From an uncultured Alphaproteobacteria bacterium (GTDB lineage Bacteria > Pseudomonadota > Alphaproteobacteria > RF32 > CAG-239): a stretch of 64,000 nt of DNA. Every line of letters begins with the position of its first letter. Positions within the stretch are counted from its first letter, which is position 1. Of this stretch, positions 1 to 64,000 are shown one piece after another. The translations under genes were made by a program, and so were the position numbers. The DNA is taken from positions 2,839 through 66,838 of the forward strand of contig CAKQLF010000006.1 of assembly GCA_934254585.1 (NCBI GenBank), in the 5' to 3' direction. The notes beneath the pieces were generated by a model. The model was given only the letters and a program-made list of their open reading frames with translations, was not told the origin of the DNA and did no database searches.

Positions 1-2016
1 ACTTTTGATGTCAAAGGCTTTCAACACCGCCGGATGAATTTCGCCAAAGTAAGCCAACACATTTTTGCCCAAACGCAAAGTTCCGGAACGCCCCGGATGA
101 TAATACGATGGTGCGTCAAGCGTAATCTGCGGATTTTCAAACGGTCCTTTAGCCGCGGCAATCACCGCCAACGCATCGGCCTTGGCGTCAAAAACATCAT
201 AATCGCGGTTGCTGTGCGTCCAATCTTTTTTAGATGTCTGACCACAACGCACGCCGCTGGCAGCCATAATCTGTTCTTGCGGATTGCGGCCATAGAATTC
301 CGGTCCAACTTCAAACAGGGAGACATTGGCATAACCGCGAGCAATATTATTTTTAACCGCCGTCAGCAAGTTTGGTAAAATTGACGGACGCATTTCATTC
401 AGTTCTTTGGCAATCGGGTTAGCCAGAATAATCGCTTCGCCGCCTTTACGGAAATATTTTGCCAAATCACTGTCGGCAAAACTCCAAGTCACGGTTTCAT
501 ACATACCGCGAGAAGCCAATTCGTGCTTTACGATTAAAGCATTGTGCTGTGCCAGCGACAAAATTTCTTTCGGAAACTTATTATGCGGTAAAGAAACGGC
601 CGGAATTTCATCAAGACCAATCATTCGCACAACTTCTTCGACTAAATCGTGCTCGCCCTCAATATCACCGCGCCAACTAGGTGAAACCGCCTTGATTTTA
701 CCGTTTTCCAAAGAAGTCTCAAAACCGAGTTTATTCAAAATTTCCATAGATTTTTCGGCACTTACCGGTAAACCGATTAAAGTTTCCAGACGCTCCGGAC
801 GCAAATAAGCCACTTGCGGTTCACATTCTTCCGAACCAACCACGGTCAATTCCGACGCCTCTCCGCCGCAAATACTCAAAATCATCGCCGTTGCATAATC
901 TGAGCCGCTGATGTTTGATTTTGGATCAACCCAACGTTCATAACGATAGCGCGAATCCGAATCTATTTGCAGATGACGACCGGTGCAGGCAATACATTCC
1001 GGCTTAAACAAAGCGCATTCCAACAAAACATTGTTTGTATTTTCTGAACAGCCCTTAGCCAAACCGCCCATAATACCACCCAAACATTGCACACCTTCCG
1101 CATCGCAAATGCCCAAGGCCTTATCATTCAAAACATATTCTTTTTCGTTCAGCGCGGTAAATTTTTCGCCGTTTTTCGCCATACGAACAACAATATCGCC
1201 GCTTAATTTATCCGCGTCAAAAACGTGCAACGGACGTGCCAAATCATAATTTATGTAGTTGGTAATATCAACAAGCGGAGAAATAGAATGTAGCCCGATT
1301 GCCTCCAAACGGTCTTTCATCCACTTCGGCGTTTCGGCTTTATTATTCACATTGCGGATATAACGCGCGGTGTAAGTCGGACATTCCGCCGGACATTCCA
1401 CCGTAATTTTCAGCGGATTAGCAAATTTGGCCGGAGTTTTTACAATATTCAATGGTTTTAATTTGCCCAATCCTGCCGCTGCCAAATCGCGAGCAATACC
1501 ACGCACGCCCAAACATTCGGCGCGGTTAGGAGTAATAGAAACTTCTATTACCGGATCAATTGCCAAAACTTCCGCCGCCGGTTTACCGAGTTGCGTGTCC
1601 GCCGGCAATTCAATAATGGCATTGTGGTCCGAGCCAATTCCCAATTCATCAAAAGCGCACATCATACCACAGCTTTCGACACCGCGGATTTTTGTTGGTT
1701 TCAAACGCTCGTTAAACAAAGGAATCAAGGTTCCTGATGGTGCGAAAATACCGATTAAACCGGTATAAACATTCGGCGCGCCGCAAACAACTTGATATTT
1801 ATGGGTTCCGTCGTTCACGCACAAAATGTGCAAATGGTCAGAATCAGGATGATTTTCCACGCTATCCAGACGCGCGGTGATAAAGCCGTTTAAATTAGCG
1901 GCCGGATTGCAAACTTCTTCAACTTCCAAACCGATACGGGTTAATGTTTCACTAATTTCATCGAGTGTGGCTGTTGTGTCTAAATGTTCTTTGAGCCATG
2001 ACAAAGTAAATTTCAT
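1..2016 (-). CDS. pheT: Phenylalanine--tRNA ligase beta subunit, partial; the 3' end lies beyond the window start
   Basis: The reverse complement of 2016..1981 reads ATG AAA TTT ACT TTG TCA TGG CTC AAA GAA CAT TTA (MKFTLSWLKEHL), a typical PheT N-terminus. The start overlaps the pheS stop as ATGA. The ORF track shows no stop in this minus frame down to position 1. The plus-strand ORFs 34..1768 are antisense shadows. Confidence 0.85.
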   Translation of the reverse strand, partial: MKFTLSWLKEHLDTTATLDEISETLTRIGLEVEEVCNPAANLNGFITARLDSVENHPDSDHLHILCVNDGTHKYQVVCGAPNVYTGLIGIFAPSGTLIPLFNERLKPTKIRGVESCGMMCAFDELGIGSDHNAIIELPADTQLGKPAAEVLAIDPVIEVSITPNRAECLGVRGIARDLAAAGLGKLKPLNIVKTPAKFANPLKITVECPAECPTYTARYIRNVNNKAETPKWMKDRLEAIGLHSISPLVDITNYINYDLARPLHVFDADKLSGDIVVRMAKNGEKFTALNEKEYVLNDKALGICDAEGVQCLGGIMGGLAKGCSENTNNVLLECALFKPECIACTGRHLQIDSDSRYRYERWVDPKSNISGSDYATAMILSICGGEASELTVVGSEECEPQVAYLRPERLETLIGLPVSAEKSMEILNKLGFETSLENGKIKAVSPSWRGDIEGEHDLVEEVVRMIGLDEIPAVSLPHNKFPKEILSLAQHNALIVKHELASRGMYETVTWSFADSDLAKYFRKGGEAIILANPIAKELNEMRPSILPNLLTAVKNNIARGYANVSLFEVGPEFYGRNPQEQIMAASGVRCGQTSKKDWTHSNRDYDVFDAKADALAVIAAAKGPFENPQITLDAPSYYHPGRSGTLRLGKNVLAYFGEIHPAVLKAFDIKS

Positions 2017-3122
2017 CGTGCAAGTCCTCCGTTATTGCTTAAACCGCCGGTCATAGAAGAAAAATCAAGCGGTGTAAAACCATAGTGTTTGAGCCAACGA
2101 ACATCAGATTCAAAAAACGTCCGCAAGTCCGGAATACCATATTTCAGCATAGCCAGACGATCAATTCCCAAACCAAAAGCAAAACCTTGATATTCGTTAG
2201 GGTCAATGCCACCGGCTTTCAAAACATTCGGGTGCACCATACCACAGCCTAGAACTTCAAGCCAATCTGTACCCGCGCCTATTTTCAGCTCGTTTTTAGT
2301 TTTCAGACAACCGATATCCATTTCTGCCGATGGTTCGGTGAACGGAAAATATGACGGACGATAGCGCACCGGCAAATCGTCAAGTTCAAAAAAAGCTTTC
2401 ATAAAATCATACAAACAGCCTTTAAGATGCGCCATTGTGATGTTTTTATCAATAACCAAGCCCTCAACCTGATGGAACATCGGGGTATGGGTGGCGTCAT
2501 AATCGGAACGATAGGTGCGTCCCGGAGCAATAATGCGGATTGGCGGCTGCTGTTTTTCCATTGTGCGGATTTGCATTCCCGATGTGTGAGTACGGATAAC
2601 GTATGCGGTATCCATATCAAATGGTTCCTCAGGGTTGCTGCTGAGGTAGAATGTATCCTGCATTTGGCGCGCCGGATGGTTTGCCGGCATATTCAAAGCG
2701 TTAAAGTTATGGAATTGGTCTTCAATATCCGGACCATTTGCCACTTCAAACCCCATTTCGCCAAAAATAGCGACAACTTCTTCATAAATTTTGGACACAG
2801 GGTGAATACGACCTTGAGTTTCGGGGCGAATCGGCAGAGTAACATCAATCGTTTCGCCGGCCAATTTTTCATTTAAGGCTTTTTCTTCCAACACGGCTTT
2901 TTGCGCAGTGATGGCGTTGTCAATTTCGGTTTTAACCACATTCAATGCTTTACCGGCGGCAATTTTTTCTTCGAGCGGCAACGCGCCCAAGCCTTTCATT
3001 TGTTCGGTCAACTTACCTTTTTTACCCAAAACCGCCACGCGAATATCGTCCAATTCCTTTAAATTCGCCGCTGTCTTAATTTTTGTCAGGGTATCGTTTT
3101 TTAATTCTTCTAAATTTTCCAT
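2013..3122 (-). CDS. pheS: Phenylalanine--tRNA ligase alpha subunit
   Basis: Track ORF 2013..3185. Conserved class II aaRS motifs are present (FNALNMPANHPARQMQDTF, GFAFGLGIDRLAML). The start was trimmed to the ATG at 3122 (MENLEELKN) with AAGG 12 nt upstream. The track start at 3185 adds an implausible extension. Confidence 0.93.
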   Translation of the reverse strand: MENLEELKNDTLTKIKTAANLKELDDIRVAVLGKKGKLTEQMKGLGALPLEEKIAAGKALNVVKTEIDNAITAQKAVLEEKALNEKLAGETIDVTLPIRPETQGRIHPVSKIYEEVVAIFGEMGFEVANGPDIEDQFHNFNALNMPANHPARQMQDTFYLSSNPEEPFDMDTAYVIRTHTSGMQIRTMEKQQPPIRIIAPGRTYRSDYDATHTPMFHQVEGLVIDKNITMAHLKGCLYDFMKAFFELDDLPVRYRPSYFPFTEPSAEMDIGCLKTKNELKIGAGTDWLEVLGCGMVHPNVLKAGGIDPNEYQGFAFGLGIDRLAMLKYGIPDLRTFFESDVRWLKHYGFTPLDFSSMTGGLSNNGGLAR

Positions 3123-3217
3123 TATTTGCAACCTTAGTTTTTTAAACATAAAAAAGAGTCCGCCTCGGGACTGCCCTTTAGCCAACTCTTTTTTATTTTT
3201 TTTACTTTGTATCTATT

Positions 3218-3577
3218 TTATTTCTTAAGAGCCGCTTTGGCAGTTTCTACCAACTTAGCAAATGCTTGGGGCTCCTTCAAAGCGATATCAGCAAGAACTT
3301 TACGATCAAGTTCAACACCGGCTTTAATAAGCCCGCTGATAAATCGAGAATAAGTCATATCATTGATACGTGTAGCAGCGTTGATACGTTGAATCCACAA
3401 AGAACGAAAACTTCTTTTCTTTGCTTTTCTGTCGCGGTAAGCATATTGCAAACCTTTTTCAACTTTTTCAACAGCAACTCTGAATACATTTTTATTACGG
3501 CCTCTGTAACCTTTAGCCATATCCAAAATTTTTTTATGGCGAGCGTGAGCCGTCAAACCTCTTTTAACACGAGACAT
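3218..3577 (-). CDS. rplT: 50S ribosomal protein L20
   Basis: 119 aa beginning [18 protein letters not shown], the L20 signature. It sits in the canonical position between rpmI and pheS. Confidence 0.95.
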
Positions 3578-3590
3578 ATCCTATCCTCCC

Positions 3591-3785
3591 CTAAATAAAC
3601 GGTAAAAACTTTTTAACAAACTTGTTGGCAGCAGCAATAATCATTGAACCGCGAGCTTGTCTTTTTTGCTTTGTTGGTTTGTTGAAGAGAAGGTGTCTCT
3701 TGAACGAATGGTTTCTTTTTAATTTGCCGGTGCCGGTAACGCTGAAACGTTTAGCAGCGGCTTTTTTAGTTTTCAATTTAGGCAT
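3591..3785 (-). CDS. rpmI: 50S ribosomal protein L35
   Basis: The track ORF runs to 3860, but L35 is about 65 aa. The internal start [14 protein letters not shown] at 3785 matches L35. Confidence 0.85.
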
Positions 3786-3925
3786 TTTATTCCCTTTCAA
3801 TAAACTGGAATTAAACAACAAGCTGTCAGGCATGCCAATTCGCCCGAACAACTCAGACAAAGAGCTTTATACCGCAAATAAATTTTAAATTCAAGTGTTT
3901 TTTTAATTTAATCAGACAAACAATA

Positions 3926-3954
3926 TTGACAAAAATTTTCAAATATTTTATATT
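3926..3954 (+). promoter_or_regulatory. Sigma70-like promoter: TTGACA, 17-nt spacer, TATATT
   Basis: TTGACA at 3926-3931, a 17-nt spacer, then TATATT at 3949-3954. It lies about 70 nt upstream of the ORF starting at 4027. Confidence 0.5.
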
Positions 3955-4026
3955 ACGTCTATCAATTTATTATTATCATAGAGGATCCGGTCAAATTCAA
4001 ACCTCTTTAATCATTCCGGTTTTATT

Positions 4027-4731
4027 ATGATTAGATTATTTTTAGTTATCTTGATGGTTTTAGTATTTAACTTTAACGCTTCGGCTCAAATCAGGTTCTA
4101 TAGAATATCAGACACAAATATAACTCAAGAAAAATATTTGTTTGGTGATGATAAAATACGTCTGACCGCAAGTAGTGAAAGTTATGATAGCTACACAATT
4201 GTTGCCAAATATACGTTTTATGGAACTTTAATAGATGTAACCATAGAAGGTTATCGTTCCTACAAGCAAACTTACCTTGGTAAAAATACAAAACTACCGC
4301 TACAAGAATACGCAAAAGGACAGTTGTTGTATTCAGATGGCAAAGTTTGCGAAATTGTCAACAAACGCGAACGCTCACTTTTGAAAATAAAAGATGTTAA
4401 GTTATGTGCTGTTTATGAAGATTATTCTATTAGTCAGGGACTTAATTGGACTAACTCTCAGTTCGAGAATAATATAAACCCTAACTATTATCAACTATCT
4501 AAGTGGGAAACCGCATATAGCTACATCGAAAACAACAAAAAATATGAAAAGAATGTTGTCTTTGGAAGCTATGGCACAAAAGCAACTATTTCCGTTTTGG
4601 ACGTAACCTTTACCAATGGACACAAAGTCAGATTACATATTTACAATGACCCTGAATGGGCTAATGCCAAACCTAGAATGTTGGTTGAGCGTTTCAAAGT
4701 TCGTCAGATAACTGTCTATAAACTTAAATAG
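4027..4731 (+). CDS. Hypothetical secreted protein with an N-terminal signal peptide
   Basis: 234-aa ORF. N-terminus MIRLFLVILMVLVFNFNASAQ looks like a signal peptide. It has its own promoter and a downstream intrinsic terminator. No recognisable domain. Confidence 0.6.
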   Translation: MIRLFLVILMVLVFNFNASAQIRFYRISDTNITQEKYLFGDDKIRLTASSESYDSYTIVAKYTFYGTLIDVTIEGYRSYKQTYLGKNTKLPLQEYAKGQLLYSDGKVCEIVNKRERSLLKIKDVKLCAVYEDYSISQGLNWTNSQFENNINPNYYQLSKWETAYSYIENNKKYEKNVVFGSYGTKATISVLDVTFTNGHKVRLHIYNDPEWANAKPRMLVERFKVRQITVYKLK

Positions 4732-4742
4732 ACACCTAAAAA

Positions 4743-4772
4743 GCCTCACTGCACAGTGGGGCTTTTTGCTTT
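4743..4772 (+). terminator. Rho-independent terminator: GCCTCACTGCACAGTGGGGC hairpin plus T-run
   Basis: Stem-loop followed by TTTTTGCTTT directly after the 4731 stop. A nearly identical copy occurs at 6244..6274. Confidence 0.7.
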
Positions 4773-4787
4773 ACGACTTAAATAATC

Positions 4788-4886
4788 CACATTTTCCCTA
4801 CTAAAAAATGCTATATTTAGCACTTTTTCCTTACTAAAAAATGTAATTTTACACACTTTTTCTATTGAAAAAATGTAATTTTAGTA
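4788..4886 (+). repeat. Three imperfect tandem repeats of about 32 bp (CACnTTTTCCnTACTAAAAAATGnnAnTTTAn)
   Basis: Units begin near 4788, 4821 and 4852. They lie directly upstream of the AAA ATPase gene. Confidence 0.6.
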
Positions 4887-4926
4887 TATATTAGTTAAAA
4901 AAGCAGTTGATTTACGGAGAGCTCTT

Positions 4927-6231
4927 ATGGAACGATATTCATTGCAAACCTTAGAAAAATGGAAAAACAAAACCGGCAGAAAACCCTTGATAATTCAAGG
5001 TGCCAGACAAGTTGGTAAAACTTGGCTTTTAAAAGAATTCGGCCGCAGATATTATGAAAAAGTTGCCTATGTAAATTTTGATAATAATAAAAATATGGAG
5101 ATATTATTTTCTAAAGGTATGGAAATTTCTCAACTTCTGCAAGGGCTTGAACTGGAAACCGAAATAAAAATTACTCCGAACGACACTTTAATTATATTTG
5201 ATGAAATTCAGGAAAATCCCAATGCTTTAAATTCTCTGAAATATTTCTACGAAAATGCTCCCGAATATCACATTGTTGCCGCCGGCAGCCTGTTAGGTGT
5301 TGCCTTAACTCATCAAGGCAAATCATTTCCGGTCGGCAAAGTAGAATTTATGGATTTATACCCTATGAGCTTTTATGAATTTTTAGATGCTTTGGGTGAA
5401 GATAAACTATGCAGCGTTTTGAAACAACAAAATTTTGCTTTGATGGAAACCTTTAAGGCTAAATATGAAGATTTACTGAAAACTTATTTCTATGTCGGAG
5501 GTATGCCGGAAGCGGTTAAAAAATTTGCCGAACACCAAGATTTTCAAGAAGTACGCGAACTGCAAAACTTTCTGTTAAAATCTTATGAACAGGATTTTTC
5601 AAAACATATTGAAAAAAAAGACACCCCGAAAGTCCAAATGATATGGGACAGTATTCCCTCCCAGTTGGCAAAACCTAATCCTAAGTTTGTATACGGACTG
5701 CTAAAAGAAGGAACCAGAGCTAAAGAATTTGAAAATGCTTTGATTTGGCTCAAGAAAACCGGCTTAGTTTATCAAATAAACAAACTGAAAAAACCGGGGC
5801 TTCCGATATATGCTTATGAAGACCGAAGCTCTTTTAAACTTTATATGTTAGATATCGGACTTTTTTGCGCTAAAAGTTTGTTAGACGCCAAAACTCTTTT
5901 GTCCGGAAGCCGGATTTTTGAAGAATTCAAAGGTTCTTTAACCGAACAATATGTATTGCAAGAGCTGAAAACACTGTCTGATATGCCGATTACCTATTGG
6001 GAAGGCACTAACTCGGAAGTTGATTTTGTGGTGCAGCGCGGCAGCGAAATTATACCGGTTGAAGTGAAAGCTACAACTAATCTTAAAGCCAAAAGCCTAA
6101 AAGTTTACTGTGAAAAATATCAGCCGGCTCAAGCAGTACGAACATCTTTAGCTGACTTCAAAAAAACTGAAATCCTGACTGATATACCTTTATATGTTAT
6201 AGAAAATTTTGATAAAATTATAAATCAATAA
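4927..6231 (+). CDS. AAA-family ATPase, DUF4143-type ATP-binding protein
   Basis: 434 aa. Walker A motif GARQVGKTWLL near the N-terminus. The length and architecture are typical of the widespread AAA_14/DUF4143 ATPases. Confidence 0.75.
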   Translation: MERYSLQTLEKWKNKTGRKPLIIQGARQVGKTWLLKEFGRRYYEKVAYVNFDNNKNMEILFSKGMEISQLLQGLELETEIKITPNDTLIIFDEIQENPNALNSLKYFYENAPEYHIVAAGSLLGVALTHQGKSFPVGKVEFMDLYPMSFYEFLDALGEDKLCSVLKQQNFALMETFKAKYEDLLKTYFYVGGMPEAVKKFAEHQDFQEVRELQNFLLKSYEQDFSKHIEKKDTPKVQMIWDSIPSQLAKPNPKFVYGLLKEGTRAKEFENALIWLKKTGLVYQINKLKKPGLPIYAYEDRSSFKLYMLDIGLFCAKSLLDAKTLLSGSRIFEEFKGSLTEQYVLQELKTLSDMPITYWEGTNSEVDFVVQRGSEIIPVEVKATTNLKAKSLKVYCEKYQPAQAVRTSLADFKKTEILTDIPLYVIENFDKIINQ

Positions 6232-6243
6232 ATATTATTCAAA

Positions 6244-6274
6244 GCCTCACTGCATAGTGGGGCTTTTTGCTTTT
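6244..6274 (+). terminator. Rho-independent terminator, a near-identical copy of the 4743 element
   Basis: GCCTCACTGCATAGTGGGGC followed by TTTTTGCTTTT. Confidence 0.7.
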
Positions 6275-6283
6275 AATTTTTTG

Positions 6284-6454
6284 TTGATTTATTAAGAAGA
6301 GTTTGCTAAGGTTTGGGTATTGAATAATTCACCTGTTTTATGAGGAAAGAAAGATGAAAAATAAGCAATCAAAAGGTCTCTCTCTCTCTCTGCAAATCCT
6401 AACTGTCTGATTAAAGGCATATTTTCTGCCACTACAGACGTTTTTGCAAGTTTT
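6284..6454 (+). promoter_or_regulatory. Pilin-family 5' cassette, copy 1: a degenerate promoter (TTGATT-17-TAAGGT), GAGGAAAG RBS plus ATG, (CT)7, and a hairpin/T-run
   Basis: About 85% identical to the cassettes at 33321..33497 and 50365..50545. The -10 hexamer is TAAGGT rather than the TGcTATAAT seen in the other copies. Confidence 0.6.
6378..6391 (+). repeat. (CT)7 dinucleotide tract inside the cassette mini-ORF
   Basis: ctctctctctctct counted directly. The same position holds (CT)8 in copy 2 and (CT)7 in copy 3. Confidence 0.9.
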
Positions 6455-6796
6455 TTGAAGAATTTTAGTTGTAGAGAAACTACTCACTCACACTTCTTTA
6501 ATGTCATTAACGGGCTTGACCCGTTAATCTTGTCGCGACACACATTTTCTTCACTATTCTCAATCATTCGCGGGCACCTCTTTAGCGTCATTCGCTGGCA
6601 CAGACCAGCGAATCTAGATTGCCGGATCAGACTGTGCGTCACGTCCGGCAATGACAATAAGGTGGAGCATGTCGCGTTCGGCAATGACAGTAGATTGGGA
6701 CGATGGTTAAGAGCTGTTTGCAATTTAATAAATACCCCTCACTCGGCACTGTCGTGCCACTCTCTCCCGCACGGGGCGAGAGAGTATGGTCGTTCG

Positions 6797-7381
6797 ATGA
6801 TAGAAATGCTCGGAGTATTAGCTATAGTGGGTGTCCTTTCCGTCGGTGGTATCGCCGGCTATTCTAAGGCGATGGAAAAGTGGAGAATTAATAAGCTGAT
6901 GGAAGAATACAGTTATATGATACAAGGAATTTTAGGCCACTTAACTGAATTTCAAAAATTACCTCGCAATACCGGCCTCGTTGACGTTGGTTTAGCGATG
7001 AATTTTATCCCGTCAAATTGGAAAAAAATAAATCCATTACTCGCTTATGACACTTTCGGAAATGTGGTTAAACCTTATGCCAGAGATAAGCGCGTTGTCA
7101 TTGACTTTTATTTGGGAGGCTTTTCAGACGGACAAAAATCTAAAGGGTTTTCGCCCAGGATATGCGCCGCCATAATGAAAGATCTGGTCAAACCTTTACA
7201 TTCATCTTTAACCTACGCTTGGATATTTCGTGGTGGATTTGTTGTAACCGACCACTTTCGAGGCGACACACGTTGCACCTCCAATGTTACTTGTTTAAGA
7301 GACATCACTCCAGATGACATTAACCGAGTCTGCAACTTGTGTGACGGGGAAAGACAATGTTCCATTACAATTGAATTTTAA
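6797..7381 (+). CDS. Type IV pilin-like protein, copy 1. Start unresolved: 6797 is the only in-frame ATG and the frame is open from 6365
   Basis: GRSMIEMLGVLAIVGVLSVGGIAGYSKAM aligns with the prepilin N-terminal motif G-FTLIELMIVVAIIGILAA, with E at +5 and AIIG conserved. The Cys-rich C-terminus resembles a pilin D-region. It is a paralog of 33875, 50648 and 63150. The copy-2/4 GTG start position reads GAG here, so no equivalent start exists. Confidence 0.6.
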   Translation: MIEMLGVLAIVGVLSVGGIAGYSKAMEKWRINKLMEEYSYMIQGILGHLTEFQKLPRNTGLVDVGLAMNFIPSNWKKINPLLAYDTFGNVVKPYARDKRVVIDFYLGGFSDGQKSKGFSPRICAAIMKDLVKPLHSSLTYAWIFRGGFVVTDHFRGDTRCTSNVTCLRDITPDDINRVCNLCDGERQCSITIEF

Positions 7382-7420
7382 AATAATGGAAAAGTCTATT
7401 TCCCTTGTATACCCAATCAG

Positions 7421-7945
7421 TTATTCCGCCACTGCATATTGACGAAGTGAAATTTCATCATCTTCAGCTTTAAGATTCAAGCAATAAATGCAACAATCAT
7501 CACCTGTTCCGTAATATTCCGGCAACACGGCCCCCAACTTAAAACCGCATTTTTCATAGAAGCGGCGAGTCGGTGCATATTGCGCAGTACTGTCGGTTTT
7601 GACATACAATCGTTCCGCTCCGAAATTTCTCAGATACGCAATCAGATATTCTACCAACTGCCGACCTATTCCCAGACCACGATATTCATTCAGTGTTGAA
7701 AGCCAATAAAGCTCATAAGTTCCGGCTTTAGCGTCCGGCAACTCCTCAAAACACGCATAAGCAACCGTTTTGCCGTTATATTCGGCAAACAGAAAACGAT
7801 GTTCACAATCTTTGTTATTTAGTAAATGGCGAGCAATATCCATATTGAGTTTTATATCCCGCTCGTCAAAAAAACCGGTGGAAGAAGCTATTTGAGCAAT
7901 AATTTCCGGATCATCTTTTTTTAATATATTTCTGAAACTGAGCAT
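7421..7945 (-). CDS. GNAT-family N-acetyltransferase
   Basis: 174 aa. Acetyl-CoA binding motif region (RGLGIGRQLV) typical of GNAT enzymes. Confidence 0.75.
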   Translation of the reverse strand: MLSFRNILKKDDPEIIAQIASSTGFFDERDIKLNMDIARHLLNNKDCEHRFLFAEYNGKTVAYACFEELPDAKAGTYELYWLSTLNEYRGLGIGRQLVEYLIAYLRNFGAERLYVKTDSTAQYAPTRRFYEKCGFKLGAVLPEYYGTGDDCCIYCLNLKAEDDEISLRQYAVAE

Positions 7946-8200
7946 AATTACACTCCTTTCAGAACGTCTCGTACCTCACAAAAAGATAAAAAGTTAGAAG
8001 AAAATAATAAGACAGACCTGTTGTGGTTTCCGTCATTAAAACCGCATAAGGCAGCGGTCGGCGCGCAATTTAACATAAAAACTCCATCGTTGTTAACACA
8101 GTGCAAGATTGTTAAAATAACAACCTTACACTATCATTATAACTTTTTTTCAAAGAGTTTTCAAGCTAAAATATTTTTTTGAAGAATTTACTTGGTGTTC

Positions 8201-9316
8201 CTACATAGCCCGAGAATCATCTTTTCTATAAATCGCACGTTTTCGCAGATTATTGGATTTTTTTGTTTTCTCGGCACTTTTTATCACTTCCATATTATTG
8301 CTGACGATTTTATCATTCATTCTTCCCTTAACCTGCTCCAGTGTCTGAGGTTTTAAGGATTTTATATGGACAGTTTTTTTGGACTTGCTGATTTTATTGC
8401 TCAGCCAACCCATAGCGGATTCAATTTTGGCAACTATCGGCATTACCGCGCCTCCAACCACAGCTCCGCCTATTCCGCCGGCAACAAAACCAACAGGACC
8501 GGCGGTTAATCCGCCATAAGCCGCACCCAACACGCCCAAAACTGTGGCTCCGGCTTTCATACCCGCTTTTATATCTTCTTTAGAGTTTGCCACAACCCTT
8601 TCAAAATTGTTTTTATTTTCCTTTTCTTTTGTTTTCTCTTTTATTTTATCTAATAATTTTTTTTCATTCTTTTTCGGCTTGCGGATTTTATTGCTCAGCC
8701 AACCCATAGCGGATTCAATTTTGGCAACTATCGGCACTACCGTGCTTCCAACCATAGCTCCGCCTATTCCGCCGGCGACAAAACCAACCGGCCCCGCGGT
8801 TAATCCGCCATAAGCCGCGCCCAACACGCCCAAAACGGCGGCTCCGGCTTTCATACCCGCTTTTATGTCTTCTTTAGAGTTTGCCACAACCTTTTCCGCC
8901 GGAGCTTTAACAACCGGCACATCTTGTTTCTTTTGTGTTTGTTGACTGCGATTTTTATTCATAATAAGCCATTCTTTAAACTTTCTGGAAACAGGATTTA
9001 TTGCTCCATCGGCATCATACCCGAATTTTTCAATAAATTTATCTCCATTTTTAGCCACGTCCAACAATATATCTTTTGGCAGATTTTTACGATTTTCCGC
9101 ACTCATAACACTTTGCATATAAGTCAAAGCCTGACTTTTTAATTTTTCAATTGCTCTATCAGACTTAGCCAAGTGTTTCGTTTTACTTTGTAAATATTCC
9201 AAAAGTTCAAAATAATCAGTCATTGAACGTTCGTTATAGCCGGCTCGAAGGAGCTTGGCAAATTTATTTTTGTCATCTTCAGAATATTCTATTTTTCCAG
9301 GATTATTATCAGACAT
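8201..9316 (-). CDS. Hypothetical protein with a duplicated glycine-zipper membrane module
   Basis: 371 aa. A block of about 98 aa (VANSKEDIKAGMKAGA..LGVLGAAYGGLTAGPVGFVAGGIGGA..PIVAKIESAMGWLSNKI) occurs twice. GxxxG-rich hydrophobic segments are present. The N-terminal domain has no known homology. Confidence 0.6.
   Translation of the reverse strand: MSDNNPGKIEYSEDDKNKFAKLLRAGYNERSMTDYFELLEYLQSKTKHLAKSDRAIEKLKSQALTYMQSVMSAENRKNLPKDILLDVAKNGDKFIEKFGYDADGAINPVSRKFKEWLIMNKNRSQQTQKKQDVPVVKAPAEKVVANSKEDIKAGMKAGAAVLGVLGAAYGGLTAGPVGFVAGGIGGAMVGSTVVPIVAKIESAMGWLSNKIRKPKKNEKKLLDKIKEKTKEKENKNNFERVVANSKEDIKAGMKAGATVLGVLGAAYGGLTAGPVGFVAGGIGGAVVGGAVMPIVAKIESAMGWLSNKISKSKKTVHIKSLKPQTLEQVKGRMNDKIVSNNMEVIKSAEKTKKSNNLRKRAIYRKDDSRAM
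8390..8891 (-). repeat. In-frame tandem duplication: two units of about 208 bp with a 294-bp period (98 codons)
   Basis: Unit 1 at 8390..8597 and unit 2 at 8684..8891 are about 95% identical at the DNA level. Confidence 0.85.
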
Positions 9317-9401
9317 TAGCGGCTCCTTATAAAATTTTATTCATCTATGTTATGATAATACTTGATTATAAATATTTTGTCAATATTTTTACAAAAAACA
9401 T

Positions 9402-9442
9402 AAAAAAATAAATCAAATGAATTTGTTAATGTGATTCATTTG
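9402..9442 (-). terminator. Intrinsic terminator for galE: CAAATGAAT-N11-ATTCATTTG with a T-run on the minus strand
   Basis: 9-bp inverted repeat at 9414..9442. Read on the minus strand it is followed by TTTATTTTTTT. It lies directly downstream of the galE stop at 9469. Confidence 0.5.
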
Positions 9443-9468
9443 ATTTATAAAAGTCTTTGGTCAATTTT

Positions 9469-10437
9469 TTAATATCGCTTATTCAACTCCCAATTCCACG
9501 CGGTTTTGATAATATCTTTTATATCCAGATATTTTGGTTGCCAGCCTAAAATTGCTTTAGCTTTGGTATTATCAGCATATAATCTTGCCGGATCACCTGC
9601 TCGACGCGCGGCATATTCCGTAGGACATTTTTTACCGCTGACGGCTTCGGCCGCTGCTATAATTTCCTTTACAGAAGTTCCGACTCCTGTTCCTAAATTA
9701 ATGCAACCGCTATAAGCCTCAAGTTTTTCAACCGCCAAACGATGCGCCTGAGCCAAATCTTCAACGTGAATATAGTCACGAATGCAAGTGCCGTCAGGAG
9801 TGTCATAGTCACTGCCAAATATTTTAATATTTTCGCGTTCACCTTTTATAGCCTGCAACACCAAAGGAATTATATGTGTTTCCGGATTGTGACTTTCGCC
9901 GATTTTGCCATCTGCCGAACATCCGGCAGCATTAAAATAGCGCAAGGCTATGTGCCGCAATCCATACGCCCGTTCATAGTCGGCAAAAATTTGTTCAATC
10001 ATCAGCTTGGTGCGTCCATACGGATTAATCGGATTTTGCGAATGCATTTCGTCAATCGGTGTATATTTCGGCTCACCATAAGTGGCGCAAGTGCTCGAAA
10101 ACACAATATTTTTAACATTGTGTTTGAGCATTGTATGCAACAAATTGATAGTTCCGATTACATTGTTGTAATAATATTTTTCCGGATTATTCACACTTTC
10201 ACCAACATAAGCAAAAGCGGCAAAATGAATAACAGCATCTACATTGTTGTTTTTAAATAACTCATCAAGAGAATACGGATTAAGCAAATCGGCATAAACA
10301 AATTTTGCCCGTTTGTCCACGGCTTCTTTATGGCCATAAATCAAATTGTCGGCCACCAGAACCTCATACCCCTTATCCAACAGATGTCTTACCGTATGCG
10401 AACCAATGTATCCCGCGCCACCCATAACTAAAATCAT
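9469..10437 (-). CDS. galE: UDP-glucose 4-epimerase
   Basis: 322 aa. N-terminal Rossmann motif MILVMGGAGYIGSH and a YxxxK region. Overall GalE-like. Confidence 0.88.
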   Translation of the reverse strand: MILVMGGAGYIGSHTVRHLLDKGYEVLVADNLIYGHKEAVDKRAKFVYADLLNPYSLDELFKNNNVDAVIHFAAFAYVGESVNNPEKYYYNNVIGTINLLHTMLKHNVKNIVFSSTCATYGEPKYTPIDEMHSQNPINPYGRTKLMIEQIFADYERAYGLRHIALRYFNAAGCSADGKIGESHNPETHIIPLVLQAIKGERENIKIFGSDYDTPDGTCIRDYIHVEDLAQAHRLAVEKLEAYSGCINLGTGVGTSVKEIIAAAEAVSGKKCPTEYAARRAGDPARLYADNTKAKAILGWQPKYLDIKDIIKTAWNWELNKRY

Positions 10438-10454
10438 TTACACTCTCCAATCGT

Positions 10455-11417
10455 TTACTTATTTTTGAACAAACTTATTTGCGTTTTGAAATAAGATATT
10501 GTTTTATCTAAACCTTGACTGATTTCAACTTTTGGCGACCAACCAAGTTTTTCTTTAGCCAATGTAATATCCGGACGCCGCTGAGTCGGATCATCTGACG
10601 GCAAATCTTTGTAAACAACCTTAGATGTTCCGCCGATTTTGCTCACCACCATTTCAGCCAACTCTTTTATAGTAAATTCCTTAGGGTTGCCGGTATTAAT
10701 CGGTCCGGTAAATCCTTTAGGCGAATTCATCATTCTTATCATCACTTCAATTAAATCATCGACATAACAAAACGAGCGAGTTTGCGAACCATCGCCATAA
10801 ATTGTGATGTCTTGCCCTGAAAGTGCCTGACAAATAAAGTTTGAAACAACGCGTCCGTCATTTGGATCCATATTCGGGCCGTAAGTATTAAAAATGCGAA
10901 TAACTTTGATATCTACGCCTTCGTGCCGCCAATAATCAAAGAATAAACTTTCAGCACAGCGTTTTCCCTCATCATAGCAAGCTCGAACTCCATTAGGATT
11001 TACGTTACCGCGATAGCTTTCAACCTGAGGGTGAACCAAAGGTTCTCCATAAACTTCCGAAGTTGAGGCTTGCAAAACTCTGGCGCAATGTTTTTTGGCC
11101 AATTCCAGAACATTTATTGCCCCATACACACAGGTTTTGGTGGTTTTTATGGAATAACTTCCTTGATAAGCCGGCGGCGATGCCGGACAAGCCAAATTGT
11201 ATATTTGGTTAATTTCTTGATTATCAAATACTAAGGGAGAGCACACATCTTGTTCAACAAACATAAAATTGGGGTTATCCCTGATGCTTTCAACATTACT
11301 TAATCTGCCGGTATAGTTATTATCTAAACAGATAACTCTATTACCCTCTTTAATTAGCCGTATACATAAATTAGAACCTAAAAAACCGGTACCTCCGGTT
11401 ACTAATACGGTATTCAT
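10455..11417 (-). CDS. UDP-glucuronate decarboxylase / NAD-dependent sugar dehydratase family (UXS-like)
   Basis: The track ORF extends to 11513. It was trimmed to the ATG at 11417 ([17 protein letters not shown]) with GGAAAGG upstream. Short-chain dehydrogenase/reductase (SDR) epimerase/dehydratase fold. Confidence 0.8.
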
Positions 11418-11941
11418 TTTAAACCTTTCCAAATTTAATAATAGACTGTTTAATATTATTAAGATATGCCACACATTCTTTTGATATTCAAGATTATTCA
11501 AAATAATATTCAATGTTTTTGATTAAAAAATAATACCTTATCTGACAATTAGTTCTGGTAAACTTGAAAAATATTTCTCAAAGCATAAATTAAAAGTGTT
11601 CAAAACGAACCGGTGATTGTTTTTAAGCAATTAAATTCTAAGCCGTTTCTTTTGAATTTCGAGTTCAACTTTAGAAAGTAAAATAATTTAAGCAATTAAA
11701 TACTTTTACTATGCAAAGGCGAACACGAAGCACCTTATAATTGATGTATGTTAAAAGTATTTGATTGTTAACATTGTGTTTTCAACAACCTTTTACAAAT
11801 TCAAATAAGGTTTATATTAGAGCCGAGGAAGGTAAAGGTCGTTTCCTTTGCCTTCCTTGGTTTTAAGGTATGATTTTTATAATAAAAAAAATATACCCTG
11901 CCATATAGTTGACAAGGTACATTTTTTTGAAAAACCGTAAA

Positions 11942-13603
11942 TTATTTCCGACGTAAGAACGATGGAATATCCAGTTCGTCACCCGACAATTCCGGTGTTT
12001 CATTTTCATCGGAAGTAAATTTTTCCATTTCATCAGAGTTGTTTTCTGTTTCGTCTTTATTTTTTTTACGCGCGCGAATACCCATAACACGTTCGATAAA
12101 TGTAGGTTTTACATCATCACTGCCATCATCTTCCAACGGTAAAGTTTCATTTTCCACCGGTTTAAAATCTTTAAACACATCGGTATCATACTCTTTAAAC
12201 AAAACAGGTTCTTCGGATTCATTTACACTTTGAATTGAAGTGCGGCTTGAAAAGGAATCCGCGTCTTTCGGCGCAATAGAATTAAATTCAATATCGCTGT
12301 TGTCTGCGTCATCAGCCTTGTTGGCCGAACTGTTCATAATTGCGCTAAACAATGCAGAAGCCTGCGGAACTTCAGGTAATTCGTCAGATTTATCTAATGA
12401 TGCAAAATCTTTATCTAAATTTTCATCAGCTTCCGTTGTTTCTTCACTGATTGTTTCAGTAATCAAATCCGGTTCCGATGCAGCTATTTCATCTTCATTA
12501 ACATCAAGCGAAACCGGTTCGTTTTCGACAGCATCATTCATTTCTATTGTCGGCACAAAAGCGGAATCATCATAACTTTGGTCAATTAGAGAAGGTTCTT
12601 TGGTTTTTGGCAAAACTTCCGGCTGAGGTTTGCCGTCGTTAATTCCCGTAACCACAATGGAAACACGAATTTTTCCGGCCAGACTTTCATCATAGCTTGA
12701 ACCGAAAATAATATTGGCATTATCATCAACTTCTTCTTTAATGATGTTTGCCGCCGCATCAATTTCCATAAGCGTAATATCATCGCCGCCGGTGATGTTG
12801 ATTAGCACCCCTTTGGCACCGTGCATAGTACAGTCATCTAACAACGGATTTGACAAAGCTTGCTTAGCGGCCTCTTCGGCTCTTTTTTCACCTTCGGCTT
12901 CGCCTGTTCCCATTATGGCTTTACCTTTATCCTGCATAATGTTTTTAACATCGGCAAAATCCAAGTTTATAAGCCCCGGCATCATCATTAAATCGGTGAT
13001 TGAACGTACACCCGAATAAAGCACATTATCAGCCAACAAAAAAGCATCGGCCAAAGTTGTGTTTTTATCGGCAATACGGAATAAGTTTTGGTTAGGGATA
13101 ACAATAATACTGTCAACTTCACTGGTGAAATTAGCCAACGCGCTTTCTGCCGTTTCCATACGTTTACGTCCCTCAAAAGAGAACGGCTTTGTAACCACGC
13201 CAACGGTTAAAATACCTTTTTCTTTGGCAATATGAGCCACAACGGGAGCCGCACCCGAACCGGTACCGCCACCCATTCCGGCCGTGATAAACACCATATT
13301 AACTCCCTCAAGCTCGCGAGCAATTTCTTCTTTAGCTTCTTCGGCGGCAATTTTACCGATTTCCGGACGTGCACCGGCTCCGAGTCCTTGCGTAATTTCC
13401 AGACCCAACTGAATTTTACGACTGGCAGAAGAGTGAGCCAAAGCCTGAGCATCGGTGTTAGCCACAACAAAATCGACGCCCTCTAAATTTTTGGCAATCA
13501 TATTATTAACGGCATTTCCGCCGCCACCGCCAACACCAATAACGGCAATACGTGGTTTTAAATGTGATACTGTGGTATCGGCAACACCCAATTTAATTGA
13601 CAT
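11942..13603 (-). CDS. ftsZ: Cell division protein FtsZ
   Basis: GGGTGSG tubulin signature and [16 protein letters not shown]. Long acidic C-terminal linker ending in DIPSFLRRK. The start was set to the ATG at 13603 with GGGAGA 9 nt upstream; the track TTG at 13618 lies inside that RBS. Confidence 0.95.
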
Positions 13604-13682
13604 CAATTTTTCTCCCAATTAGAAAATTTCACTTATATTAGGTATAAAATAACGGAAATAGATTAAGTTTTTCTTACTATTT

Positions 13683-14921
13683 TTAAGAATTTTGGCGTAT
13701 CCAATTAAAAATTTTAGATAATTTTCCGCCCTCTCCTATCGGACGATTGACAATTTTCTTCGGTTTGCGCTCCATATTTGTGGTAGCCAAATACAAAAGT
13801 CCGAGAGCTGTAGAAAAAGTAGGATTATTTATAATTTCCGGTATCCCCTGAATATTTCGTGGTCCGCCCAAACGCACTTGCTTATCCAAAATAACCGAGG
13901 CCACATCACGAATCCCCGGAAGTTGACTACAGCCTCCGGTTAGCACAACACGATGATTTTGTCTGTTCTGCAAGCCTTGCTGCGCCAATTTACGGGCCAC
14001 CATTTCAAAAATTTCTTCAACCCGAGGGGCAATAATTTTTATTAAATCCGAACGATGCATTTGCCGAATAGAACTATCATCTTCCTCACCCAAAGGATAA
14101 ACATTTATACTCTCATATTCATCGTGACTCACCAAAAAGGCGCAACCGTGACGATTTTTCAAATCTTCGGCGTGGGCAAATGACGTGGTCAACCCTTGCG
14201 TTATGTCTTTAGTAATATTTATTCCGCCGACAGGCAAGGTGGAAAAGGCTATCGGAACTCCGTTTTTGAAAGTGGCAATACTGGTAGTTCCGCCGCCGAT
14301 ATCTATAATCGTTGCTCCATATTCGCGTTCATCTTCAACCAAGCAAGCCATTCCCGAGGCATAGGCAGACAACACTTTATTTTCTATATCCAAATGAGCG
14401 GCCTCAACCACCGACGACAGATTCTTATATAAAACGTGCGGATACATTCCCAAAAGAATTCCGGCTGACAATTCTTCACCATAAATATTCATCGGGTCTT
14501 TCAAGTCTTCGCCGCCGTCAATTTTATACCCCGTCGGCAGGCAATGAATCAGTTCATTATTTTCAACATTAACCTTGCTTAAAACCCGTTCTCTGACTTT
14601 TATAATATCAACTTCACCGATAGGACGATTTTTTTTCAAGGCAATAGAGGCACTGCGTAAACGACTGCTTGTTTTATCACCGGAAACATTAAGAATCACA
14701 CTATCAATGCGTTCTCCAGCCATTTGTTCTGCCGCTTCAACCGCATTGCAAACAGACATAGTAGCTTCATTAATATCGGTTATCACTCCGTTTTTAATGC
14801 CTTTTGAGGCATTATAGCCATAGCTGACAATATTAATTTTTTTATCTCTGCCGATATGGGCTATCAGGCAGCAAACTTTAGAAGATCCAATATCCAACGC
14901 GGCAATAGTGGAACGATTCAC
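13683..14921 (-). CDS. ftsA: Cell division protein FtsA
   Basis: 412 aa. Actin-like ATPase motifs (ALDIGSSKV, DIGGGTT). Adjacent to ftsZ. Confidence 0.95.
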   Translation of the reverse strand: MNRSTIAALDIGSSKVCCLIAHIGRDKKINIVSYGYNASKGIKNGVITDINEATMSVCNAVEAAEQMAGERIDSVILNVSGDKTSSRLRSASIALKKNRPIGEVDIIKVRERVLSKVNVENNELIHCLPTGYKIDGGEDLKDPMNIYGEELSAGILLGMYPHVLYKNLSSVVEAAHLDIENKVLSAYASGMACLVEDEREYGATIIDIGGGTTSIATFKNGVPIAFSTLPVGGINITKDITQGLTTSFAHAEDLKNRHGCAFLVSHDEYESINVYPLGEEDDSSIRQMHRSDLIKIIAPRVEEIFEMVARKLAQQGLQNRQNHRVVLTGGCSQLPGIRDVASVILDKQVRLGGPRNIQGIPEIINNPTFSTALGLLYLATTNMERKPKKIVNRPIGEGGKLSKIFNWIRQNS

Positions 14922-14956
14922 GGTTAAAATTCCCCAACTTTTCTATTTATTCACAC

Positions 14957-15772
14957 TCAATCGCTAATATCTTTATTGCTAATTTTAACGATTACCTTAT
15001 TTTTTAATCTTAAATCAATGAAAGTTAATTTACGTTTAAGAATACCGCGAGTTTTATCTAATTTAACTAATTTTTTCCACGCTTCATCGACATCTTGCTC
15101 CGGCAACTTAACCGTTATGCCATTAAGCACATCGTCAAAAATTAAGTTCCAACGGCGTTTTGAAATAAAATTAGCCACCTTGACCCGTGAAAATAAATCA
15201 CCATCTTTTTCAATTATTTTAAGCAAAGCATTAATATGTTCCGGAGCTTCTTCACCGACAATTTGCAAAATATTTTTCTGCGGAACATATTCGGTTTCAA
15301 TGATTTTTCCATCTTCGTCTATCGGATAAAATTCATTTTGAAATTGCCATATAGATTTAACCGTCTTTTCTTTAATGCTGATATGTATAATATTTGGAAA
15401 ATATCGACGGCTGACACTAACTTCCTTAACCCACGGCAAAGACTTAACTCTGTCGCGTATTTCAGACAAATTGATATTCAGAATATTCTCACCGCGCTGC
15501 AGTCCGATAACTCGCAGCACATCTTCTTTAGCCGTCTTACCGCGTCCCTCCAATGTAACATCGTCAAGCCCCCACCCTGCAGTGGCGGTTTTATTATACA
15601 GTTCAACCAACAGCGAATCTATGTGTTTGCTGACCAAATTATGCCTAACCGTGATAACACCGAAAGTTAAAAGCCAAATGCCGCCAATCAGAATAAAATT
15701 CCCTAACAGGCGATATGGCCACAAAACAGGGGCGTATATTTTATTATCAATCGTTCCCATTTTTACGTCCAA
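14957..15772 (-). CDS. ftsQ: Cell division protein FtsQ
   Basis: 271 aa. N-terminal TM helix followed by a POTRA-like region. Positioned between murB and ftsA. Confidence 0.8.
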   Translation of the reverse strand: MDVKMGTIDNKIYAPVLWPYRLLGNFILIGGIWLLTFGVITVRHNLVSKHIDSLLVELYNKTATAGWGLDDVTLEGRGKTAKEDVLRVIGLQRGENILNINLSEIRDRVKSLPWVKEVSVSRRYFPNIIHISIKEKTVKSIWQFQNEFYPIDEDGKIIETEYVPQKNILQIVGEEAPEHINALLKIIEKDGDLFSRVKVANFISKRRWNLIFDDVLNGITVKLPEQDVDEAWKKLVKLDKTRGILKRKLTFIDLRLKNKVIVKISNKDISD

Positions 15773-16658
15773 TTATTTTAACTTCCCAATCCAACGCTAC
15801 ACCGGTTTGCTTTTTAACCAACCGACGAACTTCTTCTCCCAGATTTTCCAAATCGGCGGCACTTGCAGTTCCGTCATTAACCATAAAATTGCAATGCACA
15901 TCTGACAACGACGCTCCGCCTATTTTTAGCTCATTTCCGCCGCTTTGCTTTATCAATTTCCAAGCCGGCGCATCAGGAGTATTTTTAAATGTTGAACCGG
16001 CGGTGCGAACTCCTTGCGGCTGACGTTCTTTTCGATATAAGAAATTATCGTTTATAATTTTTTCGATTTGCGCCGCCGGAGTTTTTTTGGTTTTTAACGA
16101 CAATTCCAAAACAATCCAATCTTCAGGAAAATCGCTGTTTCGATATGAGAAATTAAAATCCGCCGGTAAAACCTCAAAAATATCACCCTTGCTGTTCATA
16201 ACTTTGGCTTTTAGCAAAACCTGCGCCAAATCAGAGCCGAAACATCCGGCATTAGAGCGAACCAAACCGCCTATACTCCCCGGAATGGAACAGATAAATT
16301 CCAATCCGCCAAGTTCATTTTCCAACAGAATATTTTTCAAAGCAAAATTTTTAAATCCGCCGCCAATATTCAAAACTTCATTTTCTATTTTGTACTCAGC
16401 AAAAGCGGAAGAGCCTAATTTTATCACCGCGCCCGCTATTCCACCATCACGAACAAGTAAATTAGAGCCGCCGCCCAAAATAAAAACCGGTAAATTTTCA
16501 GGTTTTTGTTTTAGAAAATTTTGTAAATCTTTTTCATCTTTCGGCAAAAACAAGACATCAGCCGGCCCGCCGACATTCAGCCACACATATTTTTTCAGCG
16601 GTTCGTTAAATTTGTATTCGCCTCTGACTTGAGGTAAATTTTGCTTATCTGTAACCAT
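15747..16658 (-). CDS. murB: UDP-N-acetylenolpyruvoylglucosamine reductase
   Basis: 303 aa. FAD-binding motifs (GGGSNLL, VGGPADV). The start shares a 1-nt overlap with the ftsW stop. Confidence 0.88.
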   Translation of the reverse strand: MVTDKQNLPQVRGEYKFNEPLKKYVWLNVGGPADVLFLPKDEKDLQNFLKQKPENLPVFILGGGSNLLVRDGGIAGAVIKLGSSAFAEYKIENEVLNIGGGFKNFALKNILLENELGGLEFICSIPGSIGGLVRSNAGCFGSDLAQVLLKAKVMNSKGDIFEVLPADFNFSYRNSDFPEDWIVLELSLKTKKTPAAQIEKIINDNFLYRKERQPQGVRTAGSTFKNTPDAPAWKLIKQSGGNELKIGGASLSDVHCNFMVNDGTASAADLENLGEEVRRLVKKQTGVALDWEVKIIGRKNGND

Positions 16659-17788
16659 TAGAACATATCCTTATCCTCAGAAGCCGTATTTTTGCGCGTT
16701 ATGGCCAACAACATACCAACTTCAATAGCCGTCCCCAACAATGACGAACCTCCATAAGAAATAAACGGAAGTGTCATACCTTTTGTCGGAATAATATGCA
16801 ACGAGGACGCCATATTTACAAAAGCCTGCAATCCTAAAGAAGCGGCCAAACCCACTTCGGCATACATCACAAACAAATTACTTTCTTTAATTGCCAGTTT
16901 CAGAGAGCGAATGACAATTATCGAAAATAAAATGATAATCACCAAGCACAACCACACTCCGTATTCTTCACCGGCAACGGCAAAAACAAAGTCGGTGTGC
17001 GCGTCGGGAATAGTCAACTTTACAGTTCCCTCTCCCGGGCCTTTTCCCACCAAATTGCCATTCTGAAAAGCTTCCATTGCCCTATTGATTTGATAACTTG
17101 TTTCATCACTGCCATATAAAAACTGATCTACTCTGGCGCGAAAGTGAGGATAGGTAAAATATAAAACAAACAAAGACATTATACCGCCGGCAATTCCGAC
17201 TCCGACAACCATCCACGGCAATCCGGCCAAAAACAACTGCAAACCGAAAACAGAGGTAATCAGAGCCGACATTCCGATGTCGGGCTGACAAAGCAAAACA
17301 CCCAAAATCAGCAAATATGCTCCGATTGAAATCCACATTCCGGGGAAATAATCATATTTTTTACCACAATCCAATAGCCAAGCAGTAAGAACAATAAAAA
17401 TCGGTTTCATCAATTCCGATGACTGCAAGGAAAACCCTAAAATATGCAGCCAACGACGAGCACCTTTGGTTTCAAAACCAAAAAACAAGGTCATAATCAG
17501 CAACATAAAAAGCACGACAAAACCAATTATTGAGATGCGGCGGATAGTTTTCAGGCTAAACAAAGACAAGCCAAGCATCACTCCCACAGAAAGCACCACA
17601 AATTTTACTTGTTTTCGCACCAAGGCAAAGTCATCAAGATTTAATTTTCGCGACACGGCAGGACTGGCTGTCACGTCCAAAATAACCCCAATAATCAACA
17701 ACGCCATAGACACAAAAAGCGTAACTTTATCAACAGTCCACAGCCATTTTACAATAGCGTTATGACTTTGCCGCGAAAAATTAACCAT
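16658..17788 (-). CDS. ftsW: Peptidoglycan glycosyltransferase FtsW (SEDS family)
   Basis: 376 aa polytopic membrane protein. SEDS motifs (PDAHTDFVFAV..GEEYG..IPTKGMTLPFISYGGSS). Confidence 0.88.
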   Translation of the reverse strand: MVNFSRQSHNAIVKWLWTVDKVTLFVSMALLIIGVILDVTASPAVSRKLNLDDFALVRKQVKFVVLSVGVMLGLSLFSLKTIRRISIIGFVVLFMLLIMTLFFGFETKGARRWLHILGFSLQSSELMKPIFIVLTAWLLDCGKKYDYFPGMWISIGAYLLILGVLLCQPDIGMSALITSVFGLQLFLAGLPWMVVGVGIAGGIMSLFVLYFTYPHFRARVDQFLYGSDETSYQINRAMEAFQNGNLVGKGPGEGTVKLTIPDAHTDFVFAVAGEEYGVWLCLVIIILFSIIVIRSLKLAIKESNLFVMYAEVGLAASLGLQAFVNMASSLHIIPTKGMTLPFISYGGSSLLGTAIEVGMLLAITRKNTASEDKDMF

Positions 17789-17799
17789 TATCCCTCACC

Positions 17800-18843
17800 T
17801 TATAAAAATGCCAAAACGCCAAATGCCGCCAAAAACAGAGCCGCCAACCAAAAGCTCAACACAACTTTTTTTTCTGACCATCCCAACTGTTCAAAATGAT
17901 GATGCAGCGGAGCCATTTTAAAGAAGCGTTTTCCGGTCTTTTTGAAATATACAACTTGAATCATCACCGAAACGGTTTCCGTAACAAAAACACCGCCGAC
18001 AATTGCCAATAAAATTTCGTGTTTAGTCATAACGGCAATCGCACCTAAAATTGCCCCCAAAGCCAAAGAACCGGTATCCCCCATAAAAACTTTTGCTTTA
18101 GGCTTGTTGAAATACAAAAATCCCAAACAAGAACCAATTAAGGCGGCGCACACTATTGCAATTTCGCCGCACCGAGGTATAAAAAACATATTATAATCAA
18201 CGGCATTGGCAATTCCGCAATAATATGCAACCACCATAAACACCGTAAAAGAAATAATCAACAACCCTGAGGCCAAGCCGTCTAATCCATCACTTAAATT
18301 AACAGCATTTGAAGTTCCGGAAATAACCACAACGGCAAAAGGAATATACAGCCACGATAAATTAAGACAAAACTCTTTGGCATAAGGGAAAAACAACGTA
18401 GTATTCAAATCTTTCGGTGTTGCCGCCGTAATAATACTAGCTGCAACCAAGGCCGTTAAAAACTGCAGAAACAATTTCATTCTGGCCGTCATAGCATTTG
18501 AATTTTGACGTTTTACTTTCCAATAATCATCAACAAAACCCGTCGCGCCATACATTATCAATATGAGCAAACTGACCCATACAAAATGATATTTGATATT
18601 AGCACACAAAACTATGGAGAGAATCGAGGTAAAAAGTATTAATAATCCACCCATTGTCGGAGTGCCTTTTTTAGTTTTTAAATGTGACTGAGGGCCATCA
18701 GAACGAATTGGCTGTCCGGTTTTTTGATGTTTATGCAGCAAGTTTATAAGCGGCTGTCCCAACAACAAGCTCAATATTAAAGACAAAGCAAAAGCCAATT
18801 CGGCACGCAACGCAACAGACCAATCCGTGATTAATGTAAGCAT
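17800..18843 (-). CDS. mraY: Phospho-N-acetylmuramoyl-pentapeptide transferase
   Basis: 347 aa. Motifs NAVNLSDGLDGLASG, GDTGSLALG and HHHFE. Confidence 0.93.
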   Translation of the reverse strand: MLTLITDWSVALRAELAFALSLILSLLLGQPLINLLHKHQKTGQPIRSDGPQSHLKTKKGTPTMGGLLILFTSILSIVLCANIKYHFVWVSLLILIMYGATGFVDDYWKVKRQNSNAMTARMKLFLQFLTALVAASIITAATPKDLNTTLFFPYAKEFCLNLSWLYIPFAVVVISGTSNAVNLSDGLDGLASGLLIISFTVFMVVAYYCGIANAVDYNMFFIPRCGEIAIVCAALIGSCLGFLYFNKPKAKVFMGDTGSLALGAILGAIAVMTKHEILLAIVGGVFVTETVSVMIQVVYFKKTGKRFFKMAPLHHHFEQLGWSEKKVVLSFWLAALFLAAFGVLAFL

Positions 18844-18982
18844 ATTTTACCCCTCTATTATTTTTTTCTTTAATTTATATGGAATATATAAAATAAGTCT
18901 TAAAAAGAGAATAAATTCTATTTAAATTTACGAGAATTTTACTATTATGTTGATAACTTTGTTTTGAGTTAAGGAGAAAACA

Positions 18983-19753
18983 ATGAAAACATTACCTTTT
19001 TTATTATCTGCTTTGCTAGCCTACAGCACCTGTTTGAACGTTTATGCCGATGATTTTACCGACGAAACGTCCGATGACGATATTTTTGCCGACACCGATA
19101 CAAATGTTTCCAAACAAAACACGCAAACAGCAAATAAAACTTTATCCGCTTTTATCTCCAGTAGACTACCGGCCTCATCAGCCAAAAACATTGAAAATGC
19201 CGAAAAGGTTTTTTGTTATACGGTAGATTATGCCCAAGCCGATTATTCCGGATATACCATCAACGATTTAGCCATAACCGGCTCGTGTGGAGAACTTTCA
19301 GCTGACGGGAAGAATCTCATAAAAGATATGCTTTTAAACAATAATTTGGTATTTTCCACAGCTACCGACAGTTGCAATATAAATCCAAGAATTTTACTTC
19401 GCTACATAAACGGAATTGATTCAACCGACATTTTATTGTCTGCTCCTTGTCACTCCTTAACATTTTTCCACGGACGAGACATTTCAACCTTAAACGCCGC
19501 ACCGGGAAAAGATATTGTAGAGCAAATTGTCAGCACCTATTCATCTTTGAGTGAAAAATTTCTTTCTCCCGCACTTTTAGGGCAAATGGTTCCCAACGGA
19601 CAAGTTTTGACGCAAGACCAAAAAGAAATTGTAAGAAAAATAAACACCATAGAATCACCAAAAAAATGGAGTAAAAAACAAACCACAAACACAACAGCTC
19701 AAACACCGGCCGCAACAAAACCGACTCCCAAAGGTTGGAATAAGCTAAAGTAA
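18983..19753 (+). CDS. Hypothetical secreted protein
   Basis: 256 aa. Signal peptide MKTLPFLLSALLAYSTCLNVYA. AAGGAG RBS. No recognisable domain. Confidence 0.6.
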   Translation: MKTLPFLLSALLAYSTCLNVYADDFTDETSDDDIFADTDTNVSKQNTQTANKTLSAFISSRLPASSAKNIENAEKVFCYTVDYAQADYSGYTINDLAITGSCGELSADGKNLIKDMLLNNNLVFSTATDSCNINPRILLRYINGIDSTDILLSAPCHSLTFFHGRDISTLNAAPGKDIVEQIVSTYSSLSEKFLSPALLGQMVPNGQVLTQDQKEIVRKINTIESPKKWSKKQTTNTTAQTPAATKPTPKGWNKLK

Positions 19754-19855
19754 GCATTTTGCAAAAAAACTGTTGATTATTTGCTCGTTTACTTGATATA
19801 TTGAATATAATTTTATATTTGTAAAACAGTTAATGTGTTTTGAAAAGAGATTGAA

Positions 19856-20410
19856 GTGAACAAAGGTTCTAAGCTTAAAAATGCTATTTTATATGCAACC
19901 TCGCTATATGAGGGGGCTGTTTTGTGCAAAAAACTGTCGGAAACTCATAAAGATGTTGACACGCTTTTGCAGCTTTTAGCCGCAGGTTTTAAAGACTTTA
20001 GCTTGTTGAATAACCCGACTTGGCCTTTAGAAGCCAAAAAGCAGCTTGTTGATGCTTTGGCCGACAAAATAAAATTAGGCACACCGATTATCAATACCCT
20101 GAAAATATTGATTGAAAATCGTAAAATTGATATATTACCTTTAATTTTACGGCAGTTTAAAGAAGTTTATAACGCCAAGCAAAATATTGCTGAGATAGAT
20201 GTTGAGACGGTAACTGATTTGTCGGAACTTCAAGACGAAAAACTAAAACAAAAACTTTCCAATCTTTTTAAGAAAAATATTGTCGTTAATTACCACAAAA
20301 ACCCTGATATTTTAGGCGGTTTGGTAATAAAATGCGGCACAGTGCTGATTGATTGTTCTATTAAACATCAATTAGACAGTTTAGAACAGCTGATGAAAGG
20401 GACAAAATAA
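19856..20410 (+). CDS. atpH: ATP synthase F1 delta subunit (OSCP)
   Basis: 184 aa with a GTG start. Immediately precedes atpA. Size and position match delta subunit. Confidence 0.8.
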   Translation: MNKGSKLKNAILYATSLYEGAVLCKKLSETHKDVDTLLQLLAAGFKDFSLLNNPTWPLEAKKQLVDALADKIKLGTPIINTLKILIENRKIDILPLILRQFKEVYNAKQNIAEIDVETVTDLSELQDEKLKQKLSNLFKKNIVVNYHKNPDILGGLVIKCGTVLIDCSIKHQLDSLEQLMKGTK

Positions 20411-21964
20411 ATGTCTGTACAGGCAAGCGAAATATCTTCTATATTAAAAGAAAAAATCGCCGACTTTGATTTATCTACCGATATGTCAGAAGTTGGCCGT
20501 GTCCTTTCTGTGGGTGATGGTATTGCTCATATATATGGACTGGATAAAGTTCAACTAAATGAAATGGTTGAATTTTCCAACGGCGTAAAAGGAATGGCCT
20601 TAAACTTAGAGGAAGACAGTGTCAGCGTGGTGCTGTTTGGCTCTGATGAAGGTATTAAAGAAGGCGATACCGTTAAAAGAACAGATAAAATTGTGAGCGT
20701 GCCGGTTGGCAAGGCTTTGTTGGGACGCGTGGTTGACGCTTTAGGCAATCCGATTGACGGAATGGGAAGCATCAAGGCTGAACAGTTTAGCAACGCCGAA
20801 GTGAAAGCTCCGGGAATTATTCCGAGAAAAAGCGTGCACGAGCCTGTTCAAACCGGTTTGAAGGCCATTGATTCGCTTATTCCTATCGGACGTGGACAAC
20901 GTGAGTTAATCATCGGTGACAGACAGACTGGTAAAACCTCGATTATTGTCGATACCATCATTAACCAAAAACGCACTAATGATATGGCTAAAAACGACAG
21001 TGAAAAACTGTTCTGCATTTATGTAGCTGTGGGACAAAAACGTTCGTCAGTGGCTCAGGTTGTTAAAACTTTGCGTGATTATGGTGCTATGGATTACACC
21101 ATTGTTGTGGCCGCCACAGCGTCTGAGGCAGCTCCGTTGCAATTTATTGCCCCTTATGCCGGAACAGCTATGGGTGAATATTTCCGCGACAATGGTATGC
21201 ACGCCGTTATCTTTTATGATGACTTATCTAAACAAGCCACGGCCTATCGCCAAATGTCTTTGTTAATCCGCCGTCCGCCTGGACGTGAGGCTTATCCGGG
21301 TGATGTGTTCTATTTGCACTCACGTTTATTGGAGCGCGCGGCCAAAATGAATGACAAATACGGCTCGGGTTCGTTGACGGCTATGCCGGTGATTGAAACT
21401 CAAGCCGGAGATGTTTCGGCTTATATTCCGACTAACGTGATTTCTATTACCGATGGTCAAATCTTTTTGGAAACAAGTTTATTCTATCAAGGTATCAGAC
21501 CTGCCGTGAACGTTGGTATTTCTGTGTCGCGTGTTGGTTCTGCCGCTCAAATTAAGGCAATGAAACAAGTGGCCGGAACAATGAAATTGGATTTGGCTCA
21601 ATATCGTGAAATGGCTGCATTTGCGCAATTTTCGGCTGATTTGGATAAATCGACCCGTCGTTTATTGGATAAAGGCTCGAAACTGACTGAATTGCTTAAA
21701 CAGCCCGTACACGAACCAATGGCCACTGAAGAAGAAGTTGTTTCAATCTTTTCGGGTGTTCGCGGGTATCTCAGCCAAATTGACGTAGCTGAAATTAAAA
21801 CTTTTGAGCAAGAAAGCTTAAAAGAAATGAAAGCAAGCCATCCGGAATATTTAGATGAAATTCGCGAAAAGAAAATTATTTCTCCTGAATTGGAAACTAA
21901 ACTCGGCGAATTTTACTGCCAATTCACTGAAACTTTTCTAAAAAAACAAGATAAGGCGGCGTAA
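20411..21964 (+). CDS. atpA: ATP synthase F1 alpha subunit
   Basis: 517 aa. Walker [10 protein letters not shown] and other alpha-subunit signatures. Confidence 0.97.
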
Positions 21965-22879
21965 ATGGCAGGATTAAAAGAATTACGGACACGCATTGAA
22001 GCCATTAAATCAACGCAGAAAATTACTTCCGCAATGAAAATGGTGGCGGCTTCGCGTTTGCGCCGAGTTCAAATTCTGGTCGATAAAAATCAAGACTATG
22101 CCGAAAATTTAAGGCGTTCGGCTTTGCGTGTTTTAACAGAGATTGAAACGGAAGAGCGTGAGAAAAATGTTCGCTATGCTCGTCCGGCTCTGTTAAGCGG
22201 TGACGGAGAAAAACAAAAATACGAACTGTATGTTTTTTCTTCCGACCGAGGCTTGTGCGGTGCTTATAACAATAATGTGGCCAAAAAAGCTGTTGAGCGT
22301 GTAAAACAATTGCGGCAGCAAAAGAAAGACATAAAAGTTGTTTGCATCGGTAAAAAAGCTTTTGATATCTTAAAACGCAATTTTGTTGATTTGGATATGG
22401 TTTTATCGAATAATTTGAGCAAGGACGCTTCTTATCCCGAAGCGGCAACGCGTTTGGCTAAGCATTTGATAAGTCGTTTCAAAAATCACGATTTTGACGT
22501 ATGCGAGTTAATTCACGCTCAATTTGAATCGGCAATCAGCCGCACTTTTGAGGTTGAACAGGTTTGTCCGCTGGAACTGAAGCACAATGGTGAAAACATT
22601 GAAAACATAAATCGTTCAGGCGATGCATTTTATGAATATTTACCGGATAAACCGACTATTTTGGAACAAATAGTTCCGATTATTTTTGAAGACACAGTTT
22701 TTCAGGCGTTGGTTAATTCGGCCGCCTCCGAACACGGTGCCAGAATGAGCTCAATGGACAATGCTACTCGCAACGCCAAGAAAATGATTAGCGATTTGAC
22801 TTTGAAATATAACAGTTTGCGCCAATCAGCAATCACTACTGAGTTAATTGAAATTATTGCCGGCGCAGAGGCTGTATAA
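21965..22879 (+). CDS. atpG: ATP synthase F1 gamma subunit
   Basis: 304 aa. Gamma-subunit N- and C-terminal helices (MAGLKELRTRIEAIKSTQKIT ... IAGAEAV). Confidence 0.93.
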   Translation: MAGLKELRTRIEAIKSTQKITSAMKMVAASRLRRVQILVDKNQDYAENLRRSALRVLTEIETEEREKNVRYARPALLSGDGEKQKYELYVFSSDRGLCGAYNNNVAKKAVERVKQLRQQKKDIKVVCIGKKAFDILKRNFVDLDMVLSNNLSKDASYPEAATRLAKHLISRFKNHDFDVCELIHAQFESAISRTFEVEQVCPLELKHNGENIENINRSGDAFYEYLPDKPTILEQIVPIIFEDTVFQALVNSAASEHGARMSSMDNATRNAKKMISDLTLKYNSLRQSAITTELIEIIAGAEAV

Positions 22880-22893
22880 ACAAGGAGATATGA

Positions 22894-24350
<1,457 letters not shown>

Positions 24351-24351
<1 letters not shown>

Positions 24352-24716
24352 TGGCTGAAGATATTAGCTTAAAAATATTTACGCCGGAAAAAACCGCGCT
24401 CAATAAAAAGGTGCATAGAGTGGTATTACCTTATGGAAAGACTAATCTGACACTGATTGATGAACGTGCTCCGACATCGCTGTTGTTAAATAAAGGTGTT
24501 TTGCAAATCTTAGACAATGACAACCACGTTGTTTCAACTTATTTTATTGACGGTGGTGTGGTTGATGTGGCTGATAACATTTGCAAAATATCAACCTTGC
24601 ATTTGCTTGCCGAAACGGCAATCACAGCAGAGAAAGCAGCGGTAATAAAAGAAAATGAGCCGCAAAATGCTGAATATTATCAAATGATTATAGACTATTT
24701 CAAAACCAAAGAATAA
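24351..24716 (+). CDS. atpC: ATP synthase F1 epsilon subunit
   Basis: 121 aa. Overlaps the atpD stop. Epsilon size and position. Confidence 0.85.
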
Positions 24717-24882
24717 ACAAATTCTTTTGACTGAAACACCTTTTAATGAACAATTCTTAAAAGGTGTTTTTTTGTTACAAATAAATGAATAAAACCACCG
24801 ATTACCCGATATTGATTGTAATTGAAAATTAATTATGTTAGTATAAAAATATAATTTTATCTGATAAAGGAGAGATCTTAAA

Positions 24883-26457
24883 ATGTTTTATAATCAAAAT
24901 GAAATTTATACATCTCCTATTACTTCAAAATCAAATGAAGATTTAGATTATGAATTTGAAGGTTTTACAGAAAAAGATTATTTTCCGGACAACGAAAAAC
25001 AAAATATAAAAAATGTCGAAAATGATGATGTTTTTTATGATTGCTACATTATTTCAGCCGACGAGATAAATGACAAAATAAAACAAAAAACACTCGATGG
25101 TTCTGATTTAAATATTTATAATGCTGAAATACATAATGTGAATAATATTCGAGCAAATGCTGATAAAGCTATTGCTCTTTACAGTCAGAATAAAATTAAA
25201 GAAGCAGAAGCTATTATACCTGATTTTCAGAACTCTTTTGGCAACTATATAAAAAAACAAAATAACAATGTTATAGTAACAAACAATATATATCCGTCTA
25301 TTTGCCAAGCAGCCCATAACTCTATTTATAACAACTCCCAACGACAAATAGAAAATACGGCCGATACCGTAGTAAGTCTATTGGCACAGGGAAAAAGCAA
25401 AGAGGCTGATAAAATACTCCCCGGTATTTCATATAAATATGATAGTTCTTCCATACAGCAAATTAACAATATTCCGGTTTTAAACAAAAGCGATTATAAT
25501 AATCTATGTGATTGTATTGAAACAAAATTTAAGGCAACAAATGCGCTAAATAATATTGATAAGATTGAAGAAAATATACATAATAATGTTTCAGCCCTTA
25601 AATTCTATCCGACAAACAATAGTGGATTTGATGAAATTTCTGATTTAGGATTCTACGGCACATACTATGTCCCCGGATTACTAATAGAAAAAATTTCCAG
25701 AGAAAGTAAAAAATCCGTGCCCAATGTGATTAAATCAATAGAAAAAGAATCCGCAAAAGAACAACCATATCAACAAAATGATAAAGAGCTTAACGAATTT
25801 AAAGAAAGCTTACGTTCATTAACAGAACCAAATTATTATCAGTTTAATAATCTGTCTGATGATGATATAGCGGCTCTTAATGCATCTGTAGATTATGCTC
25901 ACTCCTTATCAAATAAGGAACTTGACGAACACATAAAGAGAATGTGTAGCACTATGAATTTAGTCAAAAAATCTTATTCTAATCTTAGTTTTGAACCAAA
26001 AAATATAAATAAAGATGATACAATTGATTTTTTTAAAAGCTTCACACCGGTAAAATCAAATAGCCCAACGGCAACAAGTAATGACACTAAAGAAATGTTG
26101 AAAGAACAAGCTATAACAGCTAAAATAGAAAGGCAAAAAAAAGTTTCTCAAAATTCACATAAAAACTCCAGCCCGCTTAAACAGCATTTAAAAGAACAAG
26201 CTAATGACAAACATAAATATGTTTTTATAGAAGTAGATGGTCGGCAAATTATGATAAGAAAAGATTTATATGATCAAAAACAAGCCGCTTTTAACACGAA
26301 GCTACCTATACAAAACAAAAAGCTATACGATAGAGGAGTTACAGCAGAGCGAAATGATGCCACTGCCGTTGCCAAAAATAAAATGTTTTTGCCGGAGCAA
26401 AGAAATACTCAAAAAAATATAATCTTACAAAAACTTATTCAAAAATGTCGAAATTAA
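24883..26457 (+). CDS. Large lineage-specific hypothetical protein, N/K-rich and low-complexity
   Basis: 524 aa. AAGGAGAG RBS. No recognisable domain. Confidence 0.55.
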   Translation: MFYNQNEIYTSPITSKSNEDLDYEFEGFTEKDYFPDNEKQNIKNVENDDVFYDCYIISADEINDKIKQKTLDGSDLNIYNAEIHNVNNIRANADKAIALYSQNKIKEAEAIIPDFQNSFGNYIKKQNNNVIVTNNIYPSICQAAHNSIYNNSQRQIENTADTVVSLLAQGKSKEADKILPGISYKYDSSSIQQINNIPVLNKSDYNNLCDCIETKFKATNALNNIDKIEENIHNNVSALKFYPTNNSGFDEISDLGFYGTYYVPGLLIEKISRESKKSVPNVIKSIEKESAKEQPYQQNDKELNEFKESLRSLTEPNYYQFNNLSDDDIAALNASVDYAHSLSNKELDEHIKRMCSTMNLVKKSYSNLSFEPKNINKDDTIDFFKSFTPVKSNSPTATSNDTKEMLKEQAITAKIERQKKVSQNSHKNSSPLKQHLKEQANDKHKYVFIEVDGRQIMIRKDLYDQKQAAFNTKLPIQNKKLYDRGVTAERNDATAVAKNKMFLPEQRNTQKNIILQKLIQKCRN

Positions 26458-26609
26458 TTTATTTGCATATTTTATAACACTATGATTCTTATAGAAAAAA
26501 ATAAAAAGATGTGAATAAAAATAAAATACAATATATAGTTCTTTTACTTTTTGTTAATACTATATGTAGTATACAAGAAAATATAAACAAGAATATGGGA
26601 GATAAAATT

Positions 26610-26819
26610 ATGACAGTTATTAATATTGAAGATATTACTTTGTCAGACGCGGAGAGACAACCTTGCGAAATTTGGACCAGAGTTATGGGCTATCATCGTC
26701 CAGTTTCTGAATTTAACCGCGGTAAGAAATCAGAATATTATTCACGCAAATGTTTTTGCGAAGAAAAGGCTGTTTCTCACTTAGTTACAGATGAAGTTTG
26801 CGCCTGCGCTGCTGAATAA
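26610..26819 (+). CDS. Small protein resembling the C-terminal glycyl-radical/zinc region of anaerobic ribonucleotide reductase NrdD
   Basis: Track ORF 26511..26819. It was trimmed to the ATG at 26610 with GGGAGA 8 nt upstream. TRVMGYHRPVSEFNRGKKSEYYSRK parallels E. coli NrdD TRRVCGYLGSPDARPFNAGKQEEVKRR. A C-terminal Cys cluster is present. Confidence 0.4.
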   Translation: MTVINIEDITLSDAERQPCEIWTRVMGYHRPVSEFNRGKKSEYYSRKCFCEEKAVSHLVTDEVCACAAE

Positions 26820-26962
26820 AAGCAATAAAACAACAAATTTATGGTCTTAAACACTTTTTAAGACCTTTTTTGTTACAATTTTTTAAATTTGACAAAAAAA
26901 TATAGACAAAGAAACTTTTATTTGCTAAAATCAAAGAAAAAATATGTATACTGAGGTGTAAG

Positions 26963-28906
26963 ATGCCATTAAATACAAGAGATGTTACTGTTGATTATTT
27001 GCCGCAAGAAGGTATTGTCAACCTTGAGCAAAGATACAAAGAAAAAGATGTTGACACTGCAATGAAAGCGCAAAAAAATTTAGCATTGGAAAATGTTTCT
27101 ATTTATGCTCCGGGACTTGACACAGATTATTTGCGACAGTCTAACCGCGAAATAACCTATTCTTTTGCTTTGGCTAACATTTACCGCAGTATCAACACTA
27201 TTTACGACAAAATACAAATTAGAACTTCTGATGATGATGCGACTAAAAAATATAAGCAGATGGAAAAAGATTTGTTTGAAATGTTAGCTAAAAAAATTGA
27301 GAACATTTATCCTGAAGTTTTAAAAATTGAATATCCGGATTCCGGGCTGAAATTTGAAAACGGACGTGTTTCAGCAAATATGAAAGGTAATCCGGAAGCT
27401 GAATTAACCGATGCGGCCTTAAAAGAAAAAATCGGAACCTATCTTAATAATCTTACTCAAATTACCGAAGCCATAAAAAAAGATTCCCCGACTTTTCAAG
27501 CTTCATCAATGCAAATTTTAGAAGAATATACGGTTAAAGTTAATGACAAGCTGGAGGGAAAGAAAGTTATTGCAGAAGAAAAGACCGATGAAGAAATTAT
27601 CGGAGTGGTGAAAAAGAATATCGCACTGCTCATTCGTGATGACAGCAACAGTCAGGAAAGTTATAAAATTGACAGAGAACGGGCTGTTAACAGCTTGGCC
27701 CTAAAACTTGCTCCGTTAGGTATGGATTTAGAGGTTGTTCCCATAGAAGAAAAATCTCCGCAGGAAGAAACTTTAAGCCAAGCCAAAACTTGTATTTTGC
27801 GTGCTGCTTGGGATGGTTTTATTGAACGACCAAAACAATACAGCTGTTCTAAAACATTGCAAAATATTCTGTTGCATCCGCGACCGGGAGATAACAAACC
27901 GGAACAATATAATCTGCAGAAAAACGAAATTTGGAAACTTTGTGAAAAACTTCCGGAATTTGTTGAAGTCAGAAGTGATTTACAAAAAGCTTTGGCTAAT
28001 CGTCAATTTCCACCTGAAAAAGTGGCAGAATTAACTTATGCCGATATGGCTTATTTAATTTGCGAACAGCGTCAGTCTGCTTCCAGCGATGTGGAAAGAC
28101 GTCAAAAACGCGGTCAAAATGAGGTTGACGGCGTAAGAATGATATCCAGCGGACGTGCCAAATTTTTTGTAAACTATGTTAATAAACACGCTAATGATTT
28201 GAAAAAATTATTGACGGCCAAAGGAATGTCCCAAAAAGAAATTAAAACCACTTTGAACACTATGCGCGCCGGAAAAAGCGTTGATATTTTTGATGGTCAT
28301 CATAATTTTGCCATTAATGATCCGGATAGATTTTGCAAAATAACCGGTGAAAAATGGTGGGAGATGAATAATCACGTTGTTTTAATGGATAAAAAAGCCC
28401 ACAATTTGCTGCACTCTCTTGAAAACAATGTCACTTCCCGCGGTATTTTACTAAATGAAGAAGACAGTAAAACGTCGCACCGCACGATTTTTACGGATAA
28501 AAACAGCGGAAAAAAATTCTATCTGGCAATCAGAGTTAAAGAAGGTATTGACGGACTAATCGGGCTGCACAGAGAAACTATTTATGATAAAAAATATTTA
28601 ACTGATCATAGTTTTGAAAATGGTCAAAAAACAGGTTCTCAACCGCTAAAAGCAAAAAACAAAGCCGAAAAGTCCGAACAACGCAAAGCTGAAAAAGAAA
28701 CTTTTGCCCCAACAAACAATCAGCAAGCTTTGCAACACGCTAAAGAGCGCAAAACCAAGCTTAATGAGCAAAAAGCGACTTATACGCATCAAAACAAAGT
28801 TGAAAATAACCCACAACAAAATCCCAAAAAAGAACGTTTTGTCACTCGCAAAGATTATTTAGGTCAAAGAAACAAAGGTGGAGCGCAAAAATTTAACAAT
28901 CGCTAA
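26963..28906 (+). CDS. Large lineage-specific hypothetical protein
   Basis: 647 aa. GAGGTG RBS. No recognisable domain. K/E-rich C-terminal tail. Confidence 0.55.
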   Translation: MPLNTRDVTVDYLPQEGIVNLEQRYKEKDVDTAMKAQKNLALENVSIYAPGLDTDYLRQSNREITYSFALANIYRSINTIYDKIQIRTSDDDATKKYKQMEKDLFEMLAKKIENIYPEVLKIEYPDSGLKFENGRVSANMKGNPEAELTDAALKEKIGTYLNNLTQITEAIKKDSPTFQASSMQILEEYTVKVNDKLEGKKVIAEEKTDEEIIGVVKKNIALLIRDDSNSQESYKIDRERAVNSLALKLAPLGMDLEVVPIEEKSPQEETLSQAKTCILRAAWDGFIERPKQYSCSKTLQNILLHPRPGDNKPEQYNLQKNEIWKLCEKLPEFVEVRSDLQKALANRQFPPEKVAELTYADMAYLICEQRQSASSDVERRQKRGQNEVDGVRMISSGRAKFFVNYVNKHANDLKKLLTAKGMSQKEIKTTLNTMRAGKSVDIFDGHHNFAINDPDRFCKITGEKWWEMNNHVVLMDKKAHNLLHSLENNVTSRGILLNEEDSKTSHRTIFTDKNSGKKFYLAIRVKEGIDGLIGLHRETIYDKKYLTDHSFENGQKTGSQPLKAKNKAEKSEQRKAEKETFAPTNNQQALQHAKERKTKLNEQKATYTHQNKVENNPQQNPKKERFVTRKDYLGQRNKGGAQKFNNR

Positions 28907-28982
28907 AAATTATTTTCCGGCTATTTGCATTTGGCTTTTTCATTTCCTATATCTTTTTATAGATAAAGGAGTGTGAAAAAAT

Positions 28983-31544
28983 ATGAATATGGAAAAACTA
29001 ACAGACAGGAGTCAGGGATTTTTACAAAGTGCCCAAAGTTTGGCTTTGCGGAACAATAACCAGTTTATAACCCCTGCCCACTTGCTAAAAGTTATGCTTG
29101 ACGATAAAAACGGATTGGCGTCAAATTTGCTAAATCAAGCAGGAGCCAATCCAGATTTGTTGCGCGAAAATGTGGCGGAAGAGCTGAATAAACTTCCGCA
29201 AGTAGACGGGCAAAATGTTGAGGTTTCTTGCTCTAAAGACTTTTTGAAAATGTTGGATACGGCAGAACAAATTGCAACTAAGGCACAAGACAGTTATGTG
29301 TCGGTTGAGCGGTTGTTGCAAGCTGCTTTATTGCAAAAAAACTACGGAGTCGATGTTCATAAGCTAAACGATGCCATCAATAATATGCGTCAAGGGCGCA
29401 CAGCGGACTCGGCGTCGGCGGAAGACAGTTTTGATGCCCTGAAAAAATATGCAATAGATTTTACTCAGTTGGCCACACAAGGCAAATTAGATCCGGTAAT
29501 CGGACGTGACGAAGAAATTCGCCGCACAATTCAAGTGTTGTCCCGCCGCACCAAAAACAATCCGATTTTGATAGGTGAGCCGGGGGTGGGTAAAACCGCC
29601 ATTGTTGAAGGCTTGGCCCAACGTATTGTAAACGGAGATGTACCGGATAGTTTGGCGCATAAACGTTTGATGTCATTGGATATGGGTGCCTTGATTGCCG
29701 GTGCCAAATTCCGCGGTGAATTTGAAGAACGTTTGAAAGCGGTGTTAAAAGAAGTTTCGGCTGCAGATGGACAAGTTATTTTGTTTATTGATGAAATGCA
29801 CACCGTAGTCGGAGCCGGAGCTAGTGAGGGTTCTATGGACGCTTCAAATTTATTAAAACCGGCGTTGGCTCGCGGAGAATTACATTGCATTGGCGCAACA
29901 ACCTTAAAGGAATATCAAAAATATATTGAAAAAGACGCCGCTTTTGCCCGTCGTTTTCAACCGGTGTATGTTGGTGAAACGCACGTTGAAGAAACAATTT
30001 CTATTTTGCGCGGCATTAAAGAAAAATATGAGTTGCACCACGGAGTGCGCATTTCCGACGCGGCTCTGGTGGCTGCTGCAACTATGTCCGACCGCTATAT
30101 AACCGACAGATTTTTGCCCGATAAAGCCATCGATTTGGTTGATGAAGCGGCAAGCAAGCTGAAAATGGCGTTGGATTCCAAACCTGAAGAGCTTGATGAA
30201 ATTGATCGTAAGCTTATTCAGTTTAAAATCGAGCGCGAAGCTTTGCGCAAAGAAACTGATGATAATTCTAAAGAAAGATTGCTTAAATTGGAACAGGAAA
30301 TTGCTGTTCTGGAAAAACAATCAGCAGAAAAATCAGAAGCTTGGAAAGCTAGAAAAAGCTCAATTCTAGAGGCTAATCGTTTGCGTGAACGCTTGGATCA
30401 GGCTCGCATTGAAGCTGACAAAGCCTTGCGTTCCGGACAATATGAAAAAGCCGGTGAATTGCAATATAAAGAGATTCCCGATTTGGAACATAAGCTCAAA
30501 GAATTAAACGCAAACAACCAAAATCAACAAACCATTGAAACCGTAACTCCGGATATGATTGCCTCGGTTGTATCTAAATGGACGGGAATTCCGGTTGATA
30601 AATTGATTGGCAGCGAACGTGAAAAATTGTTGAATTTGGAGAAAAATTTGGCTCTGCGCGTTGTGGGACAAGATAAGGCTCTAACGGCAGTGGCCAATGC
30701 AGTACGCCGTTCTCGTTCAGGGCTGAAAGACCCGAATCGACCTATTGGTTCGTTTTTGTTTCTTGGCCCGACCGGCGTTGGTAAAACCGAATTGGCTAAG
30801 GCGTTAGCGGAATTTTTGTTTGATGAAGAAGCCGCTTATGTGCGCTTAGATATGTCCGAATATATGGAAAAGCACTCGGTTGCCCGTTTAATCGGTGCTC
30901 CTCCGGGATATGTAGGCTATGATGAAGGCGGTGTTTTGACTGAAGCCGTACGCCGTAGACCATATCAGGTGATTTTGTTTGATGAAGTGGAAAAAGCTCA
31001 CCCCGATGTCTTTAATTTGTTGCTACAAGTTTTAGATGAAGGTCATCTGACCGATGGTAAAGGTCGTACGGTAGACTTTAAGAACACGTTTATTATTTTA
31101 ACTTCCAACCTTGTAACCGGCGGCGAAGATGATTTAATGAACAAACTTAAAAGTTTCTTTAAGCCCGAATTTTTGAATCGTCTTGATGAAATTATTACTT
31201 TTTCACCGTTGAAAAAAGAAGATATCCGCAAGATTGTTGATATCCAAATTCAACGTCTGCAAAAACGTTTGGCCGATCGTCACATAACTTTGCAACTTGA
31301 CAACAAGGCTAAAGATTGGTTGGCTGACAATGGTTATAATGAGGAATTCGGTGCGCGTCCGCTGAAAAGACTCATTGTGCAGCAAATTGAGAATCCGCTG
31401 TCTATCTTGCTGTTAGACGGTGATGTTTCAGACAATTCAATAGTTGATATTACGGCCGATAAAAACGGTGTAGTTATAAAACCTTCAAAGCGTAAAACGG
31501 AAAATTCGGTGCTTGATGAAGAAATAAAGTTGCAAAATCATTGA
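28983..31544 (+). CDS. clpB: Chaperone ClpB (AAA+ disaggregase)
   Basis: 853 aa. Two AAA modules (GEPGVGKTA; GPTGVGKTE), the long middle coiled coil, and a Clp N-domain. Confidence 0.97.
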
Positions 31545-31633
31545 TTTTTCTGAAAAAATTAAATGTAAGCCGGTTGACAATTCGTCATATCCGGCTTATA
31601 TTGTAAATACTAATCAATAATTTAAATATTTTT

Positions 31634-31870
31634 ATGCCTATGGAACGTAGCGGACTATTACTACCGTTAAACATTATTGCCTCACATTTGGAAATGACTC
31701 CATCTACAGTGGCAATTCGTAAGAATTTGGTAAATAAAACCTTTCAGACCTTGGAGACAGTTGACACTGTTCCGGTAAGTGAAAAAACAAAATTGTTGGC
31801 ACTTACCGAAAAAATTTCTTCAGTTGAAAGAGCGTTGGCCAACGCAATAAGATCAAAAATTTACCAGTAA
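31634..31870 (+). CDS. Small hypothetical protein
   Basis: 78-aa ORF between clpB and a strong terminator. No homology recognised. It could be non-coding. Confidence 0.3.
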   Translation: MPMERSGLLLPLNIIASHLEMTPSTVAIRKNLVNKTFQTLETVDTVPVSEKTKLLALTEKISSVERALANAIRSKIYQ

Positions 31871-31880
31871 CCTATTGAAG

Positions 31881-31916
31881 GCTTGTGCATAAAATAAATA
31901 TGCGCAAGCTTTTTTT
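31881..31916 (+). terminator. Rho-independent terminator: GCTTGTGCAT...ATGCGCAAGC plus T7
   Basis: 10-bp stem with one mismatch, followed by TTTTTTT. Confidence 0.7.
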
Positions 31917-31993
31917 ATTTGTGTGAAACAGTTACTATTCTTGACTTTTTTTCCTTTTTCGGCTATTGCTTGGATAAGTTTTAAGGAGAAAAT

Positions 31994-32650
31994 ATGGTAA
32001 AATTTATCTCAGCGGCCGAAGCTGCTCTTTTTTTTGAAGATAATCAAAGCATAATGATTGGCGGTTTTTTGAAATGCGGCTCACCAACAATGGTTATTGA
32101 AGAATTGCTAAAAACGCCGGTCAAAAATTTAACCCTGATAGGTAACGACACTTCGCTGCCGAACTCTGACAGAGGCAAGTTGATTTGCGCTTACAAGATA
32201 AAAAAAGCCATTGTTTCGCATATCGGTACAAATCCGGAAACAGTTGCACAAATGAACAGTGGACAGTTAGAGGTTGAACTAACCCCCCAAGGTTCTTTAG
32301 CCGAACGCATTCGCGCCGGAGGTGCGGGTTTGGGCGGCATCTTAACACCTACGGGTGTTGGTACCGATGTGGCTGCCGGAAAACAAATTATAAACGTTGA
32401 TGGAACAGATTATATTTTGGAAAAGCCTCTGAAAGCCGACATTGCCTTGGTTTATGCCACTCACGCCGACAGATTCGGTAATTTATCATTTTTCGGCTCA
32501 ACCCGCAATTTTAACGCCATTATGCCTTTTGCCGCAAAGTTAGTTATTGTGGAAGCCGATTATCTTCACGACGAGCCACTTGACCCCAACAACGTTATTG
32601 TTCCGGGGATTGTGGTGGATTATATTGTGGCCAAGGAGAAGGTAAAATGA
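31994..32650 (+). CDS. scoA: 3-oxoacid CoA-transferase subunit A
   Basis: 218 aa. IMIGGFLKCGSP and a glutaconate/3-oxoacid CoA-transferase A-subunit fold. Confidence 0.88.
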   Translation: MVKFISAAEAALFFEDNQSIMIGGFLKCGSPTMVIEELLKTPVKNLTLIGNDTSLPNSDRGKLICAYKIKKAIVSHIGTNPETVAQMNSGQLEVELTPQGSLAERIRAGGAGLGGILTPTGVGTDVAAGKQIINVDGTDYILEKPLKADIALVYATHADRFGNLSFFGSTRNFNAIMPFAAKLVIVEADYLHDEPLDPNNVIVPGIVVDYIVAKEKVK

Positions 32651-33315
32651 TGTTAAACAAAGATGAAATGCAAGAAATAATTGCCAAACGCGTGGCTCAA
32701 GAGTTTCACAATAATGATGTTATAACTTTGGGGATTGGCTTGCCAACCAAAGCCGTTACCTATTTACCGGACAATGTGGAAGTTATTGTGCAGTCAGAAA
32801 ACGGTGTGTTGGGAGTTGGAGCTTATCCACACGAATCCGCAAAAGACGAGCGAATCACCAATGCCGGCGGAGTTGGAGTTACAATTAATCAGGGCGGCTG
32901 TTTTATAGACAGTCTTACTTCTTTTGGTCTTATGCGTGGCGGACATATCGATATTACCGTGCTCGGAGCTTTACAGGTTGATCAGGAAGGAAACTTGGCT
33001 AACTGGTGTATTCCGGGGAAATTTACGCCGGGAATGGGTGGAGCTATGGACCTGGTAATTGGCACTAAAAAACTGATTATTGCAATGGAACACACATCTA
33101 AGGGTTTGCCTAAAATTATGAAAAAATGCACCCTTCCCCTCACCGCCGCTCATAAAGTAAATTTGATTATCACCGAAAAAGGCGTGTTTGAGGTAACGCC
33201 AAACGGCTTGCTTTTACGCGAGATTAGCCCTTATTCTTCATTAGAAGATATAAAAGAAACCACTGAAGCTGATTTTATCGTGGCTTTGACCGGCAATTAT
33301 AAAGCTGTTGTCTGA
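32647..33315 (+). CDS. scoB: 3-oxoacid CoA-transferase subunit B
   Basis: 222 aa. SENGVLGVG with the catalytic-Glu region. Overlaps the scoA stop. Confidence 0.88.
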   Translation: MMLNKDEMQEIIAKRVAQEFHNNDVITLGIGLPTKAVTYLPDNVEVIVQSENGVLGVGAYPHESAKDERITNAGGVGVTINQGGCFIDSLTSFGLMRGGHIDITVLGALQVDQEGNLANWCIPGKFTPGMGGAMDLVIGTKKLIIAMEHTSKGLPKIMKKCTLPLTAAHKVNLIITEKGVFEVTPNGLLLREISPYSSLEDIKETTEADFIVALTGNYKAVV

Positions 33316-33320
33316 TTTTA

Positions 33321-33497
33321 TTGATTTATTAAAAAGTATTTGCTATAATCATGGTGTTTAATAATTAACTATTTTTATGAGGAAAGAAAGATGAAAAATA
33401 AGCTTAGCAAAGGTCTCTCTCTCTCTCTCTGCAAATCCTAAATGTCTGATTAAAGGCATATTTTCTGCCGCTACAGACGTTTTTGCAAGTTTTTTCA
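33321..33497 (+). promoter_or_regulatory. Pilin-family 5' cassette, copy 2
   Basis: TTGATT at 33321-33326, a 17-nt spacer, then the extended -10 TGcTATAAT at 33341-33349. GAGGAAAG RBS with ATG at 33391. (CT)8 at 33415-33430. GTCTG..GGCA..UGCC..CAGAC hairpin followed by GTTTTTGCAAGTTTTTT. Confidence 0.65.
33415..33430 (+). repeat. (CT)8 tract, one unit longer than in copies 1 and 3
   Basis: Counted directly as ctctctctctctctct. Confidence 0.9.
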
Positions 33498-33829
33498 GAA
33501 AAAATGATGTATGCGAGAATAACAAGCACAGCACGAAACTGGCAGGCGGCACAAAGCAAGCAATTCTAGCACCAGTCATTCTAAGCCCTGTGCCTAGAAT
33601 CTTGTTGCAACAAGGTACTAACCTAGTCAATAAATTTGCCTTATTATTACATAAGTGTCGGTTCGCACAAGATTCTCGGGACAAGCCCGAGAATGGCGGT
33701 AGCTGGAGGTGTTGGCTTATTATTTGTTGCTCGTTTTTTAATCACCACTCACCCGACACTACCATGTCGACCGATAAGCCATCAAAGGGATTGGGTGTCG
33801 TGCGTCAATACGCCGCACTTTTGGAACGA

Positions 33830-33849
33830 CGTGTACAGAGTAGTACACG
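33830..33849 (+). promoter_or_regulatory. Perfect 7-bp inverted repeat CGTGTAC-N6-GTACACG, about 25 nt upstream of the GTG start
   Basis: The same inverted repeat occurs twice upstream of copy 4 (63775..63795 and 63889..63908). Confidence 0.5.
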
Positions 33850-33874
33850 AGCGCAAAAATTCCTAGCAGATGGC

Positions 33875-34567
33875 GTGCAGTACGGGAGAAGTATGATTGA
33901 AATGTTAGGCGTTCTGGCCATCATCGGTGTTTTGAGCGTTGCCGGAATCGCCGGTTATTCCAAGGCGATGACTAAGTGGAAAATCAACAAATCCATTGAA
34001 CAAATAGAGCAAATTACCCACAACACATTCACAACTTTTGCCAACCAAAAGGACTTTAGGTCTATATATTCTTCTGACGAAGATGGTATAAACCTTTTTA
34101 AATCTTTAGGCATAATCTCCGAGGATATGATTGTTGATGGTCAGCTAAAAAATTCATTTGGCGGGGATTTAAAACTGTATGCTGGCACATTTAATAGTAG
34201 TTATCTAACTCATTCAGGCGAAAAATATTTTTCACTTGAATACTGGAATATACCACGCGAAGCCTGTATGGCTTTGGGTTCCCTAGATTGGGCTAAAGGT
34301 TCTGATACTGTAATAGGTGTAGGAATCTCACCTAATCGTGATAATGTAATGATAGATCCTACTGAGTGTTGGCTTCTTAATTATCTCACCCTGGATTATC
34401 GCGACGGAGGCTGGTTAGTGGTTTGCAATAATGGTGTTCCAGATGAAGAGTATGGAGAAACGGAAGCTGATAGGATACCTCTGCCAATTCCGCTTGATAT
34501 TGTGGCCGAACATTGTAAATGCAAAGATAACGATTGTTATTTTGGCGTGGCCTTCACCGATAAATAA
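33875..34567 (+). CDS. Type IV pilin-like protein, copy 2. GTG start giving leader MQYG; the frame is open back to 33395
   Basis: QYGRSMIEMLGVLAIIGVLSVAGIAGYSKAM prepilin-type N-terminal helix. C-terminal Cys pairs (CKCKDNDC). Its 5' region is nearly identical to that of copy 4. Confidence 0.65.
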   Translation: MQYGRSMIEMLGVLAIIGVLSVAGIAGYSKAMTKWKINKSIEQIEQITHNTFTTFANQKDFRSIYSSDEDGINLFKSLGIISEDMIVDGQLKNSFGGDLKLYAGTFNSSYLTHSGEKYFSLEYWNIPREACMALGSLDWAKGSDTVIGVGISPNRDNVMIDPTECWLLNYLTLDYRDGGWLVVCNNGVPDEEYGETEADRIPLPIPLDIVAEHCKCKDNDCYFGVAFTDK

Positions 34568-34624
34568 CATCTTTTTCAGAGCTAAAAAATCCCTCATAAA
34601 AGCGCGGGGTTTCGGTATATAACT

Positions 34625-34658
34625 AAAAGCACTATATTGGAAAATACAGTGCTTTTAG
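34625..34658. terminator. Bidirectional terminator hairpin (AGCACT..AGTGCT) flanked by an A-run and a T-run
   Basis: Lies between the convergent pilin copy 2 and mnmA. Confidence 0.5.
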
Positions 34659-34659
34659 T

Positions 34660-35751
34660 TTATTCCATATTTGACTCGATTATGCCACCGCCAAGCAAAA
34701 CTTCGTCAATTTCATTGTTTTTATGATAAAAAACCACCGATTGCCCCGGAGCAATAGCCTTTTGTTTAGCATAAAAACGAACCTCTATTTTGCCCGCAGA
34801 CAGCGGGGTAATTTTCACCGGTGTCGGCTGCTGAGAAGAACGAATCTTGGCCTCACATTCCAATGGTGCGGTTAACTCAGCCACTTCTCCGCATAATTCG
34901 GCGGCAATCAATCCCGAACGTTCGCACTCCTCTTCAAAGCCGACAATAACTTCATTTCTGTCTTTGTTAAACCCAAGAACATACAACGGACGCTCGGCGG
35001 CAATTCCCATTCCGCGCCGTTGCCCAACCGTGTAATGCCAAATTCCCTGATGTTGTCCCAAAACTTTTCCGTCACGGGTTACAAAATTACCAACTTGCGG
35101 TTCATTTTGCAAAATATCGTTAATATCTCCGGTATAAAAATCTTGACTGTCCGGTTTGTCCGAAACTTCAAGTCCAAACTCGCGCGCCAATTCCCGCACC
35201 CGCTTTTTGGTTAGCCCGCCCAACGGCATCAAAACTTTTGAAAGCTGCTCTTGATTTAAGCGATACAAGAAATATGACTGGTCTTTGGTGCTGTCCAATC
35301 CACGCTTAATCACATAACGATTGCGAGATTCATCAAAACAAACTTGCGCATAGTGTCCGGTGGCAAATTTATCAAATTCAATTCCTTTAGCCTTAGCCTC
35401 TTCCGGCAAAGCGTTAAATTTGATGTAGGAATTACACATCACACACGGGTTTGGCGTGCGACCTGCCTTATATTCGTGCTTAAAGTTTTCTAACACCATT
35501 TGCTTATAGCGAGCCGAACAATCCAAAACATAGTACGGGATATCAATTTTTTGACATAACGCGCGCGCGGCCTCAATATCTTGTTCTTCATGCGGTGAAA
35601 AGCAAGAATCGGCATAAACATTGCCGCTGAAATGCGTATTTTTATCCCAAATAGACATTGTCGCGCCAATCACTTCATATCCCTGTTGTTTCAGCAAACA
35701 AGCCGTCACCGAAGAATCTACACCGCCGCTTAAACCAACTAAAACTTTCAT
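34660..35751 (-). CDS. mnmA: tRNA-specific 2-thiouridylase MnmA
   Basis: PP-loop motif VLVGLSGGVDSSV. The start was trimmed to the ATG at 35751 with GAGGTAAAAG upstream. Confidence 0.9.
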   Translation of the reverse strand: MKVLVGLSGGVDSSVTACLLKQQGYEVIGATMSIWDKNTHFSGNVYADSCFSPHEEQDIEAARALCQKIDIPYYVLDCSARYKQMVLENFKHEYKAGRTPNPCVMCNSYIKFNALPEEAKAKGIEFDKFATGHYAQVCFDESRNRYVIKRGLDSTKDQSYFLYRLNQEQLSKVLMPLGGLTKKRVRELAREFGLEVSDKPDSQDFYTGDINDILQNEPQVGNFVTRDGKVLGQHQGIWHYTVGQRRGMGIAAERPLYVLGFNKDRNEVIVGFEEECERSGLIAAELCGEVAELTAPLECEAKIRSSQQPTPVKITPLSAGKIEVRFYAKQKAIAPGQSVVFYHKNNEIDEVLLGGGIIESNME

Positions 35752-35827
35752 ACTTTTACCTCGCACTATTTAAAACAAAGAAACTCCGGACGACAAAATC
35801 CGAAGTCTCTCAGGGAAAAATCCCCAA

Positions 35828-36313
35828 TTAAAACGGAATATCGTCATCCAAATCTGACGGAGCAGAAGCCGGACTGTTATCCCACCCCGAAGATGTGCCG
35901 CCTGCGGCCGGAGCAGATGAAAAAACATCGTTTCCGCCGGCAGGAACACTGTCACCGCCGCTATTTTTAGAATCGAGCATAACCAAAACGCTGTTGAAAC
36001 TTTGCAAAACAACTTCTGTGGTGTAGCGTTCAACACCATTATTATCAGTCCACTTACGAGTTTGCAACTGACCTTCCAAATACACTTTAGACCCCTTGCG
36101 CAAATATCTTTCGGCCGTGTCCGCCAACTGCGGATTAAAAATCACCACGCGATGCCATTCAGTTCTGTCTTTGCGTTCACCGGTGTTGCGGTCTTTCCAA
36201 CTATCGGAAGTAGCCACATTCAAATTCACCACCTTAGTTCCCGATTGGGTGTTATTAACCACGGGATCAGAGCCCAAATTACCAACCAGAATAACCTTGT
36301 TTATTCCAACCAT
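35828..36313 (-). CDS. ssb: Single-stranded DNA-binding protein
   Basis: 161 aa. OB-fold N-terminus, Gly/Pro-rich linker, and an acidic tail ending in DDDIPF. Confidence 0.93.
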   Translation of the reverse strand: MVGINKVILVGNLGSDPVVNNTQSGTKVVNLNVATSDSWKDRNTGERKDRTEWHRVVIFNPQLADTAERYLRKGSKVYLEGQLQTRKWTDNNGVERYTTEVVLQSFNSVLVMLDSKNSGGDSVPAGGNDVFSSAPAAGGTSSGWDNSPASAPSDLDDDIPF

Positions 36314-36404
36314 TATTTTATCCTTACAAAAAAATTAAACTTGTTACAAGCATAACGGCTTTTTGTAAAAGCGCAATCACAAAAAACCGTTGTTGCACAT
36401 TATT

Positions 36405-38666
36405 TTAAGCGGCGTTTTCAACCGGACAAAGTTCGGCCAAAACTTCTTTTTTCAGCGTCACATTATCGGCCTTACCCGTGGCAAATACCGGTAGTTTTTC
36501 GTGATATAAAATCACTCTTGGCAAATAAAGCTCTGACATACCGTTATTTTTAACATATTCGTGCAACATTGCCGAGTTAACTTTTTCATTATTTGTCACC
36601 AAAACAATTTGTTCGCCTTTGCTTTCGTGCGGAATCGAAACTACTCCATAGCTATATTCCGCCCCCATTTCTTTAGTGGCCTCCATAACCATATCTTGCA
36701 CGGCGTTCAATGACACCATTTCGCCGCCGATTTTAGCAAAACGCTTAATGCGGTCTTTAATGGTGAAAAAGCCTATTTCATCCATCTCGACCACATCGCC
36801 GGTGTGATACCAACCATCTTCAGGCGGCACCAAAACTCCGGGGTTTGACGGCAAATAATAACCTTGCATCACATTCGGACCTTTAACGCACAGCTCGCCG
36901 CCGTTGGCAATTCCGTCAACCGGCAAAATTTTGAACTGCATCCCCGGCATAATTTTACCGATAGAACCAAACTTGTTGAAAATTCCATTGTTAGCGGTCA
37001 TAACCGGCGAACATTCCGTCGCTCCGTAAGCTTCCATCATTCTGACACCGGAATGTTCCATCCACATACTGCGAGTATCAGACTTAGCCGCCTCACCACC
37101 GGAATACATCAGACGAATATTGTGAAAATCATAAGGGTGGGCAATTTTGGCGTAACCGCGCAAAAAAGTGTCCGTACCAAGCATTAGAGTCGCTCCAAGC
37201 TCATAAACCAATTCGGCAACCACACGATAGTGCAGAGGAGACGGATATAAAAACAACTTAGAGCCTTCAAACAGCGGAAACAAAGTGCCCACGGTCAAAC
37301 CAAAACTATGAAACATCGGCAGAGCGTTAAACAACAAGTCCTTAAAGTTAATTGTCTGAATTGCCGTCATTTGTTTGATATTAGCAATAATATTGGCGTG
37401 ACTTAAAACAACGCCCTTCGGCGCGCCTTCCGAACCGGAAGTGAATAAAATAACCGCCTTTTTATCGCCACCGGTTTTGTGCGGAATATGCTTAACTTTA
37501 TAACTGATAAAGGCTCCGATTTTAGTCCATAAAGACATTTTTTTCGCAATATCTTCCAAATATACAATATTGCAACCGGCGTTTTTCATATCTTCTACCA
37601 CATTTTCCATTTTGGCTTTGATTACAAACGAACGTGAGGTCAAAACAGTTTTAACCAACGCTGTTTTGCACATAGAAATCATATTCTTGGAGCCCACCGA
37701 AAAGTTAATCATCACCGGAGTGCGATTATAGGCAGAAAGCCCGAAAAACGTGCAAACCGTGGCAATGGCGTTTGGCAGTAACACACCGACATTTTCGTCA
37801 ACCTGAGTGAATTTTTTGAAACTGCGTCCCAAGGCAAATGACGCAACTATAATGTCTTTATACGATTTTTGTTTGCGATTAATGTCTTCTATAATACGCG
37901 GACGCTTAGAAAAGAATCCGGTTCGAGAATAAACCTTGGCGGTTTTCATCAATTGCGCAAACAAAGAAATGTTTTTATCATAGTTAATATTAAAGCACAT
38001 TTCGCGCAAAATCATATAAACTTCATTGCTGATGTGGTCGCGTTGACGACGCAATTCATCTTTCAGCTTGAAGCTACGCGGCTCACCCACATAAATGCGC
38101 ATTTTTGGCAGCGGACGATGCGGAAGTTTGCCTTTAGTCTTAGAAAAATAGCCATATTGCGGACCATCTATCCAGACAGGAATAATTGGAGATTTAGACT
38201 TGTCGGCCACCAACCCCGGAGCCTCGTAAATCTTCATCAAACCACCATTTTCGGTAATGCGGCCTTCGGCAAAAATAACAACCAAACGCCCCTCGTCTAC
38301 TTTAGCTATCAGTTTTTTAATATCTGACGGTTCAATCGGGTTAAATTTTATAACATCGGCTTGTCCCATTAAAAAACTAATCCAATGACGGCGGTATAAA
38401 TGCCCGTTTAAGGCAAAAACCGGATTACCGGGAAGAAATGCAAACAACAAAATCGGGTCCAAATAAGAAACGTGGTTCACCACATAAACACCCTTTTTCG
38501 GCAAATTGTTTACATCAAATTCAAAAATACATTTTGCTTTCATCAAACGCAAAATCGTTCTCAGGCAAAATCTGACAAACTCTTTCACAAGTCCAACCTT
38601 TCTGTTGTTAAATTGATAACATATCAATATAATATTATTAACCTTTTGTAAAGAAAAAATAGACAA
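36405..38666 (-). CDS. aas: Bifunctional 2-acylglycerophosphoethanolamine acyltransferase / acyl-ACP synthetase (Aas-like)
   Basis: 753 aa. N-terminal PlsC acyltransferase motif (NHVSYLDP) and a C-terminal AMP-binding domain (TSGSEGAPKGV, YGATE). The exact start is uncertain. Confidence 0.8.
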   Translation of the reverse strand: MSIFSLQKVNNIILICYQFNNRKVGLVKEFVRFCLRTILRLMKAKCIFEFDVNNLPKKGVYVVNHVSYLDPILLFAFLPGNPVFALNGHLYRRHWISFLMGQADVIKFNPIEPSDIKKLIAKVDEGRLVVIFAEGRITENGGLMKIYEAPGLVADKSKSPIIPVWIDGPQYGYFSKTKGKLPHRPLPKMRIYVGEPRSFKLKDELRRQRDHISNEVYMILREMCFNINYDKNISLFAQLMKTAKVYSRTGFFSKRPRIIEDINRKQKSYKDIIVASFALGRSFKKFTQVDENVGVLLPNAIATVCTFFGLSAYNRTPVMINFSVGSKNMISMCKTALVKTVLTSRSFVIKAKMENVVEDMKNAGCNIVYLEDIAKKMSLWTKIGAFISYKVKHIPHKTGGDKKAVILFTSGSEGAPKGVVLSHANIIANIKQMTAIQTINFKDLLFNALPMFHSFGLTVGTLFPLFEGSKLFLYPSPLHYRVVAELVYELGATLMLGTDTFLRGYAKIAHPYDFHNIRLMYSGGEAAKSDTRSMWMEHSGVRMMEAYGATECSPVMTANNGIFNKFGSIGKIMPGMQFKILPVDGIANGGELCVKGPNVMQGYYLPSNPGVLVPPEDGWYHTGDVVEMDEIGFFTIKDRIKRFAKIGGEMVSLNAVQDMVMEATKEMGAEYSYGVVSIPHESKGEQIVLVTNNEKVNSAMLHEYVKNNGMSELYLPRVILYHEKLPVFATGKADNVTLKKEVLAELCPVENAA

Positions 38667-38839
38667 GTCATCAACAACCTACTTTTTAGCAATAACATTT
38701 TGTTTTTACATTATTTTTCAAATTTTATCCCCAGTTTTACGCCAAAAACTTGCCAAAATTGATATATTACTGTATTGTGCGCCCTACGTAACGCAAATTT
38801 TGTTTGGGTTACCATGTTTTAATAATATAAAGGTTTAAA

Positions 38840-40090
38840 ATGAAAAAGGTTCTTACATTAACCGCCTTGAGCACGCTTTTACTTTCTACAAGCGCAATGG
38901 CTGCCGGCTTCCATTTAAGAGAACAGTCCGCCGCCGCCCAAGGTAACGCTTACGCAGGTGCCACAGCCGGTGCCGAAAATGGTTCTTATGCATATTATAA
39001 TGTTGCGGGTATAACTCGCCAAAAAGGTATGCAGGTAAATTTGGGCGGAACATATATTGCTCCGCGCGCCACAGCTAAAAACGTCAGAGGTCAATCCGGC
39101 GAACGCGGAGCCGACGTTGAAAACGTGGTTCACGCAGCTGTTTCGCCAAACGGAACAGTGTCTTATCAGCTTAACGACAAGGCTTTTGCCGCTATTGCCG
39201 CAAATTCTCAGTTTGGAATGATTACCAAATATGACCCTAAATGGGTTGGTTCCGACCATGGTATTACTTCGGATTTGAAATCAGGCACTATTACCCCGAT
39301 GTTTGCTTATAAGGCAACCGATAAATTATCTTTGGGCGCAGGCGTGCAAATGCAATATGTTTGGGCGCACTTAACCAGCAGCAACACCTTGCCTTATGGA
39401 GTTAGAGTTAACAATATCACAACAAACGGCAACGATTTTGATATGGGTTATCAATTAGGTGCTTTATATGAATTTACAGATTCTACTCGTGTTGGTGTGG
39501 GCTATCGTAGCGAAATAAACCACAAATTAAAGGGCAAAATGAAATCCAGCGTTAGTCCTTCTTCTCCGTTGTTTAATGCTCTAAACCAAAAAATCAGCGC
39601 GAAACTTACGACGCCGGCAATGCTTTCTATGGGCGTTTATCACGATGTGAATGAAAAATGGGCAGTAATGGCCGAATATCAACGCGTGTTCTGGAGTTCT
39701 TTCCAAAACCTGACATTCAAAAGCCAAAACGGCGGTTACACCATTTCCAACGTAAAAGAAAACTGGCGTGACACCAACTTTTATTCTATTGGTACAAGCT
39801 ATATGCTTGATAATCAGTGGAAATTGCGTCTGGGCTTGGCCTATGACCAAAGTGCCGTTCGCTATGCCCACCGCACACCGCGTATTCCGGATTCCGATCG
39901 TATTTGGTATTCCGCCGGTTTGGGTTATCAATATAATGAAAATCTGAGTTTTGATATTGGTTACACTTATATTCAAGCCCACAAAGCCAAAATGAATACG
40001 GCTGTAACTAAAAATTCCGGTTACAACGTTTCTGCCGATTACTCAAATTCGGTGAAAGTATTTGCTTTTTCGTTGAATTACGCATTTTAA
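38840..40090 (+). CDS. fadL: FadL/OmpP1-family outer membrane transporter
   Basis: 416 aa. Signal peptide ending SAMA, then AGFHLREQSA. Beta-barrel with a C-terminal aromatic residue (..NYAF). Confidence 0.85.
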   Translation: MKKVLTLTALSTLLLSTSAMAAGFHLREQSAAAQGNAYAGATAGAENGSYAYYNVAGITRQKGMQVNLGGTYIAPRATAKNVRGQSGERGADVENVVHAAVSPNGTVSYQLNDKAFAAIAANSQFGMITKYDPKWVGSDHGITSDLKSGTITPMFAYKATDKLSLGAGVQMQYVWAHLTSSNTLPYGVRVNNITTNGNDFDMGYQLGALYEFTDSTRVGVGYRSEINHKLKGKMKSSVSPSSPLFNALNQKISAKLTTPAMLSMGVYHDVNEKWAVMAEYQRVFWSSFQNLTFKSQNGGYTISNVKENWRDTNFYSIGTSYMLDNQWKLRLGLAYDQSAVRYAHRTPRIPDSDRIWYSAGLGYQYNENLSFDIGYTYIQAHKAKMNTAVTKNSGYNVSADYSNSVKVFAFSLNYAF

Positions 40091-40105
40091 CGACAGTGTT
40101 TTTTA

Positions 40106-40144
40106 GAAACTCGATTGGAAACAATCGGGTTTCTTTTTTTTATT
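40106..40144 (+). terminator. Rho-independent terminator after fadL
   Basis: GAAACTCGATTG / CAATCGGGTTTC stem followed by T8. Confidence 0.65.
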
Positions 40145-40415
40145 ATTTGTCTTTATAAAAATTTATGCTATATTACAGCTGTTTGGGGATTATCAATACG
40201 CCTAAAAAAAGAATGGTAAATCTTTGAGAATACCGCTCTTAAAATAAAGCTTTGTTTGTTATGGCTGAACCTGAGATTTTAATCCCAAATATAAAAGCTG
40301 AAATTGCGGAAGTTGTGAAAACTTTCGCGCTAGAAGTTTGAGTGTAGAAGTTTGACAATTGTACAGGTAAAAGCGTTTTGCTTGAACTTTACAAAATTTC
40401 CGAAAAGGATATCTT

Positions 40416-41348
40416 ATGTGGTGGAATTTTTTTAAGCGCGAACCTAAACCGTTTTCTGAAGGTTATTTACCTGAAAATGATGGTCATATAATTTATTATC
40501 GACAATTCGGCAATCCGTCCGGTTTGCCGGTTTTATCCTTTCACGGTGGTCCGGGAGGCTCTTCGCGCCCTAAATATGCCAAACTGTTTGACAAGAATAA
40601 ATATCGTTTTATTCAATTTGACCAACGTGGCTGCGGTAATTCCACAGCGGAAAATTTTTTGAAAAACAATAACACTGAAGCAACTTTGAACGACGCTCTA
40701 CGTTTGTTGGAACATCTGAATATCACACAGCAAGTTATTGTCCACGGCGCGTCTTGGGGTTCTACTTTGGCTCTGCTTTTTGCCGAAGCCTATCCGCAAA
40801 AAATTTTGAAAATTATTGTTTCTTCCGTGTTTTTGGCTCGTCCCTATGATATTTCTTGGGTAAACTCCGAGAGTGAACGCTTTTATCCGGATTTGTGGGC
40901 GGAAATGCGTCAAAAAGTCCATCGCAAAGATATATATCCGGTATATCGCCGCCTGTTGTTTTCTAAAAATTATCAGGACAATCTGAAAGCCCTGACTTAT
41001 CTGGGCAGTTATGAGTATATGCTGGGGCGTTTGAAACCTCAGTTCAAACAGCCCGAAACCTTAGATATGGCTGAGTTAAATGCCGCACGAATTGCTTTTT
41101 ATTATGAAGAGCACAAATATTTCCTGAGTTCAAATCAAATAATCCAACACGCCGGTAAAATTAAAAACATTCCAACCTTAATTGTGCACAACCGTTTGGA
41201 TTTTTGCTGCCCCGTAAAACAAGCTTGGGATTTGCATCAGGCTTTGCCTAAATCACGATTAATTATCAACGCCGGCAGCGGACACTCCACCCCTCGCCTT
41301 TTTGAAGCCACAAAACAAGCTGTCTTTAATTTTTTGGAACAAAAATAA
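40416..41348 (+). CDS. pip: Proline iminopeptidase (alpha/beta hydrolase)
   Basis: HGGPGG oxyanion motif and the nucleophile elbow GASWGS. Confidence 0.8.
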   Translation: MWWNFFKREPKPFSEGYLPENDGHIIYYRQFGNPSGLPVLSFHGGPGGSSRPKYAKLFDKNKYRFIQFDQRGCGNSTAENFLKNNNTEATLNDALRLLEHLNITQQVIVHGASWGSTLALLFAEAYPQKILKIIVSSVFLARPYDISWVNSESERFYPDLWAEMRQKVHRKDIYPVYRRLLFSKNYQDNLKALTYLGSYEYMLGRLKPQFKQPETLDMAELNAARIAFYYEEHKYFLSSNQIIQHAGKIKNIPTLIVHNRLDFCCPVKQAWDLHQALPKSRLIINAGSGHSTPRLFEATKQAVFNFLEQK

Positions 41349-41351
41349 CTA

Positions 41352-42179
41352 TTATTCAGCAAACGGATTAAAACGATTGTGATAATTAATTTCCGTCAAT
41401 AATTTTTCGGCTCGCTCAAAATGCTGTCCCAACATAGAAACATCGTGCGCATCATCACTGATAATAACCGGCACACCTTGTTTGTTGAGCTCTTTCAAAA
41501 TCCAAGTGTCGGGATGCTGTATTGCTATACGATTATAGCCGCTGGTATTCAGCTCATAAGGCTGTTTGCTTTTGGCCAGAGCCTCAATCACCCGCCACTT
41601 ATATTCGTCCCATTCCGGCGTGTTGCAAATGTTGAATATAGTTATATAATCCAAGTGGGCAATAAATGTAAAATAACCGCTTTCTATTGCCGCCACAATG
41701 TTCTGCCAATAGTTGCGCAAATATTCTGTGTATTCCGGCTGATTTGGCAGATTAGGATAATATTTCAAATGATAAATATTACACAAAAAATTTTCGTTTG
41801 CGTCACGCACAAAATGAGTTGAACCTATTAAATAGTCAACCTCCAGATTTTTCAGCATTTTTTCAAAATTATCGCGCCAATACGCCGAAGGAAAAAAATC
41901 TACTTCAAAACCGATTCTGACTTTTATATTATGTTTTTCAGCTGCTTTATGAATTATATCTATGTGCTTTTGATAGCAACTTTCAGCCGTTTTGAAATCT
42001 TGAAAAAACATTGGCTGCCAACCGCCGACTATTTCCAAATTTTTATGACAAATCAGATGGTTAGAAACACCAATTTCAGCAAAACCTTTACTTTCGGCTG
42101 CCGCAATCATTTCTTCTGCCTTGTTATGTCCGTCAAAATCAAGTTCGCCGTTATGCGTGTGATATGTAAAATTTTGCAT
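41352..42179 (-). CDS. PHP-family histidinol-phosphatase-like phosphoesterase
   Basis: 275 aa. The N-terminal HTH..D..H metal-binding pattern of the PHP domain. Confidence 0.65.
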   Translation of the reverse strand: MQNFTYHTHNGELDFDGHNKAEEMIAAAESKGFAEIGVSNHLICHKNLEIVGGWQPMFFQDFKTAESCYQKHIDIIHKAAEKHNIKVRIGFEVDFFPSAYWRDNFEKMLKNLEVDYLIGSTHFVRDANENFLCNIYHLKYYPNLPNQPEYTEYLRNYWQNIVAAIESGYFTFIAHLDYITIFNICNTPEWDEYKWRVIEALAKSKQPYELNTSGYNRIAIQHPDTWILKELNKQGVPVIISDDAHDVSMLGQHFERAEKLLTEINYHNRFNPFAE

Positions 42180-42181
42180 TA

Positions 42182-43048
42182 TTATTCACCATTTTCTAAA
42201 AAATTTCGCAATAAATTAAGTTGACGCAAAGCATCTTCTCTTCCTAAATCATATACGATTTGCAACACTTTTTTATTTTTTTCAGTATGGCTTATTTTTA
42301 TATTTCGGCTCGGCCGTATCACAAAAGTATTTCCTTTTTCTCGCGCTTTTTCAATAAAATCAAGCTCATTGTTATACATAATATGCCGATTACGAACAGC
42401 GGCAGCAAATTTGGGATATTTATGATAAACAAACCGCGCCAACCACGCCAGTTTATTGGGCTTTTTTTGATATCCGCTCGCTCTTGTTTGCACAACAACA
42501 CAACGTTCATAGCCCATTTTTTGAAAGGCTTTAAGCGGTATGCTGTCACAAATTCCGCCGTCCAAATATTTTTGGCCGTTGATATCGGAAATTCGCGACA
42601 CAAAAGGCATTGACGCCGACGCTCGTAAATAGGCCAAGCCCGTTTTATCCATTTTAGAGCATTTTATATATTCCGGCAAACCTGTTTTCAGGTTGCTGCA
42701 AGTAACATAAAAATCTGTAGAGCTCGCCTCAAAATTTTGATGATTAAAAGGAAATAATTTTTCCGGAAGTTCGTGATAACAAAATTCTTCATTAACCATA
42801 TTTCCGGTCGTGAAAAAAGAGTACCAACTCATATAATTTTTATTACCGGCATAGGCAAGCGTATAATCAATGCTACGACGGTGCTGTTCGGCCACAAACG
42901 AACAGCCGTGAATGGCTCCTGCAGACACCCCGATAACTCCATCAAAAGATACTCCTTGCTCCAAAAAAACATCTAAGACACCGGCCGTATAAATTGCTCG
43001 TTGTGCTCCGCCTTCCAAAACCAAACCCGTTTTCATTCTACCTCGCAA
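42182..43048 (-). CDS. Patatin-like phospholipase
   Basis: GxGxxG (LEGGAQRA), the serine hydrolase motif GVSAGA, and a downstream DGG motif. Confidence 0.8.
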   Translation of the reverse strand: MRGRMKTGLVLEGGAQRAIYTAGVLDVFLEQGVSFDGVIGVSAGAIHGCSFVAEQHRRSIDYTLAYAGNKNYMSWYSFFTTGNMVNEEFCYHELPEKLFPFNHQNFEASSTDFYVTCSNLKTGLPEYIKCSKMDKTGLAYLRASASMPFVSRISDINGQKYLDGGICDSIPLKAFQKMGYERCVVVQTRASGYQKKPNKLAWLARFVYHKYPKFAAAVRNRHIMYNNELDFIEKAREKGNTFVIRPSRNIKISHTEKNKKVLQIVYDLGREDALRQLNLLRNFLENGE

Positions 43049-43545
43049 GACATTTGTTCATATATTCCGGATTCCGGAGTTATAATTTGCTTTTTGCCAT
43101 TATTATAACAATATCCGTTTTCCAAACGACCATCTTTATAATTGAAGCGACCTTTTAATTTGCCTTTGGAAGTATAATAATCAACGCGGCCGTGAAGTTT
43201 GCCATCTTTATATTCTGACGAAGATTTTATTGTGCGGTTCTCATAATAAATGCGCTCCGAACCATTTTTTTGCCCATCTTTATAATATGTTTTACTTTGC
43301 AAACGTCCTTTTTTATCCCAAACAGTGGTCAATCCGCTCCATCTTCCATCTTTAAAATTATGCAAAATTTTTCCGCCGCCCACACGCAACGAAAGCTTTC
43401 CGGTAAAAGGCTGTCCGTTCAGATTTTCACAATAATCAGCCATATCGTTACAATTCAGCTCTTCTATGGTTAAAACAGTTTCCTTGGCCAGCGAATCTGA
43501 TAAATAAAACAAGCCAATCAAAGTTAAAAACAAAGTTTTTTTCAT
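43033..43545 (-). CDS. MORN-repeat secreted protein / lipoprotein
   Basis: Signal peptide MKKTLFLTLIGLFYLSDSLA. Repeated YxDGxxxG units (YKDGKLHGR, YKDGRLENG, FKDGRWSG). Confidence 0.7.
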   Translation of the reverse strand: MKKTLFLTLIGLFYLSDSLAKETVLTIEELNCNDMADYCENLNGQPFTGKLSLRVGGGKILHNFKDGRWSGLTTVWDKKGRLQSKTYYKDGQKNGSERIYYENRTIKSSSEYKDGKLHGRVDYYTSKGKLKGRFNYKDGRLENGYCYNNGKKQIITPESGIYEQMSCEVE

Positions 43546-43628
43546 CTAAAAAAATCCTTTCCGTTTTTAATATAGACTCAAGTAAAAAAAATATCAATCA
43601 GCGGAAACAAAGTATTTCTTTATAAAAA

Positions 43629-43946
43629 TCAGTTATCATCATCTAAAATGATAAATTCATCATTACCGATTACATTCAAAACAGTGCGAGCTCGCTCGTC
43701 AAGCAAATCCAAATCCAAGCTTGACGAAGAAAGCAACTTCACTTTCTGTTCCCAATCTTGACGTTGCTTATCATAGCTTTCATTAACCTTTTCCGCTTCT
43801 GCAACTTTTTCCTGCAGATAAACGTATTTAAAAAAACCTCTATCACCTTTTATGGCGAAATATGAAAAATAAGAGCATAAAGCCATTAAGAGCACAATAA
43901 AACCAGAGCTTTTACATTTTGCTACAATATATGACCACAACCCCAT
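43629..43946 (-). CDS. ftsB: Septum formation initiator FtsB-like protein
   Basis: 105 aa. One TM helix followed by a coiled coil. Position upstream of the lol genes. Confidence 0.6.
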   Translation of the reverse strand: MGLWSYIVAKCKSSGFIVLLMALCSYFSYFAIKGDRGFFKYVYLQEKVAEAEKVNESYDKQRQDWEQKVKLLSSSSLDLDLLDERARTVLNVIGNDEFIILDDDN

Positions 43947-44021
43947 TTTTTCCTCACAGCCTTAAAATTTATTTTTCTAATTCGAGCATATTTTTATTAA
44001 AAAAAAGTTAGTTTACGACGT

Positions 44022-44741
44022 TTAATAAAAATTTTCTGTGTTTTTAAGAAAACGGTTATTAATTTTCCCTTGTAAGGTGCCGTCTTGCAGGCTGACAACT
44101 CTATCCATTTTGTTGGCTAAATCTATATTATGGGTGGCAATAAGAGCCGACAAGCCGGTTTCTTTGACCACTTCAAGCAAGGTTAGAAAGACATTATCCG
44201 AAGTATTGGGGTCAAGATTTCCCGTAGGTTCATCAGCCAATAAAAGTTTTGGAGCATTGGCCAGTGCCCGTGCAATGGCCACACGCTGCTGTTCACCGCC
44301 GGAAAGTTCCGCCGGACGATGATTTTCCCGATTAGACAGACCAAGTCTTTGTAACAGCCACATAGCTTTGTCTTTAGCTTCTTTATAATTTATTCCGGCA
44401 ATTAACTGTGGCAGAATAACATTTTCCGCCGCATCAAAATCAGGCAGCAAATTGTGATATTGATAAACAAATCCCAAATAATCACGACGCAGCATTGTGC
44501 GCAGGCCATCTGAATTTCCGGTACAATTTTCCCCATCAATCAAAACTTCACCGTCTGACGGCGGTTCAAGCAAACCGGCTATTTGCAACAAGGTTGATTT
44601 TCCCGAACCCGACGGACCGATTAAGGCCACCACCTCTTTAGGTTTAATTTCCAAATTAACATTTTTCAAAACTTCCAGAATTTCAGAGCCTTGTCGAAAT
44701 GTTTTATTAATATTCTTCAAAATTAAAGTTGCATTACTCAT
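44022..44741 (-). CDS. lolD: Lipoprotein-releasing system ATP-binding protein LolD
   Basis: ABC ATPase with Walker A GPSGSGKST and the signature LSGGEQQRVAIARAL. Overlaps lolC/E. Confidence 0.88.
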   Translation of the reverse strand: MSNATLILKNINKTFRQGSEILEVLKNVNLEIKPKEVVALIGPSGSGKSTLLQIAGLLEPPSDGEVLIDGENCTGNSDGLRTMLRRDYLGFVYQYHNLLPDFDAAENVILPQLIAGINYKEAKDKAMWLLQRLGLSNRENHRPAELSGGEQQRVAIARALANAPKLLLADEPTGNLDPNTSDNVFLTLLEVVKETGLSALIATHNIDLANKMDRVVSLQDGTLQGKINNRFLKNTENFY

Positions 44742-45978
44742 AGCGCAAAGCCTCCGACGGATCTAATTTTGCGGCCCGATAAGCCGGATATATCGTGGCT
44801 AAAAATGACAACAGTAAAGTCAGAGCCACAACAATTGAAACTTCCAAAGTATCCACTTTTGCCGGTAACTTTGATAAGAAATAAATTTCTGCCGAAAACA
44901 AATCTCGTCCGGAAATTGTTTGTAAAAACTGACGAATGTTTTCAATATTATGGCAAAACAACAGCCCTAAAGCCACTCCGATTCCTGTTCCGACAAAGCC
45001 GATAAACGCGCCGTCCAAAAAGAAAATCCGCATAATCATTCCCTTGGTTGCCCCCATCGTGCGCAACACAGCCACATCACGACTTTTATCTTTAACCAAC
45101 ATAATCAAACCGGTTATAATATTGAAAGCCGCCACCAAAATTATCAGCATTAAAATCAAAAACATTACATTGCGTTCAACATCAATAGCATTAAAAAAGG
45201 CAGAGTTAGTTTGTTTCCAATCATACACATAAGCATCTAAACTAACGCTCCGCTCTATAAGAGAACGCATAGCCGGCAGCTGTTTTTCGTCTTTCAGACT
45301 AACATCAATAATTGAGGCGGAATTTTTCAGGCCAAAATATTTCTGCGCCGCTGTTAAGGGCATAAAAACATAGTTGGCGTCATATTCATACATACCCATA
45401 CTGAAAGTACCAATAACCAAATAAGATTTTATACGCGGAACAGAACCGAAAGCAGTCACTTTGCCATTAGGTGAAATCAAGGTAATTTCATCACCGACAA
45501 AAACCCCCAGTTTGTTGGCCAGTTTATCGCCCAAAACCACGACATCTCCGGTGAAACTTTCCATATCTATTTGCGCAAAACCATCACGCATCACTTTCTT
45601 TTTCAGAATATCTTCTTTTTCAATTCCGCGCACCATAGCCCCCTCGGCTCCGCGAGAAGAAGAAATAAGCAGCTGTTTTTCGATTAGCGGCAACGCCATC
45701 TCAATACCCTCAATACTTTCCAAATCTTTAACTGCTTTTTTGTAATTGTTAAACGGAAATCCGGCTGATGACACAATGGAAATGTGGCCGTTAATGCCTA
45801 AAATACGATTCAATAATTCGGCCTTAAAACCATTCATCACCGACATAACAATAATGAGGGTGGCCACACCGAGCGCGATACCGGTGAAAGCAAATCCCGT
45901 TATAACCGAAATAAATCCTTCTTTGCGTTTTGCCCGCAAATATCTCCAAGCTGTTAAGCGTTCAAATTTAGAAAACAA
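44734..45978 (-). CDS. lolC: Lipoprotein-releasing system permease LolC/LolE
   Basis: 414 aa. FtsX-like permease with a large periplasmic loop between TM1 and TM2. Confidence 0.85.
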   Translation of the reverse strand: MFSKFERLTAWRYLRAKRKEGFISVITGFAFTGIALGVATLIIVMSVMNGFKAELLNRILGINGHISIVSSAGFPFNNYKKAVKDLESIEGIEMALPLIEKQLLISSSRGAEGAMVRGIEKEDILKKKVMRDGFAQIDMESFTGDVVVLGDKLANKLGVFVGDEITLISPNGKVTAFGSVPRIKSYLVIGTFSMGMYEYDANYVFMPLTAAQKYFGLKNSASIIDVSLKDEKQLPAMRSLIERSVSLDAYVYDWKQTNSAFFNAIDVERNVMFLILMLIILVAAFNIITGLIMLVKDKSRDVAVLRTMGATKGMIMRIFFLDGAFIGFVGTGIGVALGLLFCHNIENIRQFLQTISGRDLFSAEIYFLSKLPAKVDTLEVSIVVALTLLLSFLATIYPAYRAAKLDPSEALRYE

Positions 45979-46065
45979 AGTAATATCTCCTTCATATTTT
46001 GCAAAATGTAGCCTAAGACAACAAATTTTGCAACCATATCAAACCGATATACACAAGGTTAAATT

Positions 46066-47064
46066 TTATAGGCCGATTTTTTGGTTAAGTTTCAAAATAT
46101 CTATCACAGAAAAAATTGTGTAAAATTGATTAAACACTCTGTCTATTTTTTTCTTATTAACATTGCTGCGAAAAAACGAACAGGCTTCAAACATATCTTG
46201 TTTGCTGGAAATAGCCAATAACAGCTGATTATCCTTAAAACTGAACTGAATGTTTTTTCCCTCGTAAAGAGAAGTCAATTTCAGCATTCGTTCCATAAAA
46301 GCCGTTGTCAACAAATAGCGTGCCTCAATTTGGTCGGAAGAATAAACTTCAAAAATCTTTTCAAAAACGGAATCTTCCAATTTCACCCGTTGCAACCCCT
46401 TTATCTGCTTAAAAACGTTAAATAAGCCTTTATCCTCAAGCACAACCGTGCGCCCCTTAAAATTTTTGTTCATAGTCAACAAAATACATATACCGCGAAA
46501 TATTTTTTTCTTTTTCACATAGCGGTCAGATTTTTCTTTTAGGCCAAACTCATTTCTGCTTATGGTGTAATAAACCGTTTCTTTTTGCAATAACTCTTCA
46601 GAAATTACAATATTGACATCTTTATATTCACCGCAAAAATAATCATCACCGCGATGAAAATTATAGGCGGGGAACAGTTCGGAATCTTGCAATAATTTAT
46701 CCGGAAGATGCTGCTCGTTTTGATAAGTAAAATTACCGAAAAATCCGGCAAAATCTGCCATTATCGTATCTTTGGCTTTTTTCTTATAAAAATAAATCGG
46801 ACTCCGCACCAATAAAACCACAAATCCGGACAGCCCCAAAATTAAGCCTAAATCAGTCAAATCTTGAGCCGAAGCATTTAAAATAGCCCAAAGCAACAGC
46901 GGATAAAAAAACAAAGCCATAAAAAGCAAAAGCAAAAACAAGCCGAAATAGCGACGGCGTATTTTATCATTTTTTTGCAGTTTCGGTAATAAAACCTTTT
47001 GATAATAGCCATCAAAAGACACTTTCAAATCTTGATAATTTTTATCTGCCGTAAAATCAAACAT
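46066..47064 (-). CDS. Hypothetical membrane protein, paralog of 47064..47987, possibly DUF3137-like
   Basis: 332 aa. Two N-terminal TM helices. Shares motifs with the adjacent gene (FKDNQLLLAISS versus IKDNQLIIFLQNG). Confidence 0.55.
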   Translation of the reverse strand: MFDFTADKNYQDLKVSFDGYYQKVLLPKLQKNDKIRRRYFGLFLLLLFMALFFYPLLLWAILNASAQDLTDLGLILGLSGFVVLLVRSPIYFYKKKAKDTIMADFAGFFGNFTYQNEQHLPDKLLQDSELFPAYNFHRGDDYFCGEYKDVNIVISEELLQKETVYYTISRNEFGLKEKSDRYVKKKKIFRGICILLTMNKNFKGRTVVLEDKGLFNVFKQIKGLQRVKLEDSVFEKIFEVYSSDQIEARYLLTTAFMERMLKLTSLYEGKNIQFSFKDNQLLLAISSKQDMFEACSFFRSNVNKKKIDRVFNQFYTIFSVIDILKLNQKIGL

Positions 47065-47987
47065 CAGCTTTCTGCCAAATCATAGAGATTACCGACAATC
47101 TCACCTAGAGTTTCGGCTTTTTCCATTTGCAAATTAAGATTTTCAAAATCTTTTTCAGAAGCCACGGAATGCCAAGCGGAGGACTGTTGATAGCTTAATT
47201 TACCATTCTGTAAAAATATGATTAACTGATTGTCTTTGATGCGTAAATTAACTTTTGCCGCCTTAAATATTTCTTTCAAGTCTAAAATACTTTCAAACAA
47301 AGCTGAAACTAAAATATAATTTTTAATTTTTGAACTATCGGTAAAAATCTGAAAATAATTAGACGCCGGAATATTTAAGGAAATTTTTTCCAGTCCTTCA
47401 TATTTTTTTTGTTTTGCCACACCGCCTTTTTCAAACATTAAAAGCGTTCCGCGCAAATTTTGCTTAAAAGAGTAACTAAGCATTATGCCGCCACTATTTT
47501 TCACAATTTCATTTTGTTTTGTCTTGTTTTTCAACAAAGCAATTTTTTTCAATTCAAAAGCAAACTGCAAAAAATTCCCGCTGATTTTAAGTTGTTCCAC
47601 CAAATCTTCTTTAACCGGAAACAAAATATCTTTTTCTGCAAATACATTTTCTTCTTGCAGCTGCAAATTGTCATAATATTTGATATATTCGCGCAACATA
47701 TCAGTTTGCGGAATCGTTTTAGCGCGTCTTGCATACCACCACAAAAACAACACCGAAAAAGCAACAAGCAGCAACAGCTGTTCATAAGAAATAATATGGC
47801 CGGAAATCAAATGCCGAAACAACACAACCAATATATTTACACTGTTTACAAAACACAAAACACCGAAATAAAGCCAAAAGCGACTCCGAAAAGCATCACG
47901 ATTCCGGCCTTCTTCCTCCAATAGGGGTTTTAAATTTTGTTGAAAGAAATCATCAAAAGGATTGTTTTGAGAATTGTCATTTGTCAT
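47064..47987 (-). CDS. Hypothetical membrane protein, paralog of 46066..47064
   Basis: 307 aa. Same architecture as the adjacent gene. Directly downstream of lemA. Confidence 0.55.
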   Translation of the reverse strand: MTNDNSQNNPFDDFFQQNLKPLLEEEGRNRDAFRSRFWLYFGVLCFVNSVNILVVLFRHLISGHIISYEQLLLLVAFSVLFLWWYARRAKTIPQTDMLREYIKYYDNLQLQEENVFAEKDILFPVKEDLVEQLKISGNFLQFAFELKKIALLKNKTKQNEIVKNSGGIMLSYSFKQNLRGTLLMFEKGGVAKQKKYEGLEKISLNIPASNYFQIFTDSSKIKNYILVSALFESILDLKEIFKAAKVNLRIKDNQLIIFLQNGKLSYQQSSAWHSVASEKDFENLNLQMEKAETLGEIVGNLYDLAES

Positions 47988-47997
47988 TTTCTAAACC

Positions 47998-48579
47998 CTA
48001 CTTAAAATAGTTTTGACTGTTAATCGGTTGTCTTTCTGCTTCACTTATTTCAAAAAAAGGCATATTTTGAGAATTTATACCAACCAGTCTGGCAAAAATG
48101 TTTATCGGAAAAATATCGGCCAGATTTTTTAAGCTGTTAACATTAGAATTATAAAAACGGCGAGCCGCGGAAATATGCTCTTCCACCTCGTTCATACTTT
48201 GCATTGCCGCAATCATAGTTTGATTAGACTTTAAATCCGGATAATTTTCTAACGACACCTTGAAATCATTTAATTTTTGCGCCAATAAATTTTCCAACTT
48301 CATTTTTTCTTTTGGAGAATTGGCAAATGAGCTGCCCATCGCTTGAGTGCGTAGTTGAGTAAGTTCAGACATTAAGTTTTTTTCGTGTTCCATAAACTTT
48401 GCCGCCATCTGCAGCATATTGGGAATCAGATCATAACGTTTTTTCAACTGAACATCTATATCAGAGGCAGACTCCCGCACCTTATTGCGTAGAATTACCA
48501 AACGAGCATATAGCGCGTATAAAAGTACAAGAACAACAGCTGCCGTTATTATTTGCGGATTGAGCCAATCTATTTCCAT
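47998..48579 (-). CDS. lemA: LemA-family protein
   Basis: 193 aa. N-terminal TM helix and LemA core (NKVRESASDIDVQLKKRYDLIPN). Confidence 0.8.
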   Translation of the reverse strand: MEIDWLNPQIITAAVVLVLLYALYARLVILRNKVRESASDIDVQLKKRYDLIPNMLQMAAKFMEHEKNLMSELTQLRTQAMGSSFANSPKEKMKLENLLAQKLNDFKVSLENYPDLKSNQTMIAAMQSMNEVEEHISAARRFYNSNVNSLKNLADIFPINIFARLVGINSQNMPFFEISEAERQPINSQNYFK

Positions 48580-48710
48580 TTTATTCTCCTTAAATTTTTT
48601 TATGGCTTCAAATTTAAATCATTATTCTTAAAATTTTCTAAAGATAGCTGCTTATCAATGCTTGATTAGACTTTGAATTTATGCTATCATTGTTTTAGGG
48701 AGATGAAAAA

Positions 48711-49187
48711 ATGGAAGACGCAAACAGAAGTAAAAAAATCCATAATTTGTTTAATAATCTGCATCATCTGAATAAAAAAGATGCCGAAGAAGTTGTGGCG
48801 AAGAAAAAGCAATCGGAAAACGACGAGAAAAAGAAAGAAATAAGACTCAGCCGTGCAGAAATAATTAAAGGTTTGCGTATGGGAAAATCGCTAGCGTTGC
48901 AAACTGAATTACGCAATCGCTTAAAACAAGCTACAGCCCGCCGCCGCAATTCTCGACTAAAAAGAAACAATTCAGAATTTTCTCAGAATCGTGAAGAGGA
49001 ACTGCGAAAATATACACGTAATTTACCGGAAAAGCAGCGCAAATTTGTGGAAAAAATATTTAAAGAAAACGGCGTTACGCCTTATACTGTGGCATTACTT
49101 AAAAAAGTCCGCAGTGCTGACGACTATCAAAATATTCCTGACAAACCTCGCCGCGTCTACTCTCGCCAGCGTCAGCGCAGCAAATAA
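48711..49187 (+). CDS. Highly basic K/R-rich hypothetical protein
   Basis: 158 aa. No recognisable domain. Confidence 0.45.
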   Translation: MEDANRSKKIHNLFNNLHHLNKKDAEEVVAKKKQSENDEKKKEIRLSRAEIIKGLRMGKSLALQTELRNRLKQATARRRNSRLKRNNSEFSQNREEELRKYTRNLPEKQRKFVEKIFKENGVTPYTVALLKKVRSADDYQNIPDKPRRVYSRQRQRSK

Positions 49188-49280
49188 AAAATTATAAAAT
49201 TTATTCAGATTTAATATTGACAAAAAAGCTATTTTTTGCTATTTTTGGTAAGATATTTAATTATTAAAAATTTTATTACT

Positions 49281-49775
49281 ATGACTAATTATTTTACATC
49301 TTTGGTTGAGGAAAATCGTATTGCTGTTCTTACTAAACAAGTATTTAACCAACGTCTTGAGAAAGACAGCCAGTCTTCTTTTGTTCAAGTTTTGAGCCTT
49401 GATGAAGAAAAAGCCATTATCTCGCAATTTTTGAAAACAAAATCGGCCGACTGGTTAAAATTTATAAGAGAATATGTAAATCACTACCCTCTCAATCCGA
49501 ATAATTTTGTTTTGTTGGTTGATGACCTAAAAACAGATTCTGTAAAAAAATTTGTGGCCGACTACTTAAAAATGTATGGCACTAATGAAAAAGAAAGTCT
49601 GGCCATTTGCAAAAAAATTCGCGAAACCGAAGATTTTGACGAAAGTTTTTTAACGACTTTCTGCAGCACGGCTCGCCATTATTACAAAACCGTTTCTTAT
49701 CAATTAGATGATATTGATGAAAAATGGAACAAAATGTATAATGACGCTATAGCCCAAAATTCGAAATTAGTTTAA
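49281..49775 (+). CDS. Hypothetical protein
   Basis: Track ORF from 49236. The first ATG in that frame is at 49281 (MTNYFTSL). Confidence 0.45.
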   Translation: MTNYFTSLVEENRIAVLTKQVFNQRLEKDSQSSFVQVLSLDEEKAIISQFLKTKSADWLKFIREYVNHYPLNPNNFVLLVDDLKTDSVKKFVADYLKMYGTNEKESLAICKKIRETEDFDESFLTTFCSTARHYYKTVSYQLDDIDEKWNKMYNDAIAQNSKLV

Positions 49776-49916
49776 TTCGAAAAAAATAAGGTCTGATACA
49801 ATAAATCAGGCCTTATTTTGTTACAAAATCGTGACATTTTTACCTTATTTTAAATAAATATTTGCACACTTTAAAAAAAATTGATAATTTAAATAAGTAG
49901 AGCAAGGAGGCTTAAA

Positions 49917-50357
49917 ATGCGTAATTTATATAACGCGATACCTTTAACGATAGAGCAAAAAGTTGCTTATATTCGTGTACTTGCTTATATGGCAAAATCT
50001 GATTGCAATCCGGATTATATTGAACAGAATTTTACCGGTAAATTGTTGGAAAGAATGAATCTTTCACCGGATATTTTGAAAAAAATTTTTATACCTCGCA
50101 ACAATGAGGAATTGTATCGAGCTTTAATGCCGATTTGCACTCGCACCATTGCCATTGATTTATTGCATTGCCTATGGTTTGCGGCCTCGGTTAACACCAT
50201 TATTTCTGATGAGGAAATAATGATTATTCGGAAGATAGCCCAAATCTTACGCATTGATAACGATACACTTTTAAATATTCACCATTTTGTTACTGATGAA
50301 ATTATGTTTTTGCAGCACGCCAAAGACGTTTTGGAAGCAGATGACATAAAATGTTAA
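49917..50357 (+). CDS. Hypothetical protein, possibly a TerB-like helical domain
   Basis: 146 aa. AAGGAGG RBS. The helical pattern resembles TerB/DjlA-N-like domains. This is a weak call. Confidence 0.4.
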   Translation: MRNLYNAIPLTIEQKVAYIRVLAYMAKSDCNPDYIEQNFTGKLLERMNLSPDILKKIFIPRNNEELYRALMPICTRTIAIDLLHCLWFAASVNTIISDEEIMIIRKIAQILRIDNDTLLNIHHFVTDEIMFLQHAKDVLEADDIKC

Positions 50358-50364
50358 TCTCTTA

Positions 50365-50545
50365 TTGATTTGTTAAGAAGTGCTTGCTATAATCAAGGTG
50401 TTTAATAGTTCACCTAATTTTATGAGGAAAGAAAGATGAAAAATAAGCAATCAAAAGGTCTCTCTCTCTCTCTGCAAATCCTAAATGTCTGATTAAAGGC
50501 ACATTTTCTGCTGCTACAGACGTTTTTACGAGTTTTTACAGAAAA
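50365..50545 (+). promoter_or_regulatory. Pilin-family 5' cassette, copy 3
   Basis: TTGATT at 50365-50370, a 17-nt spacer, then TGcTATAAT at 50385-50393. RBS with ATG at 50436. (CT)7 at 50460-50473. Hairpin followed by GTTTTTACGAGTTTTTAC. Confidence 0.65.
50460..50473 (+). repeat. (CT)7 tract
   Basis: Counted directly. Confidence 0.9.
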
Positions 50546-50647
50546 AATGATATATTAAAAAACCATCAACTCAGCGACGATTATACAGACTCACCCCATG
50601 CGGAAGATGTCACTGGATTGCTTCGCTATGCTCGCAATGACAGTAAG

Positions 50648-51253
50648 GTGCAGTGTGGACGAAGTATGATAGAAATGCTTGGCGTTCTGGCCATAATCGG
50701 CGTTCTGTCTGTCGGCGGTATTGCCGGTTATTCCAAGGCAATGATGAAATTCAAAACCAATCAAATTGCCGACCAAGTATCCACTATCGTAACTAATATC
50801 AAAACACTATACGCTCAGCAGAAAAACTACGAGGGGCTGAATAATGCTTCTGCTGTATCAATGGGAATTATACCGGACAAATTAGGCTCTGATTTAACCC
50901 ATCCATTTGGCGGAAATGTAGGCGTTTATTCAGATTATGGTATAAACACATTCTTTATTGAATATAAAGAGTTACCAAAAGAGGCTTGTATAAGTTTGGC
51001 AACTAATGACTGGGGCGCAAGTATTTCATCCGGTTTAGTTGCTATGGCTGTTAGCACTTATAGTACTTACATTCCTCCAATCTTAAACAAAATGTATTTA
51101 GGTTGCCAGGGGGAAGAACAATATTGGGGACGAGCTTATATAGCTTGCCCTGGTGGTTCGGTTCTGTCTGTTCCGATGAGTCCGGAAAAAGCCTCCGCCG
51201 CTTGTGCTTGTGATAAGGGAAATACTTGTTCGGTTGGTTGGATGTATCACTAA
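50648..51253 (+). CDS. Type IV pilin-like protein, copy 3. GTG start giving leader MQCG; an alternative TTG at 50618; the frame is open back to 50447
   Basis: CGRSMIEMLGVLAIIGVLSVGGIAGYSKAM. The alpha1 extension QVSTIVTNIKTLYAQQKNYEGL is shared with copy 4. C-terminal Cys cluster. Confidence 0.65.
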   Translation: MQCGRSMIEMLGVLAIIGVLSVGGIAGYSKAMMKFKTNQIADQVSTIVTNIKTLYAQQKNYEGLNNASAVSMGIIPDKLGSDLTHPFGGNVGVYSDYGINTFFIEYKELPKEACISLATNDWGASISSGLVAMAVSTYSTYIPPILNKMYLGCQGEEQYWGRAYIACPGGSVLSVPMSPEKASAACACDKGNTCSVGWMYH

Positions 51254-51259
51254 CAATCT

Positions 51260-51290
51260 AAAAAAGAGAGGTCTTGCCTCTCTTTTTTTT
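51260..51290. terminator. Bidirectional intrinsic terminator: A-run, GAGAGG-tcttg-CCTCTC, then T8
   Basis: Lies between the convergent pilin copy 3 and the lipoprotein gene. Confidence 0.7.
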
Positions 51291-51304
51291 ACATCAATAT
51301 ATTC

Positions 51305-52519
51305 TTATTTTTTAATCACAACCACCGTTGGGATTTTCTTGTTTATTTCGCTGCGGGCACTCACTTGCAAATTTTCCGCCGGTACCGACATTGTAAGCAT
51401 ATCGCCAAATATTTTGGCCGTAACATTTTGAGCTTTTTCCTGAGCCGCCGTATCCATCGGCATTAGAGCAATCACTTCAAAACGAGAATCCGGATTGTTT
51501 TGCAATGTGCTATAAACGGCTTTACTTAACTTTTCAAAATATTCCACATCTTCGTTAGGAAAATCCATTGAAAAAATTGTGCCGCTGATTTTTTGTTCAG
51601 GTTCAATAATTGTCTTGGTATGTTTCGGAGCTTCGGTATTCAAAGCTTTCTGCACACTCTGGATTGTGGCTTTTTTTGTGTTTTTTACTTGTTTGGCAGC
51701 CGCCGGTTTTTCGGTTTCAATAATTCCGAATTTCTCACCCAATTTTAATCTGGTACGACTGGAATGAACTGACTTATCTTTCGCCAACGCCTTATGAATT
51801 TTAACAGGTTTGATTGTCTTAAATGTTCCGCTCTGCCCTGTTGTAAGCGAAGACATAACCGAATCTGAAGTTCTGTTGGCATATCCGGCGGCCACATCAA
51901 CATTCAAACGGGTGATTTCCGCCCTAAATTGACGCGCTTTGTCTTGTTCATCTGCCAAGTCAGATTTAACCTTAGCCAATAAATCAGCGTTGGTAATTTC
52001 CTGCTGTTCCAAAGCTGAGGAAATAACGTTCAAATCCGAATGGTCAACATCATAAGCCCCCGGAATGGCGTATGTGGCATTAACAGTTGATTTTAAGGCC
52101 GACAATTTTTCCTGTTGGCTGATAACATCTGCCGAAATACCTGCCAATTTCTGAGTTCCGTCTTCAAGAGTCCCCAGATTTTGCTGAGCTTTGTTCAAAG
52201 CTGACACTAAATCCGGATTAGACGGAGTTGTGCCGGTTTGCAGTTTGGCCTCTATTGTATTAATAATCGAATTATATTCAGAGTCCGCCTCGGCAATTGA
52301 TTGATTAATTTGATACAGTTTTTGAGCACTGCCGTTTATTGAGCGTCGAATCTCGTTATATTCTCGGGTAAACTCATTAACTTTTTTCCCCACAAAAGAA
52401 CCGCTGCTGTTAGAAATATTTAACGCCGGTGACGGGCTGACGCCTTGAATCTGAACATCGTTAGCCGCACAAGCCGCCAATAAAAACGCCGTTGCCGAAA
52501 GTAATGCAAATTTTTTCAT
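51305..52519 (-). CDS. Hypothetical lipoprotein
   Basis: 404 aa. Lipobox LLAAC after a signal peptide. Coiled-coil-rich. No recognisable domain. Confidence 0.6.
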   Translation of the reverse strand: MKKFALLSATAFLLAACAANDVQIQGVSPSPALNISNSSGSFVGKKVNEFTREYNEIRRSINGSAQKLYQINQSIAEADSEYNSIINTIEAKLQTGTTPSNPDLVSALNKAQQNLGTLEDGTQKLAGISADVISQQEKLSALKSTVNATYAIPGAYDVDHSDLNVISSALEQQEITNADLLAKVKSDLADEQDKARQFRAEITRLNVDVAAGYANRTSDSVMSSLTTGQSGTFKTIKPVKIHKALAKDKSVHSSRTRLKLGEKFGIIETEKPAAAKQVKNTKKATIQSVQKALNTEAPKHTKTIIEPEQKISGTIFSMDFPNEDVEYFEKLSKAVYSTLQNNPDSRFEVIALMPMDTAAQEKAQNVTAKIFGDMLTMSVPAENLQVSARSEINKKIPTVVVIKK

Positions 52520-52685
52520 TATTTAAGCCTTATATTTTAAAGTTAACTTTTAATATTGCTCTATTTGTAAAGTGTTTTTATTAAAAAAACAATTAAAGAA
52601 TTAAGGATTTGTGCAAAATTTAAAAAAAATAAAAAAAAGTGCTTGCATTTATATTTTTTTTGTTCTATTAAAATACCCAGTTGTT

Positions 52686-52762
52686 GCGCTCGTAGCTTAA
52701 TTGGATAGAGCATCTGACTACGGATCAGAAGGTTGTGAGTTCGAGTCCCGCCGAGCGCGCCA
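52686..52762 (+). tRNA. tRNA-Arg, anticodon ACG, with encoded CCA
   Basis: Manual fold: acceptor 1-7 with 67-73 (GCGCTCG/CGAGCGC); D-arm; anticodon stem TCTGA/TCAGA with loop CTACGGA; T-loop TTCGAGT. The T-stem GTGAG/CCCGC contains one A-C mismatch. Confidence 0.85.
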
Positions 52763-52823
52763 TTTGAAGAAAGGGCTTTCAGAGAAATTTGAAAGTCTTT
52801 ATTTTTTTTGTTTGGAATAAAAA

Positions 52824-53690
52824 ATGCACACAGAACTCGTTACTTTAGAATATTTACCGCAATATGAAGCCTATGGCCTCAGTGATGAACAAATACGATT
52901 TTATGACGAACAACACATAATCCCCTTGCTGTCTTTGCTTCCTGATGACATTCGGCAACTGGGAGGCACGCTAAATAACAATCAGCCGACAGTGGCGTTT
53001 TTATTGGGACGTGATGAAAATTACTACACCATTGACTATAACTATGCTCGCGCTGTTTTACAATCCGGAGTTAATATCAGACTTTTAACCTATTCCGCTT
53101 GCAAAGAGCAAATGCAGGGAATCGACGGGCTGATTCTCCCCGGCGGAAGATTTCCCTCGCCGGAACAATTTTATTGCGATGCCGCACCGAATAACTTATT
53201 GCCACACGAAGCCCGCGCACAAGCCTATCTTGATTGCATTGACACAGCCTTAAAGCAACAGTTGCCGATGCTTGGTATCTGCGCCGGTGCGCAGATGATT
53301 GGCGGCGTTATGGGAATGAAAATGTATCGCAATACCAAACAGTATACTAATACAGATATTGAACATAAAACCAAAATATTAGATGCCCACAAAGTTTTGA
53401 TTCAAAAACCATCTCCGTTGTTTGATATTTTACAAACAACGGAAATTGAAACCAATTCACGCCATACCGAATCGATGTTACCTTATGCTTCTGACAGTAA
53501 GCTGACAATTTATGCTCGCACAGAAGACAACGTTCCCGAGGCTTGGGGAAATACCGAAAAACACATATTGTGCATTCAGTGGCACCCCGAAGATTTTGCC
53601 GCCAACGGAGATATTTCAATGCAACGCATTTATAACTGGTTGGCACAACAAGCTCAAAATCACAAAATAAAATTTGACAAAAATTTCTAA
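52824..53690 (+). CDS. Class I glutamine amidotransferase-like protein (peptidase C26 / gamma-glutamyl hydrolase family)
   Basis: 288 aa. Cys nucleophile in GICAGAQ and His in QWHPE. Confidence 0.75.
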   Translation: MHTELVTLEYLPQYEAYGLSDEQIRFYDEQHIIPLLSLLPDDIRQLGGTLNNNQPTVAFLLGRDENYYTIDYNYARAVLQSGVNIRLLTYSACKEQMQGIDGLILPGGRFPSPEQFYCDAAPNNLLPHEARAQAYLDCIDTALKQQLPMLGICAGAQMIGGVMGMKMYRNTKQYTNTDIEHKTKILDAHKVLIQKPSPLFDILQTTEIETNSRHTESMLPYASDSKLTIYARTEDNVPEAWGNTEKHILCIQWHPEDFAANGDISMQRIYNWLAQQAQNHKIKFDKNF

Positions 53691-53917
53691 AATTTATGCC
53701 ATAACCTCTGATAATTTTCAAAAATATTTGCAAAAAGCTCGACCCGATTTTATGGTCCACAATGGCGTTAATTTCCAGTAACCTTCGTTGTTGGCAGAAC
53801 CATCCGCTTATTGACGAACTTTAAGTCATTTTTATGACAAAACAACTTGACAAATCTTTTACAATATTTATAATAGGCGGTGTTATCTTTATTATTAATT
53901 TTTAAAAATTATCTTTT

Positions 53918-54763
53918 ATGTATCAAGTATTATTTTTGGCTTATATGCCTAAACTTAAAGCTTTTGTAGTTTCTGACACTAAAGTTAATAAGGTTATTGC
54001 CAAGGGAAATATTCCTGTTTTCAAAATTCAGCCTGATGATGCTAAAGTTCTTGGCCTTAAGGTTACGGACAGAACTCCGACAATCGGTTTTTTGCTTGGA
54101 CGTGAAAAAGGGTATTATTCTATTGATTTTAACTATGCTAAGGCTATATCTATGGCCGGCGGAGCTATTCAGGGCTTGAGCTATACTCTGATTGAAGAAC
54201 AGATGAAAAGCATTGACGGATTAGTTCTTCCCGGCGGTTCTTTTGTTTCTCCGGACGAGTTCTATGCAAATCGCGTAGACAATCCTGAAGAACCAACTGC
54301 TCGCTCGGAGGCTTATCTTGAAGCTATCCGAGTTGCCGAAGAAAACGCAATTCCTATCTTGGGAATCTGTGCCGGAGCGCAAATGGTTGCAGGTGTACAC
54401 GGAATGAAAATGTTCCGCGATTTAAGCGAAGTATCTCCTTCTGTTGAACACAAGACTTCTGAGGTAAATGCTCATCAGGTTATTACTTATCCGGCGACAC
54501 CTCTCCGCGAGTTGTTAGGTAAAAAAATTACCGTAAACTCTCGTCATAGAGAAGGCCTTGTTCCAAACGACTGGAACAGCGACCTTGAAATTTACGCCGT
54601 TTCTTCCGATTGCATACCTGAAGCTTGGGGCAATATGGAAGAAGGTATTTTGTGCGTGCAATGGCATCCTGAAGATTTTGTCGTCAACGGCGATAGAAAG
54701 ATGTTGGGTATTTATAAGTGGCTTGTATGTAAAAGCCAAAACAGAATGGAATTTTCAGACTGA
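53918..54763 (+). CDS. Class I glutamine amidotransferase-like protein, a tandem paralog
   Basis: 281 aa. Same motifs (GICAGAQ, QWHPEDF). About 45% identical to the upstream paralog by eye. Confidence 0.75.
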   Translation: MYQVLFLAYMPKLKAFVVSDTKVNKVIAKGNIPVFKIQPDDAKVLGLKVTDRTPTIGFLLGREKGYYSIDFNYAKAISMAGGAIQGLSYTLIEEQMKSIDGLVLPGGSFVSPDEFYANRVDNPEEPTARSEAYLEAIRVAEENAIPILGICAGAQMVAGVHGMKMFRDLSEVSPSVEHKTSEVNAHQVITYPATPLRELLGKKITVNSRHREGLVPNDWNSDLEIYAVSSDCIPEAWGNMEEGILCVQWHPEDFVVNGDRKMLGIYKWLVCKSQNRMEFSD

Positions 54764-54856
54764 TAAAACCTGATACATTTAAAATCAGACCTTCATTACA
54801 GATTGTAAAAAAACAATCTGTTTTGAAGGTCTTTTTTTATGAACTCCAACAAACTT

Positions 54857-55027
54857 TTATAAATTTTGTGCTTCATCTAATTTTATCATACATTCTATGG
54901 CATCACCATACGTTACAACTGATTTACGGCAATTAACGCGGATTTTTTCTTGAGTCGAATACTCAGTGCTTTCCGCGCACGAACTCTGCAAAAGAAGCAT
55001 CAATAATCCGATTGTAACAGTCATCAT
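54857..55027 (-). CDS. Putative small lipoprotein. The track ORF reaches 55090; the start was trimmed to the MMTVTIGLL Met
   Basis: Lipobox-like LQSSC after a hydrophobic stretch. It overlaps the end of the upstream gene in another frame, so the call is uncertain. Confidence 0.3.
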   Translation of the reverse strand: MMTVTIGLLMLLLQSSCAESTEYSTQEKIRVNCRKSVVTYGDAIECMIKLDEAQNL

Positions 55028-55250
55028 TTTGTTGCATTGCCTGCTTTTTAAGTTTGGCAATATGTTCATTAGCTTTTTGCTGTTTATCATTAAAATTCTC
55101 CACCTGTCTTATAAAATTATCTTGTTTTTGTTTCAGTATTACGTTTTGTTGTCGCAACATCTCATTGTCCTGCCTGATTTTTTGCAAACTGCAATGCTGC
55201 CAATAGCCATACATTGCAAACAGCAACACAATTAACCACAAATATTTCAT
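54963..55250 (-). CDS. Small membrane-anchored coiled-coil protein
   Basis: 95 aa. N-terminal TM segment (MKYLWLIVLLFAMYGYW) then a Q/K-rich coiled coil. The start ATG abuts the stop of the upstream 56-aa ORF (TAAATG). Confidence 0.45.
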   Translation of the reverse strand: MKYLWLIVLLFAMYGYWQHCSLQKIRQDNEMLRQQNVILKQKQDNFIRQVENFNDKQQKANEHIAKLKKQAMQQNDDCYNRIIDASFAEFVRGKH

Positions 55251-55421
55251 TTATACCCCCGCCAGCAGAAGCATAAATGCTTGCGCCACATTTTCAGCAT
55301 ATTCGGGACGGCGTAAAGAAATTATGCTCAAAATTATAATTGATAATATTATTAAAATTATTTTATGCCTACTTAGCCGACATAAGCCGCAAACACAAAC
55401 TTTTCCCTTTTGTTTTTTCAT
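55251..55421 (-). CDS. Small membrane protein of 56 aa, below the ORF-track cutoff
   Basis: AGGAGG lies 4 nt upstream of the ATG at 55421. Translated by hand: MKKQKGKVCVCGLCRLSRHKIILIILSIIILSIISLRRPEYAENVAQAFMLLLAGV. One TM helix. Its stop TAA abuts the next ATG. Confidence 0.45.
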   Translation of the reverse strand: MKKQKGKVCVCGLCRLSRHKIILIILSIIILSIISLRRPEYAENVAQAFMLLLAGV

Positions 55422-55445
55422 TTTTCCTCCTGTTATTTATGATAT

Positions 55446-55471
55446 AAAAAAAAGAGCGAATCGCTTCGCTC
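55446..55471 (-). terminator. Intrinsic terminator on the minus strand: GAGCGAAGCGATTCGCTC followed by T8
   Basis: Perfect 7-bp stem with a 4-nt loop and T8 on the minus strand. It lies 15 nt upstream of the small-ORF RBS. Confidence 0.6.
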
Positions 55472-55884
55472 CGTTATAAATAGATGGTTCCCATAAATTT
55501 GGGTCGTAAAAAATAACCACCCTTAATGACACACTTTTCTTGAATGTATCTAAAATTAGCATATTCAGGTTACCGAAAGCAAGAAAATTATAAATTACGC
55601 TGTGATTTCAATAAGATATTTTTATTATATTTTATCTTTACATTTTTCAAAAACGAATCTATACTCCCTGCATATTTGTATTGTTATGTTAATTTTTATT
55701 ACATTTGGCATCTTTTGGGGCTTTTAACAAGACAATGAGTTAGTTCACATATTTTAAACTTTAAAATTTACGACTATGACTGTTGCAATTTTTATAAATG
55801 GTGTATTGTTTTTTGCACTGTAATCGTTTTTTGATTTTTATCAAATTTTTATTGTGAAGAAAACTTAGACTTATGTCTTATGAT

Positions 55885-55932
55885 AAAAAAAACAGCACTT
55901 TGGATTTATAACTCCTCGTGCTGTTTTTTTTG
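55885..55932. terminator. Bidirectional terminator after fmt: A8, CAGCAC..GTGCTG, then T8
   Basis: Hairpin flanked by an A-run and a T-run, directly downstream of the fmt stop at 55943. Confidence 0.55.
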
Positions 55933-55942
55933 TTTTCCGCTC

Positions 55943-56854
55943 TTATTCCACTTTAGAATTCGGAATGAAATGAAATCCGCGCAACAACTCACCGATAGAC
56001 ATAAGTTTTTTACCTTGCCGCTGAATTTGCGTAATATCCAGCGCACCGTCGGCACAAGCAATCTGCAAACCGCCATCGTTTTCCATAATTGTTCCGGCCG
56101 GCGCGTATTTTTCTATTTTGTGCGCCTCAAAAACTTTAAATCTCTCACCTTCATACTCAAAGAACATTGCCGGATAAGGGTTAAACGCCCTAATCTTACG
56201 ACACAATGTTTCGGCTTTTTGGTTAAAATCAAGCTTACATTCCGCCTTGTCAATTTTTGCGGCATAGCACGCCAAATTTTGCGGTTGCGGCGTCGGCTTA
56301 AATGATTTGATATCCGCTAAAACTTCGGATATTAAATCAGCTCCGAGCAAGGCCAACTTATCGTGCAATTCTCCACCTGTTGTGGAAGAGTTTATTGCCA
56401 CCTCACCTTTTAACAACATATCTCCGGTATCCAAACCTTCTGCCACCTGCATAACCGTGACACCGCTTTGTGCATCGCCGGCCTCAACAGCCCGTTGAAT
56501 TGGTGCGGCTCCACGCCAACGCGGCAACAATGAAGCGTGTAAATTTAGGCAACCAAAAGGATAAGCCTCTAAAACAGGCAAAGGCAAAATAAGTCCGTAA
56601 GCAGCCACCACTGCCACATCGGCCTTCAAATCAGCAAATTTTTGCTGTTCTTCGGAATTGCGCAATGTTTTAGGGGTACGCACTTCCACACCATTGGCTT
56701 CGGCCACCAAATGCACAGGAGTTTTGTTCAGCTTGTTTCCTCGTCCCGAAAGTTTAGGTTCGCGAGTGTAAACACAAACAACTTCGTGCTCTTTAAGCAA
56801 GCGTTCTAAAGCCGGCACGGCAAAATCCGGCGTCCCCATAAAAACAATTTTCAT
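55943..56854 (-). CDS. fmt: Methionyl-tRNA formyltransferase
   Basis: 303 aa. Begins MKIVFMGTPDFAVP. The SLLP motif is present. The start overlaps the ppiD stop by 1 nt. Confidence 0.93.
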   Translation of the reverse strand: MKIVFMGTPDFAVPALERLLKEHEVVCVYTREPKLSGRGNKLNKTPVHLVAEANGVEVRTPKTLRNSEEQQKFADLKADVAVVAAYGLILPLPVLEAYPFGCLNLHASLLPRWRGAAPIQRAVEAGDAQSGVTVMQVAEGLDTGDMLLKGEVAINSSTTGGELHDKLALLGADLISEVLADIKSFKPTPQPQNLACYAAKIDKAECKLDFNQKAETLCRKIRAFNPYPAMFFEYEGERFKVFEAHKIEKYAPAGTIMENDGGLQIACADGALDITQIQRQGKKLMSIGELLRGFHFIPNSKVE

Positions 56855-58728
56855 CAGTCGTTAATTCCCATACGGCCGTAGTTTACTTCTACTTTGTAGT
56901 CTTTGGCATAGCCGCGCAACAAAGCGTCGGAAAATTCTTGCATCATTTCTGCCTGCAATGCCTGTTCTAAGAAATCCTTATCGGCTTGCGTCAGAGCTGA
57001 AGAATCATCAAAAACATTATTTGTTTCCGCAATCACATAGTCATCGCCATTCGGCAAAACTTTTGTTTCACCTTTTGTCATTGAGAACAAAGTTTTCATA
57101 TCATTAAAGTTCAAATCAGCAAAAGTTTCGCCACGAGTAATCGGCATTGTATTAATAACCGGCAAATTATAACGGGCGGCAACTTCTTTAAGAGAATCAC
57201 CGGCTTCAATATCGTGGGTAATGTTTTCAACCAATTCTTGAGTAATTGAAACCCGCTCGCTGTCCTGCCAAAGTTTAGTTATTTTGGTAACAACTTCATT
57301 TTCCGGCTGAATATGAGACTCATTAATCTGCTCAACTTCCACCACTAACAAGCCGTCATCACCCTCAATTGTTTGACTTACCTCACCGATGTTATAAGAA
57401 AAAGCAGCATCAATAACGTCTTTATTTTGTGCTATTTCGGCATATTTCAGATTCTTATTGTCGGAAGTTCCATCTTCAGCCAAATTCTTAATTTCAATCA
57501 AAGAAACGTCAAAATTTTTGGCTATTTCTTGCAATGACACGCCGGACCCGATTTTATCTTCCAACTGTGTCATCAGCTCATAACTGCCGTCATAAGCGCG
57601 TTCTTCTTGAATGGTCTTTTTAATTTGCGCATTTGCCTGTGCACGAGGCATAGAGGTTGCCGTCTCAACACCGGTAACTTTCAGAATCTGCCAACTTCCG
57701 TTAATATCTTTCGGTTCGGAAGTTTGTCCTTCAGCCAAAGAGAAAACAACGGCAGCCAACTCATCTGACAAATCAGATTTGGATACAGCTCCCAAATTTG
57801 TATCCGTTTCACTTTGTCCGTTTTCTTTTGCCACTTCAATAAAATCGGCTCCCTGATTTAATTTGGCGGCTGCAGCCTTAGCTTTTTCTTCATCATCAAA
57901 CGCCAATTGCAGAACCTCACGTTTTTCAGGCTGTTCATATTCTTCAATATGTTCATTGTAATAAGTTTCAATCTCGTCGTCTGACACCTCTATTTTTTGT
58001 TCAATAGTTTCTAACGGCAAATATAAAACTTTTATATCACGTTTTTCCGGCACGCGAAATTCCTCATTAAAATCCTCATAATATTGGTCAAGTTCTTCTT
58101 GCGTCGGCTTTCTATCAATTTTGGCATCGGCATTGACAATTTTAATATATTTAAAAGTACGGCGTTGGCCTAAAACTTTTTGCATTTGTTTTTGCAAAAT
58201 TTCCGGAACATTAAAGCCGGCGACTTGAGTTTCGACCAAAATTTTTCGACCGATATTACGTTTGATTTCAGCAACCAAATCCTGTTCGGTCATACCATTG
58301 CGGTTCAGATACCATTTATACATTTCGCGATCAAACTTGCCGTTATTCAAAAACTGCGGTGATATTTGAATTATTTGACTGACCAAACTATCTGAAACAT
58401 CAACCTTAAATTTTTGCATAGTGTTTTCTAAAAGCAAATCGTCCAATTTTATTTTGGCCAATTCGGCAGAAATTTCAGCTTTGCGGGCTTCAGCTTCTTC
58501 CGGTGTTTCGGAATCAAGTTCTTTCAGCTTCGAAAGTTCTTTTTGCAGCAAATAATTAAATTCGCTCTGGCTAATTTCCAATTTATCAACCTTAATAACC
58601 GGCTTATTGCTGTTTGCGGTGTTGATGTATCCGGAAACACCAAATAAAGACATAAAGCTCAATGCTGTTATCGTTAAAATTATTTTTGTAAACAGACTAT
58701 TATGCATTTTTGAAAACGTACTAATCAT
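56854..58728 (-). CDS. ppiD: Periplasmic chaperone / peptidyl-prolyl isomerase PpiD-like (SurA-N plus parvulin architecture)
   Basis: 624 aa. N-terminal TM anchor and a long SurA-like periplasmic region. Confidence 0.7.
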   Translation of the reverse strand: MISTFSKMHNSLFTKIILTITALSFMSLFGVSGYINTANSNKPVIKVDKLEISQSEFNYLLQKELSKLKELDSETPEEAEARKAEISAELAKIKLDDLLLENTMQKFKVDVSDSLVSQIIQISPQFLNNGKFDREMYKWYLNRNGMTEQDLVAEIKRNIGRKILVETQVAGFNVPEILQKQMQKVLGQRRTFKYIKIVNADAKIDRKPTQEELDQYYEDFNEEFRVPEKRDIKVLYLPLETIEQKIEVSDDEIETYYNEHIEEYEQPEKREVLQLAFDDEEKAKAAAAKLNQGADFIEVAKENGQSETDTNLGAVSKSDLSDELAAVVFSLAEGQTSEPKDINGSWQILKVTGVETATSMPRAQANAQIKKTIQEERAYDGSYELMTQLEDKIGSGVSLQEIAKNFDVSLIEIKNLAEDGTSDNKNLKYAEIAQNKDVIDAAFSYNIGEVSQTIEGDDGLLVVEVEQINESHIQPENEVVTKITKLWQDSERVSITQELVENITHDIEAGDSLKEVAARYNLPVINTMPITRGETFADLNFNDMKTLFSMTKGETKVLPNGDDYVIAETNNVFDDSSALTQADKDFLEQALQAEMMQEFSDALLRGYAKDYKVEVNYGRMGIND

Positions 58729-58913
58729 TTTTTTCCCTAATCAAAAGTTAATTTTTTGCCCATTATAAGAGAATAAAATATTAATGCAATTTTAAAATTA
58801 AATTATGCAACAGAATAAAATAGTGTCTAAAACGCTTTTTTTTCTGGAAAAATTTTTTTTACTATGTTACAAGATTGGCAGTTTTTAATGAAATTTTGTA
58901 GGGGATTTTTAAA

Positions 58914-59675
58914 ATGGCCAGAAAAAAACTGATTGCCGGCAACTGGAAAATGAATTGCCTTTTAGAGGAAGGAACTCAACTCGCTAAAGGTATTGCCGCT
59001 CAAGTAAAAGAAAATAAATTTGATTGCGATTTTTTGATTTGTCCGCCGTTTACTTTGTTGGGCTTTGTGAAAAAATGTTTGCGAGGAACAAAAATTGCTT
59101 TGGGTTCGCAAGACGTTCATTTTGCTGAAAAAGGCGCGCATACCGGCGATATCAGTCCGCTGATGCTGACGGATTTGGGTTGTTCTTATGCCATTATCGG
59201 CCACTCCGAAAGACGTGTTGACCATTTTGAAAGCAACGAACTTATTCAGAAAAAAGCCGTTGCCGCTCACGCTGCCGGTTTAAATGTGGTTATTTGCATC
59301 GGCGAAACAGGCGAGGAACGTGAACAAGGTAAAACAATTAAAGTTTGCCAAGATGAAATTTTCGGTTCGGTTCCTGATGACGCCACCGCAAAAAATACCG
59401 TTATTGCCTATGAACCGATTTGGGCTATCGGCACAGGTAAAACTCCGACTGCGGCCGATGTTGAGGAAGTTCACGCCGCTATTCGCAAAGCTTTGGCTAA
59501 AAAACTTGGTAAAGCAACCGCCAACAAAATGCGTATCTTATACGGCGGTTCCGTTAAACCGGCCAACGCTGCCGAGCTTTTGGCTCTGCCTGATGTTGAC
59601 GGCGCGCTAATCGGCGGTGCAAGCTTAAAAGTTGAAGATTTTATCGGCATTGCTAAAAATGCCTGCTCCAAATAG
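58914..59675 (+). CDS. tpiA: Triosephosphate isomerase
   Basis: 253 aa. AGNWKMN, GHSERR and YEPIWAIGTG motifs. Confidence 0.95.
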   Translation: MARKKLIAGNWKMNCLLEEGTQLAKGIAAQVKENKFDCDFLICPPFTLLGFVKKCLRGTKIALGSQDVHFAEKGAHTGDISPLMLTDLGCSYAIIGHSERRVDHFESNELIQKKAVAAHAAGLNVVICIGETGEEREQGKTIKVCQDEIFGSVPDDATAKNTVIAYEPIWAIGTGKTPTAADVEEVHAAIRKALAKKLGKATANKMRILYGGSVKPANAAELLALPDVDGALIGGASLKVEDFIGIAKNACSK

Positions 59676-59692
59676 TTGAAAAGGATAGTTTT

Positions 59693-60043
59693 ATGGGTAC
59701 AGTATTGTTGGTTTTACAATTGATTGTTGCCATTTTTCTGGTGGTAGTGATTTTAATGCAACGTTCTAACGGCGGTGCTTTAAGCGGTCTTGGCGGCGAT
59801 AGTGGGGTCGGCAGCATCTTGAGCGCAAGGGGCAAAGGTAACATTCTGACCAGAATTACCGCTATTTTAGCCACCTTGTTTTTTGTATTGAGTATGGCTT
59901 TATCCATTTATTACAGCCGAATGGAAGTTAAAACAGGCTCAATTTTAGACAAAGCCTCAGCAACGCAAACTCAACAAGTTCCGGCAGAAGCAGAAGCTCC
60001 GGCTCAAAATGCAACAGAACCGGAAGTTCCGGTTGCCGAGTAA
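59693..60043 (+). CDS. secG: Preprotein translocase subunit SecG
   Basis: 116 aa. Two hydrophobic helices and LMQRSNGGALSGLGG. Lies downstream of tpiA as in many bacteria. Confidence 0.85.
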   Translation: MGTVLLVLQLIVAIFLVVVILMQRSNGGALSGLGGDSGVGSILSARGKGNILTRITAILATLFFVLSMALSIYYSRMEVKTGSILDKASATQTQQVPAEAEAPAQNATEPEVPVAE

Positions 60044-60148
60044 CGCTGATGAACTTTTGTTAACGACATAAGGCACTTTTAATTAAGTGCCTTTGTCGCT
60101 TTTTTATTTGAAAAAAAATTACACATAACCTTTTGTAAGGAATAGATA

Positions 60149-61801
60149 ATGTCTGATATAAACGTTAATCCGAAATCTAAGTTCATATTTATCACCGGCG
60201 GTGTGGTTTCTTCATTGGGCAAAGGCTTGGCCTCTGCCTCTTTAGCGGCAATTTTGCAAGCTCGCGGCTACAAAGTAAGAATGCGTAAACTTGATCCGTA
60301 TTTGAACGTTGACCCCGGGACGATGAATCCTTGTCAACACGGAGAAGTTTTTGTAACAGATGACGGTACGGAAGCAGATTTGGATTTGGGACACTACGAA
60401 CGTTTTTCAGGTGTTCCGGCTAAACGCAGCGACAGTATAACTACCGGAAAAATTTATCAACGAGTTATCGAAAAAGAACGCCGTGGTTTTTATTTGGGCT
60501 CCACCATTCAGGTTATTCCGCACGTTACAAATGAAATTAAAGAATTTATTTTATCCGATATTACCGACGAAGATTTTGTACTTTGTGAAATTGGCGGCAC
60601 TGTCGGAGATATTGAAGGACAGCCTTATCTTGAAACAATTCGCCAAGTTGCCTATGAACTGGGGCGTGAGCACACAATGTTTATACACGTTACACTGCTT
60701 CCGTTTATTCCGACCGCCGGCGAATTAAAAACCAAACCGACACAACATTCGGTTAAACAGTTGCAAGAATACGGGATTCAGCCGGATATGATTTTGTGTC
60801 GTACGCAAATGGCAATTCCGGAAAATGAAAAACGTAAATTAGCTTTGTTCTGCAACATTAAAGAAGAAAACGTTATTACCGCAATGGACGCTTCCAGCAT
60901 ATATCAAGTTCCACTCGCTTATTCAGCCGAAGGTATTGATAAACAAGTCTGCAAACATTTCGGCCTACCATACGAAAAACCGACAGATTTAAGCAAGTGG
61001 CAACACATTGTCGATATTTTAAAATCACCTGAAGGTGAAGTGCGTATTGCCGTGGTCGGTAAATATATGATGCTGCTTGAAGCTTATAAATCATTACACG
61101 AAGCCTTAATTCACGGCGGTATTGCTAACAAATATAAAGTAAAAATCAAGTGGGTAGATGCTGAAGAGTTGGAAAAAAAGAATCCATCTGAAGTTCTAAA
61201 CGACGTGAGCGCGGTTTTGGTTCCCGGCGGCTTTGGTTTGCGCGGCACACAAGGAATGATTAATGCCATTCAATATGCTCGTGAAAATAATTTGCCGTTC
61301 TTGGGAATTTGTTTTGGTATGCAGATGTCCGTTATCGAAACTATGCGCAATTTGTGCGGTATCAAAAATGCCAACACCACCGAATTAGACGAACACTGCG
61401 AACCGGTTATCGGTTTGATGACCGAATGGGATAAAGACGGAGCAAAACAAGTTCGCCATAAAGACGGAGATTTAGGCGGAACAATGCGCTTGGGAGCATA
61501 CGATTGCGTTTTAGCTCCAAATTCCAAAGTAGCTGAAATTTATGGTGAAACTAAAATATCTGAGCGGCACCGCCATCGTTATGAAGTAAACATAAAATAT
61601 AAAGATATGTTGCAAAAAGCCGGAATGATGGTTGTGGGCACCTCACCTGATGGTCATCTGCCGGAAATTGTGGAACGCACAGACCACCCGTGGTTTATCG
61701 GCGTGCAATTCCATCCGGAACTAAAATCTCGTCCGTTTGCCCCTCACCCGCTGTTTGTTTCATTTGTTAAAGCGGCCATTGATAATTCACGTTTAGTTTA
61801 G
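60149..61801 (+). CDS. pyrG: CTP synthase
   Basis: 550 aa. N-terminal synthase domain ([16 protein letters not shown]) and a C-terminal GATase (GICFGMQ). Confidence 0.97.
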
Positions 61802-61810
61802 GAGACTTTT

Positions 61811-63109
61811 ATGAAAATAGCAATTATTGGAACAGGTTATGTAGGACTTCCATCAGGAGTTGGTTTTGCTGAAATGGGTAATCAAGTTGTTTGCATTGAC
61901 AACAACGCCGAAAAAATCAAAAAATTGCAAAATGGTGAACTAACCTTGTTTGAAAATGGGCTAACGGAATTATATCAAAAAAACACAGCGGCCGGACGTC
62001 TTAAATTTACGACATCTATGAAAGAAGGCATAAACAACGCCGATATGGTGATTGTAGCGGTAGGAACTCCGCCGCATCCCCTAACCAAAGAGGCCGATTT
62101 GCAATATATTGAAGCGGCGGTAAAAGAACTTGCACAATATCTGAACAAATATACCGTTGTGGCCATAAAATCAACAGTTCCCGTCGGTACCGGCGATATT
62201 ATTGAAAACACAATAAAACAAGCCAACCCCAACGCCGATGTCGATGTTATTTCTTTGCCGGAATTTTTGCGTGAAGGTTTTGCCATACACGACTTTTTTC
62301 ATCCGGATAGAATCATTGTCGGCACAAATTCCGAACGGGCAAAACAATTAATCAGCAATTTATACGCCCCGTTTAATGAAAGCAAATTGTTGTTTGTCAG
62401 CCGCCGTTCCAGTGAATCTGTAAAATACGCGTCAAACGCTTTTTTAGCTATTAAAATTAATTATATCAACGAAATGGCTAACTTTTGCGAAAAAACCGGT
62501 GCTAATATTGATGAAGTTGCCGCCGGTATGGGATTGGACAGCCGAATCGGTGCAAAATTTTTGAAAGCCGGTCCGGGGTATGGCGGCAGCTGTTTTCCGA
62601 AAGACACCAACGCAATGGCCTGTATGGCTCGCAAATATGGTATTTCTATGCCCTTGATTGAAACAACTATCGCCGAAAACGAAGAACGCTATAAATTAAT
62701 GGCTCAACGCATTTTGAAAGCCGCCGGCAAAAAAGACGCTAAAATCGGCGTTTTAGGGTTGGCTTTTAAAGACGGTACCGACGATTGTCGCACCAGTCCG
62801 GCCATTCATATTATAGAAGCTCTATTGCAAAATCCGGTTGTTATTACCGCTTTTGATCCGAAGGCAACTGCTTCAGCTAAACAGCTTTTAGAAGACAAAA
62901 TCATCTATGCCGATAACGCGTACGATGCGGTGAAAAATGCCGATGTTATTGCCGTGTTGACAGAATGGAAAGAGTTTTGCCGATTGGATATGGACAAGCT
63001 TGCCAATCTGGTTAACCAAAAAGTTATTATGGATTGCCGCAACCTGTTAGACCCTGTTACGGCGAAAAATGCCGGCTTTATTTATTATGGTATCGGGCAA
63101 AAAAATTAA
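61811..63109 (+). CDS. ugd: UDP-glucose 6-dehydrogenase
   Basis: 432 aa. MKIAIIGTGYVGL Rossmann motif and catalytic Cys in GGSCFPKD. Confidence 0.9.
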   Translation: MKIAIIGTGYVGLPSGVGFAEMGNQVVCIDNNAEKIKKLQNGELTLFENGLTELYQKNTAAGRLKFTTSMKEGINNADMVIVAVGTPPHPLTKEADLQYIEAAVKELAQYLNKYTVVAIKSTVPVGTGDIIENTIKQANPNADVDVISLPEFLREGFAIHDFFHPDRIIVGTNSERAKQLISNLYAPFNESKLLFVSRRSSESVKYASNAFLAIKINYINEMANFCEKTGANIDEVAAGMGLDSRIGAKFLKAGPGYGGSCFPKDTNAMACMARKYGISMPLIETTIAENEERYKLMAQRILKAAGKKDAKIGVLGLAFKDGTDDCRTSPAIHIIEALLQNPVVITAFDPKATASAKQLLEDKIIYADNAYDAVKNADVIAVLTEWKEFCRLDMDKLANLVNQKVIMDCRNLLDPVTAKNAGFIYYGIGQKN

Positions 63110-63116
63110 GATTGAG

Positions 63117-63151
63117 CGTAAAAGGCGGAAGTAAAATAACTTCCGCTTTTT
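63117..63151. terminator. Bidirectional terminator: GCGGAAG-taaaataa-CTTCCGC plus T5
   Basis: Lies between the convergent ugd and pilin copy 4. Confidence 0.6.
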
Positions 63152-63749
63152 ATCTGAAGAAAAGTCCCATACAAACGGTGCCATCTTGTTGAGCTCTATT
63201 GCAGTATTTGTTGGCCATATCAAAACTTATGATATTATTTCCGCCTTCAGCACAAACAAAATAAGCACCCTTTATTTCTATTTTTCCGGAACAACCTTGT
63301 CCGGTTTGCTTTATTCCTGCAGCTCCATTCAAAAAATTATGAGCGAGAACAATAGATATGCCGTACAAACCATTAGCATTGCCACCCCACTGTTGGGTGG
63401 TTAAAGCCAAGCATTGTCTTGCAGTCAGTCCGCAAATGCGTAAACCGAATAAGGCTCCATCTTCAGAAGCTCTTAATCGTACATCGGTATTTTTCCCCAA
63501 TGGCAAATTCCAATTGTTTTCCGGATACACACCGGCTTGTAATGCGGTTGAATCAGACAAACCTTCATACGATTTTTGCTGCATATAAAGCGTTTGCACA
63601 TTAGTGGCTATTTGTGTCAGATAATCAATAGTTTTATCTATTTTCCACTTTTCCATCGCTTTTGAATAGCCGGAGATTCCGCCGACGGAGAGAACAGCGA
63701 TTATGGCGAGAACGCCGAGCATTTCTATCATACTTCTCCCATACTGCAC
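63150..63749 (-). CDS. Type IV pilin-like protein, copy 4. GTG start at 63749 giving leader MQYG; the frame stays open upstream to beyond the window end
   Basis: QYGRSMIEMLGVLAIIAVLSVGGISGYSKAM. The alpha1 extension is shared with copy 3. C-terminal Cys residues are present. Its 5' cassette would lie beyond position 64000. Confidence 0.65.
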   Translation of the reverse strand: MQYGRSMIEMLGVLAIIAVLSVGGISGYSKAMEKWKIDKTIDYLTQIATNVQTLYMQQKSYEGLSDSTALQAGVYPENNWNLPLGKNTDVRLRASEDGALFGLRICGLTARQCLALTTQQWGGNANGLYGISIVLAHNFLNGAAGIKQTGQGCSGKIEIKGAYFVCAEGGNNIISFDMANKYCNRAQQDGTVCMGLFFR

Positions 63750-63774
63750 GCCATCTGCTAGGAATTTTCTCGCT

Positions 63775-63908
63775 CGTGTACTTTTTTTGTACACGTCGCT
63801 TAAAAATCCCGTCGCATCTGACGCACATTGCGGAAGAAGATTTCTAATATGTTTTGTCTGTTTGGTTACTGCTCGCGCTTTTCTCACTCGTGTACTACTC
63901 TGTACACG
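63775..63908 (-). promoter_or_regulatory. Two copies of the inverted repeat CGTGTAC-N6/7-GTACACG upstream of pilin copy 4
   Basis: 63775..63795 has an A7 spacer and 63889..63908 has spacer agagta. It is the same operator-like inverted repeat as at 33830..33849. Confidence 0.5.
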
Positions 63909-64000
63909 TCGTTCTAAAAGTGCGGCGTATTGACGCACGACATCCAATCCCTTGAATGTGATTGTATTTTTCTTTCTATAATCAATCACCCTCTCAACAT

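Follow-up and report, generated by a model that had tools for sequence, protein, structure and literature searches.

A 55-nt element in a 64,000-nt stretch of DNA from an uncultured Alphaproteobacteria bacterium (hereafter the window), composed of a hairpin followed by T-runs, is very probably coding sequence within the leader of a (CT)n-switched type IVb pilin, and part of a translational switch resembling that of the Neisseria Opa proteins rather than an attenuator. An earlier note on this DNA had proposed that the position of a ribosome on a short upstream ORF might control formation of an intrinsic terminator by the hairpin and T-run, and had offered a fallback in which the element, at ON lengths of the tract, belongs to the coding leader. 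It is the fallback that was borne out, by the openness of the reading frame, the ORFs obtained at ON lengths, and natural ON alleles, including that of the locus designated L164.

Architecture of the cassette

The window holds three copies of the cassette on the forward strand and a fourth pilin paralogue on the reverse strand. The leader of the fourth is open to the window edge, and its cassette is therefore presumably beyond base 64000. In the list below and throughout, the slash in G/RSMIE marks the predicted cleavage site.

33321..33349, + strand: cassette promoter, copy 2; TTGATT, 17-nt spacer with TG, TATAAT; scores 10/12, extended -10
6284-6312: equivalent promoter position, copy 1; -10 hexamer TAAGGT
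50365-50393: equivalent promoter position, copy 3; TATAAT
33380..33393, + strand: RBS AGGAAAGAAAG and leader ATG (33391-33393), copy 2
33415..33430, + strand: (CT)8 tract, copy 2, putative phase switch, OFF; ON lengths 6, 9, 12, and so on
33439..33441, + strand: TAA stop of the 16-aa OFF-frame mini-ORF, copy 2
33444..33478, + strand: flagged hairpin, copy 2; ON-frame codons (C)LIKGIFSAATD of the conserved leader module
33480..33495, + strand: two T-runs, copy 2; ON frame GTT TTT (Val-Phe) and AGT TTT TTC (Ser-Phe-Phe)
33431..33883, + strand: post-tract leader frame, copy 2; 151 stop-free codons to the Gly of G/RSMIE
33672..33694, + strand: 9-bp palindrome without mismatch, ATTCTCGGG-acaag-CCCGAGAAT, copy 2 leader spacer; member of a covarying family, outside the element of the earlier note
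33884..34567, + strand: type IVb pilin-like body, copy 2 (GRSMIEMLGVLAIIGVLS...); the end includes the stop
6354..7381, + strand: copy 1; ATG 6354, (CT)7 6378-6391, TGA 6408-6410, hairpin 6405-6439, G/RSMIE at 6788, stop at 7381
50436..51253, + strand: copy 3; ATG 50436, (CT)7 50460-50473, TGA 50490-50492, hairpin 50487-50521, G/RSMIE at 50657, stop at 51253
63150..64000, - strand: fourth pilin paralogue; leader open to the window edge

The RBS/ATG 27-mer was identical in all three window copies, and the (CT)7, (CT)8, and (CT)7 tracts each start 24 nt after the ATG, i.e., after codon 8 of the cassette ORF. Cassettes of related species carry TTGACT-N18-TAGAAT at about -67. The mini-ORF stops were located much as the earlier note had them and are in frame with the ATGs at 6354, 33391, and 50436; the two TGA stops of copies 1 and 3 lie inside the left arm of the hairpin, and the TAA of copy 2 ends 2 nt before the stem. 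A tract of n = 7 yields 18 residues and one of n = 8 yields 16 residues, and all three window copies are OFF.

The element lies within an open reading frame at ON tract lengths

With the tract set to (CT)6 or (CT)9, each window copy became a single ORF, of 341 or 343 aa for copy 1, 390 or 392 aa for copy 2, and 271 or 273 aa for copy 3. These ORFs read through the hairpin and a variable spacer into the pilin start at G/RSMIEMLGVLAI (G/RSMIEMLGVLAIIGVLS). The arrangement has the features of translational phase variation, with a repeat unit not divisible by three located in the 5' coding region and one length class giving the full-length product.

Among 51 unique related leaders, the frame of the pilin contained 0 stops in 6,712 codons, compared to 355 and 563 stops in the other two frames. 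The first T-run Phe codon (alignment columns 52-54) encodes Phe in all cassettes except 4 that read CTT (Leu). Only 6 of the 51 leaders had an internal ATG that lies 3-40 codons ahead of the cleavage Gly and is accompanied by a Shine-Dalgarno sequence, which argues that expression of the pilin relies on the cassette ATG; window copies 1 and 3 had no in-frame ATG from the tract to G/RSMIE. Such conservation of the frame suggests that the leader is translated. The module following the tract had a pN/pS of 0.73-0.89 with variability about equal over the three codon positions, and the third-position excess expected in a codon-position analysis of the module was not seen. The argument for coding therefore comes from frame openness and the ON alleles, and not from purifying selection.

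Natural ON alleles and tract-length polymorphism

A genome scan recovered more than 553 relatives in metagenome-assembled genomes of uncultured gut Alphaproteobacteria from humans and ruminants. Many of these paralogues have ordinary leaders of 6-11 residues and no cassette, and others have a (CT)n tract hundreds of nucleotides upstream. Scanning metagenomes with the RBS/ATG 25-mer gave 83 stretches, and tract lengths were tallied in the 64 cassettes having at least 100 nt after the tract. Of these, 44 had n = 7 and 15 had n = 8; n = 6 was found in 4 cassettes and n = 4 in a single one. OFF alleles make up 93% in the assemblies, a proportion that would fit bet-hedging. Following the tract, the frame led to G/RSMIE after 54-303 codons in 51 of the 53 cassettes for which this could be determined.

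ON alleles were found in nature by two routes. In the four (CT)6 copies, the native ORF is 268-343 aa long, and 13 of the best 120 among more than 4,000 protein homologues start with MKNK..GLSLS(LS)nANP, corresponding to n of 6, 9, 12, or longer. Locus L164 shares its CoA-transferase, MnmA, and SSB neighbors with window copy 2. Its cassette DNA, hairpin included, is identical except for having exactly two CT units fewer ((CT)6 versus (CT)8), and it is called as a 493-aa gene. Tract length is thus polymorphic between alleles of one orthologous locus, and L164 together with the other native ON alleles indicates that the hairpin sequence is translated in natural ON alleles. A second pair, L091 (n = 7) and L120 (n = 8), compared solely on the 78 nt after the tract, leader length, and ORF length, was equal in all three. 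The database entry with 100% identity begins at an internal Met, and many metagenome contigs break at the cassette.

The cargo of the cassette

Sequence, profile, and model comparisons support a type IVb pilin as the predicted cargo. All four paralogues in the window carry G/RSMIEMLGVLAIIGVLSVGGIAGYSKAM and have the class III signal, with Gly at -1, Glu at +5, and a hydrophobic α1-N helix. Copy 3 matched Pfam Bundlin with 47.7 bits and PilS (PilS_N) with 43.6 bits, both above the cut-off; copy 2 gave weak matches only, and copy 1 gave none. The AF2 model of copy 3 had a mean pLDDT of 78, exceeding 85 in the globular part, with residues 1-30 forming a low-confidence helix and residues 31-62 disordered, followed by a 50-residue α1 helix. 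Foldseek searches with this model returned CofA, TcpA, and PilS at a probability of 1.00.

The predicted proteins thus share with the type IVb pilins TcpA, CofA, PilS, and bundlin the G/x4E cleavage motif, the hydrophobic α1-N helix, a Pfam Bundlin/PilS_N match, the predicted fold, and a leader that exceeds the type IVa length. Known type IVb pilin leaders have some 15-30 residues, whereas the cassette leaders extend for 54-303 codons downstream of the tract, in addition to the 12-14 codons upstream. Prepilin leaders of 60-300 residues are, to our knowledge, far beyond any described. The cassette pilins further differ from known type IVb pilins in the Arg following the cleavage site and in the many paralogues per genome. 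No pilus-assembly genes were found among the scanned ORFs flanking the pilin loci, only housekeeping genes; the neighbors include the dcw cluster, a CoA-transferase, MnmA, SSB, an ABC transporter, and LemA/DUF3137.

Nucleotide conservation of the module

A module that is weakly constrained as a peptide requires another cause for its nucleotide conservation, either gene conversion or a role at the RNA or DNA level. The first would have the module maintained by concerted evolution with the hairpin incidental, a promoter-to-module block and a GRSMIE...YSKAM block serving as homology anchors through which gene conversion transfers cassettes from one pilin locus to another. Conservation equal at the three codon positions with pN/pS near 1 would be expected from such a process, and the dispersal of cassettes among housekeeping genes and the breakage of metagenome contigs at the cassette point the same way. 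Locus L118 appears to be a mosaic in which the pre-tract sequence and the GCCACT variant of copy 1 are joined to the downstream sequence of copy 2; the mosaic could also reflect strain divergence, however, and recombination was not directly observed. This explanation as a whole is a serious contender that we place somewhat short of an even chance, and it is compatible with a translated, phase-variable leader. As to the nucleotide conservation of the module in itself, it probably reflects gene conversion among cassettes.

Palindromes in the leader spacers

The spacers of the leaders hold a covarying family of 9-bp palindromes, ATTCTNGGN-N5-NCCNAGAAT, which are read in two frames and are essentially restricted to leaders of this kind. 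In a set selected on the left arm alone, the three variable positions formed Watson-Crick pairs in 27, 35, and 34 of 41 palindromes, compared to 13.7, 17.0, and 11.8 expected if the positions were independent, and all four pair types were used at one position. Unlike the flagged hairpin, the palindromes show real covariation. No T-run follows the examples in the window. Over all loci, the density of perfect 9-bp palindromes was approximately 6-fold higher in leaders; those frequent outside leaders form a separate family of terminator-like character. An identity of the spacer palindromes as genome-wide REP- or MITE-like repeats was tentatively rejected, the two motifs searched for being found only in pilin leaders within the 64 kb.

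It is conceivable, although we think it unlikely, that ribosomes translating the ON frame melt these palindromes and that their folding in OFF transcripts sets transcript fate by decay, pausing, or termination. If this were true, the leader would be a translation-sensing RNA coupling mRNA level to tract phase across the pilin repertoire, and the concept of the earlier note would hold for hairpins other than the one it flagged.

Folding of the flagged hairpin and its conservation as RNA

The 35-nt sequence GTCTGATTAAAGGCAYATTTTCTGCYRCTACAGAC occurs in the 64-kb window as three exact copies at 6405-6439, 33444-33478, and 50487-50521. In all three cassettes the hairpin arms, GUCUG..GGCA-loop-UGCC..CAGAC, are followed by GUUUUUGCAAGUUUUUU, in agreement with the sequence claim of the earlier note. 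In copy 2, the hairpin precedes T5 at 33480-33484 and T6 at 33490-33495, and in the window copies only a single G stands between CAGAC and UUUUU, within the 0-2 nt spacing of a terminator. The three copies are paralogues of one cassette and therefore represent one event, not three.

The minimum free energy fold obtained with ViennaRNA was the structure that had been proposed, but the terminator-like quality attributed to it was not confirmed, the pairing being split into 5 + 4 bp and the z scores being weak once tails were added. Within the outer stem of 5 bp lie 25 nt, divided among a 6x4 internal loop (10 nt), a 4-bp inner stem, and a 7-nt loop. Folded alone with ViennaRNA, the 35-mer had a dG of -9.2 kcal/mol and a z of -3.07. 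With tails, the copies gave dG values of -10.7, -9.7, and -8.8 kcal/mol (z of -1.2, -1.1, and -0.7), and in the context of the 107-109-nt leader z was -1.6, -0.55, and +0.25.

We then compared the hairpin region in a gap-free alignment of 51 unique post-tract sequences. Pairing in the outer helix reached 53.7% of cells; two of its pairs, 16:46 and 18:44, occurred in just 4 and 12 of the 51 cassettes, essentially those of this lineage. RNAalifold predicted no hairpin over the flagged region in these 51 cassettes, and the consensus energy was -0.11 kcal/mol. The folds of the relatives reached -5 to -7 kcal/mol, or -3.8 kcal/mol or weaker for VNPKHSISERF-type cassettes, with a mean z of -0.9, and in a 55-nt context many relatives pair the region just 5' of the T-run into other structures. 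The structural conservation or covariation that would mark a terminator was accordingly not found for the flagged hairpin in the homologues. A weaker 4 + 4-bp register shifted by one (columns 16-19 with 42-45, CUGA/UCAG, plus GGCN/NGCC) was paired in 82-90% of cells of LIK-type cassettes and exceeded 500 of 500 column shuffles, a result that related sequences can give without structure. The inner GGCN/NGCC helix of this register is a conserved Gly codon paired with a conserved Ala codon, and in the most frequent cassette type 3 nt separate the end of the alternative stem from GUUUUU.

The hairpin might nonetheless act at the RNA level, for example in transcript stability or in pacing early elongation just after the slippery tract. 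Such a role would account for the alternative register being kept in 86% of cells at values no shuffle reached, for pair 25:39 changing from GC to GU to AU, and for a synonymous diversity slightly reduced across the hairpin codons (0.20, against 0.30 further downstream). We regard it as very unlikely: energies of -5 to -7 kcal/mol with a z near -0.9 are modest, VNPKHSISERF-type and LIKD-type cassettes lack the structure, RNAalifold did not recover it, the inner stem consists of the Gly and Ala codons, and the shuffle control is known to be permissive with close paralogues such as these.

Comparison with intrinsic terminators and with the pil1 attenuator

Canonical Rho-independent terminators in the window resemble the flagged element in having a hairpin followed by a T-run. 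Those at gene ends have 8-14 uninterrupted bp, loops of 4-8 nt, and dG values of -11 to -20 kcal/mol, an example lying directly upstream of cassette copy 1:

6244-6263: gene-end terminator, GCCUCACUGCAUAGUGGGGC followed by U5

The flagged element, in contrast, has 5 + 4 pairs around a 10-nt internal loop and lacks the expected G+C-rich stem, unbroken over at least 5 bp around a 3-8-nt loop and closing directly on the U-tract. A consensus terminator scan around copy 2 did not call it. As a background, each T5 run in the window was assessed by folding the preceding 12-40 nt with the closing pair enforced, and 35-40 of the 698 runs (approximately 5%) had an upstream hairpin at least as stable, so that the flagged element, taken as one event, ranks in about the top 5% of this background. 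Searches of Rfam with the whole window (gathering threshold) and with the cassette region (E up to 5) returned only a tRNA and a chance match to a miRNA family. The split stem, the silence of the scan, the frequency of equally stable hairpins, and the greater strength of the gene-end terminators together argue against calling the element terminator-like.

A working precedent for joining a repeat-containing leader ORF with a terminator is the pil1 locus of Streptococcus gallolyticus (PMC3894217), which has a separate leader ORF with a repeat and a stem-loop of -18.7 kcal/mol (PMC3894217). Its silent state has the leader stop 39 bp upstream of the hairpin, and in its active states the stop lies within or after the hairpin, which is then masked by the ribosome footprint of approximately 30 nt (PMC3894217). 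The cassette resembles pil1 in having a repeat tract in a short 5' ORF upstream of pilus genes and a stem-loop downstream, and the idea that ribosome position sets terminator formation would be common to both. The two differ in that pil1 pilA has its own RBS and ATG, whereas the cassette leader is fused to the pilin; in the stem-loop, which here reaches -8.8 to -10.7 kcal/mol and is interrupted; in the stops, the silent stop of pil1 being far upstream, whereas here both nonproductive frames stop at the left arm and the productive frame reads through; and in the pilus, which is sortase-dependent for pil1 and predicted to be of type IVb here.

On a pil1-like model, the hairpin and T-run would form an intrinsic terminator governed by the ribosome on the mini-ORF, with OFF lengths transcriptionally silent. 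The recovery of the hairpin as the minimum free energy fold, the z of the isolated 35-mer, and the U5 lying one G after the stem in this lineage are in keeping with that model, as is the precedent. Against it, the hairpin has roughly half the folding energy of the pil1 stem-loop and is interrupted by the 6x4 internal loop; the terminator scan was silent, and the window offers both equally good T5 hairpins and real terminators with 8-14 contiguous bp. Most homologous cassettes lack the outer stem, the alternative stem of the commonest type stands 3 nt from the T-run, and many relatives refold the region 5' of the T-run in the 55-nt context. Moreover, both OFF stops put the terminating ribosome on the left arm, which is the antiterminated state of pil1, so ribosome position cannot separate ON from OFF; a ribosome would be expected to cover the left arm in all three frames, leaving none that frees the hairpin selectively. 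Finally, the pilin has no RBS and start of its own 3' of the hairpin in most loci. The weakness of the hairpin, the lack of a conserved outer stem, the identity of the T-runs as conserved Val-Phe and Phe codons, and the placement of the OFF stops thus leave the translation-coupled attenuator, the principal proposal of the earlier note, highly improbable, and if true it would only repeat a mechanism already demonstrated in S. gallolyticus.

Discussion

The preferred reading remains a coding leader switched by the (CT)n tract. The cassette is built from a promoter, an RBS, ATG AAA AAT AAG ..., GGT, (CT)n, and a conserved module of approximately 26 codons (A-N-P-K-C-L-I-K-G-I-F-S-A-A-T-D-V-F-A-S-F-F-R-K-N-D), fused through a variable stop-free spacer to a pilin paralogue. 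Slipped-strand changes in the dinucleotide tract would switch translation, with n a multiple of three placing the ATG in frame with the pilin. The hairpin corresponds to module codons 5-16 and the T-runs to the Val-Phe and Ser-Phe-Phe codons of the module, making the hairpin a probable by-product of the codons used in this lineage (TGT CTG ... ACA GAC) and not a conserved RNA element. The long leader would presumably be removed by prepilin peptidase at G/RSMIE. Any drop of mRNA in OFF cells might be ascribed to a generic loss of transcription-translation coupling, through Rho or decay, and not to the hairpin.

The opa genes of Neisseria encode surface proteins from dispersed paralogues, 11 per gonococcal strain (PMC5320596; PMC11868660). 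Like opa, the cassette pilins are dispersed paralogues, each of which would be switched independently through the number of units in a pyrimidine-rich repeat close to the ORF 5' end, with most copies OFF at any one time. The opa repeat is the pentamer CTTCT, whereas the cassette has a dinucleotide with a short range, typically 6-8 units, with 9, 12, and longer also seen. According to Stern et al. in 1986, the opa repeat reportedly lies in the region coding for the leader peptide. The Opa product is an outer-membrane β-barrel with a Sec signal peptide, unlike the predicted type IVb pilin with its prepilin leader of 60-300 residues, and the host here is an uncultured gut alphaproteobacterium and not Neisseria.

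No earlier description of this system in gut Alphaproteobacteria was found in the literature searched, which covered few subscription-journal papers. One practical consequence is that gene callers shorten or miss these pilin genes and that assemblies break at the cassette. The very long, palindrome-studded leaders are the part of the system deserving separate study. The portable cassette of promoter, RBS, ATG, (CT)n, and module would drive many dispersed type IVb pilin paralogues that are mostly OFF in assemblies, and it provides a clear and checkable example of what is very likely Opa-style contingency switching in the uncultured gut Alphaproteobacteria of humans and ruminants.

Tract lengths and stops in the OFF frames

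The CT tract behind the start codon was counted in the 64 cassettes having at least 100 nt after it, taken from the related loci and metagenome stretches L081-L163 and L001-L080 together with the window. Assembly tract lengths were strongly skewed toward OFF, with n = 7 in 44/64 and n = 8 in 15/64, and the ON length n = 6 was found in 4/64. All three window cassettes are OFF. Longer ON alleles, of 9, 12, and more CT units, occur among the database proteins.

Whatever the cassette type, each of the two OFF frames is closed by a stop 1-7 codons after the tract (window 33431-33441 and equivalent positions). One frame is ended by the TCC TAA stop within G(T/C)AAATCCTAAA, and the other by TAA (GTAAAT variants) or by the TGA of CTGATT. 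These early stops may be selected 'ambush' stops.

Leader length and modular composition

The leader following the tract spans 54-303 codons among the 51 unique related leaders, which is extraordinarily long for a prepilin leader. Its own frame contains no stop in 6,712 codons, and the other two frames contain 355 and 563. The leaders are made up of short shuffled modules, for example RPANLDCRI.SGND, GFLSDVYK.STRA.KFLADGVQ, and LVNKFALLLHKC. A fourth pilin paralogue, with its leader still open at the window edge, has the module ...STRA.KFLADGVQYG in common with the copy 2 leader.

Post-tract leaders and fourth paralogue in the window
6392-6787, leader of copy 1
33431-33883, leader of copy 2
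50474-50656, leader of copy 3
63150-64000, minus strand, fourth pilin paralogue

Many protein homologues (P0003-P0120, within the best 120 of more than 4,000) begin instead with MLKSMNFLRGKSRG..., MKSIFLNKISNIVSRF..., or MFKSIEFFKGKSRGEG..., and these are without the SL repeat and carry the same spacer modules. Such N-termini may represent alternative start modules that are not phase variable, or gene-caller starts placed inside OFF alleles.

Palindromes in the leader spacers and a repeated terminator hairpin

The spacers also contain a palindrome family, built of 9-bp arms around a 5-nt loop (consensus ATTCTNGGN-N5-NCCNAGAAT), which recurs in many loci among L001-L163 at a density in leaders about 6-fold that elsewhere.

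Spacer palindromes in the window
6506-6528, 6590-6613, and 6618-6652, further members
33579-33601, one mismatch
33672-33694, perfect

Covariation was strong; in a set of 41 picked by the left arm only, the three variable positions were Watson-Crick in 27/41, 35/41, and 34/41, with approximately 12-17 expected. Two reading frames are used across the palindromes, one giving ILG.VPRI and the other DSRDKPEN, and neither ever meets a stop. No T-run lies 3' of those in the window.

A near-identical terminator hairpin, GCCUCACUGCA(C/U)AGUGGGGC followed by a T-run, was observed at window 4743-4762 and 6244-6263, after differing ORFs that end at 4731 and 6231.

Cassette promoters and mosaic structure

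Cassette promoters compared
6284-6312, copy 1
33321-33349, copy 2
50365-50393, copy 3

The copy 1 promoter has the -10 hexamer TAAGGT rather than TATAAT, and that of the related locus L165 has TAGACT, so that predicted promoter strength may vary between cassettes. In related species, TTGACT-N18-TAGAAT lies as far from the ATG as the promoters of the window cassettes do.

By sequence comparison, cassettes appear to be mosaic across loci and strains. The related locus L118 joins a copy 1-type pre-tract region and a GCCACT variant to copy 2 downstream sequence, its tract having n = 7 versus 8 in window copy 2, and many metagenome contigs end in the cassette interior. Together, the L118 mosaic and these contig ends are suggestive of gene conversion, and of assemblies breaking at the repeat.

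Follow-up and report, generated by a model that had tools for sequence, protein, structure and literature searches.

A conserved hairpin apex within the stop-free leaders of a putatively phase-variable pilin family in uncultured gut Alphaproteobacteria

The stretch of DNA analysed here, referred to below as the window, is 64,000 nucleotides long, comes from an uncultured alphaproteobacterium of the RF32 lineage, and carries four copies of a type IV pilin-like gene. Copy 2, on the forward strand, begins with a promoter-like site, TTGATT-17-TATAAT with TG before the -10 (33321..33349, a consensus-scan match only), whose TGCTATAAT is also found upstream of copy 3. This is followed by a start block (33379..33441) with the SD sequence GAGGAAAG at 33379-33386 and an ATG at 33391. 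The short ORF opened by this ATG (MKNKLSKGLSLSLCKS, then a stop; 33391-33441) is out of frame with the pilin. It runs through a (TC)8 tract at 33414..33429, which leaves the pilin in frame +1 relative to the ATG; n=6 or 9 would fit. In the pilin frame, a stop-free leader of 163 codons (33395..33886) follows the TGA at 33392-33394 and ends with the Gly(-1) codon at 33884-33886. The mature pilin coding region with its stop codon (33887..34567) encodes a type IV pilin-like protein beginning RSMIEMLGVLAII, with Glu at +5.

Copies 1 and 3, also on the forward strand, are similarly organised. The start block and leader of copy 1 occupy 6342..6790, with the SD at 6342, the ATG at 6354, an out-of-frame (TC)7 tract at 6377-6390 and a stop-free leader at 6365-6790; those of copy 3 occupy 50424..50659, with the SD at 50424, the ATG at 50436, an out-of-frame (TC)7 tract at 50459-50472 and a stop-free leader at 50447-50659. 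Copies 1, 2 and 3 are thus all out of frame, with n=7, 8 and 7. Copy 4 lies on the reverse strand (63150..64000), with the mature pilin at 63150-63737, Gly(-1) at 63740-63738 and a leader that is open to the end of the window. In the source contig its ORF starts 202 nt past the window end, at a GTG preceded by the SD AAGGAG (MLENGKMG...). This start is ungated: a (TC)n tract is missing, and the in-frame leader has 154 codons. All four copies (4/4) have G|RSMIEMLGVLAIIGVLSV. [quoted passage not shown]

The same arrangement recurs widely. Pilin leaders, measured from the conserved start block to the prepilin cleavage site G|RSMIEML, are 198-947 nt long. The start block has the conserved order promoter-like site, SD, ATG, MKNKQSKG and (TC)n, the tract lying 8 codons past the ATG; it has a mean column identity of 88% among copies 1-3, and was found again in 82 distinct loci. 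A candidate sigma-54 promoter in the conserved block (GGCAT-N6-TGC) was set aside, the motif being 3' of the SD and ATG and inside the frame-gated ORF. In 56/57 loci the register, calculated as (distance - 2n) mod 3, is 0, which means that the pilin is in frame with the ATG only if n is a multiple of 3. Stop codons are absent from the leader in 55/57 loci, and the upstream open stretch has a median of 100 codons in the pilin frame, as against 22.5 and 8.5 in the other two frames. The leader is kept free of stops and in register with the upstream ATG, the hypermutable (TC)n tract apart.

The tract itself is variable. Of 15 allele pairs with 97% identity or more over 300-900 nt, 8 differ in its length. 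Nearly all lengths are n=6-8, and within this range n=6 alone brings the pilin into frame. In-frame alleles are scarce (4/57 loci). In each of the four n=6 alleles that have a pilin further on, the frame opened at the ATG continues to the end of that pilin; in locus L119, for instance, it encodes 268 aa. One n=9 allele, on a long contig, meets a stop after 72 aa, near the contig end, and two strains differ by a 15-nt indel in the leader. A search of 5.8 billion proteins with the in-frame leader returned three short ORFs only, the n=9 allele being one of them. A tract inside the ORF and near its start, which gates the frame and is polymorphic in length among near-identical alleles, is what characterises slipped-strand phase variation. 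These observations strongly support the proposal that pilin synthesis would require ribosomes to travel from the upstream ATG through the whole leader, as is possible only when n is a multiple of 3. They lend equally strong support to predicted slipped-strand phase variation of many pilin paralogs, in which the leader of 66-315 aa would then be removed at Gly(-1). Translation of the leader and cleavage at G|R are both inferences from the sequence.

The leaders are built from repeat modules. Among 57 leaders, 27 contain the hairpin-apex element described below, 32 contain a REP and 9 contain neither; the apex element is absent from 30/57 leaders and is therefore not required. The first-pass annotation had proposed that GCAATGACAGTA, found in copies 1 and 3, defines two subfamilies. 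The motif is common to both (6681 and 50634), but the subfamilies are better described as combinations of optional repeat modules. CGTC/GTAG-tagged REPs are recognised by an unpaired tag, which is CGTC (or TGTC/CCTC) or GTAG, by a stem of 8-9 bp that begins with AT and closes a loop of 4-5 nt, and by a CCA tail (PMC3733652). By these features GCAATGACAGTA is the reverse complement of a TGTC-tagged REP. The REP hairpins lie at about 6615-6660 and 6672-6692 in copy 1 and at about 50613-50645 in copy 3. Read as the reverse complement, the copy 3 REP is TGTC-ATTGCGAG-CATAG-CGAAGCAAT-CCA, and that of copy 1 is TGTC-ATTGCCGGA...TCCGGCAAT, with a 9-bp stem and a long loop. The apex hairpin, compared with the same list (PMC3733652), does not have the features of a CGTC/GTAG-tagged REP.

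The perfect inverted repeat CGTGTAC-N6/7-GTACACG that had been noted in copies 2 and 4 is present, with three occurrences in the window where none is expected. A scan of the whole window for CGTGTAC-N5..8-GTACACG gave 33830-33849, 63775-63795 and 63889-63908 and no others, and 0/100 dinucleotide-preserving shuffles of the window yielded a match. Its frequency is above chance in the window, and at least 111 exact matches to the apex are found in species-representative genomes. The accompanying claim, that the 5' region of copies 2 and 4 is more conserved than the coding sequence, also holds on proper alignment, for which 114 nt exclusive to copy 4 must be spliced out. Divergence is unequal: 102/107 positions are identical in the 5' region (95%; 65/67 in the distal segment and 37/40 in the proximal segment) and 71/90 in the coding region (79%; first 90 nt counted from the shared ATG), with Fisher p = 7e-4. 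As had been suggested, many of the pilin changes are synonymous (10/14 differing codons in the first 26). Past about codon 35 the two proteins fall to 31% identity.

The copy 2 upstream region corresponds to the copy 4 arrangement minus the 114 nt between the two apexes, which bears out the suggestion of exchange between copies. The roughly 115-nt duplication that had been proposed within copy 4 does not stand, its two units being only 63% identical outside the apex. They are two distinct members of one family in tandem, with no recent duplication. The pilin-proximal member (63723..63848, reverse strand) is a canonical hairpin scoring 101.3 bits, with a folding energy of -52.9 kcal/mol (z = -8.1), and contains the inverted repeat at 63775-63795. 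The distal member (63854..63947, reverse strand) is of another subtype and scores 49.5 bits (z = -3.7), with the inverted repeat at 63889-63908. In copy 2 a single element (33771..33901, forward strand; core 33827-33851) combines the 5' arm and apex of the distal type with a 3' arm of the pilin type. Its lower stem is broken, and it scores 49.8 bits with many non-standard pairs (z = -1.25). It is a deletion chimera whose stem no longer pairs. At the orthologous locus the upstream arrangement differs among strains, being double, chimeric or fused.

The inverted repeat forms the invariant tip, or apex (CGACGUGUACA, loop, AGUACACGAG), of a hairpin element of about 108 nt, copies of which are scattered among uncultured Alphaproteobacteria of the gut and rumen (at least 45 species-level genomes). 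The layout of the apex is CGAC-GUGUAC-(7-8 nt)-GUACAC-GAG, with an A-rich loop. End-to-end folding is found for 71/87 distinct copies. Compensatory changes occur in 23/31 pairs, a count that overstates the number of independent events because the copies are mutually related. In the alignment 90.8% of cells are paired, against 34-50% with partners slid; the covariation score is 0.494, against 0.10-0.17; and 0/500 shuffles attain the observed values. All the lower helices covary, the outer ones being the most variable part of the element, while the apex does not vary. Compensatory change thus exceeds the controls, and the element is a structured hairpin, as RNA or single-stranded DNA. The nucleotide-level constraint that had been suspected in the 5' region is accordingly structural, the repeat capping a long hairpin with covarying helices. 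The 5' region is more conserved than the pilin body because it is built of family members that are held by structure and exchanged between loci, while the pilin body diversifies. It may be noted that arm-to-arm gene conversion in palindromes could imitate compensatory change without selection on RNA.

Copies recovered by the covariance model outside the exact search pattern retain GUGUAC..GUACA, and two of them have the compensatory pair GUGUAG..CUACAC. With Rfam 15, the window and 15 loci with canonical copies gave no family match at gathering and E-value thresholds, and, at E up to 10, nothing but miRNA and snoRNA matches of chance level. A phage origin was considered and rejected, the apex having no match in the viral contigs searched. 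The idea of a DNA-uptake sequence (inverted, terminator-forming and pilus-linked) was also rejected: isolated CGTGTAC is not enriched, with 3 outside the repeats against 2.4 expected.

The element is not confined to pilin genes. Of 94 non-pilin copies, 51 lie directly against a stop codon, and here the element is turned the other way from the pilin copies; the genes concerned are unrelated housekeeping genes and include FabG, OmpA, FadL, L15, PGK, L25, RecR, FabZ and FliE. A regulon of related promoters was sought among the hairpin sites and not found, the non-pilin copies following the stops of unrelated genes. This position at stop codons would suit an intrinsic terminator, in which a U-tract comes directly after the hairpin and, in a bidirectional one, an A-tract before it. 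An A-run and a T-run are both present in 39/86 full-length non-pilin copies and both absent in 39/86; both are absent in 23/27 pilin-type copies.

The pilin-proximal copies have a constant position and orientation, with a loop that is always 7 nt and a spacing to Gly(-1) fixed at 32 nt. In copy 4 the outer stem CUUCUUCC pairs with GGG AGA AG (the G-R-S codons, 63740-63732), and a GUG (63749) and an AUG (63731) lie inside or adjoin the helix. Across the family, changes in the outer stem go together with the choice among synonymous G-R/K-S codons, a covariation that spans five codon sets. G-R-S is preserved via synonymous codon replacement. On the pilin sense strand G.U pairs outnumber A.C pairs by 63 to 19. 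In the mRNA, the hairpin would pair the last leader codons and the G-R/K-S codons with the complementary upstream arm. It may thereby bury the internal GUG/AUG and the SD-like GGGAGAAG, so that an out-of-frame gene would be silent and expression would rely on the gated start. As a whole, the explanation that we favour, with moderate confidence, is of a hairpin-apex repeat lying in a stop-free, (TC)n-gated pilin leader, with the hairpin masking internal starts. Weighing against it are the scarcity of in-frame alleles and the small yield of the protein search, leader lengths well above those described for type IV prepilins, the many leaders that lack the apex element, the broken hairpin of copy 2 and the reversed orientation of the gene-end copies. 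The GUG of the apex is in frame in 27/27 proximal copies and would give a basic 19-aa leader, MYKxSTRA...; as a pilin start it is superseded by the register with the upstream ATG, and it is kept as a possible internal start.

It is possible, if doubtful, that the hairpin is a selfish or neutral palindromic repeat with no effect on pilin expression, which a leader destined for removal can tolerate and which is filtered only for being in frame and stop-free, much like the Rickettsia palindromic elements found in coding regions. The optional nature of the element fits this, as do the mosaic of several repeat types in leaders of such different lengths, the occurrence of the same family at many unrelated gene ends, the tandem partial arrays in loci L068 and L108, and the fact that REPs are known at ORF N-termini and inside ORFs (PMC3733652). 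What it leaves unaccounted for is the behaviour of the proximal copies, with their constant position, orientation and 7-nt loop, a 5' arm that tracks synonymous G-R/K-S codons, and the excess of sense-strand G.U over A.C. Furthermore, the apex is invariant in at least 45 species while the stems change, which points to selection and not to decay.

The hairpin might instead act at the level of DNA, as a hot spot for recombination or slippage or as the site of a recombinase or HUH/RAYT-type enzyme, and so drive exchange of 5' modules or pilin cassettes between paralogs. We consider this unlikely. A core site acting as double-stranded DNA would have no need of the covariation seen in the lower helices; and although the apex offers two inverted arms of 10-11 nt around a 5-6-nt spacer, this spacer (the loop) varies in both sequence and length, which is unfavourable for strand exchange by a tyrosine recombinase. 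No association with a recombinase or transposase was seen in an unsystematic search. The observations in its favour are the relation of copy 2 to copy 4, with the inter-apex segment deleted, the double, chimeric or fused arrangements at one locus among strains, and the tandem arrays, which have a period of 86-87 nt and repeat only the 5' arm and apex.

A third reading, which we regard as very improbable, is that the leader is untranslated, the pilin starting at a GTG four codons before the cleavage site (33875 in copy 2, as had been annotated) and the hairpin being an ordinary 5'-UTR riboregulator or attenuator. GTG-CAG-TAY/TGT-GG is indeed found in copies 2, 3 and 4, gene callers choose various internal starts, and known leader peptides are short (PMC4471445). 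Copy 1, however, has no such GTG, the resulting leaders MQYG and MPLCG would have no positive charge, and both the frame-specific absence of stops and the ATG register would be unexplained. GTG 33875 is probably internal to the long leader.

That a dimeric transcription factor binds the repeat as its operator, and so controls copies 2 and 4, is scarcely credible: the repeat is a perfect 7-bp palindrome with GTAC cores, conserved between two paralogs, but it lies about 440-480 nt 3' of the promoter-like site and about 440 nt 3' of the likely start codon at 33391, inside an open frame, its flanks form a covarying hairpin, its loop varies from 6 to 8 nt, and over half of the non-pilin copies adjoin stop codons. 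Since the repeat is the tip of a hairpin inside a stop-free pilin leader, it is not a regulator-binding site in a promoter, as the cis-regulatory interpretation had supposed. A LexA-like GTAC-N7-GTAC box was set aside because of the same variation in spacing.

Taken jointly, these elements allow a wider and more tentative reading, which we put forward as an even chance at best. There may be a large, dispersed type IVb-like pilin family in uncultured gut and rumen Alphaproteobacteria, of which one or a few members would be expressed at a time through (TC)n frame switching, with repeat-built leaders several times longer than any described. A previously undescribed hairpin would act at gene ends in one orientation and as a translational mask over the cleavage-site region in the other, its invariant apex being read by some factor. 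A literature search on RF32 and pilin found nothing on such a system. What looked like an operator can now be put as two testable proposals for a lineage that metagenomes alone have revealed: a new family of structured repeats, with an apex identical across at least 45 species-level genomes, and a putatively phase-variable pilin system with many paralogs. Pili serve as adhesins and antigens and are receptors for phages, and frame-switching of about 20 paralogs per genome would let a common human and ruminant gut commensal vary its surface. Stop-free repeat-built leaders would also challenge the accepted size range of class III signal peptides, and explain the erratic gene-caller N-termini of pilins and the assembly breaks at pilin loci.

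Several known systems may be compared. ERIC, Correia and other MITE-like hairpins are imperfect palindromes of about 100-150 nt, which are co-transcribed with genes and influence how transcripts terminate, are processed and persist. In MITEs the terminal inverted repeats are conserved and the variation is central, whereas the hairpin here conserves the middle and varies at the ends; it does not have the features of a MITE of the ERIC/Correia type, and no target-site duplication is evident. Rickettsia palindromic elements (RPE), or coding palindromes, are about 100-150 nt long, come from an alphaproteobacterial lineage and lie in frame in ORFs without stops. Set beside them by description only, the present elements are likewise in-frame, stop-free palindromic repeats inside ORFs, but their place is in a leader whose removal is predicted, whereas RPE are in the mature protein, and the family doubles as gene-end hairpins. 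Neisseria opa genes phase-vary by CTCTT repeats in the signal-peptide coding region, and H. pylori oipA and sabA do so by CT/TC dinucleotide repeats in the same region (PMC10564699, PMC2715451). What the pilins have in common with these genes is a tract a few codons past the ATG on which the frame of a surface protein depends, one such tract for each of many paralogs, and differences in tract length between near-identical alleles. The differences are that the gated product here is a type IV pilin family of uncultured gut commensals, that a repeat-built leader of 0.2-0.9 kb separates the tract from the mature protein, and that n is almost entirely 6-8.

REPs and REPINs, including the alphaproteobacterial CGTC-tagged REPs, are mostly found just 3' of ORFs, and sometimes overlap stop codons or lie in ORF N-termini (Di Nocera et al. 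2013, PMC3733652). The present elements resemble them (PMC3733652) as short palindromic multi-copy units that can form larger hairpins and plausibly act as RNA, and true TGTC-tagged REPs occupy the same leaders (copies 1 and 3). Unlike the CGTC REPs, the apex combines a GUGUAC stem of 7 bp with an A-rich loop of 7-8 nt and the flanks CGAC...GAG, and the conserved part is the tip of a 108-nt hairpin with variable lower helices. Finally, the pilins share with type IVb pilins (PMC4471445) Gly at -1, Glu at +5, a hydrophobic helix of about 21 residues and matches to Bundlin or PilS_N. Type IV prepilin leaders have been described as short, hydrophilic and 6-30 aa long (PMC4471445), a form not found here: the predicted leaders have 66-315 aa, and the +1 residue is Arg or Lys.

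The inverted repeat CGTGTAC-N6/7-GTACACG, which the first-pass annotation placed upstream of copies 2 and 4 of the pilin-like paralogs, occurs exactly three times in the window, at 33830-33849, 63775-63795 and 63889-63908, and in none of 100 shuffles. The claim that the 5' region of these two copies is better conserved than their coding sequence also holds. After removal from copy 4 of 114 nt that are absent from copy 2, the upstream regions are identical at 65/67 and 37/40 positions (102/107), compared with 71/90 over the first 90 nt from the ATG (p = 7e-4), and many of the coding changes are synonymous, as had been claimed (10 of the 14 differing codons in the first 26). The two units of copy 4 share only 63% identity with each other outside the apex. 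The suggestion of a cis-regulatory site, in the sense of a double-stranded operator, is not supported: comparison of related loci shows the repeat to be the apex of a covarying hairpin family, lying inside a leader whose reading frame is maintained.

The four paralogs are type IV pilin-like proteins with the common motif ...Y/C-G-R-S-M-I-E-M-L-G-V-L-A-I-I..., and their shared ATG is at 6797 (+), 33893 (+), 50666 (+) and 63731 (-) for copies 1 to 4. They are nearly identical over the first ~30 residues, the remainder being 29-39% identical to copy 2. Above the Pfam cut-off, copy 3 matches Bundlin and PilS_N (type IVb) and copy 4 matches Bundlin; all four give weak N_methyl matches. The sequence G|RSMIE puts Glu at +5 of a class III signal peptide, the features of which have been reviewed (PMC4471445). 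Copy 2 encodes G-R-S as GGG AGA AGT and copy 1 as GGT CGT TCG, and these residues are therefore translated. The neighbouring genes in the window are housekeeping genes (CoA transferase, MnmA, SSB, the ATP synthase operon, ClpB and others), and the sole Rfam or ARAGORN match in the window is a tRNA-Arg (ACG) at 52686-52762. Uncultured gut and rumen Alphaproteobacteria are the source of the homologues, the family having more than 7,600 members, and a Hadza gut metagenome contig matches the window.

An exact search of one genome per species gave at least 111 matches to CGACGTGTACA-N5/6-AGTACACGAG. Among the matches listed, nearly all are from uncultured Alphaproteobacteria of human, sheep, goat and deer guts, in at least roughly 45 MAGs; a search of viral contigs for the apex gave no match. 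The flanks reveal that the apex is the tip of a far longer imperfect hairpin of about 108 nt. From base to tip, this consists of an outer helix of 9-10 bp, separated by an internal loop from a bulged 4+5-bp helix; next come a 3-bp helix, a loop of GAA/AA, a variable helix of 9-10 bp, a 2x2 loop, a C-G pair next to bulged GA, and the invariant 7-bp apex with an A-rich loop of 7-8 nt. It folds end to end in 71 of 87 distinct copies. In a 63-sequence alignment, 23 of the 31 consensus pairs have changes on both sides; paired cells make up 90.8%, against 34-50% with the partners slid, and the covariation score is 0.494 against 0.10-0.17, observed values that no shuffle reached. Like all the evidence described here, this is comparative, and the copies are mutually related. 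The apex is the sole helix without variation. A covariance model of the element, R1, found 24 additional copies lacking the exact search pattern, in which GUGUAC..GUACA is kept, and two of the copies so found have the compensatory pair GUGUAG..CUACAC. No Rfam family matches the element. Two A/T-flanked terminator-like hairpins without the apex, at 54777-54842 and 34613-34668, are weak covariance-model matches (E 0.14-3).

At the pilins, the sense strand carries CGACGUGUACA..., an orientation opposite to that of the copies at gene ends. The core ends exactly 32 nt before Gly(-1), the last leader codon before the cleavage site G|RSMIEML, in 24 of 29 pilin-linked copies, and all 27 proximal copies have a 7-nt loop (6-8 nt elsewhere). 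The 3' arm of the proximal hairpin is formed by the last leader codons, and its outer helix takes in the G-R/K-S codons. The upstream arm tracks the synonymous choice of these codons in the five loci compared: cuucuucc with GGG AGA AGU in copy 4, gcuucuucc with GGA AGA AGC (L099), ggaacgacc with GGU CGU UCC (L032), agaccgccc with GGG CGG UCU (L058), and cuuuugcc with GGC AAA AGU (L046). Paired positions on the pilin sense strand show 63 G.U and 19 A.C, compared with 93 and 71 in non-pilin copies; the copies at gene ends show no strand bias in G.U counts. The main rival explanation sees the element as a selfish palindrome that is tolerated and has no role, as has been proposed for many REPs and RPEs. 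Its optional presence speaks for this view. Against it stand the constancy of its position, its covariation with codons and the excess of G.U on one strand.

Within the window, the proximal element of copy 4 (63723-63848; R1 101 bits; -52.9 kcal/mol, z = -8.1) is canonical, its distal element (63854-63947; 49.5 bits, z = -3.7) is of a different subtype, and the element of copy 2 (33771-33901; 49.8 bits, z = -1.25) has many broken pairs. The last is made up of a distal 5' arm and apex joined at the apex to a pilin-type 3' arm, which is the arrangement of copy 4 minus the 114 nt between its two apexes. Among strain orthologues of copy 2, the double arrangement is found in P0005 and P0012, the chimeric one in P0001 and P0011, and a distal unit fused directly to GRS in P0003, P0006 and P0017.

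Over 28 distinct loci, the median open length upstream of Gly(-1) is 100 codons for the pilin frame and 22.5 and 8.5 for the others. In copies 1-3 the open frame starts at a ~125-nt paralog-conserved block (88% mean column identity) containing a promoter-like TGCTATAAT (scanned for copy 2), the SD GAGGAAAG, an ATG at 6354, 33391 and 50436 respectively, and MKNK(Q/L)SKG. Eight codons after the ATG there is a (TC)n tract, (TC)7 in copy 1 (6377-6390), (TC)8 in copy 2 (33414-33429) and (TC)7 in copy 3 (50459-50472), each out of frame with the pilin. The distance from ATG to Gly(-1) less the tract is 420, 477 and 207 nt, in each case a multiple of 3. Scanning metagenomes for the start block added 69 loci. 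Over 82 distinct blocks, n = 5 in one, 6 in five, 7 in 53, 8 in 22 and 9 in one. A pilin lies in the same locus for 57 of these blocks, of which 56 have register 0 and 55 a stop-free leader, and the leaders are 198-947 nt long; the pilin is always in frame +2 at n = 7, in frame +1 at n = 8 with one exception, and in frame in all four alleles with n = 6. One such locus (L119) is complete, with SD, ATG, (TC)6, a 66-codon leader, G|RSMIEML and a 268-aa ORF. Of 15 pairs of alleles with at least 97% identity over 300-900 nt, 8 differ in n, and L002 (n = 7) is 99.6% identical to L003 and L006 (n = 8); an inter-strain leader indel is 15 nt. These comparisons show that the reading frame of the leader is set by a (TC)n tract of polymorphic length, and there is strong support for pilin production from the upstream ATG being restricted to values of n divisible by 3, the same mechanism as in the CT-repeat genes of H. 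pylori (PMC10564699, PMC2715451). An alternative would be ribosomal or transcriptional ±2 slippage on (UC)n. Few alleles in assemblies are in frame (4/57 loci), and a search of the protein database with the in-frame leader yielded just three short ORFs; such rarity would be expected if one of about 20 paralogs were on per cell and assemblies showed the majority state. The ends of many metagenome contigs fall within a few nt of the start block or the tract (at the contig start in L002 and L004; also L129, L149, L153, L163, L166 and others), and this sequence, present in many copies and variable in length, appears to be a point where assemblies break.

The long leader very probably remains cytoplasmic and is cut off at Gly(-1), as follows from the topology established for class III signal peptides (PMC4471445). 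We propose that the proximal hairpin masks an internal GUG/AUG and the SD-like GGGAGAAG beside the cleavage site, which would keep out-of-frame alleles silent, and that ribosomes coming from the gated start would melt it. Copy 2, with its broken stem, would then be predicted to leak. Copy 4 has no (TC)n tract, and its ungated start, AAGGAG-N7-GTG, lies 202 nt past the window end on the source contig. Its ORF starts MLENGKMG..., with a 154-codon leader spanning a REP and both hairpins. The copy 4 start region corresponds to L189 5892-6200 (window-equivalent 64202-64510; SD AAGGAG, GTG, MLENGKMGLLRRVFE...), P0008 and P0014 share the ungated start, and the intergenic region upstream has an inverted pair GTCCGTTTTAAACC...GGTTTAAA.

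In 49 of 94 non-pilin copies, the core has a gene of at least 80 aa ending at a distance of 20-70 nt (mode 35-44 nt) on one particular side and not on the other. The stop codon, TAA in 42/51, is therefore where the element starts; genes end on the opposite side alone in 3 copies, on both sides in 2 and on neither in 40. The hosts are unrelated housekeeping genes, by Pfam FabG, OmpA, FadL, L15, PGK, L25, RecR, FabZ and FliE, and, as recognised by eye, S1, MutL, HtpG, LepA and YchF. The fabG gene end (...GGMAMI*) bears the element in seven loci from different MAGs, with compensatory stem differences among the four copies compared, which suggests vertical inheritance under structural constraint. 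Flanking A-run and T-run, resembling bidirectional intrinsic terminators, are present in 39/86 copies and both absent in 39/86. An uptake-sequence-like signal is excluded, as isolated half-sites are not enriched within the window. One subtype lies directly upstream of a gene starting MMKMRNIAI... (L009, L011, L054, L092, L109); its outer 3' arm holds the SD-like AGGGAAG of that gene, a second overlap of the hairpin with translation start signals.

The leaders are mosaics of recurring palindromic modules. The apex element is present in 27 of the 57, TGTC/CGTC-type REPs (GLLRxARND) in 32, and neither in 9. The motif GCAATGACAGTA, correctly annotated at first pass as common to copies 1 and 3, is a TGTC-tagged REP in reverse complement. 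It fits the described REP plan of tag, stem beginning with AT, and CCA tail, and these leader REPs belong to the CGTC superfamily (PMC3733652). They form hairpins at 6615-6692 in copy 1 (pilin frame ...GLLRYARND...) and a hairpin at 50613-50645 in copy 3 (...CRI..SGND...). The copy 2 leader has a perfect hairpin TTCTCGGG-ACAAG-CCCGAGAA (33673-33693) and a second palindrome CTTGTTG|CAACAAG (33601-33614), both recurring as modules in other leaders (...DSRDKPEN..., ...PRILLQQ...).

The same 26-nt apex hairpin is carried by a short GGCC stem in a betaproteobacterial MAG, within the rRNA spacer (L079 6952-6978, between two tRNA genes; L116 about 6036-6061), and Rickettsiales-like and other Pseudomonadota MAGs have variants of it whose long stems are very different (L020, L086, L095, L102). 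Tandem arrays of 5' arm and apex only have a period of 86-87 nt in L068 (2548-2746) and L108, with three copies each, and in L077, and a longer period in L011 and L109; in all five, the 3' arm is present only after the final unit.
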